Source: Malacoraja senta (taxonomy: Eukaryota). From it: a DNA stretch of 64,000 nt. The stretch's first letter is position 1. Each line of letters starts with the position of its first letter. The translations under genes and the position numbers were made by a program. Positions 1 to 64,000 of the stretch are shown piece by piece. The stretch covers positions 118,296,001-118,360,000 of the forward strand of contig CM075977.1 of NCBI GenBank assembly GCA_038087875.1, read 5' to 3'. Below the pieces are notes generated by a model. The model had not been told where the DNA came from and did not search any database. It saw only the letters and a list, made by a program, of their open reading frames with translations.

Positions 1-14
1 AGTTGGCTCATCAG
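1..14 (+). CDS. lnpep: LNPEP-like exon end, (H)ELAHQ zinc motif
   Basis: AG TTG GCT CAT CAG then GT donor at 15; phase 0 joins WFGNLVT. Confidence 0.8.
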
Positions 15-3000
15 GTATTTAAAATTTACCCAATAATGTAGATTTGAATTCAAAAGCTAATAATGAACAGATTACTTTGATCAGGATGTTGCATAACCCT
101 TTTACGACTTTGAAGTTGTGCTCATGCTAATTTCTACATAGTGTTTGAATATGCTTTTGTTACATGTTGAGAGGGGAAAGATTAAAAAGGGATCTGAGGG
201 ATCTCTTTCACGCGGAGAGTATGCGTGCATGGAACAAACTGCCCGAGGTGGTAGTAGAAAATGGGTACAATTATGACATACATTTAAAAGACACCTGGGA
301 ACATGAATAGGAAAGGTTTGGAAGGATTAGCTCAGTTAGTCCATTGGGTCAGCATATGTGAGTTGGGCCGAAGGATCTGTTTCCGTGCCATTCTTCACTC
401 TCTGATTTAATAGACAATAGACAATAGGTGCAGGAGTAGGCCATTTGGCCCTTCGAGCCAGCACCGCCATTCAATGTGATCATGGCTGATCATCCACAAT
501 CAGTACCCCGTTCCTGCCTTCTCCCCATATCCCCTGACTCCGCTATTTTTAAGAGCCCTATCTAGCTCTCTCTTGAAAGCATCCAGAGAACCAACCTCCA
601 CCGCCCTCTGAGGCAGAGAATTCCACAGACTCACCACTCTCTGTGAGAAAAAGTGTTTCCTCGTCTCCGTTATAAATGGCTTACTCCTTATTCTTAAACT
701 GTGGCCCCTGGTTCTGGACTCCCCCAACATCGGGAACATGTTTTCTGCCTCTAGCGTGTCCAAGCCCTTAACAATCTTATATGTTTCAATGAGAATCCCT
801 CTCATCCTTCTAAACTCCAGAGTGTACAACCCCAGCTGTTCCATTCTCTCAGCATATGACAGTCCCACCATCCCGGGAATTAACCTTGTAAACCTACGCT
901 GCACTCCCTCGATAGCAAGAATGTCCTTCCTCAAATTAGGGGACCAAAACTGCACTGATTTGACTGATGTACGGTTTCCCAATCTAAAACTTCTTAATTT
1001 CTACAGGAAAGAGTTGTCACTTCGACATTAGCAATCGGACCCCACCCTTCACAATGGTAGGCCTATGCAAGTAAAGATGAATAAAGTGTTAATAGTGGTG
1101 GAAAAGATGGGAGAGTGATTGAAGAATATCAATGTTGGCAGTAGGCCTAGTACCAAATAGAGCACATGGTTGACCAAGAATTTGAGAAGAAGTCCAAAAG
1201 GTATAGATAACTTATTTGATAGTGCCGTATTTGATTTCTGAGGCATGTGTTATAATTCAATGAATTAGTATTAGCTTTTTGGCAGCAAAATGTGCAGTTG
1301 CCTGCATTTAATTTGCACAATCTTAAAAGTTCCAACAAAGTAGGAATGTTCTATTTTTAATCTTTCCCCAAAATAACCATGAATGTAATTCTTGTGGGAA
1401 ATGGAAAGATTCACATCAGCTTGTTGCTTGGTTTGAATGGAGGAAGCTTTGCATTTGGCTGTGAATTGTCCATCCAAGAAAAGGTCAATGTGATGATGAG
1501 GAGATAAACGTCATAGCGTTGGCACAATACCTTCCACTCCTCCTACATTAATACACAAGTATTATTTGGGGATTATAGTGAACTTCATTAATGTATGACC
1601 GGTGAAGCCTTCTTTATGGTGCAGTAGTTTACCTTGGTGAATGGACATAGAGGAATTTCAGGATTAGTCAGAGCCTATATCAGAAAGATAATACATTTAA
1701 AGATGATTGTAAATTTTAGTGTGTCTAGTAGGTCAGAAAGACTGTGCTAAGAATGTGGGATGGGGAAACCTATAAAAAACATTAGGAAATTGAAAATGTG
1801 AAATACTAATCATTATAGCACATTAATGTTTTACATCTAATGCATAGCATTCATCGCTACCATTAAAAAAAAAAGTTACTATGAATCAAAAATAAGCCAT
1901 GCACTAAGAAGTAAATGCCTTATTTAATGCATGTTACAGGCGTGATGATAAATGTAATTTATCTACACATTTTGCGATTAAAGAAAAAAGTGATTTGCGT
2001 AGAAATGTGTAGCTTTGCTCTCGCGTTGAGAGCAAAAACAAGTTAGGACAAAGTAGACTAAATATTGATTAGTGCCTTCCCCAGAACCCCTGCAAAGTAT
2101 TTCCATTCAAACACTTATCAATGTCATTTATCCGATGACTATCACCAGACAGACATATGCGGTGTAGGCAAGAGCACTGAACATCTGTTGAAGGACCTGT
2201 GTGTAATATTAGTTGACAGGCCAACACTGTTCAAAATTCTTCACTTGTCTTCAAAGTTGTTCACAGTCTGCAACTGTCATGAAAAGAAAATTAGGCAAGT
2301 GACCCGGCATTCAGTACATGCAATGTCTGAGCTGTTATGCAAGCGACAGGTGTACATTAAAATGTTAATGTACACACTGGCTAAGTTGCCTGCTTCAGTT
2401 GTGGTGTGCACTGTCCACAGGGTGCGGAGCCAAAGCCAGATATGTTCAAAGGTGAATTTCTGTCCATTTCTATTTTTAAATGAAATCCTTTGCAATGAAT
2501 GACCTTATTGAGAGTGGCCTATATTTACACTAGCTGTGTGTGGGGTTTTCACAGTTGGCAGCACCATTATTGCAAATTCCATCTATATGTGGACTTTATG
2601 TTTAATATTTGGATTTGACTGAGGCAATTTTTGAATTTTGTTCAGTAGAAATTGCATAATGAGAAGGTAATCTTCCATTCTACATGACGGCAATCAGCAA
2701 GTAATGAAAGAGTGGTGGAAAAGATGTTAAACTGGGGTTTTAATTAAGATCTTTAAGGAGCAGAGAGCCAAGCATGGCCCCGGGATGACTGAAGGCATAT
2801 CCTGCACAGGAGGGGAATTGATTTACAACAATCTCTCGGGTTTGAGAACGGAGAAAGGCTACTTCGATGGGGCGGGACATGGTGTGGAAGAATTTTAAAC
2901 ATGAATTGCATGGAAAGCAAAATGAAAAACAAAAGTTCCAAAAAGCTTCCTGTAGCAGTGATTTGGGTTTCATTGTTCATAAGCAATCGGAGCAGAATTA

Positions 3001-6000
3001 GGCCATTCGGCCTATCAAGTTTATGCCATTCAATCATGGCTGATAAATCTTTCCTTCTCAACCCCATTCTCCTGCTTCCTCCCCATAACCCCTGACACCT
3101 GTACTATCCAAGAACCTATCTCTCTGCCTTAAATATCTACAGCCTTCTGTGGCAATGGATTCCACAGATTAACCACGACCAGCCTCACCAATGGTCTGTC
3201 TGTCTTCTTTTATTATTTTTGGTCTGTTTTAAAAGTATGTGTTAATGCTGTCTGGTTTGTTTTATGTGGGGGGTGGGGGAGGAGGTCGGGGGAAACATTT
3301 TTTAAATCTCTTACCTTGTCGGAGATGCGATTGTTTTCCGAATTTGTATCTCCGGTCGCTCTGCGGCCTAACATCATGGAGCTGGAGGCGTTGCACGGGA
3401 CTGACTTTGAGCCCCACCACGGGGCAGTGGACTTGCCATCGGAGCCAATCCCTTGCCTGGGATTGCCTGCAGATTTCACCATCGAGGAACTCACCGTCTT
3501 GGGTAGAGACCGATGTTGGGAAGCTCCAAACGACGCAGAAGGTTCGACTAGCCCCGACCCGGGGTCCGATCGCCTGGCATGGGGGGAGCTGACATCCTCC
3601 CGTTGAAGGAGCTTGATCGCCCCGACGCGGAGGGCCCGACCGCCGGCTACGGGAGTCAAGATTGTCCCGTCAATGGAAGGCTCGAGGCCCCTGACAGCCG
3701 GAGAACAAAGAAGGGAAGCGATTGAACTTTTTTCCACCATCCATCACAGTGAGGAATGTGGAAGAGTCACTGTGGAGGATGTTCATGTTAAAATGTATTT
3801 TGTGTATTTTGCTTTTTAATGGTGTTGCAAATCAAATTCCTCATATGTTGCAAAACATACTTGACTAATAAAGTATGATTATGATTATGATTCATTTGGA
3901 TTGGGTGATTTATCCAATTTAAGTACCACCCAGATTTCAATTGCACCTTTCTGTAAAATAGAGTGTGGGGAGGGTGTGTGTGGGGTGGGGGGAGTATGGG
4001 GGGGTGGGGAGGGGGGTGATGTGGGGGGGTGGGGGTGGTGTGGGGGGAAGGGATGTGGGGGCTCACCGGTTCCAGGACTCACTCAGCGGCTCCCCCCACC
4101 AGCGCCCGTCGCCCACGAAACGCAGCCCGCCCCTGACGGCGAAACACAGCCAGCCCCCGCCCACGGAACGATGAGAGTTTTAGTAATAGTATAGATATAG
4201 ATAGAAGATATAGAAGATGGATAGGTATAAATAGAAGATAGATATAGATAGATATAGAAGACAGTATAGATAGGTATAGATATAGATATAGATATAGACA
4301 TAGATATAGATATAGATAGATAGGCATGGACCAGGCCTGGCATAATCTAGACCATTGCTTTTGAAAGAATAAAGTAATAGGGTGCCTTGAGGTGCATCAA
4401 TCTTGATGGTAAGTGGGGAGAAGATGTTACCAATCAAGTTAAGAGATTTGCCATTGTAGATTGGGTGTTTTGGATCTTGGAAAGCCTGACCATCTAATAT
4501 TGATCAGCTCCAATCTTTGCATCTGGAGCTCAACACAATTGAAATGCATGGGAATTGCACTAAGTGTCTAAAGGTTGCTGCTCATTCAGAGTAGGTAAGG
4601 TGTCTTGTGAGATGAAAAGGCAAGGACAGCAAATGGTGGCAGAAAAAGTAGCAAAGTTGTACAATAGAAAGAAAAATTGTATGGATAAAAAAATCATTGG
4701 ACAATATCCAATTTAGATTAAGACTGAATTCTGGGCCAACATTGTCATTAAAAACGGTTTGACCAGATTGACTACAACATTGTTCATCTGAGTGCTTACA
4801 CAGAGTTTACAATATTGATAACTCTGACTCTGCCACCTACCATTTTTCTTTGAAGCATATCCTCTGTAGATATCTTTTGTGTATCCACAGGTCTGGAATC
4901 ATCCTCGTCTGTTAGTGACTAACTGCTGAACATCTCTGGTGACGTTGACTCCTGGTTTTGGAGTTGATGGCAAAATATCCTCATCAGTTGTTAATGCTTT
5001 GTGAAATTCTCTCAGTTGCCTGATCTGACTTAAGTGTATTTCTGCATATATCTACAGCCAGTGGTATGTCTTCTAGATTTTAATGAATAAGCTTAAAACA
5101 GTAGAACAATATCAGTTTTTTAAAGTGATTTTCATTTAAAAGACCTAGGTGAATATTGTCCATGATATTGGGGGAATTGGTCAGCACTGAGATGATTGAC
5201 CTATTTAATGGGAAATTCATATTTGGTGTCGATTTGTTTTCCATTAAAATTAATTTAAGATGGCTTTGTTTCTCAAATGATTTTTGTTCTCCTCAGTGGT
5301 TTGGTAACCTAGTGACTATGGAATGGTGGAATGATCTTTGGTTAAATGAAGGATTTGCCACTTTTATGGAATTTTTTTCACTTGAAAAAGTATTCCCTGA
5401 TTTCCAAGTGGTAAGTTAAAATTTAATTTCTCGTCATCTGGTTTATCATCTTAAGAACAGTTTGTTATTAAAGGAGAAGATAATTACTTTAGACCCTTTC
5501 AATTCTTCCCTATAACCATATTATCTAATTGAATTTACAAGGGCACAAAGTATAATTTCTTATCCAGATTTTGGTTTGAACTACAAAACAAAGTTTGAGT
5601 CTCATCAATATTTGACGAAATTCACTGTAATGAGGCACTGTAATATTGTAAAGCATGCATGGATAAACTTGAATACCCAGGTCATTAATACCTGTTTAAA
5701 ATCTAGATCACTTACTTGAGAAGAAGGCAGTCTGTTAAATTGTAATACTAGTATAAGTGTGTGAATGAGACCTGTCCCATTTGAAAATTAATAGATAGTC
5801 TATGATGTATTTTCCAGATAGATGTTAACAATTTATGTCAATGTGTTACGTTTTACAGTATCATGGCCTTTCAACAAACTTCCTTTGTTTTGTATTCATG
5901 TTTTACACATAGAGTGACCGCTTCTTGCACACTCGCTTCAGGGCAATGGAGAAAGATTCAATGAATTCATCCCACCCACTCTCCACTCCCGTTGAAACTT

Positions 6001-9000
6001 TTGAACAAATTCTGGAAATGTTTGATTCTATTTCCTATGAAAAGGTATGTAAATCAATTAGTAAAGAAATTGTACTCAAGTTGTAGAAATGTTTCCAGTT
6101 ATTCCAATCGGGGATCTATGCATGTGAAGAGTCTTTGTGCAACATAACATGTTTGTGAGCGTGCCAACAAGGGATTCCCTCCAGTCTGATCACCCTGTGA
6201 ATTTCTTGTGCGCCCTTGCCAGCTTCGGCACCTCCAGAACTGCACTCTGTACTCCATGTGGTGTTACCAATGCGTTGTAAAGCTGTAACATGATGTCCCA
6301 ACATCTCCATGTCCTGACGAAGACAAGCATATGAGATGCATTCAATAGCATCCTGTCTAACTGTATAATCAGTCAGGTACTTTTACCCCTAAATCTGTCT
6401 CTCCTACAATGCTTTGCCATTTACTGTTTAAGTCCTGCCTTATTTTAGTTTCCTAAAATGCAACACTCGTGCTTCTCAAAGTTAAATTCTATCTGCCAAT
6501 CTTTGACCCAATTTCCCATTTGATCTAGATCCTGTTGTAATCTTGGATAACCTTCACTGTCCGTATGCCACTAATTTTAATGGCATCTGCAAATTTGCTG
6601 ACGACATTCTTATTCAAATCATTAATATAATCATGAAGAAGGGTCTCGATCCGAAACATCGCCTATTCCTTCTCTCCATAGATGCTGCCTCACCCGCTGA
6701 GTTTCTCCAGCATTTTTTGTCTACCTTCGATTTTTCCAGCATCTGCAGTTCTTTCTTAAATATAACCTCCCAGATCATTCTCTAAATCAGTTGCTTTTCT
6801 GGTTGGGCATTCTATGTATTTAAAAATGTTCTCTTAAAGTTCACTTAAATCGACTTTTAGAGTAATGCACCTTATACTGTTTTTCTACATTTTGAAATTG
6901 CATATAATTATGGTCTCATTATTTATGCCCTGAGAAACTTGTTTTCCTTTTCCGTCTGAATAATGATCCATTGTATACAACTCACAATGGGATTGTATCA
7001 TTTTATCCTTCCCTGCAACTCTAATGAATTGCTTTTTGAGGCATCCAGAAATTATTCATTCTTAGATGTATTTTTAAACCAACAAATTCAACTTTTTTAG
7101 CTTACATTATTAGTTTCCTCACACAGAAGATTATACCACTGAGTTCTCCCAAATTCCTTTAATTCCTTCCAGTGTGTTACCCATGCCTTGCAAACCCATT
7201 CATTTATTTCCTGGCTTCCATATCCACTTGTTTTGTCTCATGGATTTTCTTACACTTATCAAGCTAGTATCAACCCACCCAAATAGCCTTTCCATATTGC
7301 TGTTATTTATGACTTTATTGTCTTGCGCAGCTCCCAACCTTGCATAACTAATCCTCATGAATCTGACCAACTCAACTTTCATCTATAATATCCTTTTATT
7401 AGAATGTGACACCTGTCATATACCATAATTTATAGCGTTGTGGGTTTTTTTTAATCCCTTTCCCAGTACCCTATTAACCTGCCTGCATGGTCTCTTTCTT
7501 TCTGTCAATGTCATTGGAAACTGTATGGACCATGACTTCTGGCAATATAAACCAATGGATATTTTTAAGGCAGAGATAGATAGATTCCTGATCAGTGTGG
7601 GTGTCTGGGGTTATGGGGAGAAGGCAGGAGAATGGGGTTAGGAGGGAGAAATAGATCAGCCTTGATTGAATGGCGGAGTAGACTTGATGGGCCGAATGGC
7701 CTAATTCTGCTCCTATTACTTATCACAATGTAAGGGGAGCATTGAAGTTTTCAGATGATACAAATAATAGTATCATCAATGGTTGATAATAAAGATAGCC
7801 ATAGGGTGCAGAGAGATATTGACTGAGTGGACAGAAGTGTGGCAAATGGAATTCAATCCAAGGAGTTATGAGGTGATGCATAACAGTGGAACAAGCAAAA
7901 TAAAACATGGAAAGGGTGAAACACTGAAAAATGCAGAGGAATAAAGGGATCTTGGAAAACATGTCCCCAGATCTTGGAAAATTAGGCAGATAAACAACCT
8001 GATTGCGAATGCACTGTGAAAATGTTATCAGCCGGCACTTGATTACATGGCAGGGAATAATATAAAACACATGTAAAACCAAGCTACATGTGTCATTCGC
8101 ATTCTGGTCATTGCCTTGTAGGAAGGATGTGAGGAATGGTAACAGGATGCATTAATTTAATTCTGAACAAAAACATATTAGTAATGATGTCTGCTAAACT
8201 AGCAAATTGTATTAAAAGATGATATTCCTTCCCAATTGACCTTGGGGAATGAAATCCTGGAAATTAGCTGATCTGCCATATTTGTGACTGCACATTCACA
8301 CTATAGTGTGATTAACTCTGGAATTACCTGGTAAGCCATTCGGTTCAAAGCAGTTAGGAAAGGGCATTAAATGTTATAATTATCAGGGGGACTCACGACC
8401 TGTGAATTAATTGAAGAAATTATAGGACTGCAGTAGGAACAGAAAAATATATTGAGGATATTTCCAAGACTGAAGAATTTTTGTTGTGAAGAAAGATTGG
8501 ATAGGATGGTGTTGATTTCTCTAAGAAAATATTTCTAAGGCATACAGGAATGACATTTCCCTTTGCTGAAGTAATTGATGAAGGGAGAGCAGATTTGATG
8601 AAGGGAGAGCAGATTTTATTTTATTCAGAGGGTGGTGAGGAATTTAACGAAAGAGTCGTAAGAGACCAAAATCTTCATTGTGTAGAAAGTATTTGGATAT
8701 GGGAGTGCAAAACCCAACACTTGGAAAGCAAGCTTAGACCATATAGAGATTTTTTTCAGCTTTTATAGATACAATGAGTCCAATAGGTCTCCCATGCTGT
8801 AAATGTATGATTCTAATTGCTTTTTGACAGATTTCCCATGTGAGCTCTGGATTATGTTAGTCTGCTGATAACTTTTTATATAAGGAATAACCATTGCAAA
8901 TTAATATTGCTCAAGTATTTATTAAAACATCTGATCACTCCCAGACGATTGGCAATAGACAATATGTCTGTTTGAGAAACACTAATCAAATAATTTGAAA

Positions 9001-12000
9001 TATATTAATATTAGAATTCAGGTGCAGGGAATAGAGTTAGAAACATCTGTAATCTCTTCAACAAGTGACAGAGCATTAATCATCCAACCTGCTTGGCGTA
9101 TGTGACGTTTTGAAGTGTTTGGGTGGTCCATGACTGATTGCAAAAGGTTTATTGTGTAATGGTTGACCTTTAATGCCTAAGGGTGGTTGAATGAGAAAGA
9201 TGAATTCCGTGAGTGAGGAGATTGAGAGATCAACAATTGGAACATAAAATAGTACAGCACGGGAACAGACTCTTTGGCCCACAATGCCCATGCTGATCAG
9301 GATGCCAAGTTAAACTAATCTCTTCTGCCAACACGTGATCCATATCTTCCATATCTAAAAGCCTCTTAAATACCAGTTAGCTTGCTGTTGCTGGGAAGCC
9401 AGATTGTTGTTTTTTGCTAATTCTTCCTCAAGGATGCTGTTAGATATATCATTCCATAGCAATTTATCATTAAACATTAACAGCGGTACTACAGAAAAAG
9501 ATGATAAAATAAATTACTTCTCCCAGATCTGTTTGGTTAAATTCTAATATAATATTTGCATTAAGGTCAGTTTATTTATTTTCTACTTTCTGCCGTCCTA
9601 TTTCCTTTGTTCACTACTTTTCCTGAGAAGCAATGGCTTTGTGTTGGCTGGAAATACGCACATATGTTTCAGAAATATATTTGCTTAACAGAGATTGCCA
9701 GCAAACATGATGAATATTTCCATATCCAAATGCACCCGTATAATTCACTGTGTGAATTGTTTTCCCTTTTGCACCTTTCCCCAGTGTATATTTGGTTAAT
9801 AGAGATCAGAGACATGATCATTTTAAACTCAAAAAATCTCCCATTTATTTTGATTTTGTATAAAAATTAGAATGAGTTCTGAATAAATCTGATGCAAAGT
9901 GAGTTTTCCTTTTGCTTATGAGTGATGTTGCTGTAAGCAGGTATCAAATAGATATATTTAACAGTGTGTGTGCTGCACCATCTCAATAGCTGCAGTTTGG
10001 GTAGATCAAATACACAAATACTCCTGTGGTTACGTGACCCGACCCATGTAGCCTTTGACATTCTTTTCAGCAGCGTGCGGTATAAATGCACTGCACATCT
10101 ATTCAATGTTTGTTCTCTGCATTACACCAAACCACAAGCTTAGAATATGTGTTCAGGTTTCCGCTGTGCAAATTGAAGCCACGTAATTTTATCTTTAGAA
10201 GACATTTTAATTAAGGGTCATAATGCACTAGAAGATAACAAACTTTTTGATGATAGACCTAATCTCATAAAATATGAAGCTCAGCATTTTTTAGTCTCTA
10301 TCTTAATTCAATGTGCCTATTTCCAATCCGGATCTACATTTTTGTAAAATCTTTAAAATAAAATAAGAATCCAGTGTTACTTATTTATTTGCCAGCCATC
10401 TGTGAGGTTTCTTTAAATACAAAGGATGTCAAGCCTGTTTAATGTTATTTCTGTCGCTGGATGGTACAGACACCCCCTTCCCCCGCCCCCAAATGTTAAG
10501 TTGCCAGACATCCATCGTTTGCCAGAGATAGACACAAAAAGTTGGAGTCACTCAGCGGGACAGGCAGCATCTCTAGAGTAAAGGAATGGGTGACGTTTCG
10601 GGTCGAGACCTTTCTTCAGACTGGTTAGGGATATAGGAAACGAGAGAAATAGGCGATTTAGAGAGATAGAACAATGAATGAAAGTTATGCAAAAAAGTAA
10701 TTATGATAAAGGAAACAGGCCATTGTTAGCAGTTTGTTAGGTGAAAACGAGAAGCTAGTGCGACTTGGGTAGGGGAAGGATAGAGAGAGAGAGAGTGAGA
10801 GAGGGGGGAGGGACTGCCGGGGCCTACCTGAAGTTGGCAAAATCAATATTCATACCACTGAGCTGTATGTAAGCTGCCCAAGCGAAATATGAGATATGCG
10901 TTTAGCCACACTGACAATGGAGGAGACCTAGGACCTTTGCTGGATTGGGTAAACCCGTGCCACTACATCTTTGGTACTACCTTTACTAAAGCTCCTCAAG
11001 TTCCATGCTTTTCCGGTTGTCTGAAAAATCGGAGTTGAAATGCAGAATTGTGTAAAAGATAATTGTATTCAATGATAAACATTCAAAATAAGCAACATTT
11101 TCTTTTTTTTCCCCCAGGGTGCTTCAATTCTGTTGATGTTGAAGGATTTCCTTAATGAAACCAATTTCCAGCAAGGAATTACGCAATATTTGAAGGAACA
11201 TAAGTATGGGAACACAAGAAATGAAGACCTCTGGAACTGTATGGCTAAAGTATGTAACCTTCTTATGATGCTTATGTATTTTCAATCTAATTATCCTGGA
11301 CTTTTGAAATGAAGTAGATCTAACCTTTCATAGAAAAATGGGCCAGAATTTGCTATAAAATAAATGGAGCATCCATAATTTCTCCGCAGTTCATGGTCCA
11401 ATTTGAGGGGAAGAAAAGGTACTTCATTTTCCTAGAGAACATGATAATGTGCCCTGCAAAACACGTACATATATACATACATGTGTATATTTTTACATAG
11501 TTGTATGTATATATATATTTATATATATATGTATATGTAAATGTATGTGTGTGTGTGTATATTTTTTTTAAAAAGGAACATGTTGTGTATCCTTAAAACT
11601 GCTTAGCTGTGCTGCATGGTCACCATTTCCGATGCCTCAACCCCAGTTTTCTCCCATATCCCACCTCCATTCCCTTATATCCTCTGATTTTGTCTCCAAA
11701 AATCTCTTGGTCTTGACCTTGAATTGTTCAACAACTGAATATCCACAGCCTTCTGATGTGGGGAATTTAAGTGTTTTTTTTCTGCAAAGAAATCTTTCCT
11801 CATCTGTGTCCTGTATATTGATGCATTTTAAATGGGAATTAAAATAGCTGCCTATATTGGTGATCTAAAATAAAAACTGAAAATTCTCAAGAGAATACCT
11901 GTGGAAAGGAAGAAAAGTTGCATTTCATGTTGCAAACCATTCTTCGGAACTAAAAAAAGACACAAAGTGCTGGAATAACTTAGCAGATCAGGCAGCATCT

Positions 12001-15000
12001 CAGGAGAACATGGATAACCTTGCAGAACATGGAGAACATTATTTTTGTCTCGTTAAATGTAGTTGTTTGTGGGTTTTTTTATACTGTTTTTAACTGTGTA
12101 TATGTGGGGGGGGGGGGGGAGGGGGAAACTTTAAAAAATCTCTTCCCTGTACGGGAGACCTGACCTTTTTCCTGTTGGGTCTCCGTTGTCGTTGGGGCCT
12201 AGCTCCGTGGAGCGGCCTCCGACCGGGACGACCTGGGGGCTCCAGTCGCGGAGCCTGTGGAGCTGCGGACTTACCATCGTGGGGCTGGCCGTCCTCGGAG
12301 CGTGAGGAGCGGTGGTGGCTCGCTGCTGCGGCCCGACTCCGGAGCTCCAGCTGCAGACCAGTGGACTGGGACATCGGGAGCTCGCGGGTCCGGGTGAGAG
12401 ACCGCTTTCCGGAGCTCCCGCAACGCAACCTCTCCCGCCCGTGTCGCGGGGTTGGAACGACCCGGAGCGGGGCCGTAAATCGCCCGGCGCGGCTTTAATG
12501 GCCGCGGGACATTCCAGCGCCCGCCGGGGGCTCCAACTTTGTGACTTTTGGGCCCGGAGCGAGGCCATACACCGCCCGGCGCGGCCTCAATGGCCGTGGG
12601 ATTTAACATTGCCCGCCTGGGGCTTCAACATCGGGAGAAAAATGGTGCAGGGGAGAGAAAAGACTTTGCCTTCCATCACAGTGAGGAGGAGATTCACTGT
12701 GATGGATGTTTTTCTGTAAATTGAATTGTTTGTGTGTCGTGTAGGAATTGTTTTGTTTGTATGGCTGTGGAAACGGAGTTTCGTTTGAGCCTCTTTGAGG
12801 TTCAAATGACAAGAAATAAAATCTAATCTAATCTAAGTGTTGAAGAAGGAACTGCAGATGCTGGAAAATCGAAGGTAGACAAAAGTGTTGGAGAAACTCA
12901 GCGGGTGCAGCAGCATCTATGGAGCGAAGGAAGTAGGCAATGATGGATGTAATGTTTTGGGTTGGGAAGCTTATTTGGAGTGATTGTGGGGAAATATAAC
13001 CTGCGTTATTCCAGCACATTGTCTTTTTCTAAAGTGTCATCTGCAGTTCCTTGTGTCTTCACAACTAATTCAGTGAAGGGTCTTCAATCTGAAATGAGAG
13101 CTTTGCTTCTCTTTCCATAGATGCTGCCTGACATGCTGAGTGTTTCCAGAATTTAGTTTTTTCTTATTTTCTTATTTTGATCCTTTTCTAACTTGCTAAT
13201 ACACTACAGGCAGAGGCTATGGATCTTTCAGTATGAAAGTAAAACCACACACAGCCAATGGACAATAGACAAGAGACATTAGGTGCAGGAGTAGGCCCTT
13301 CGAGCCAGCACCACCATTCACTGTGATCATGGCCCAATCAGTACCCCGTTCCTGCCTTATCCCCACATCCCTTGAATCCGCTATCTTTAAGAGCTCTATC
13401 TCTCTCTCTTGAAAGCATCCAGAGAATTGGCCTCCACTGTCTTCTGAGGCAGAGAATTCCACAGATTCACAACTCTCTGGGTGAAATATTTTATCCTCAT
13501 CTCCGTTCTAAAACTTATTCTTAAACTGTGGCCCCTGGTTCTGGACTCCCCCAACATCGGGAACATGTTTCCTGCCTCTAGCGTGTCCAATCCCTTCATA
13601 ATCTTATATGTTTCAATAAGATCTCCTCTCATCCTTCTAAATTCCTGTGTATACAAGCCCAGTTGCTCCATTCTTTCAACATATGACAGTCCCACCATCC
13701 CGGGAATTAATCTCGTGAACCTACGCTGCAATTCCTCAATAGCAAGAATGTCCTTCATCAAATTTGGAGACCAAAACTGCACACAATACTCCAGGTGTGG
13801 TCTCCCTAGGACCGTACAACTGCAGAAGGACCTCTTTGCTCCTATACCATCTCCTCTTGTTATGAAGGCCAACATGCCATTTGCTTTCTTCACTGCTTGC
13901 TGTACCTGCATGCTTACTTTTAGTGACTGATGAACAAGGACACCCAGATCTCGTTGAACTCCCCCTTTTCCTAACTTGACACCATTCGGATAATAATCTG
14001 CCTTCCTGTTCTTGCCACCAAAGTGGATAACCTCACATTTATCCACATTAAACTGCATCTGCCATACGTCTGCCCACTCACCCAACCTGTCCAAGTCACC
14101 CTGCATTCTCATAGCATCCTCCTCACAGTTCACACTGCCACCCAGCTTTGTGTCATCTGCAAATTTGCTAATGTTACTTTTAATCCCTTCACCTAAATCA
14201 TTAATGTATATTGTAAATAGCTGCGGTCCCAGCACCGAGCCTTGCGGTACCCCCACTTGCGCTACCCTCCAATCCACAGGAACTGATCCTGAATCTATAG
14301 ATCATTGTGAAATGATCACCTATGCGTCCACGATTTCTAGAGCCACTTCCTTATGTACCCTGGAATTAGGCCCTGGGGATTTATCAACCTTCATTCCCAT
14401 CAATCCCATGGGATTTATCAACCTTCAGTCCATCAGTCTACCCAACACCATTTCCTGCCTAATGTGAATTTCCTTCAGTTCCTCCGTCACCCGAGGTCCT
14501 CTGGCCACTAGTACATCCGGGAGATTGTTTGTGTCTTACTTAGTGAAGACAGATCCAAAGTACCTGTTCAACTCGTCTGCAATTTCCTTGTTCCCCATAA
14601 TAGATTCACCTGTTTCTGTCTTCAAGCGTCCAACTTTGGTCTTATATACCCTTTGGTCTCACATTCTCCTTTATATTCTTGGCTAGCTTACCTTTGCACC
14701 TCATCTTTTCTCCCCCTATTGCCTTTTTAGTTATTTTTCTGTTGCTCTTTAAAAGTTTCCCAATCCTCTAGCATCCTGGTCATCTTTGCTATGTTATACT
14801 TTTTTATTTTTATACTGTCCTTGTTTTCCCTTGTCAGCCATGGTCACCTCTTATTCCCCTTAGAATCTTTCTTCCTCTTTGGAATGAACTGATCCTGCAC
14901 CTTCTGTATTATTCCCAGAAATACCTGCCATTGTTGTTCCACTGTCATCCCTGCTAGGGTATCTTTCCAGTCAACTTTGGCCAGTTCCTCCCTCATGGCT

Positions 15001-18000
15001 CCATAGTCCCCTTTGCACAACTGTACTATTGACACTTTTGATTTTCCCTTCTCCCTCTCAAATTGTAGGTTAAAACTTATCATATTATGGTCACTACCTC
15101 CTAATGGTTCCTTTACCTCGAGTTCCCTTATCAAATCCGGTTCATTACACAACACTAAATCGAGAATTGCCTTCTCCCTGGTAGGCTCCAGTACAAGCTG
15201 CTCAAAGAATCCATCTCGGAGGCACTCCACAAATTCCCTTTCTTGGGGTCCAGTACAAACCTGATTTACCCAGTCTACCTGCATGTTGAAATCTCCCATA
15301 ACAACCGTAGCATTACCTTTGCGACATGCCAATTTTAACTCTTGATTTAACTTGCACCCTCTATCCAGGCTACTGTTTGGTGGCCTGTAGATAACTCCCA
15401 TTAGGGTCTTTTTACCATTACAATTCCTCAGTTCTATCCATACTGACTCTGTCCCCTGATTCTGTCACCCCTTGCAAGGGACTGAATTTCATTCCTCACC
15501 AACAGAGCTACCCCACCCCCTCTGCCCGTCTGTCTGTCTTTTCGATAGAACGTATACCCTTGAATATTCAGTTCCCAGCCCTGGTCCTCTTGCTGCCATG
15601 TCTCTGTAATTCCCACAACATCATACTTGCCAATTTCTAACTGAGCCTCAAGCTCGTCCACTTTATTTCTTATACTTCGTGCATTCATATCTAATACTTT
15701 TAATCCATTACTCCCCTCACCTTTCACATTGATTCCTATTTCACTTGGCCATATTCACCTATCCCTTCATGAGCTTTCTGCTCCATTAATTCTGGTGTCT
15801 TTCTTAATTTTACCTATACTATCTTTCCCTTTAACTCCATCCTTTTATTTCCAGTTTGTCTCCTCCACCCCACTAGAGTCAAGAATCAAAAGTGTTTTAT
15901 TGTCATATTTAGTTTAAACCCACCCGTGTAGCAGTGGCAAACCTGCCTGCCAGAATGGTAGTCCCTCGCCTGCTACCCGTCCCTTTTGTACAATTCATCC
16001 TTACCACAAAACAGATCCCAGTGGTCTAAGAATCTAAATTCCTGCTTCCCACACCAGCTCCTCAGCCACACATTCGGATCCCCTATCTCCCTGTTCCTGC
16101 CCTCACCAACACGAGGAACTGGAAGCAAACCGGAGATAACCACCCTGGAGGACCTGCTTTTCAGCCTTCTTCCGGGTTCTCTGAAGTCACGCTGCAGAAT
16201 GTCTTTCCTCTTCTTCCCGAAGTCATTTGTGCCGACATGCACTACCACCTCCGGCTGCTCACCTTCACCCTTGAGGATGCCCCGCAATCGGTCCATGACA
16301 TCCTGGATCCTGGCACCCGGGAGGCAACACCATCCTTGAATCCCGCCTGTTGCTGCAGAAACCCCTGTCTGTACCTCTCACGATGGAGTCCCCGACTACC
16401 ACGGCTCTGCCTGACGTCTGTCTCTTCGGCTTTTCTTCTGCGCCACATTTTGATACATCGCAGACCTGTGCCCTGCTTGAATGGCAGTGTCTTCTGTCCC
16501 GACAGCTTCCAAGAGGGTGAACCTGTTTTCAAGAGGTACATCCCCCGGGCTCTCTTATACTCCAAGCTTCCTTCCCTTCATCATCGTCACCCCCCTTCTC
16601 TCCTCCGGTACCTTCGGTGTAACTATCTCGCTGTAGGTCCTGTCCAGGAAACTCTCAATTTCCTGGATGATCCTGAGGTAATCTAGTTGCCTCTCCAGTG
16701 CCCCAACACTGTTCTTCAGGAGCTAAACCTGGACACACTTTCCACGGTTGTAGCAGCCAGAGGCACCATCAGTGTCCCTGACCTCCCACTTCCTGCATGC
16801 ATCAGCTTACCCGCTATATATTCACTACGCCTCACCCTCTACAACATTTGTCGTATTCTCCTCCCTTGGCCTCCTCGCCGAAGACTCTCGAGCCAAAGCT
16901 CACACTTTTCTCACAAGGCCCTTCTCTCGACAAGGCTGTTCCCCGACAGGCCGCTCCCCAAGAGCAAATTAGCTGATAAATTGCTCCTCAAATTAAATTC
17001 CTCAGCCAATCCCCGCACTCACTCCTTCACCTGGCGCTCCTCTGCTGACCTTGAAGGTATGTGTTGCAACTATTTATAATATTTTCCAAGCGGACCGAAA
17101 GGTATTTACAGATGTATCCTGCAGATATATTACTTTGGATTTAAAAACACAGGGCATATATACGATGGTGTTGATGAAATCACCCTGACCTGGAAAAAAA
17201 CAATAAAGCATCATGAAATCTGAAGTGAATTCAAATGTTTGATCATAATGTATACCTGAACTCAGTTACAACCTGCTGGGCTTAGGTTGGGTAGCCTGGC
17301 TCTAATCTGGCCATTGTCTGAAGAAGGATCCCAAGTCAAAATCCCTGTTCTCCAGAGATTCTGTATGACCCACTGAGTTACTCCAGCAGTTTATCTCTTA
17401 TGTTGTAAACCAGCATCTGCAGTTTCTCTAATCTAACCTGATAGTTCCCTTGGAAATGTTGTACATCATAATGAGAACACCTCTCATTTTTCTAAATTCT
17501 TGTAGGCATCGGCCAATCTTCTTCTATCTCCTTTTAGGATATCATCTGATCAATGAAAGATACATTGTTGGAGTAACCTTAGGGTCAGGGAAGATCGCTA
17601 GAAAATATGGATAGGTGAAGGTGGAGCAAACCCAGTTGGCCAGGCTATACTGTTAAATAGAAAATCGGAACTATAATCGCGATTAGCAGAAAAGACCAGT
17701 TCTGATGCAGAAAGAAAGAACAAAAACAAGTTACCCAAAGTTGGAGAAATCAATATTGAGTCTCGAAGATTGCAACATGTCCAGAAGAAAGATAATCTGT
17801 TGTTCCTCAAGATTGCATTGTACCTTGTAACTGTGCAGGCAGCTAGACCACCAAGACTGGGCAGAGTTGCTGCTGTGGCTAGCATTACTCTACATTTTCA
17901 ATACTGAAATCTCTGTTAGGCTAAAGGGCCTGTCCCACTATACGAGGTAATTCAAGAGTTCTCCCGAGTTTCCCCTGATTCGAACTCGGAGAATAGCCGT

Positions 18001-21000
18001 TCGTAGGTAGTCGGGGCTCTCGTGGACATTTTTCAACATGTTGAAAAATCTTCACGAGCTTACGGCGTTTTCCGAGTACCTGCCGTTAGCGTTATGAGCC
18101 GCTAAGAGACGTCCCGAGCTCCGACGTACCCTCTACGTACATTCTACGTACTTACCACGAGTTTGATTTTTTTTTTTAACTCAGGAGAGCTCTTGAATTA
18201 CCTCGTACAGTGGGACAGGCCCTTAACAATGCTCCTGTAAAATTTTTGTTTTCAAAACATGGATCTTGAAGACTTCAATGTTTTTATAAATCTGTTTGAT
18301 TGTGTAATGTTATTTATTTTATTTAGCAAATTGACAACAATTGCACCAGTAACCTAGTACTAAAATCCTTTACTAACTCCACAAATTGTTGAGAATAAAT
18401 CATCTTCAATTGAATAATCTTGCTGTGCTTTGGTGTAATCTCTTTGTGCATTATATTTATTTCACAGGTTGGAAGTGTCAATTTGAATGTGAAAGAAATG
18501 ATGAAAACCTGGACGCTGCAGACAGGATTCCCAGTCGTCACTGTTAAATTGGACACCACTGCTAATAAAATTCACCTCAGTCAAGAACGTTTCCTCAGGA
18601 TCGCCATTCCACAGAATTCGTCATCATCTTATCACAGGTAAAACCATGCTAGTCCTCAAATTCATTTTGGTGATCAGGAAGATTTTTCCCCAGAGATTCT
18701 AATATGAAGGATTTACAAATAAAACCTTTGTCAAGTGCTGCTTTTTTTACACCACTGATTTAAATTGGTCAACTTGGGACTCTGATTTGTATCTTATTGT
18801 CATTAGTTTTATTTGGACACTCTGAATGATAATCGATAATTTCAGTTGAAAGATATAATATTAGCACAGACTGGTCCAAGGATTTATTCTTCATTGTCAC
18901 AACTATCAACCTGAAAAGTGGACGGGGTCGGGGGATTAATTGGAGAAAATGTGGTGCAAGGAAAAACAAAAATTCATTTGGGGATAACATGGTCAAGTCT
19001 CCTTTGAAATATTGCTTGAGGTTTGACAAAAAATTACATGCAGATGTTATTCCGTTTACCATTTAGAAGTATGCTACCCTATAAGATAAGAGGGGAAAGA
19101 TTTGAAAGGGGTCTGATGGGCTACTTTTCTTGCACAAAGGGTAGTCCATATATGGAACAAGCTGCCAGAGGAAATTGTAGGGGCAGGTATAATTATAACA
19201 TTTAAAAGACGTCTGAACAATAACATGAATTGGAAAGATTTTGAAGAATATGGACCAATTGCAGACAAAATGGACCAGCTGCATTGGGTAAATTGTTGAC
19301 CAAAGTTGGCCCAACTTTTCCATGTTGTATGCTTCTATGATTCTATGATATTGTAATTTGATGTGTTATAATTAGTTTAAAAGGCTGGAATTCTTATAAT
19401 AGTGCATGGAAATTCAAACTCATTTGTATATCTTCCTTGGCATAAAAAGTTCTGCACTTTATAGAGACAATAGCTTTGTGGACCAAAGATAAAAGCTAAA
19501 TAATTTATTCTTGGCATTCTGTTTTCAGTTCATTCGGGATAAACTTTCGTAATCCCACAAAATTAAATTAATTAAAACTTGTATTTTACTTTTTAGTTAC
19601 CTGTGGCATATTCCACTGACCTACATCACCAGCAGCTGTAGTAACTATGCACAGCCTAAGTGCATCAAAAAGTGGCTCCTTAAGAATAAAACTGGTATTT
19701 TTTTCTTTTTCTTCAATTTAGCCTTTACTTGGCAACTTTTATTTTGGTGATCAAGAAGTAAATTTTACATGGTTTCTATTTTTTTAAATCTCAGATGTTA
19801 ATTGGAATACAAAAATATCCTCTGATTTGAATTACCTTGGTCTCAATCTTTATATAAATATTGGTATCTTTGTTAGCATTAAATAATTCACATTTTGAGA
19901 AATTATATTGCTTTAAACTGTTTGCAAGTATACTTTAATTCTTGGAGTGTTACTTGATGTTAAGAAGTTAATTTTTATACCAATATTTGTGCACTTGAAT
20001 AAATTTCATCCTTACGTAATGAAGCATGAACGAAAATTACTTTCTGAAATAAGGTAATTCGACTATTTTATCCATGCTGATCAAGTAATTGTATTTTCCT
20101 AGCTAAATTTAACTATTTAAGTGAATGCATTTATATTATTTCTATAGTCATTAAGTATATTGTTTGGGCTTTAATGAAATAAAACGTTTCTTACTATCAA
20201 TTAGATGAAAGTTAATTTATATGTTCCTTTGAGAATATAAAAAGAATAGCAGGAATAAGCCACCTGCTCCCTCAAGCCTGCCCTGCCATTCAAGTGATCA
20301 TTGTCTGATCTGCCCAGACCTCGGCTCCCCTTCTGTTCAATGTACTAATGATTTAATTAAAAGGTCATGACACTGTGCAATTATAATGGTTGTTAACAGA
20401 TTAAAAACTAGATTTCTGGGTTAGTGATTCGGGAGCATGAGTTTGAATCCCACTATAACTTCTATAGTCATACATTGTGGAAACAGGGCCTTCAGGACAT
20501 CTTGGACATTTCCACTAAAACACCGCATTTACACTAGGCCCACATCAGGGACGTGCGGTCAGGGGAGGCAGAGCCTCGCCTGTCATACTCCCAATGAAAA
20601 TAGCTGTTAAGAAAAGTAAAGAAAAATAATAATAATAATAATAAAATAAATATAAAGATTTTTCCACTGATCTGTTATAAATGTAATTTCTATATGAATC
20701 TAATTATTTTTTTAGTCAAAATCGCCAAATTTGCGCAGCTCCGCTGCAAATACAGGGAGGGATGAGAGGTGAGGCAGCGACGAGCTGAGCCTCCCCTCTG
20801 ATTGCGCAACCCCTCAGAAACTGGATGGAGCACGGGCAATAAGCGTGTGCCTGTTACTATCTCTGTGTATGTCACCAATGTAATGTTTGTAAACCCCTTC
20901 ATTACATGTCCTCGCCTTCCATAGTCCAGGTAGCTTATTTGACGTATAAATATATTAAATTTAGGCTCGCTGGTCTCGTCATAAAACTGCAATGAAAATG

Positions 21001-24000
21001 CACCAGGGGAGGCAGCGATCACATCTGCTTCACTGAGGGGGCGTGTCTTGAGCCCAGTGGAGGGAGAGCGAGCGTCAATTACATAGGCTCTGCCCACATA
21101 ATTGACGCTACCTCACTCTCCCTCCACGTTAGCTAGCTTCAGCAGCGGCGGCGCAGCACTGGACTCCACCGCTGGCAGCGCTGACTGGTAGGTTAATTCG
21201 TTGATATGTAGCGGCTGATTCGGAGGCTCTGGGCCTCTGAGAGCTCCCAATTGGGCCCCGCGCCTAAGGGAGCCCCGCGCTGGAGTAATGTACTCTCGGC
21301 TCGGGTAGATCTACCCCGGGTGGAGGGGGGAGAGAGGGGTGGAGAGAGAGTAGAGGGATGGAGGGGGAAGCAAGGGATAGATGGGGAGGGGGGTGTGAAG
21401 GGGAATGGAGAAGAGGGGGAGGTGGGTCATTCGCTCACGGTCCCGGGGCAACGCTCCCGCCCCTTCAGTCACTGTGCTTCACGCACACAGCCCCGGATAC
21501 ACCACTCTCTCTCCCCGGGGAGACGCGGTGATCAATACTGATACTAGCCAGTGCCTCCCCAGCCATTGACCTCACCGCACGTCACTGGCCCACATGCCCA
21601 CGTTTGGCCCATATCCCTCTGTCTAAACCGTTCCTATCCATGTACCTGTCCAAATGTCTTTTAAATGCTGTTATAGTAACTACCTCAACTATGTCCTCTG
21701 GCAGCTCATTCCATATAACCATCACCCTCTGTTTGAAAAAAGTTGCCCCTCAGGTCTGTAATAGATCTTTCCCCTCTCCCCTTAAACCTATGTCCTCTGG
21801 TTCTCGATTTCCCTACTTTGAACAAAAGATTCTGTGCATTTATCCTATTCCCCTCATGATTTTTACTCCTCTATAAGATCACCCAAAGCCTACTGCGGTC
21901 AACGGATTACAATCCTAGCCTGCCCAGCCTCTCCCAATAGTTCAAGTCCTGGCAACATCCTTGTAAGTCTTCTCTGCACTCTTTCTATCTTAACAACATA
22001 TTTCTTCTTGTAAGGTGACCAAAACTGAACACACTACTCCAAATGCAGCCTCACATATGTTTTGTACAACTGTAGCATAACATCCCAACTTCTGACTGGT
22101 GAAGGCCAATGTACCAAACGCCGCCTTAACCACCCTTTCTGCCCTTGGCACCACTTTTAAGGGACTATGTACCTGCACTCCTAAAACACCCTGGTCTATA
22201 ATACTCCCAGGGCCCTGCCATTCACTGTGTGGTTCCTGCTCTGGTTTGGCTTCCCAAAATGTTGTGCATCTCACTTAACTGCATTTAACCATCTGGGCTC
22301 TCACTGATACTACCATCTGCAAACTTACTATTGTGCCTTCAACATTCTTATCCAAATCGTTGACATAAACCATAAACAGCAATGGGCCCAACACCTATCC
22401 CTGAGACTCATCACTCGTCATCACTGGCCTCCAGTCAGAAAAATCCACCACCCTCTGCTTCCTTCCGTGAAGCCAATTCTCTATCCTGTCTGCTAGCTGT
22501 CCCTGGATCCCATGCGATCTAACCTTTCAGAGCAACCTACCATACAGAACCATCAAATGCCTTGCTGAAGTTCATACAGATTACATCTATAGTTTTGCCC
22601 TCATCAGCCTTTTAGATTACTTTGGATTTTCCTTAATATTATCGGCCAAAGCTATCTCCAGTCCCATTCTTTGCCCTATTCCTCCTTAAGTAAGCTCCTC
22701 AGTTCCCAAAACTCCTCCAGGGATACACTTGATCTCAGCTGCCAATACCTGTCCTATCCCTGATATTTTCTGCCCAATGCCCAATGTTTCTTTTCATCCA
22801 AGCTTCCTCACTCCCACTGTCCTGGTCCTGCACTCTAACAGGAACATGCATGCCTGAACTCTTGTCATAACACTTTTAAAAGCATCCCACTTTCCAAACG
22901 TTCCTTTGCCCACAAACAACTTGCTCCAATCAACTTTAGCAAGTTCCTGTCTATTACCATCAAAGTTGCCCTTGTTCCAATACAGAATGCTAAGTTGTGG
23001 GCTCTGCCTGTCTTTATTCTTAACTATTTAAAAACCAATACGACAGTGATCGCTGGTCCCAAAAGCCTTGTCCATGATTACTTCAGTCAATTGTCTTTCC
23101 CAATTTCCTGAGAGTATATCAAGCTTTGCCCTCTCCCTCGTAGGGCCCTCGACATATTGCATGGGGAAATTTTTCTGGACATATTTACCAAATTCCACCC
23201 TGTCTAAGCCCTTTGCACTATGACAGTCATAGTTTATGTTGGAAAAGTTAAGATGTCCTACTATGACAACCTTATTCATCTTGAAGCTGCCAACAATCTC
23301 CTGGCATATTTGTTTTTCTAATTCCTGTTGAATCTTTGGGGCCTATAGGACTCTCCCAACAAGGTGATTATCCCCTTTTTATTTCTCAGCTCCAACCATA
23401 TTGCCTCACTGGATGAACCATCAGTAAAGTCACCCCAGACTACTGCCATGAGATTCACCTTAATCAATAAAACATTACCTTCTCCCCTTTTACCCCCACC
23501 TTTATCTCACATGTGGAGTCAAGAGTCAAGAGAGTTTTATTGTCATGTGTCCCAGATAGGACAATGAAATTCTTATTTGCTGCTGCACAACAGAATATGT
23601 AAACATAATACAGAATGGGAGATAAAAATGCAGTGTGTTTATAGACCATAGACCATGTATACACAATAAATAAACAGTTCAGAGCTTATTTGATGTCGTG
23701 TTTAATAGCCTGATGGCTGTGGGGAAGATGCTGTTCCTGAACAGATTTCAGGCTCCTATACCTTCTTCCCGATGGCAAAGGAGAGATGAGTGTGTGGCCA
23801 GGATGGTGTGGGTCTTTGATGATGTTGGCAGCCTTTTTGAGGCAGCGACTGCGATAGATCCCTTCGATGGTGGGGAGGTCAGAGCCGGTGATGGACTGGG
23901 CAGTGGTCACAACTTGTACTCTGCACCTGTATGCTGGAATATTAAGGTGGCAGTCTTGTCCCTCTTTTAGCCAGGTTTCCATAATGATTACAATGTCCCA

Positions 24001-27000
24001 GTCGCACGTACCTATCCATCCCCTGAGTTCACCCGCCTTAACGGTCAGGCCTCTTGCATTCAATGCAACAGTCCTTCACGCTCTCTGCTGCGCTCCTGCC
24101 TATTCTATCCACTGAACTTTCTTTCATCACCTTCCATACTGATGACCAGCCTCTCATCTGCCATAGTCCTGCTTTGATTCTGGAAATTTAAAATTGAGGA
24201 ATTAAATGTGTGAAAGAAAGATTAGCAATGGCAACCAGAAAATGACTGGATTGTAATTCAATCACATATGATTCACTAATGTCCTTTGGGGAAAGTTGCT
24301 CTTTACCAATCTGCCCCATATGTTACTCCAGATACTCTATTGTGGTTGACTATTATTAACTGCTTGTTCCTCTCGGGAGCAATTCATAATAGGTAACAAA
24401 TGCTGGCATTACCAGTAATATCCATACCCCATAAATGAATAAATTAAAAAAATATATTATGTGGTTTGATATAATGCATGATCCTAGCAACACATTGAAC
24501 TTTCTATATATATTTCCACTACAAAGTTTATTTAATTGCTAATATTTCAGTCGGTTTATCTTGCATTGTCTTGAAAGTATTGATGACCCCACTATGTCCT
24601 GTGAAGAGAGAGTTGAAACCACATGACTAATGTTAGAAGTACAGCCCTATATCATATATTTTTTAAATTTGGTCTGCTTTAGTGACAGCATATTGGCACA
24701 AAACACTGAAGCTCACTAAGTTGCATAGCAGGGCAACAAAATCCATCTCAAAGGTCAAGATTCTGCACTTGACATATTGTCAATTACATTGGTCCTATGA
24801 TGGGCATGGACATTTTTTTACAGGGCAAGAACACTTGCCTCAAACCAGAAACATACAGTGCCCTCCATAATGTTTGGGACAAAGACCCATCATTTATTTA
24901 TTTGCCTCTGTACTCCACAATATGAGATTTGTAATAGAAAGAAATCACATGTAGTTAAAGTGCACATTGTCAGATTTTAATTAAGGCCATTTTTATACAT
25001 TTTGGTTTCACCATGTAGAAATTACAGCAGTGTTTATACATAGTCCCCCCCCCATTTCAGGGCACCATAATGTTTGGGACACAGCAATGTCATGTAAACG
25101 AAAGTAGTCGTGTTTAGTATTTTGTAGCATATCCTTTGCATGCAATGACAGCTTGAAGTCTACGATTCATGGACATCACCAGTTGCTGGGTGTCTTCTCT
25201 GGTGATGCTCTGCCAGGCCTGTATTGCAGCCATCTTTAGCTTATGCTTGTTTTGGGTCCCCTTCAGTTTTCTCTTCAGCATATAAAAGACATGCTCAATT
25301 GTGTTCAGATCGGGTGATTGCATCTTGCAGTGTAGCCTCTGTATTTCTGTTCGTGAAGTCTTCTGCAGATAGTGGTCATTGACAAATCCACCCCTGACTC
25401 CTGAAGAGTGTTTCTGATCTGTCGGACAGGTGTTTGGGGATTTTTCTTTAGTATAGAAAGAATTCTTCTGTCATCAGCTGTGGAGGTCTTCCTTGGCCTG
25501 CCAGTCCCTTTGCGATTAGTAAGTTCACCAGATGTCTATTTCTTCTTAATGATTTTCCTAACAGTTGATTTTGGTAAGCCTAAAGTTTGGCTGGTGTCTC
25601 TAACAGTTACTCTTGTTTCTCAGTCTCATAATGACTTATTTGACTTTCATTGGCACAACACTGGTCCTCATTTTGATAAACAACAATAAAAGTTACCAAA
25701 GGTGCTGGAAAGACTGGAGGAAAGACAGTGCTGGGAGCTCTCTTATACCTGCATTAAGGTGGCATTTAAACACACCTGAGCAATTACAAACACCTGTGAA
25801 GTCATGGGTCCCAAGCATTATGGTGCCCTGAAAGGGAGGGAGGGAGGGAGGGGGGGGGGGGGGGGACTATGTATAAACACAGCTGTAATTACTACATGGT
25901 GAAACCAAAATGTATAAAAGTTCCCTTTAATAAAATCTGACAATGTGCACTTTAATCACATGTGATTTTTTTTCTATTACAATATCTAAAATTGTGGAGT
26001 ACAGAGGCAACTAAATAAATGATGGGTCTTTGTCCCAAACATTATGGAGGGCATTGTAGACACATAGAAAATAGGTGCAGGAGTAGACCATTCAGCCCTT
26101 TGAGCCAGCACTGCCATTCAATGTGATCATGGCTGATCCAACTAAATCAGTACCCCGTTCCTGCTTTCTCCCCATATCCCTCGATTCCTTTAGTCTTTAA
26201 GAGCTATATCTATATCATAGAAAGAAAAAAACAGTCAGTCAGCAAATGATTGATACTGCATCATTAACATGTATTCAAAGGAGAGATTGCTGACATTCTT
26301 TCTGCAAGAGCAGAGGAGTTTATATTGGAAGAAGGGTTTTAAGTGAATGATCAGAAACTGGCAAAGAAATGGTTTGCGCAGCACTCTTTTGAGCTGCGCA
26401 AAGTGTATAATCTCATTTGAAGTTTGATTGATACATCCTTGATATCACTTTCTGCCAACTCATTTGTACCCAACTCATTTATACTTTAATCAGTTTCCCT
26501 TCCTTTTACTGAACCTAACAAAGAAGTTGGTACAACCTTAATTAGGCCCAGAGTCTCTATAGTGATCCTTTGAAGAATGGGGTCAACAAGCAGTTTCATT
26601 CATGGGGTCATAGTGCAGAAGTTAACCTTAGTCAATATTTATGCAGTAATACGGTGCAGTGAAAATTCTGTATTGTTAATATTTTCATGGTTATGTGCAG
26701 AATAATTAACGGTTGTTGGGCATGGTCTAGATAAATCAGTGATTCAGTAACTGGAGAGAAATGAATGTGCACTTTATTTTCCATTAGATATCATTGATCT
26801 TAAAGAGCCAAATGTGACCTGGGTGAAATTTAACATGAATATGACTGGTTACTATATCGTTAATTATGACAAGAGCAGCACAGAGGAATTAAATGAATTG
26901 TTACAAAATAATCACTTGGCTCTAAGTGATCAGGATCGAGCTGGCCTTATCAACAATGCTTTTGTGCTTGCAAGGTAATTGCTCCTTTTGACTCTTCAAT

Positions 27001-30000
27001 TTGAATTTGGTATTTATTTTCAACACATAACAAATTTGTATTTTGGTATTGTTGTTAACTGTTAATCAGCACCAGTGTGTATGGTTTCACTCAGTTCATT
27101 AAGTAACTAATTATTTGCAAACACTAAGTACAGCTTCTTCCTTGCTGTTATCAGATTACTGAACAATCCTCTCTTTAACTTGGGGTATAGTTCTGATCTT
27201 TCAACCTACCTCATTGTGGACCTTGCACTTTTTATTTGCACTTTCTCTGTAACACAAACACTACAACCTTAAATTCCGCACTCTGGCACTTTTTTCTCTA
27301 CAGTACTTATTGTACTTGTGCATGGCTTGATCGTATTTGTGTATAGTATTATTTGACTGGATCTGTTCTTCTTGCGTATGGTGATTTGACTGGATAAAAC
27401 GCAAACAAAGCTTTTCATGGTATCATGGTACATGTGACAATGATAAACCAAAGGTAGACATAAAATGCTGGAGTAACTCAGCGGGACAGGCAGTATCTCT
27501 GGAGAGAAGGAATAGGTGAGGTTTTGGGTCGAGACCCTTCTTCAGATAAACAAATACTGATTAATGCAATTAAAAGTATAACTTAATCAGTTTTTTAAAA
27601 TAATCAAATCTGTCAAATTGTCTTGCTCATTGGTTGTATTGTAATTGATAGTCATGTTACTCATGTGGTTGTACATTACTTATTGGATTGACCTACCTAT
27701 CCTCAAAAAGATAGTTTATTCTCACTGCAGCAAACATAACAGTAATCTTGCAGCTGGGATCTGAAATGGCATAGTTTGTTCAATATTCATGACACTACAG
27801 CTACCACAATCTTGATACAAGAATTGGAGCAGGATAAGGGCTCCTCAAACTTCCTCTGTAATACATGGTTAATCTTCTACTTAACACCATTTCCCTGCCA
27901 TTCCTCATATCCATCTGTTTCAAATGCAATTAATAACTGAGCTTATGCAATCCTCTGGGGTAGATAATGTGAAATATTCACTACTCCAAGTAAAGACATT
28001 TCCGTTCACTTCAGTCATAAATATCCAACTTCCTACTCTGACCATCATTTAATAACTTACAAAGGACACAAAAGACATTTATTATCACATACACCAATTG
28101 GTGTAGTGAAATTTGACTTGCCATGCAGCACACAAATAAATAAAGATAAGACTCAACATTAAAGAATTTAACAATAAACATAAAAACATTCCCGCACAAT
28201 GGTTCCCACTGTGAGGGAAGGCACAAAGTCCAGTCCCCATCCCCTTGTCCACCCATAATCGGGCCTATTGACCCGATGTTTCAGGCCCTCTCGCCGGGTG
28301 ATGGTGCTCCGGCGTCGGGAGAACCCTCTCAGCGGCTTGGGACACCTGGAACGGCCGCTTCCTTACTGGAGACCGTGGCTTCCGAAGCCAACAGGCCGCG
28401 CTGGATGGAGCTCCACCACTGGTGATCTCGGCGAGAGATCCCAGGCTCCCGATGTTAAAGTCAGCGCCGCCGCCCGTGGCTGGCCGCTCCACAGTCCTGC
28501 AGCTCCGCGATGTTCACCTGTGCTCTCAGCATTCTGGAGTTCCAGCGCGGCGACCCGGGCAAGGCATCGCCCGCTCCGCTCCGCGATAGCGCTCCAGCGC
28601 TGCGCCGCTGCCGAAGCCGTGGCACCCCTCAGGAAATGCTGCTCCAGACCCGTTGGTAGGCCGCGAGGACGGGTCGAAGATGCTGCTAAGAGAAAAGCCG
28701 CCTCTCCGACCGGGTAGGGACCAGGAAGAGCAGTTTCCCCCTTCCTCCCCCCCCCCCTTTTATTAAAAAAGAATAGACCTCCAAACAAAACCCTTTTTAA
28801 CACACTAAAAATAAAAGAAAGAAGTGAAAAGACAGACAGCTGCAGGCTGGGCAGCCATACCCAACTGGATGGCGCCCCCTAACTTGTAACTTTCCTTCAC
28901 AGTTCTAAGGAAGTATCTCAGACAAAAACTCCAATTGTCCCTCTTTCCATGAATTCGATTGAACCAACTGAGTTTTTGCAACATTTTCTGTTATTAGTTA
29001 TAGTTATTAAAAAAACTGATTGTGTTTGTTTCCAGAGGAATTGAATTAAAAATCAAAGAGGTTATGTTAAACCTATACATATCCTTAATTTCACCACACG
29101 TGGATTGCATGTTTCCTGTGTCATGGCTCACTAGGTAGCTTTAAAATATCCATATTAGGCTTGGGATTAAGGTCTTGGAGCACTTTTTTTTTAAAGGAGG
29201 AATGTTCTCCACAGTATTAGACTAATACCTATCTTCCAATTAACATTAGCACATGGTGATGTGGTTGCACTCACATTGCTGTTTGTTGGAATGTTGGGGT
29301 CTGCACATCAACAGCCATGTTGATGCACAACTGCATTGCAGCTGTTACACTTCAGAAATTAGTTAAATGGTTGTAACTTTGGAATATTCTAAAATCGTTA
29401 TAAAATATGCTGTACATATGCAATAATTATAATGCAAGTAATTTCTGGGAGCAACCCCATCCCCCCCCCCCCCCTTTATTTCCCAAATTATATCCATCTG
29501 TCTTGGAATTCTATGTAAATCTTTCAATCAGTCTTCTGTGCCTGCCACAGTACTAAAACCACAATACACTGATACAATATCAGATCCTGACAAAAATATT
29601 GTGAATATTGTACTTATTTTAAGAAGAGCTCCAAGAATAAGTCAGGAATAGGTCAGTGATCCTAACATCAGTGGTGGTAAAGTTACTGGAGAGCATTCTG
29701 AGAGATGGGATCTATCTGCAATTGGAAAAACAAGGACTGATTAGGGATAGTCAGCATAGATTTGTGCATGGGAAAACATGTCTCACAAATTACATTGAAT
29801 TTCTTGAAGAGGTGATGAAGAGAATTGACGAGGGAAGAACCATAGATGTCTTGGTTGAGGAGGATTTAGAGATCTGGGACCAGTGAGTGATGTGCAGCAG
29901 AAATTGGTGCTGAATTCACTTCGATAAAAATATAGAAAATAGTCACAGGAGTCGGCCCTTCGAGCCAGCACCACCATTCAATATAATCATGGCTGATGGT

Positions 30001-33000
30001 CCAAAATCAGTACCCTGCTCCTGCTTTCTCCCCATATCCCTTGATTCCGTTAGCCTTATGACCTATATCTAACTGATGACCTGACTGTTGCCTTTCTTCC
30101 TGCATAAGGGCAGTGACAGAAGAGTGCAGCTCCAGTGGTAAGGATTGCACAGAGTGGGACAGGAAAGCAGACAAATTATTCTTTAATTTGCTCAGTGTCG
30201 GTAGACTTGGTGATGTTCAAGGACTTAATTACGGACCAGAATGAAAACACCATGTTTGTTATTGACCATAAATAAACGTGTGAAGAGATGTGTTTTAATC
30301 ACCTCCCACCTCCCTCTGCCCCAAGATCATCTGAAGGTTCCTTAATTATAAGCCTTGGATGAACCAGAAGGTCCACAATCTGTTGCTGCCCAGATCTTGC
30401 GTATTAAAGTTCCACAATACAGGGTCCTACAAGAAGTCCAGATTCAAGGTTGACAATGCCATGATTTTTTCCAAGTGTAGGTGGATGGCAGGAGTTTAGT
30501 TTACTATTGTCACATGTACTGAGGTGCAATGAAAAACTTTTTGTTGCATGCTATCCAGTCAATGAAAAGACTACACATGATTATAATCAAACCTCCAACA
30601 GTGCACATACAGGATAAAGGGTATAGTTCAAGATAAAGTCCATTAAAAATAGTTCAAAGGTCTTCAATGAGGTAGTTGGGAGGTCAGAACAGTACTCTAG
30701 CTGGTGAGATTGAAGACTTTAATTTGTTAGTATTTTACAGAAATACATTACACAAATTCGGTTTGGTTTATTATTGTCATGTGTACTGAGGAACAGTGAA
30801 AAGCTTATTTGTTGCTTGCTATCCGGTCAGCAAAAGGACTATACATGATTACAACCAAGTTATCCACAGATTACAGATACAGGATAAAGGGTATAATGTT
30901 TAATGCAAGATTAAGTCCGATTAAAGATAATTTGAAGGTCTCCAGTGAGGTAGATGGTAGGTCAGGACTGCTCTCTTGCTGTTGAGATTGAAGACTTCAA
31001 TTTATTATTAGTATTTTACAGTAGCTCTTGCCTGATGGGGAGGGGAGAAGAGGAAGTGACCAGGGAGAGACTTGTCCTTGATTTTGCTGATGGCCTTGCC
31101 AAGGCAGCGTGAAGTGTAGATGGAGTCTTTGGAAGGGAGGTTGGTTTGCTTAATGGCATGTGAGTGAGAGTAAAGAGCAGGGAAATAGTTGTGGGAATGA
31201 TGAAGGTGGTCCGAGAGCTGGTATAGATTCAAAAGGACAAATATCATAAGGAAAATTGTGAAATTTGATAAATGTGCCACTATGCAATTTAAAAATATTA
31301 ATGTATTGTGTAGACTAATGTGTTTTATTTTATTATCCTTTAGTGCAGGGAAAATCTCAATAAAGGAGGTGCTGTACTTGATCAGCTATTTAAAGAATGA
31401 AACCAGCACTGCACCAATAGTCGAAACGTTGCTACAGCTCAATGATATCTACATGCTTGTTGAGAAGAGGGGGGATCTGTCCGTTTCCAATCTGATGAAG
31501 GTGCCTGATATTTTTAACTTAATTATCTTTTTAACTTGTCATGTATCTGGATACCATTATTCAATCTGTTTGTTGAATTAAATATGCTACTGTTGAATTA
31601 AATATTCTACTTAACACAAAGCTCCAGCAAACATAGTGGATATTTGCCCAAAACTCTTGTTAATGCTGCACTTTTGAGAGGAATTGCTTCATGTTGGTTG
31701 TACTTCAAAAATTCAATAATGTAATATATCAACATTTCCGCATTCAATGTGTGCATGATGACATATTTCATAGCACAATGGTCATTCAGAGCATTGCTAG
31801 AAGATGGATCAATCTGGTTTGAAGCATGCCTACTGGATTTTATCAGCATTGAATGTTCTGCAAGTATGAGTTTTAAAAGGCATCTGCTTGGGCATATACA
31901 CAACTGGCAATGGGAATCCAATTTGGAGGCGGTCCCCTTTAAGTTATTTACATATTGGCTTCCTTGGGGCATGACCCCCACCGTGGGAGCAATCCCACCA
32001 AACTCTACCCAAGCTTTGCTTAACATAGAAACATAGGTACAGGAGTAGGCCATTCGGCCCTTCGAGCCTGCACCGCCATTCAATATGATTATGGCTGATC
32101 ATCCAACTCGGTATCCTGTACCTGCCTTCTCTCCATACCCCCTGATCCCTTTGGCTACAAGGGCCACATCTAACTCCCTCTTAAATGTAGCCAATGAACT
32201 GGCCTCAACTACTTTCTGTGGCAGAGAATTCCACCAACGGGTCCTTTGGCCACCTTTTCCACGCCAACCAAGTTTGCATTTTGGGTAAGTCCCATTTGAC
32301 CCATAGCTGTCCAAATCCTTCCTACCCATGCATATGTCCAAATGTCTTTTACAGGTTATAATTTTATTCACTTCTACGGCTTTCTCTCGCAACTCATTCG
32401 AGATACAGAAAAAGTTGCCCCAAGGTTCCTCTCAATAACTACTCAATAACCAAAAATCTGTAGCCTCCTTTTGCTCTGATATTTTATTTAATTCTCATGT
32501 TTAATCGATAATGTTTTATTATTAATGTTTTATGTGTCATTCCTAACTGTCACTGTATGTCATGTCACTTGCGGGCGGAGCACCAAGGCCAATTCCTTGT
32601 ATGTGAATACTTGGCCAATAAACTTATTCATTCATTCGTGAATCTCTCTCCTCTCACCTTAATGGGCCTGTCCCACTTAGGCAACATTTTAGGCGACTGC
32701 AGGAGACACATGGTCGCCACATGTTCGTGGGTAGTTGCCGGGGAGTCGCCTTCATGGTCGTGAGGATTTCCCGCATTCTGGGAACTAGTCGCGGCCTCAT
32801 TACATGTTGAAAAATTAGCGACGACTAGAATGAAGCCGCAATGGAGAGTAGCGAGAATTCACGAGCCGTAGGTGGGTTGACAGGAGGTCCTAATGGGTTG
32901 CCAGGAGGTCGAAGGTTCTCGTAGGTTGTAGCCGGTGCCGACCGGTGAATTTCATTGGCTCGTTGGGGGGAAAAAAGGTAAGCAGTAGTTTTCAGAACCA

Positions 33001-36000
33001 AGGATAACCGACCGGTAATGTTAATGTCCGCCGAGCTTCACAGCCGTGCTTCTCTGGCTTCTTAAAAGTTGTCTCCACTCCTTCTCCCTCCCCCCCCCCC
33101 TCTCCCCCCCTCCCCCCCCTCTTTTAAAGGACTTACCGTACACTGTGCTTTAGCTGTCTTAATTACAGTGCCAACCTTCCTGTTCATCGTGGTGTGTGTC
33201 TATATCACCTTGGCTTTGCACCATGTGAATTTTTTAGACAGAGCAAGCGGGGGGAGCGCTGTCTAAAAAATTCACACAGGGTGGTGAAGGAAGTGATGTG
33301 TTTGTGTGTGTGTTCCACTCTGACAGTCGCTGTTCCAGTTGCCGGTTTTTCAGGCGACTGCTGAAAAATCGCCTAAGTGGGACAGGCCCATAAGCCTATG
33401 CTCTCAAGTTTTAGAATACTCTAGCCTACGAAAGAGACTGAGTATTCTCTTGATCCATATCCATCATGATCTTGTACATTTAAATAAATTGTCCCCCCGG
33501 TTGCAATCTTCCCCCTATAACTCAAGCCCTTAAGCTTAGGCAACATCCTGATGAATCTCTTCCACTCCATTTCCCACATATTGGCATCCTTCCTGTCGCT
33601 GGGCGACCAGAACACCACATAGTACTTCAAGTGTGATCTCATCAATGACTTGTACATCTGCATTACGATGTGCTAATTGTAGTGTTGCAGCTTTTGCATT
33701 ATGTTCAGCAACAGATTAGAAATGATTCTGAAATTGTCATTTATATGGTGGATTCCCTTTTATGCACTGAATCCAAACTTTGTGTTTGTGTTACAGAAAT
33801 ATATTTTTAACGTTTTCGGAGACTTGATTGACCAACAAACCTGGAGTAATAATGGATCAGACTCTGAGAGATATCTGCGTGCCAAACTTCTTGCTACAGC
33901 ATGCAATTTGAATAATGCTAAATGTGTGCAGAAAGCAAATATTATGTTTACCAAGTGGATGAATACTACAGATTTAAGTGTGTAAGTAGATGAGTGAGCT
34001 CAAGGCCTATTGGATCTAATTTGTATCTCCAGTAATTCCTTTTGATTATACTTGGAGAATATTTTTAATACAAAAAAAAGAATTAAATATTATATTCCAT
34101 ATGTTTGTTTTAAGATGATTCTACTGATTATTAAAAACAAAACCTCTGAGATAATCTAAATTTATTTGTTTTATTATTAGTGTGCATAGGATTTTGGTAT
34201 TGCAAGAATGACCAACATATATTGCCTTTTGCTAATTGTCATTGAGAATGTGGTGATAAGTTCCTGTCTTGAACAGTTGCAGCCTTGACAGTGAAAATAT
34301 TTGGATAGTATAATTCACACTCTAATATCTTTGTTTAGGTAACAGCCTGATCTCATTATTTTGATGCTTTCATTGACATTTTTTGTGGAATAAATAGAAA
34401 GTGTATTCTATAAGTGTATAATTAGTGCAAAATATTTGTGCCTCATTTCTTTCTAAAATATCTCTATTTCACTTGCCTTTCCAGTACAGGTACAGTACAT
34501 GTTCTTTCTCCGAAGTCCTTTCTAAAGCATCTGTCTCAGTTTAGCTTTTTTATTGCAGGTTACCGTCTGATCTAACTGTGACAATCCTCACTGTTGGAGC
34601 ACGCACCGTTGAGGGCTGGACATTCATAAGCCAGATGTACAATCAATTGCAATCAGAGTCGGACAAAAACAAAATGCTTACAGCCATGGCAAAAACCAAC
34701 AATGTTCAGCATCTAATCTGGTTTGTGGAACATTAACTTTCATGCTGCCTAATAGTTTATTGAAATAAGACTGTGTTCATAATCAAAGTGGTAATGGTGC
34801 ATTAATTTCCATTTTTCTATTCTGTTTCTTTAGAAATGCTCACCATCTATGTTTCAACTCTTACAAAAGATTTGTACCTGTTAAATTACTGTATCTTATC
34901 GCCAAATGCATGATGGATTATATTATTCCTAATTACGTTATTACATAACCCAACAAAGTAGATCCAGAGGAGAAACTTTACATGAATTGTTTTAATGGTT
35001 TTAACAGCCTATGTATCTCTGGACCAATCCTCACAAATTTTAAGAATTGATTATTTTGTATTTCTTTGCAGATATTGAACGGATTATCTTTGCTTGATTT
35101 CTTAGGTTGATGTACAACGGCTTGAATCATAACAAAATAAGGACACAGGAACTGCCCTTTATTCTTGCTACTTCCAGCAAGAGCCGAATTGGATATCTAT
35201 TTGCTTGGGATTTTGTTAAAGAAAATTGGGATGATCTGATTAAAAAGTAGGTTCTTAACGCTGATATTCTATTTTGTTACAGGTTAATATATATATTTTG
35301 GCCCATAATAAAATTGACAGCAAATCTAATTCATGACACAGTCAGGTGAACCATTTGTGAAAATATTTCTATTACTTTTGCTTATATTTTAGCACTGAAA
35401 TTTTATAAATTAGTTTATATATTCTGTATTCTAATTAATTAAAAATATAATTACATTTCTGTGTACAATGTGTTGCCATTTTAATATTCTAGCTTGTGCA
35501 ACTTTCCCTTTATGCCATGGCATTGTTTTTAATCCTCCGTTATTAATTCCTTACTTAATTGTGAAGTTTGTTCAACATGGTTACTGAATTAATTCTAAAG
35601 AGACATGCATATTCCTACCACCACTGTTAATGCGTTCAATTCGAAGGCTGGTGGGTTGAAAGATAAGTAATAGGGGAAGTCTGTCCATGAAATAGTGAGA
35701 ACGGACATGAGAAATGCAGGTGAGAGCTCCATTCACTGCAGCAGAGAGGAATGAACGGTTTCAGGAAGGAGGGGGGACATTTCAGAGGCACTGCCTTATC
35801 AATGCGACAAATGTGATGAAACAAACTGGGGAAATGGGAGGTAGGATGAAAGGATGTATTAGCTTAGATGACAATGGGAGTCTGTGGTCTTGTAAAAGAT
35901 GTAAGATACCAGTGTAGCAGAGAATTTATTTATCGTTCAAGAGATTACTCCCTCTAGCCGCTAAGTGGACTGCATGGTTAAGGGGGATGTCTTTATACAC

Positions 36001-39000
36001 ATGCGAGCTCACTGTCAGAGACCTTCAGAGCTTCTTCACAGACAAATCTTCCAAAACAGTCTTTTGATTGATAAATTCTTTATTGTTGATGAAAAACAAT
36101 AAGGTACATCCAAACTTCTTCTGACTCGTACACTATAATCTTCATCGAACTCAAGCTTATCACTTTAAATGTTAGAAAACTCCTCGTGTCTCCATTACAC
36201 TTCGCATGGTCAAAGGGTAAACCTTCCCCATGCTGGTCCGAAACTAAACTAAAAACTAAGCTTCTGTGCCAGAAACTTAACTCCAAACACGCCCTAAAAT
36301 ACATCATAAATCCCACCCACAATATAACGGGCAGTCTAAAATTTAAAGACACATGTCATCATCAATGACATGCAAAACAGGCCAAATGGCCACTACATAC
36401 TGGCCCCTAATTATTCCGAGTATATAACGAGGCAATTATTAATAAACATTAAAAAAGTAGCCATGAAGGCTTAACATATATCAAAAGCAAAAAGCCGGGA
36501 AATTGAACCTCGGTCTCCACGTGACAGGCGGGGATACTAACCACTATACTAACGAGGAATAAAATAGCATGCACTATATATCCGCAATCAGAATTCTTCA
36601 TCGACTCTTCCATCTTCACTTTCGCCTTCTAGAAGCAAGCAGAACTTGTTTATTAATCTTATTAAAACACTGGTTTTAGTTTTAAGTCGTACCGTGTGCA
36701 CCAAACCCTTAAAATCAGGCATGATACCCAATATATAGTCCAAAACATAACAGTCCAAAGCTTTGATAGCATGAAAAGTCTTCCTCCATGTCCGCTCAAC
36801 TCATGGATGTGTTGTAACAGCAATGTTGAAGTGTGAAAATCCTTCACAAGAATAACAGGATTTTTAGCAATAAAGTTCACCATTAGGTTTGATTGAATTT
36901 CCGGATCATTAACAGCGATTTCAAATCCCAGCTCAAGCTTTGGCCATTCTCTGTCTGGCTGACAGAGATTTTAGTTCATAGAAACATAGAAAATAGGTGC
37001 AGGAGTAGGCCATTCGGCCCTTCGAGCCTGCACCGCCATTCAATATGATCATGGCTGATCATCCAACTCAGTATCCCGTACCTGCCTTCTCTCCATATCC
37101 CCTGATCCCCTTAGCCACAAGGGCCACATCTAACTCCTTCTTAAATATAGCCAATGAACTGGCCTCAACTACCTTCTGTGGCAGAGAATTCCAGAGATTC
37201 ACCACTCTCTGTGTGAAAAATGTTTTTCTCATCTCGGTCCTAAAAGACTCCCCCCCCCCCCCCCCCCCCCCCCGCTATCCTTAAACTGTGACCCCTAGTT
37301 CTGGACCTCCCCAACATCGGGAACAATCTTCCTGCATCTAGCCTGTCCAACCCCTTAAGAATTTTGTAAGTTTCTATAAGATCCCCCCTCAATCTTCTAA
37401 ATTCTAGCGAGTACAAGCCGAGAAACGGTTCGCTGTCAGTTCTCTGGAAACTTCATCCGCAGGATTTTCTTTTGTGTTAACATATTTCAGTTGTACAACA
37501 TTAGTAACTCCCAATGCTCTTTCCACTGGCAGATTGTCTCTGTCCAAATCCAACTCTGGTTTCTTTGGCTCTATCATCTAGTGGAATGCTTTCACAATAG
37601 TCGCTGATCCACTTGGAGAGTGTGAATCCTCCCTTATTGCAAAGAGAAGTCAGATGTTCTACTGGTAGAATTGCTTCCTGCTCAGTAGACATGGATCTTA
37701 AGCAATCATCCTTGTAGAAATTATTCTTCAAAGAGATTCTTACTTCATGAAATTTAGTATTCTCGCCAAACTTACGTTTCAAATTCTGGTTGCTCTGCTC
37801 AGCCTTATGACGATTATTAGGCAGACTAACACTTTCTTGTTTGAAAGGTAAGTCCACACAATAGTGTCCGTCAATCTTTACTGAGTAGTTCATAATATCC
37901 ATGAACTTCAACTCTTCATTCGACATCTCTTCAGATTCCTTGCTGGTACTTTCATTCAAGTCATGATGATATTGCTTCATCACTGGCTTTTCAAATTTAT
38001 CAATAGATATTTGATTATAAGCAATGGCAGGATAGTTCCTCTGATTCCTGTTTTCATTATTCCTTTTCAAGGAGCCATAGATAACCCATCCAAGTCGGGT
38101 TTTTGTAGCATATGGTCCATCACCTTGGCTTCTCACAATCTGTATAGGTTCTAATGCCTTTAAAACATTCGTTCCGATAAGTAGATCAACACTAGAATTC
38201 ATTTCAGATAGCTTGACATCCTTCAGGTAAGGCCATTGTTTCAAGTCTTCATATCTGGGTATATTTTGATGACCAACAGGCATGGTTCCATGTGTAAACA
38301 CTTCAGATATTGGTATAAAATTATCTTTATCCAAACTGGATATCTCCATACTCATAATGTAATGACCTGCTCTCTATCTTTAGTCATGGTACGTAATCGA
38401 ATTTTATTCTCTTCTGTGATGTTCAGCCTTCTCATTAGGTTTTCTGTGCAAAAGGTAGTCGAACTTCCGTGATCCAAAAAGGCATATGTTCGCAACACTG
38501 TATTCGTCTTACTATTCCTTACCTGTACTGGTTAGATAGAAAAAATACAAGCTTCAACACCCGGCCCCAATATGAGCAGTTACTTGAGGCGAGGTGATAG
38601 CATCTCTAGTAGTCGGCTTCTTCTTCTGTTCCGTTTGCTCCGGTTCATCTTCTTCTATTTGCTCTGATAGCTCTTCATCTATTTGTTCCAGTTCTTCCTC
38701 TTCCAAATGCTCTGGTATCTCTTCTTCAATGTGAAGTGCTTCAGGATGATATTGCCTGCACTTATAACAAATTATAGGACTCTTACAGTCTCTCACCATA
38801 TGTCCTTTTTTTCAAACATCCAAAACAGATTCCCTTCTCTTTCAAGAAATCCATCTTGTCTTCATATTCTTTCATCTTGAATCTTCGACACCATCTTATG
38901 GTGTGACCAACTTCATCACATAACAAACAGAATACTATTTGCTTGCTAGTAGATACATTTCCTTTCATTCTATCTGTCATTTCCACAGGTCTGGTTGTGA

Positions 39001-49035: not shown

Positions 49036-50469
49036 TATTTTTTAGTTTTGGACGTGTGCTTATTACTAAACGGCAATACAGAAACACCGCATTTGGTGAA
49101 AATTAAATAATTTGATGTAATCTAAAAGAAAAAGGAAATTGGTTTGTGTATCAGGTTATAAGCTTTTGCGATTGATTGATTGATTGATTGAAAGATGTAA
49201 CATGGAAACAGGCCCATTGGCCTACTGCATCTAAGTTTAAATCATCTTACAATAGTTCTATGTTATCCCACATTTGCATTTTAATTTAAATTGCTTTATA
49301 TCATAGGATTTTTTTAAAAATTAAATAATTTGGACTAGAGCACATCTTAGCATTAACAGCATTAAAACCCCCCAACTAATAACAGTTATGTCCCTACTCA
49401 TTAAGGCACACTTTTAAATGACATTTTTTGGATATTATATGAATGATGACATTTTAGCAGGATTTGCACAGTAACATTCTGCATATTATACTGAATTATT
49501 TCTTGACAAAACAGCATATAGAACAGTACTGCACAGGAACAGGCCCATCCTCTCTGCTTAAAATAATTAAAATAAAATCTGATATTTCCATCCTGGAAGA
49601 AAGGTTCTGATTGTATACCATATCTCTGCTTCTCACTACATAATATACTTCTATCAGTACTCCTGCAATCTCTGATGTTCTAGAGATATCAATCCAAATC
49701 TGTCCAACCTATCCCTGCATCTGATACCCCCTAATCTAGGCATCATTTTGGTAAACCACCTCTGCACCCTTTCCAAAGCCTCCAGATCCTTCCTGTAATG
49801 GGCTCTTGGGCTGACCAGAATGGCATGCAATACTCTAAATGTGGACTAACCAAAGCCCTTTAAAGCTGCAATGTGACTTCCTGGGAATTCTTGTACTTAT
49901 TGCCTCCACCAATGAAAGGAAACATACCATATGCCTTCCTTACCTCTCTCTACTTGTGTTGCTACTTTGGGGGAATTATAGACATGGACCCCACAATCCC
50001 TCTGTACATCAATGCTGTTAAGGGTCTTGCCATTAATTGTATATTTTCTCCTTGCATTCAACCTCACACTTGCTCAGATTAAGCCATTTCTCCACCAATT
50101 TCTGTAAGTACAATATCCTGCTGAATACTTTGATAGCAGTCCATGACCCCAGCAATCTTTCTGTCATCTGCAAATTTATTTACCAACCTGTCTACATTTA
50201 TGTCCAAGTCCTTTACATATATCACAAACAACAGAACATAGCATATTGAACAGTACAGCACAGGAACAGACCCATACTCTCTCTGCTCAAAATGATGCCC
50301 AGACCAACTCTTATCTGCGTGCACATAATCCATATCCTTCCATTCCCTGCACGTCCATGGACCTATCCAAAGTCTCTTATCTTAGCTCCAAAACCCATTA
50401 TTGTTCCTGTCTCCACCACCACATTGACAGTGCATTCCAGGTACTCTCTACCCTCTGGTTAACAAAAAA

Positions 50470-51699
50470 CTAGACTAAGTGGGACCCGTTGGGTCCCTGT
50501 CACACAGGAGGCATGGCCCCCCCAGTGCAATATTCCACCACTCACCTATAGCTCCCAACTGCACAGACGCAGCTCATTTCCCCTCATCCCTTGCCTCTTC
50601 GCCCTCCCTCTTCTTTCCCCTACCCCAACCCCTCTCCCTCTCCTTTCCCCTACTGTCAGTCACCCTCCATAACTCCTCTCCCCTCCCTACCCCCCTCCTA
50701 TCCATTTATCCCCCACTCCTCACTTCCCCTATCGCCCCCACTATCCCTCAATTCCCCCACAGCCCTCCTCTCCCTCTATTCCCCATTCCCTTCCTTCCCT
50801 CTCCTCTACTCTCCCTCTATTCCCCCTCCTCCCCACGCTCCCTCTTCACCTCCTCCCTCTTCTGTTCCCTCTCCTACCCTCCCCCAATCCCTCCATCAAT
50901 CTCCTCTTCCCTACCCTCAGTCACTCCCTCCATAAATCCTCTCCCTTCCCTACTCCCCTCCTCTCCCCCTATCCCCTCTCCTCCCCCACACTCCCTCCTC
51001 ACCTCCCCAGGATCTTGAGATTGCCGCTCCTCTCCCTTCTTGCATGCCCCGGAGGAGCATCAGCCGTTGGCACCCTTAGAGCCAGTCCTCGGCTCAGCCC
51101 GGAAGCACCAGGAGGTTGTGGGTGGGGGAGAGTTCGGAGAAAAGACGGGGGAAGAGCAATGGGGGAGAGGGGGGTATCATGGGGAAGAGGGGCAGTAACC
51201 AGTGAGGGGGACCAGAGGGGAAGGGGCTGGAGCTGCAGGGCGTAGCGATGGCGGTGCATTTGAGACACAGCAGCCGCTGGACGCTCTCCTCCGCCGGGAT
51301 CAGACTTTCCGTTTGGCGACATCTCGGACTCCGGGCCGGGCCGCTACCGGTCCCTCGGAAAATTGTGTCCGGTTGGAGATCTCCGCCGGCCACCCGCAGC
51401 TCCAGTAAAGGCGTGATGACGCAGGCAGGGGCGGACCGTCGGGGAGTAACAGGAGAAGAGATCAATCCGCGTGGTGCTGACTGGCAGGAGAGGAGATCGA
51501 TCTGCGCACACGTGGTTTTTACGATTTTAAAACCTGGCTAACTTTTACAATATACTACCAATCGGAACAAAGGTTGTTGCACTCACAGCACCGGAGAACG
51601 GTGAGTGAGCTGACATAAAATTGCAGCGCTATCACGTACTGTTTTTGCGCAAATAGGAAAACCGTGCAAACTGGAAGAGCACAAGATCAGTTAGATAGA
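50470..51699 (-). mobile_element. Non-autonomous Helitron
   Basis: Minus-strand 3' end: hairpin GGGACCC-AAC-GGGTCCC then ACTTAGTCTAG|T; 5' A|TC near 51699; no TSD. Confidence 0.7.
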
Positions 51700-52412
51700 T
51701 GGATTGATTGTCACAACATTGATTACTTCAGTACACCACTGGTCACAGACCTCTAGCCTGAATGTTGTCCACCACAATCTGTCTTCCAGCAATAATCCTG
51801 AATCAATATGACCAAGTCATTGTTAATCCTGCACATCGCCGGATTAGCCTATCATGGGGGGCTTTATCAAATGCCTTATTAAAATCCATGTGGACAACAC
51901 CCATCATCCTACCCTGATCGGTCACCTTTGTCACCTCCGCAAACAACATGATCAAGTTAGTAAAAGATGATCTGCAGCATGCAAAACAATAGTGACTCAC
52001 CATTTAACCCATTCTCTTCCAAATGAAATTAAATCATATCTCAAATAATCCTCTCCAATAGCCACCCTATCACTAATGTGAGGATCGCTGGCCTATAATA
52101 CCCTGGATATTCTCTACTTCCCTTAAATAAAGGAATAACATGAGCTATTTTCCAGATCTATGAGGAGACGTAAAGATCTTTGTCAGGGCTCCCACAATCT
52201 CCTCTCTTGCCTCCCTCAATAACCTGGGATATATCCCATCAGCTCCTGGGGATTGATCCATCTTGATGCTCTTCAATAGCCCCAAAACCACCACTTTAAT
52301 CTTGAACTGCCCCTGCATATTAGTATTTCTCCATACCAATCGTGCTGTCCTCCATGTGGTTCTCCTTGGTAAAAATAGATGCAAAGTACTCATTTAGCAC
52401 CTCACTTACATT

Positions 52413-52504
52413 GTCTGAATAAGGGTTTCGGCCCGAAACGTTGCCTATTTCCTTTGCTCCATAGATGCTGCTACACCCACTGAGTTTCTCCAGCATTTTT
52501 GTGT
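52413..52504 (+). mobile_element. 92-bp PLE terminal fragment with TSD, inside an old CR1
   Basis: GTCTGAATAAGGGTTTCGGCCCGAAACGTTGCC...; ACCTCACTTACATT duplicated at 52399-52412 and 52505-52518. Confidence 0.8.
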
Positions 52505-52730
52505 ACCTCACTTACATTCCCTGATTCCAAGCACCAATTCCCTCCTTTATCCTTAAGTGCTCCTACCTTCTCCCTGGTTACCCCTTTGATTTTACTGTAG
52601 CTATAGAAAGCATTGGTATTTTATTTAATCCAACTAACAAAAGTCACTTTATGAACTCTTTTGGCCCTTTTAATTGCCTGAGTTCTTTCTTTCCTTTACA
52701 TTCCTCTTAAACCTTGCATGAGCAAATTTA

Positions 52731-53272
52731 AGGGTCTGTCCCACTGCAGTGACCTAATTGGCGAGTTTAACAGAGTTTGCCCTCGACTCATACACGCAGC
52801 ATGGTCGACACGAGGTCCTAGGAGGTCTTTGTAACTCTCCTTCATGCTCGAGAGTAGTCCCCGCGTACTCGAGGCCTCAGCTAGGTCGCGGCGTATTTTT
52901 CAACATGCTGAAAAATGCCCGCGAGTAAAAAAAGGTCGCCATGAAAAAAATCTAGATTTTTTTTAATCGTAGGTTTAGTCGAATTAGGTCGTAGTAGGTC
53001 GGCATGTTATTCCTAGGTAATCGAGGGTAGTCGAAGGTAATCGTAGATAGTCTTCAACACAGTAGAAGGGAGGTCAAAGGAGATCGAAGGAGGTCGTCTT
53101 CACTCTCCACTATTCAGTGTCCAATTTTCCTGAAGCTAGTCCTCAACATAGTCGAAGGAGGTCGAACTTGGTCTTCTACATAGTCGAAGGAGGTCTTCAA
53201 CATGACACTTTTTCAAACTCGCCTAAACTCTTCTAAACTCGCCAATTAAGTCGCCGCAGTGGGACAGCCCCT
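52731..53272. mobile_element. PIF/Harbinger-type MITE
   Basis: AGGGTCTGTCCCACTGC...GCAGTGGGACAGCCCCT with about 38-bp imperfect TIR; TTA TSD. Confidence 0.85.
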
Positions 53273-54348
53273 TTACTTCGTCATCCATGTCCTTCCTCAA
53301 TGGAACATGCCAGTCCTGAACTTTGATCAACTGGCCGACTCCCACATGTTAGATGTAAACTTGCCCAATAATAAGGGCTCCCAGTGTACCATCCCAAATT
53401 TCTGCCTACTATCATTGTAATTTGTCATTCCAATTTAGTATCTTAACGAAAGTTCCAACCTTCTCCCTGTTCAAAACAATCTTAAACTCATGGCATTGTG
53501 ATCATTATCCCTAAAATGTTTTTCTACTGTAACACCAGTCACCTGGCCAGGTTCATTTCCCAACATAATGCCTTGCCGCAAGGCTCGGTGTTGGTACCCC
53601 TGTTATTTACAATATATATTAACGATTTAGACAAGGGGATTAAATGTGACTTTCAAGAGAGAGCTAGATAGGGCTCTTAAAAATAGTGGAGTCAGGGGAT
53701 ATGGGGAGAAGGCAGGAACGGGGTACTGATTGGGGATGTTCAGCTATGATCACATTGAATGGCGGTGCTGGCTCGAAGCACCGAATAGCCTACTCCTGCA
53801 CCTATTGTCTATTGTCTTGTGACATCTCCAAGTTTGTAGGTGACACAAAGCTGGGTGGCAATGTGAGCTGCGATGAGGCTGCAGGGTGACTTGGATAGGT
53901 TGGATGAGTAGGCAGATGCATGGCAGATGCAGTATAATGTTGATAAATGTGAGGTTATCCACTTTGGTGGCAAGAACAGGAAGGCAGATTATTATCTGTA
54001 TAGTGTCAGATTAGGAAAAGGGGAGGTGCAACGAGACCTGGGTGTGCTTGTACATCAATCACTGAAAGTAAGCATGCAGGTACAGCAAGCAGTGAAGAAA
54101 GCTAATGGCCTTCATTGCGAGAGGATTTGAGTTTAGGAGCAAGGAGGTCCTACTGTAGTTGAACAGGGCCCTGATGAGACCGAACCAGGAGTATTGTGTA
54201 CAATTTTGGTCTCCTAATTTGAGGAAGGACATTATTGCTATTGAAGGAGTGCAGCAGAGGTTCACCAGGTTTATTCCCATGATGGCGGGACTGACATATG
54301 ATGAAAGAATGGGTCGACTGGGCTTGTATTCACTGGAATTTAGAAGGA

Positions 54349-55047
54349 TTTCTCAACATCAGTATAACCAAGGAACTGATTGTGGACTTTGGTGGGGTAA
54401 GGATGAGGACCCACAATCCTGTTTACATCAATGGGGCCTGTTTACATCAGTGGTGGAAGGGTCAAAAACTTCAAATTCCTGGGCGTGCATATTTCCAAAG
54501 ATCTTTCCTGGACGCAGCACAGTGATGCAATTATAAAGAAGGTACATCAGCAACTCTACTTCCTGAGAAGATAACAGAGGTTCGGCATGTCAAAAAGGAT
54601 CATCCTGAATCTCTACAGGTGCACAGTAGAGAGCATACTGGCTGGTTGCATCGTGGCCTGGTTCGGCAACTTGAACGTCCAGGAGCGGAAAAGACTGCAA
54701 AAAGTTGTGACCATTGCCCAGTCCACCACCGGCTTTGACCTCCCCACCATCGAAGGGATCTATCGAAGTCGCTGCCTCAAAATGGCAGCCAACATCATCA
54801 AAGACCCACATCATCCTGGCCACACACTGATTTCACTATTGCCATCGGGAAGAAAGTGCAGGAGCCTGAAAAAAGTAACGTCAAGGTTCAGGAACAGCTT
54901 CTTCACTACAGCCATGAGGCTATTAAACACGACGACAAATAAGCTCTGAACTACACCAGACTATTATTATTATTGCACTATATCTGTTATTTATTGAGTA
55001 TGTGTGCATGTATAGACACACACTGAACTTTTTTTTTCCTTCCCCCA
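54349..55047 (+). mobile_element. Rex1/Babar LINE 3' part (tail resumes at 57790-57882)
   Basis: TKELIVDF...YRCTVESILAGCIVAWFGN...LPSGRKCRS...RFRNSFF; GACAATAAAA plus (CTCTTGA)n. Confidence 0.88.
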
Positions 55048-55049
55048 TT

Positions 55050-57790
55050 ATAGAGAGAAAGGAAAAGGAGGTGGGGTAGCGTTGCTGGTTAGAGAGGAGA
55101 TTAACGCAGTGGAAAGGAAGGACATTAGCTTGGAGGATGTGGAATCGGTATGGGTAGAGCTGCGAAACACTAAGGGGCAGAAAACGCTGGTGGGTGTTGT
55201 GTACAGGCCACCTAGCAGTAGTAGTGAAGTTGGGGATGGCATCAAACACGAAATTAGAAATGCGTGCAACAAAGACAAAACAGTTATAATGGGTGACTTC
55301 AATCTACATATAGATTGGGTGAATCAAATTGGCAGGGGTGCTGAGGAAGAGGATTTCTTGGAATGTATGAGGGATAGTTATCTAAACCAACATGTAGAGG
55401 AACCAACGAGAGAGCAGGCTATTCTAGACTGGGTATTGAGTAATGAGGAAGGGTTAGTTAGCAGACTTGTGCGTGCCCCCTTGGGCAAGAGTGACAATAA
55501 TATGGTTGAGTTCTTCATTAGGATGGAGAGTGACATTGTTAATTCAGAAACAATGGTTCTGAACTTAAAGAAAGGTAACTTTGAGGGTATGAGACGTGAA
55601 TTGGCCAAGATTGACAGGCAATTAGTTCTAAAAGGGTTGACGGTGGATATGCAATGGAAGGCATTTAAAGACTGCATGGATGAACTACAAAAATTGTTCA
55701 TCCCAGTTTGGCAAAAGAATAAATCAGGGAAGGTAGTGCATCCGTGGATAACAAGGGAAATCAGGGATAGTATCAAAGCAAAAGATGATGCGTACAAATT
55801 AGCCAGAAAAAGCAGCATACCAGAGGACTGGGAGAAATTCAGAGACCGGCGGCAGAGGAGGACAAAGGGCTTAATTAGGAAAGGGAAAATAGATTATGAA
55901 AGGAAACTGGCAGGGAACATAAAAACTGACTGCAAAAGTTTTTATAGATATGTGAAGAGAAAGAGATTAGTTAAAACAAATGTAGGTCCCTTGCAGTCAG
56001 AAACAGGTGAATTGATCATGGGGAACAAGGATATGGCGGACCAATTGAATAACTACTTTGGTTCCGTCTTCACTAAGGAAGACATAAATAATCTGCCAGA
56101 AATAGCAGGGGGCCGCGGGTCAAAGGAGATGGAGGAACTGAGTAAAATCCAGGTTAGTCGGGAAGTGGTGTTGGGTAAATTGAATGGATTAAAGGCCGAT
56201 AAATCACCAGGGCCAGATAGGCTGCATCCCAGAGTCCTTAAGGAAGTAGCTCCAGAAATAGTGGATGCATTAGTGATAATTTTTCAAAACTCTTTAGATT
56301 CTGGAGTAGTTCCTGAGGATTGGAGGGTAGCAAACGTAACCCCACTTTTTAAGAAGGGAGGGAGAGAGAGAAAACGGGGAATTACAGACCAGTTAGTCTA
56401 ACATCGGTAGTGGGGAAACTGCTAGAGTCAGTTATTAAAGATGGGATAGCAGCACATTTGGAAAGTGGTGAAATCATTGGACAAAGTCAGCATGGATTTA
56501 CGAAAGGTAAATCGTGTCTGACGAATCTTATAGAATTTTTTGAGGATGTAACTAGTAGAGTGGATAGGGGAGAACCAGTGGATGTGTTGTATCTGGACTT
56601 TCAGAAGGCTTTCGACAAGGTACCACATAAGAGATTAGGATACAAACTTAAATCACACGGTATTGGGGGTTCAGTATTGATGTGGATAGAGAACTGGCTG
56701 GCAAACAGGAAGCAAAGAGTAGGAGTAAACGGGTCCTTTTCACAATGGCAGGCAGTGACTAGTGGGGTACCGCAAGGCTCAGTGCTGGGACCCCAGCTAT
56801 TTACAATTTATATTAATGATCTGGACGAGGGAATTGAAAGCAACATCTCCAAGTTTGCGGATGACACTAAGCTGGGGGGCAGTGTTAGCTGTGAGGAGGA
56901 TGCTAGGAGACTGCAAGGTGACTTGGATAGGCTGGGTGAGTGGGCAAATGTTTGGCAGATGCAGTATAATGTGGATAAATGTGAGGTTATCCACTTTGGT
57001 GGCAAAAACGGGAAGGCAGACTATTATCTAAATGGTGGCCGATTAGGAAATGGGGAGATGCAGCGAGACCTGGGTGTCATGGTACACCAGTCATTGAAAG
57101 TAGGCATGCAGGTGCAGCAGGCAGTGAAGAAAGTGAATGGTATGTTGGCCTTCATAGCAAGAGGATTTGAGTATAGGAGTAGGGAGGTTCTACTGCAGTT
57201 GTACATGGTCTTGGTGAGACCACACCTGGAGTATTGCGTACAGATTTGATCTCCAAATCTGAGGAAGGACATTATAGCCATAGAGGGAGTGCAGAGAAGG
57301 TTCACCAGACTGATTCCTGGGATGTCAGGACTTTCATATGAAGAAAGACTGGATAGACTTGGCTTATACTTGCTAGAATTTAGGAGATTGAGAGGGGATC
57401 TTATAGAAACGTACAAAATTCTTATGGGGTTGGACAGGCTAGATGCAGGAAGATTGTTCCCGATGTTGGGGAAGTCCAGGACAAGGGGTCACAGATTAAG
57501 GATAAGGGGGAAATCCTTTAAGACCGATATGAGGACAAACTTTTTCACACAGAGAGTGGTGAATCTCTGGAACTCTCTGCCACATAGGGTAGTTGAGGCC
57601 AGTTCATTGGCTATATTTACGAGGGAGTTAGATGTGGCCCTTGTGGCTAAAGGGATCAGGGGGTATGGAGAGAAGGCAGGTACGGGATACTGAGTTGGAT
57701 GATCAGCCATGATCATATTGAATGGCGGTGCAGGCTCGAAGGGCCGAATGACCTACTCCTGCACCTAATTTCAATGTATCTATGTATCTA
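55050..57790 (+). mobile_element. Young CR1 LINE, nearly complete ORF2 with a frameshift near 56370 and a TGA at 57247
   Basis: Endonuclease YRPP/MGDFN, RT QHGF...DFQKAFD...[10 protein letters not shown]...FADD, C-terminus; (CTATGTAT)n tail. Confidence 0.95.
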
Positions 57791-58695
57791 TGTACTATGT
57801 TTACGTATTCTGTTGTGCTGCATTAAGTAGGAATTTCATTGTCCTATCTGGGACATATGACAATAAAATACTCTTGACTCTTGGATGAGAGGGGATCTTA
57901 TAGAAACATATAAAATTCTTAACGGATTGGGCAGGCTAGATGCAGGAAAAATGTTCCCGATGTTGGGGGAGTCCAGAACTAGGGGTCACAGTTTAAGAAT
58001 AAGATGTAGGCCATTTAGGACTGAGATGAGGAAAAACGTCTTCACCCAGAGAGTTGGGAATCTGTGGAAATCTCTGCCACAGAAGGCAATGGAGGCCAAT
58101 TCACTGAATACTTTCAAGAGAGAGTTCGATTTAGCTCTTAGGGCTAAAGGAATCAAGGGATATGGGGAAAAAGCAGGAACGGGGTACTGATTTTAGATAA
58201 TCAGCCGAATGGCCTACTCCTGCACCTATTTTTCTATGTTTCCAAGTTCCCTTCTCCAGTTGGTCTATCCATATTGTTGAAGTCACAAAAGCTGTTGAAG
58301 GTGTACAATTCATTAATACATTGAACCAAGATGCCAGCCAGTACTTGCTATTTAACATACCCACTGACATTACCATTATACCTCTGATACACACAGACTT
58401 GATATTAACGCATTCATTGTCACTACCTTTGAACTCCACTCATAAGGTCATAAGGAATAGTAGTAGAATTAGGCCATTCGGTCCATCAAGTCTACTCCAC
58501 CATTCAATCATGGTTGTTCTATCACTCCTTCCCAACCCCATTCTCCTGCCTTCTCCCCTTAACCTCTGACACCTGTACTAATCAAGAATCTATCTATCTC
58601 TGCCTTAAAAATATCCACTGACTTAACCGCCACAGCCTTCTGTGGCAAATAATTCCCACCTTCTGACTAAAGAAATTTCTCCTCATCTCCGTCCT

Positions 58696-61113
58696 CAGCT
58701 ATATCACTTTTAAATACCGACCAGAAAATTCTAGCAAAGACTTTAGCTAGAAGACTAAGCAAATATATTAGTAAATTGATAAACCCTGATCAAACGGGGT
58801 TTATACCCAAAAGATATTCATTTAATAATTTGAGACGCCTGTTTAATATAATGTACTCACATAAAGTGGAGGAAAAAGACTTAGCAATTATTTCTTTGGA
58901 CGCAGAGAAAGCATTTGATCAGGTAGAATGGCAGTATTTATACAAAGTATTACAAAAATTTAATATGGGAGAGAATTTTATTGCATGGGTGAAATCATTA
59001 TATGATAAACCGATGGCAAGAATATTAACTAACAGCATGTTATCTCAAAATTTTCAATTATCAAGGGGTAATAGGCAGGGATGTGCTTTATCACCCCTAC
59101 TATTTGCCCTTATGATAGAACCTCTGGCTGAAAGTATAAGAAGCCATCCGAATATTCAGGGTTATAATACTAGGGACTCAAATAATAAAATTTCATTGTA
59201 TGCAGACGATATTTTGTTATATATAACAAATTCACAAACGAGCATACCAAATTTATTAAATTTAATAGAGGAATTTGGGTCCTTTTCTGGATATAGAATA
59301 AACTGGAACAAAAGTGAAATCATGACGTTAAAACCTCAAGAATCCACACACTTATTGAAATTCCCCTTTAAAATAGCAACAGAAAAATTCAAATATTTGG
59401 GTATTCAGATTACTAGAAAACATAAAGCTTTATTTAATGCCAATTTTATACCCTTAATAAATAAACTTAATATAATGATAAAATTTTGGAAAACACTCCC
59501 TTTATCATTAATAGGCAGAATAAATGCTATTAAAATGAGCTTCCTACCACAGTTATTATACCTATTTCAATCTATACCAGTATATGTACCAAAATATTTT
59601 TGTTCTAAACTGAACGCTAATATTACTAATTTTATTTGGGACTATAAATCACATAGAATTAAAAAAGAACACTTATGTAAACCGAAAGATGTCGGGGGAC
59701 TTTCACTCCCAAATTTTTTGTATTACTATTGGGCAACAGAGAAAGAGGATTGTTATCCTTGTAATATAGGAACAATCCTCTTCTCCCCGAAAAAAATGAA
59801 CAATACAATATATAAGAAAAACCCAATTATACAAGATACAATAAGAATATGGAAACAAATAAAATTATCCTTAAAATTAAGAAACCTATCATTGTTAACA
59901 CCGATAGCGAATAATCCTTTATTTAAACCATCTATGATGGATAAAATATATAATCAATGGGAAAGTTTAGGAATTAATAGGATCGGGGACATGTATGAAA
60001 TGGGAGATTTATTATCATTTCAACAATTACAATTAAAATTTAAACTGAAAAATACTCATTATTTTAAATATTTTCAGATTTGTAATTTTTTGAAGACATA
60101 CATACAGGGATATCAAAAAATAACTCCTGATTTACTAGAAGAAGTAATGAATATAAAAGCTGATATAGTATCTTAAATATAGATTTACCTGTGACCGAGG
60201 TAATTAGAGAAGAGTGGGAACGGGAATTATTGATAAAAATTACGAAGGCTACATGGGAAAAGTATTTGACATACATTCACAAGTGTTCGATTAACGCAAG
60301 ACATAACCTAATCCAATTTAAAATTTTACATAGATTATATTACTCAAAAACAAGATTAAATAAATTTTATCCAAATATATCGCCCATTTGCGATAAATGT
60401 TTAACCCAAGACGCAACTATAACACACTCTTTTGTTTCTTGTATAAAACTTCATGGATTTTGGAGTGATATTTTCGAAATATTTACAAAACTATTTAAGA
60501 CAAAAATGGAACCCAATAATGAATTGATTATATTTGGGGTAATGGAAGACGGGAACAAATTGAGCTCATCTCAAAAGTCAATTTTTAATTATGGTTTAAT
60601 AATAGCAAAAAAATTAATATTGAAATTTTGGAAAAATACACCAATACCAACGCTCAAAATGTGGATTGCAAGTATGTTGGATACCGCACATCTTGAGGAA
60701 ATGCGATTCCTCCTAATAGATAAATTTGACCAATTCATAACGAGTTGGTCTCCGTTTGTCGTCTTTTTGGAAACATATGGTGCAAAACAGGTGTAAAAGC
60801 TAATCCGTGACTGCGGATGGTCAAGATTATAAATGATCTCCTTCTATTTTCTTTTCTTCACTTCTCTTCTTTTATTCTCTTTCTTCTATTTTCTATGTCT
60901 CAACTTTCTTTTTTCATTCTTTATTTTTCTTTTTCACACACTATATATCTCACATTTTTCTATTTTTCATTACCTAACTTTTTTCTTTTTCTTCTTTATT
61001 TCAAATTTAAAAAAAAAATAAGAAGCTGTACATAAAAGGTATTATGAAAATATGATTGTATACAATTGTACTTACTTCTAATAAAATAAAAATATTAAAA
61101 AAATAAAAAAAAA
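58696..61113 (+). mobile_element. 5'-truncated L1-clade LINE inserted in a minus-strand CR1 fragment
   Basis: PDQTGF...LDAEKAFD...RQGCALSPLLF...LYADD; C-terminal CDKC...H..C; AATAAA plus poly(A); TSD TCCGTCCT (58688-58695 and 61114-61121). Confidence 0.93.
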
Positions 61114-61487
61114 TCCGTCCTTTCATTCTGAGGCTAAACTCTCCCACTAATGGAAACATCCTCTCCACATCCACTATCCAAGCCTTTCACTATTCTGTAT
61201 GTTTCAATGTGGTCCCTCCTCATCGTTCTAAACTCTAGCGAGAACAGGCCCACCAGTGCCGAAAAACGCTCATCATAGGTTAACCTACTCATTCCTGGGA
61301 TCATTCTTGTAAACCTCCTCTGGACCCTCTCCAGAGCCAGCACATCCTTCCTCAGATATGGTGCCCAAAATTGCTCACAATATTCCAAATGCGGCCTTAC
61401 CAGCACCCTATAGAGCCTCAACATTTGCATTCCTATTTTTGTATACAAGCCCTCTTGAGATAAATGCTAGCATTGAGTTTGCTTTCT

Positions 61488-64000
61488 TCTTATTAATTTA
61501 TTTTTATTGGAAGCAATTGTACAAGGATAAATCGCTGAGCATCTACCATTATACAATTATTGTACAGCTTCATTTTTTATCATAACGAACACACAGTAGA
61601 CAGAAAACAAAAAACACCAATTAAAGAAACAAAAACAAAACAAAAAACGAGTGGGGGGCAGCCAGAATATCAATCAGAGTGCAAGATCAAAGTTCGCTCA
61701 GATTAAAGACATAGCACAACAGCAAAATAAACAGATCAGACAATTATGCCTCTTCAAGCAAAATCAAAAATGGTTTCCACACCTTCAAAAAATAATTTTG
61801 TAAATTCCCTTTGTTAAAACGAATCTGTTCCATCTTAGCAATAGAAAGCATTTCGTTGAGCCACCTCTTAAAACATGGGGAGAGTGAGGACTTCCAATTC
61901 AGTAATATTATTTTTTTAGCTGCAACCGTACCTGCTCTAAGAATCTGCTTCTGGTGGGAAGGAAGGGCCCTTGTATTGTCAGAGCAACCAAAAATAGCCA
62001 GATTACAATCAGGCGGAATTTTTATTCGACATTGTTTGGAAAGAGAGTTAAATATGTCACTCCAGAAATTACTTAATACTGGACAGTGCCAAAATGAATG
62101 TGATAGTGATCCTTCTGCAGTATCACATCTGTCACACATGGAGGAAACCGATTCAAAAATCTTGTTAAGTTTGGTTTTAGAATAATGTAGTCTATGCAAG
62201 ACTTTAAATTGAATTAATCTGTATCTAGAACTAATAGAGCAACTCTGTATACCGGACAAACCTTCCTCCCACAGTTCATTTGACACAAGAGTGCCCAATT
62301 CTGCAGCCCAGGCCTCCCTGAGATGACCAGCTTCAACTGGTGTCGTAAAGGCAGTGACAAAGCGGGAGATCAAGTGTTTAGAGTCAGGCTGTGAGAGAAG
62401 TAGATCATAAAGAATGTGACTTTTTGGTTTGACTATGAATTCTGGGATACGCTCCCGTACAAAATGCCTGACTTGAAGGTAGCGATAGAAGTGTTGTTGA
62501 GGAAGGCGATATTTAGTTTGGAGCTGAAAAAATGAGGCAAATTTATTATCTATGTAGAGATCATCAATACAACACAGCCCCTTCCCCCTCCAGTCCAGAA
62601 ACACTCTATCCATCAATGCCGGTTTGAACAAGTGATTGTGTACTATAGGGCTATACACTGAGATATTAACAATCCAATTTTTTTTTTAATTTGATTCAGA
62701 ATCCTTACGGAGTTTCTGAGAATGAAGTTATGGCCAACTAATTTGTAGGGAACCTGTGCTCCGAAAAAGAGCAACACTGGGAGAGAGGTCTCTGAAACAA
62801 ACATGGATTCAATTTTTAGCCAGAGTGGGGAAACATCAGACATCATCAGGTAAGCCCCACTGCCAGAAAGTGAGAGCCCTCGCATTTGCAGCCCAGTAGT
62901 AATGCTGCAGTACCGGAAGGCCGAGGCCACCCCTGTCAACATTTTTCTGTAGGTGGGCTTTAGCTATGCGAGGGGATTTTTCTGCCCAGACAAATGAGAG
63001 TATAACCGAATCCAGTTGTTTGAAAAAAGACAAAGGTAAGTAGACAGGAAGGTTTTGGAAAAGATACAAAAATCTTGGAAGTGCAACCATTTTAATAGCA
63101 TTGATGCGACCAATCATTGAGAGGGGAAGCAGCTTCCAGCACCTAATGCTAGCTTTTAATTTGTCTACCATGTCCAAAAAATTCAATTTAAATAGAAGTT
63201 TGGGGTTTCTGGAAATCTTCAGTCCAAGATAGGTAAAGTGGGTGGTAACTAATTTAAATGGCAAAGATTTCAAGAAAGCAGGGCTCAAATTATTCGTCAA
63301 AGGCATGAATTTACTTTTATCCCAGTTAATTGTATATCCTGACAGTTTACTAAATGACTTAATGTAGTTCAGAAGATTGGGAACTGACACTACCGGATCA
63401 GATAAACAAATTAATAAATCATCCGCATATAAATTCACAAGACTTTCAACATTACCAAATTTTACACCATGAATACCCGGGTGACCCCTGATTCCTATTG
63501 CAAGAGGTTCTAAAGCGATATCAAACAGCAGGGGAGAAAGGCGATCACCCTGTCTCACACCGCGCTGCAGGTCAAAAGGTTGGGATTTTTCTGTGTTAGT
63601 CAGAAGTTCTATAAAGTTCATCCCGAACCCAAACTATTTTAACGTCTCTAGCATATAGGGCCATTCAATCTGATCGAAAGCCTTCTGAGCATCGAGAGAT
63701 AGGATGGCAGCTTGCGTATCCTTGTCATGAACCGAATATAATGTATTTAACAGCAGACGAACATTACTAAATGAGAATCTACCCGGTATAAATCCAGTCT
63801 GATCAGGATGTACAATTTTTGAGATATGCTTACCCAATTTTGTGGCCAGGACTTTAGTTATCATCTTCTGGTCACAGTTCAGAAGAGCGATTGGTCTGTA
63901 ACTTGCAGGGTCAGTCTCTGCTTTTCCCTTTTTTAGGAGCAAGCAAACATTAGCTTCATAGAGTGAGCTGGGGAGCCTCTTGTTTTTCACTGAATCATTC
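61488..64000 (-). mobile_element. Second L1-clade LINE (different subfamily), frameshifted ORF2, runs off the window
   Basis: YRPIALLN...PDQTGF...LDAQKAFD...RQGDRLSPLLF...LYADD...CDRC...HSFWHC; A-rich tail near 61490-61510. Confidence 0.92.

What the first reader, a model, noticed from the sequence alone, without database searches (positions are those of the whole stretch)
36489..36590. BEL/Pao retrotransposon carries its own truncated tRNA-Asp cassette with a Pol III terminator in its 3'UTR
Seen: about 30 nt after the pol stop codon (TGA at 36590-36588) and about 90 nt before the PPT, in the element's sense orientation, lies a 65-nt tRNA-Asp(GTC) copy. It starts exactly at tRNA position 1 and keeps the A box and a near-consensus B box. 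The 3' acceptor strand is replaced by GC-TTTTT, and a TATATA lies about 20 nt upstream. There is no poly(A) tail, SINE body or TSD, so it does not look like a secondary retroposition. Known: LTR retrotransposons normally prime reverse transcription with a host tRNA, and T4 or longer terminates Pol III. Inference: the element may encode its own Pol III-transcribed tRNA-like RNA ending ...CCCGGCUUUU, which could serve as a self-supplied primer, a packaging decoy or an insulator.
Basis: partly seen in the sequence, partly recalled or inferred. Interest (0 to 1): 0.78.

Follow-up and report, generated by a model that had tools for sequence, protein, structure and literature searches.

The report
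Decayed tRNA-Asp copy inside retrotransposon
A dead, internally deleted BEL/Pao retrotransposon carries a worn, 3'-shortened copy of a host tRNA-Asp between its pol gene and its 3' LTR; it is most likely a tRNA picked up during reverse transcription and inherited by the family, not a working gene the element uses to prime itself.

Summary
The 65-base tRNA-Asp(GUC)-like stretch is real. It lies at 36558-36494 on the minus strand, in the element's sense, 29 nt after the pol stop and 81 nt before the polypurine tract (PPT).

It is not a working tRNA:
- ARAGORN finds nothing, and the Rfam tRNA model scores 15.5 bits against a cut-off of 29.
- The acceptor 3' strand is missing.
- The stretch folds no better than shuffled sequence.

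The "Pol III terminator" and the TATA are what a 45%-T UTR gives by chance. There is one T run of 4 or more about every 31 nt.

The host element is a dead BEL/Pao copy. Its LTRs are 92% alike, the RT and integrase cores are deleted, and a LINE piece is inserted.

Eleven distant relatives from metagenome contigs were read through this region. They share the pol end, the PPT and a paired 3' module. Nine of ten with a measured UTR have 109-144 nt; the window has 110 + 65. None has a tRNA. So the cassette is a lineage-specific insert in the variable part of the UTR. Two relatives carry a host HSP70-type mRNA piece at the same place.

The scan has noted this feature before on other DNA of this genome: six first-reader notes describe BEL/Pao copies with a complete, CCA-tailed tRNA-Asp at this position. 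I could not check them.

Best reading: a mature tRNA captured by template switching, decayed here. No complementarity supports self-priming.

The parts
41417..41902 (-). 5' LTR (TG..CA); flank CTGAT at 41907-41903
   Evidence: Direct repeat with 35913-36397, 92% identity. Ends read.
41395..41416 (-). Post-LTR zone without a TGG-type primer-binding site (TT then AAGTCGAAGG...)
   Evidence: The same TACA + 1-4 nt + AAGTCARAAA occurs in 7 relatives. No tRNA-Asp-type PBS.
38783..39835 (-). gag remnant ORF (350 aa)
   Evidence: DUF1759 at E 0.0025. 41% identity at E 8.7e-64 to a DUF1759 protein.
37501..38355 (-). Protease region and a stump of RT (284 aa ORF)
   Evidence: Collinear with P0001 residues 412-562, 39% identity, E 6e-32. 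No Pfam RT domain is left.
36975..37422 (-). Later insertion: 3' piece of a CR1-like LINE inside the pol remnant
   Evidence: At least 10 further copies in the window at 68-97% identity. ORF pieces. The CR1-like naming is from my own knowledge of the motif.
36588..36883 (-). Integrase zinc-finger remnant and pol C-terminal end with stop TGA at 36590-36588; the integrase core between them is deleted
   Evidence: Integrase_H2C2 at E 0.035 and DUF5641 at E 0.01, the latter reaching the end of the profile. The C-end aligns with 9 intact relatives.
36494..36558 (-). tRNA-Asp(GUC)-like cassette, 65 nt, lacking the acceptor 3' strand and CCA
   Evidence: Not called by ARAGORN or by Rfam at gathering. 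Fold z 0.03.
36489..36493 (-). T5 run read as a Pol III terminator; one of four T runs of 4 or more in the UTR
36575..36580 (-). TATATA 17-22 nt upstream of the cassette; a second one lies at 36426-36421
36386..36464 (-). Conserved 3' cis module: arm ATGGCTACT (36464-36456), PPT AATTAGGGGCCAG (36412-36400), and a partner arm in the first bases of the LTR (36394-36386)
   Evidence: Shared with metagenome relatives, with co-varying arms.
35913..36397 (-). 3' LTR; flank CTGGT at 35912-35908 (target duplication, 4 of 5 matching)

Best explanation
The cassette is a fossil of a host tRNA-Asp. An ancestor of this BEL/Pao lineage copied it into its own cDNA, and the lineage then inherited it as part of the 3' UTR.

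Inferred mechanism: during minus-strand synthesis the reverse transcriptase had copied U3, the PPT and the conserved 3' module. It then switched onto a co-packaged mature tRNA-Asp, copied it back to position 1, and returned to the genomic RNA just after the pol stop. This leaves a sense-oriented tRNA between pol and PPT, with no poly(A) tail and no target duplication.

In this particular copy the element is long dead and the cassette has decayed with it. It has point changes, one lost base in the anticodon stem, and has lost the acceptor 3' strand and CCA. The T5 after it is ordinary T-rich UTR. This copy makes no useful Pol III RNA and primes nothing.

Shown: the anatomy, the decay, the absence from distant relatives, and the chance level of the Pol III signals.

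Inferred: capture by template switching, family-wide inheritance, and a former CCA end.
For: - The cassette sits in the element's sense, inside the UTR, flanked on both sides by element sequence.
- The element is dead. Its LTRs are 92% alike, the RT and integrase cores are deleted, and a LINE piece is inserted.
- Relatives with intact ORFs of about 2000 aa share the pol end, the PPT and the paired 3' module.
- Their UTR from stop to PPT is 109-144 nt in nine of ten relatives measured. The window has 175 = 110 + 65.
- None of the 30 loci has a tRNA by ARAGORN. None of the 12 longest has any Rfam hit.
- The cassette ends 29 nt upstream of the conserved module, so the cis signals are spared.
- Two relatives, L020 and L022, carry a host HSP70-superfamily mRNA piece joined just upstream of the same module.
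- Template-switch capture by LTR elements, Pao and BEL members included, is documented (PMC5131818).
- Six notes on this genome report BEL/Pao copies with a complete CCA-tailed tRNA-Asp at this place (leads, not tested).
- By my recollection of vertebrate tRNA-Asp the cassette differs at about 9% of positions. That is more than the roughly 4% per LTR since insertion, which fits a capture older than this copy.
Against: - Family-wide presence and the CCA end therefore rest on unchecked first-reader notes.
- Junction microsimilarity, a hallmark of template switching, cannot be assessed without the ancestral UTR.
- A truncated form could be a subfamily state rather than a private deletion.
- RT normally stalls at modified tRNA bases, so a full-length copy is a rare event.
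Confidence: 0.65

Rival explanations
1. The captured tRNA is kept by selection in working family members as a cis element of the genomic RNA. It could be a tRNA-like structure used for priming, packaging, RNase P/Z processing or export. The copy here would be a decayed example of a functional module.
For: - Six notes report a well-preserved, CCA-tailed tRNA-Asp at the same place in other copies.
- The clade lacks a TGG-type PBS and has a conserved non-standard post-LTR site (note s1-179754). An unusual priming route is therefore conceivable.
- The cassette sits next to, but outside, the conserved PPT hairpin module.
Against: - Relatives with the same non-TGG site and intact ORFs have no tRNA. 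The odd PBS therefore does not depend on the cassette.
- The cassette does not pair with the post-LTR zone better than shuffles do.
- There is no tRNA-Asp-type PBS.
- Preservation in other copies may simply reflect youth.
Confidence: 0.15
2. One reading: the truncated cassette is a Pol III unit (A box, B box, T5 terminator, upstream TATA). It would make a roughly 70-nt tRNA-like RNA that serves as self-primer, decoy or insulator.
For: - An A-box-like and a B-box-like stretch remain.
- T5 follows directly, and TATATA lies 17-22 nt upstream.
Against: - T runs of 4 or more occur every ~31 nt in this UTR, and TATATA occurs twice.
- The B box has two departures, and the T stem has non-standard pairs.
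- The RNA folds no better than shuffles and has no acceptor stem.
- Pairing with the PBS zone is not above chance.
- The element is dead.
- Other copies are reported with a full acceptor stem and CCA.
Confidence: 0.07
3. A one-off secondary insertion into this copy after it integrated: a tRNA retropseudogene or the head of a tRNA-derived SINE.
For: - A 7-nt direct repeat GATATAT lies 18 nt upstream and 12 nt downstream of the cassette.
- SINE heads often have a degenerate acceptor 3' strand.
Against: - The repeat is at chance level for this composition. My estimate is about 0.3 such matches expected, using the base frequencies.
- There is no A-rich tail and no SINE body.
- There is no other copy of the cassette or of its flanks in 64 kb.
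- The same tRNA at the same place is noted in six other BEL/Pao copies of this genome.
Confidence: 0.08

Closest known systems
LTR-mediated retrocopies formed by template switching (Tan et al. 2016, PMC5131818; includes Pao BATUMI and BEL18_AG)
   Same: - Host RNA lies inside an LTR element, with element sequence on both sides.
- There is no poly(A) tail and no target duplication of its own.
- It is carried along when the element moves.
- L020 and L022 found here are plain examples in this clade.
   Different: - The captured RNA here is a whole small Pol III RNA, a tRNA, not an mRNA piece.
- It does not replace coding sequence.
- By the scan's other notes it is kept by many copies of a family.
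TRIMp3 elements: Helenus (tRNA-like) and Cassandra/Ajax (5S-like) (Kojima 2024, PMC10886601)
   Same: LTR retrotransposons that carry a small-RNA-derived stretch with Pol III promoter boxes, spread as part of the element.
   Different: - In those elements the small-RNA piece lies in both LTRs of non-coding elements under 1 kb, and is thought to drive transcription of the whole template.
- Here there is a single copy in the internal 3' UTR of a BEL/Pao element, which is far too long for Pol III.
cqgypsy_1 of Culex (Marsano et al. 2012, PMC3286476)
   Same: CCA-tailed copies of mature tRNAs embedded in an LTR element, which the authors explain by reverse transcription of mature tRNA.
   Different: - It is a head-to-head tRNA dimer at the 5' LTR/PBS border, with a 26-bp duplication.
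- It was seen in one Osvaldo-like gypsy element, not at the pol-PPT interval.
Primer-tRNA read-through scars of retroviruses and LTR elements
   Same: tRNA letters are written into the element by its own reverse transcriptase.
   Different: - Read-through gives the complement of the tRNA next to U5/PBS.
- Here the tRNA is in sense orientation and lies upstream of the PPT.
- tRNA-Asp is not this element's PBS partner.
tRNA-derived SINE heads
   Same: A-box and B-box remnants, with a degenerate acceptor 3' strand.
   Different: No body, no LINE-type tail, no convincing target duplication, and no dispersed copies in the window.

Membership tests
BEL/Pao LTR retrotransposon | Two LTRs with TG..CA ends and a 4-6 bp target duplication | tested here: met
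   LTRs of 485 nt at 92% identity, with TG..CA ends. Flanks CTGAT and CTGGT match at 4 of 5.
BEL/Pao LTR retrotransposon | gag of the DUF1759 type | tested here: met
   The window ORF scores E 0.0025, below Pfam's cut-off. It is 41% identical at E 8.7e-64 to proteins that pass the cut-off.
BEL/Pao LTR retrotransposon | pol with protease, RT, RNase H and integrase, ending in DUF5641 | tested here: inconclusive
   Only relics remain. The protease region is collinear with P0001. H2C2 scores E 0.035 and DUF5641 E 0.01. The C-end aligns with intact relatives. The RT and integrase cores are deleted.
BEL/Pao LTR retrotransposon | PBS complementary to the 3' end of a tRNA (TGG...) | tested here: not met
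   The post-LTR sequence is TT-AAGTCGAAGG. The same non-TGG site occurs in 7 relatives.
Working tRNA gene / Pol III unit | Cloverleaf with an acceptor stem, recognised by tRNA finders | tested here: not met
   ARAGORN finds 0. Rfam gives 15.5 bits against 29, covering model positions 8-63 only. Fold z is 0.03.
Working tRNA gene / Pol III unit | Intact A and B boxes and a terminator beyond chance | tested here: inconclusive
   The A-box region is kept. The B box is 9 of 11 by my reading. The T5 is at chance level.
Working tRNA gene / Pol III unit | A transcript of the predicted size | not testable with these tools
No listed run holder is on record as RNA.
tRNA-derived SINE | tRNA head plus body and a LINE-type or A-rich tail, a target duplication, and many dispersed copies | tested here: not met
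   There is no tail or body and no other copy in 64 kb. The only flanking repeat is a chance-level 7-mer.
TRIMp3 (Helenus type) | tRNA-like stretch inside both LTRs of a short non-coding element | tested here: not met
   The cassette is internal and single. The LTRs hold no tRNA-like match.
LTR-mediated retrocopy (template-switch capture) | Host RNA segment flanked on both sides by element sequence, without poly(A) or its own target duplication | tested here: met
   The UTR length equals the relatives' length plus the cassette.
LTR-mediated retrocopy (template-switch capture) | Origin from a processed RNA (encoded CCA) and microsimilarity at the joints | not testable with these tools
   The CCA end is missing in this copy. 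It is reported in other copies only by untested notes. The ancestral UTR is not available.

The most novel reading that the evidence does not exclude
An abundant skate BEL/Pao lineage has no tRNA-type primer-binding site. It keeps a complete, CCA-tailed tRNA-Asp inside its genomic RNA as a working cis element. This could be a built-in tRNA-like tag used for priming or packaging, or a signal cut by RNase P/Z. The copy here would be a decayed example.
Probability: 0.12. Interest if true: 0.8.

Novelty: new variant of a known kind. Interest (0 to 1): 0.4.

Why it matters
If the other notes on this genome hold, a whole BEL/Pao family spreads a tRNA-Asp copy with every insertion.

- This would inflate tRNA-Asp counts in skate genome annotation.
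- It would scatter Pol III/TFIIIC-type boxes through the genome.
- It would be a clean natural case of a retrotransposon capturing a mature tRNA at a defined permissive site.

The comparison made here also defines the cis module that such captures must spare: the PPT, a co-varying stem and the LTR start. It shows too that the clade has a conserved primer site that is not of the TGG type. This single copy, taken alone, is an ordinary decayed relic.

Tried and rejected
There is therefore no read depth, no view of other copies and no RNA evidence.
I handled them only inside local scripts (composition, a local alignment, printing seven bases).

**Searches that found nothing**
- A 24-nt LTR pattern had 0 exact matches in metagenome contigs and in viral contigs.
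- A gag profile scan of viral contigs found no relative.
- Findings look-ups by place and by sequence were blank.
- Paper searches found no description of a tRNA copy in a BEL/Pao 3' UTR. The BEL/Pao survey PMC3118150 does not mention tRNA at all.

**Uninformative result**
- The look-up of sequencing runs listed 20 runs from 9 coded organisms. Fourteen hold 32-40% of the sampled words, six hold 6-23%, and none holds half. Without laying reads this says nothing about the cassette.

**Ideas rejected**
- Self-priming by pairing of the cassette with the post-LTR zone: 138 of 500 shuffles do as well.
- tRNA-Asp as the element's primer: no PBS of that type within 3 mismatches in the window, and none in 30 relatives. 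The pattern was typed from my memory of the tRNA's 3' end.
- The drz-agam-1 ribozyme hit on the opposite strand: 18.8 bits against a cut-off of 37, taken as chance.
- A GATATAT target duplication: at chance level.

Full report
**What is there**

Read on the minus strand, the sequence runs in this order:
- the pol stop TGA at 36590-36588;
- TATATA at 36580-36575;
- a T4 run at 36564-36561;
- a 65-nt tRNA-like stretch at 36558-36494;
- T5 at 36493-36489;
- 76 nt of T-rich spacer (36488-36413) that holds the arm ATGGCTACT at 36464-36456;
- the PPT motif AATTAGGGGCCAG at 36412-36400;
- two bases, then the 3' LTR from 36397.

**The host element**

- Direct repeats at 35913-36397 and 41417-41902 are 92% alike.
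- They begin with TG and end with CA, and are flanked by CTGAT and CTGGT.
- The 5-kb interior is a wreck of a BEL/Pao element.
- A 350-aa gag ORF gives a weak DUF1759 hit. It is 41% identical, at E 8.7e-64, to a fish protein that carries DUF1759.
- A protease-region ORF is collinear with that protein.
- Of pol, only a zinc-finger stump of integrase and the DUF5641 end remain.
- A 448-nt piece of a LINE, present many times in the window, is inserted at 36975-37422.
- The copy is long dead and non-autonomous.

**Is the stretch a tRNA?**

- ARAGORN finds none in the window.
- Rfam finds nothing at gathering.
- A permissive local scan gives the tRNA model 15.5 bits against a cut-off of 29 (E 2.5). 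It covers model positions 8-63, has four non-standard pairs, and shows an anticodon loop that reads GUC.
- From my own knowledge of vertebrate cytoplasmic tRNA-Asp(GUC), the stretch matches it from position 1 at about 58 of 64 positions. I count five substitutions, one base lost in the anticodon stem, and then a break after about position 66. That is far beyond chance, but no tool tested it here.
- As RNA the stretch folds at -14.4 kcal/mol, the same as shuffles (z 0.03), and forms no cloverleaf.

**Pol III signals**

- Outside the cassette the UTR is 45% T.
- It holds four runs of T4 or more in 125 nt, about one every 31 nt. The rate over the whole element is 0.68 per 100 nt.
- It holds two TATATA.
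- A T run next to the cassette and a TATA about 20 nt upstream are therefore expected by chance.
- By my reading the B box departs from the consensus at two of eleven places.

**Self-priming**

- The sequence after the 5' LTR (TT-AAGTCGAAGG...) has no TGG-type PBS.
- It pairs with the cassette no better than with shuffled cassettes: 138 of 500 shuffles do as well.
- A PBS of the tRNA-Asp type is absent from the window at up to 3 mismatches, and absent from all relatives. The pattern came from my memory of the tRNA's 3' end.

**Relatives**

A gag profile retrieved 30 metagenome contigs of unknown hosts, with gag 32-43% identical. At least eight hold intact gag-pol ORFs of about 2000 aa.

- *Pol end.* Their pol ends align with the window's last ORF. 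The shared pattern is ..KGLV..V.LKTKT..L.RP..KLCLL.E, followed by 2-9 residues and a stop. The TGA at 36590-36588 is therefore close to the native stop.
- *3' module.* Eleven of them, read through this region, share the 3' module with the window: the PPT AATTAGGGGCCGG and an LTR start TRTGT.GGAGCCA.
- *Paired arms.* A 7-12 bp arm 50-60 nt upstream of the PPT pairs with bases about +4 to +14 of the LTR. The arms co-vary: TTGGCTCC with GGAGCCAA, TGGCTCTT with AAGAGCCA, ATGGCTC with GAGCCAT. The window has ATGGCTACT with AGTGGCCAT.
- *UTR length.* The distance from stop to PPT is 109-144 nt in nine of the ten relatives measured. The window has 175, that is 110 plus the 65-nt cassette.
- *No tRNA.* None of the 30 loci has a tRNA by ARAGORN. 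None of the 12 longest has any Rfam hit.

The cassette is therefore a lineage-specific insert in the variable part of the UTR. It ends 29 nt upstream of the conserved module.

**A parallel capture**

In relatives L020 and L022, pol is replaced in frame by a C-terminal piece of an HSP70-superfamily protein. The best match is to PDB chain 1ud0_A at E 8.6e-08, and Pfam HSP70 is weak. The piece is joined within about 40 nt upstream of the same arm-PPT module. This is the known LTR-mediated retrocopy structure (PMC5131818). It shows that in this clade the interval between pol and the 3' module accepts captured host RNA.

**Same genome, other windows**

The scan's index holds six first-reader notes on other DNA of this genome: s1-177979, s1-141264, s1-175046, s1-140997, s1-140910 and s1-141684. 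Each describes a BEL/Pao copy with a tRNA-Asp between pol and the 3' LTR, and five of the six say it has an encoded CCA. A follow-up, s1-179754, found that an abundant skate BEL/Pao lacks a tRNA-type PBS. The six are unchecked notes and I could not read their sequences. Even so, the same tRNA at the same place in the same superfamily and genome makes an independent origin for this copy very unlikely.

**Mechanism**

A sense-oriented tRNA that starts at position 1 and lies upstream of the PPT is what minus-strand synthesis would leave. The reverse transcriptase would switch from the genomic RNA to the 3' end of a packaged mature tRNA, copy it to its 5' end, and switch back.

Primer read-through would instead give the complement of the tRNA next to U5. 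A gene-level capture would not encode CCA.

By my recollection-based count the cassette differs from tRNA-Asp at about 9% of positions. Each LTR has changed by about 4% since insertion. This fits a capture older than this insertion.

The missing acceptor 3' strand is best read as a small deletion in a decaying copy. The T5 is best read as native UTR. The relative L004 has a similar T-rich run at the aligned place, which is a weak hint only.

**What could not be done**

- The open DNA collections hold no close relative.
- So copy-by-copy presence, the CCA state and expression remain untested here.
- No paper in the library describes a tRNA copy in a BEL/Pao UTR.
- The nearest published cases are Helenus and Cassandra, with small-RNA pieces in the LTRs of TRIMs (PMC10886601), and cqgypsy_1, with CCA-tailed tRNAs at the PBS (PMC3286476).

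**Verdict**

- The functional reading (own Pol III gene, self-primer) is not supported.
- The best explanation is a captured mature tRNA-Asp, inherited by the family and decayed in this dead copy (confidence 0.65).
- The family-level feature is a new variant of a known kind of event. It deserves one survey of the genome's copies.

Noticed in passing
window 36386-36464 (-); L003, L004, L006, L007, L010, L016, L021, L023, L027 around their PPT: A 7-12 bp pairing links a UTR site 50-60 nt upstream of the PPT with bases about +4 to +14 of the LTR. The two arms change together across relatives, while the PPT AATTAGGGGCCGG is invariant. This may be a hairpin that presents the PPT.
   Followed up: partly
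window 41395-41425 (-); L002:72-120, L006:2161-2210, L007:447-500, L008:1048-1100, L011:29-80, L016:3724-3780, L021:128-180: The whole clade lacks a TGG-type primer-binding site. The LTR ends ..TACA and, after 1-4 nt, comes a conserved AAGTCARAAA (window: AAGTCGAAGG). The primer is unknown; an internal or anticodon-loop tRNA site is possible.
   Followed up: partly
L020:4186-4632 and L022:3730-4800: In two related elements, pol is replaced in frame by a C-terminal piece of an HSP70-superfamily protein, joined just upstream of the PPT module. This is a host mRNA capture of the LTR-mediated retrocopy type.
   Followed up: partly
window 36975-37422 (-), also 407-835, 13265-13662, 26057-26193, 29924-30074, 32022-32233, 53692-53812, 57358-57784: The 3' end piece of an abundant LINE (ORF tail ..[11 protein letters not shown].., CRl-like from my own knowledge) is inserted in the pol remnant and scattered through the window.
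   Followed up: no
window 36493-36561 (+): A sub-threshold Rfam match to the drz-agam-1 ribozyme (18.8 bits against a cut-off of 37, E 0.31) lies on the strand opposite the tRNA-like stretch. I took it as chance.
   Followed up: no
L002, L004, L006, L009, L010, L011, L016, L017: Metagenome contigs (MDSP/MDSQ and ERZ5069xx/ERZ5070xx records) hold apparently intact BEL/Pao elements with single gag-pol ORFs of about 2000 aa. These are presumably DNA of an animal host in those samples.
   Followed up: no
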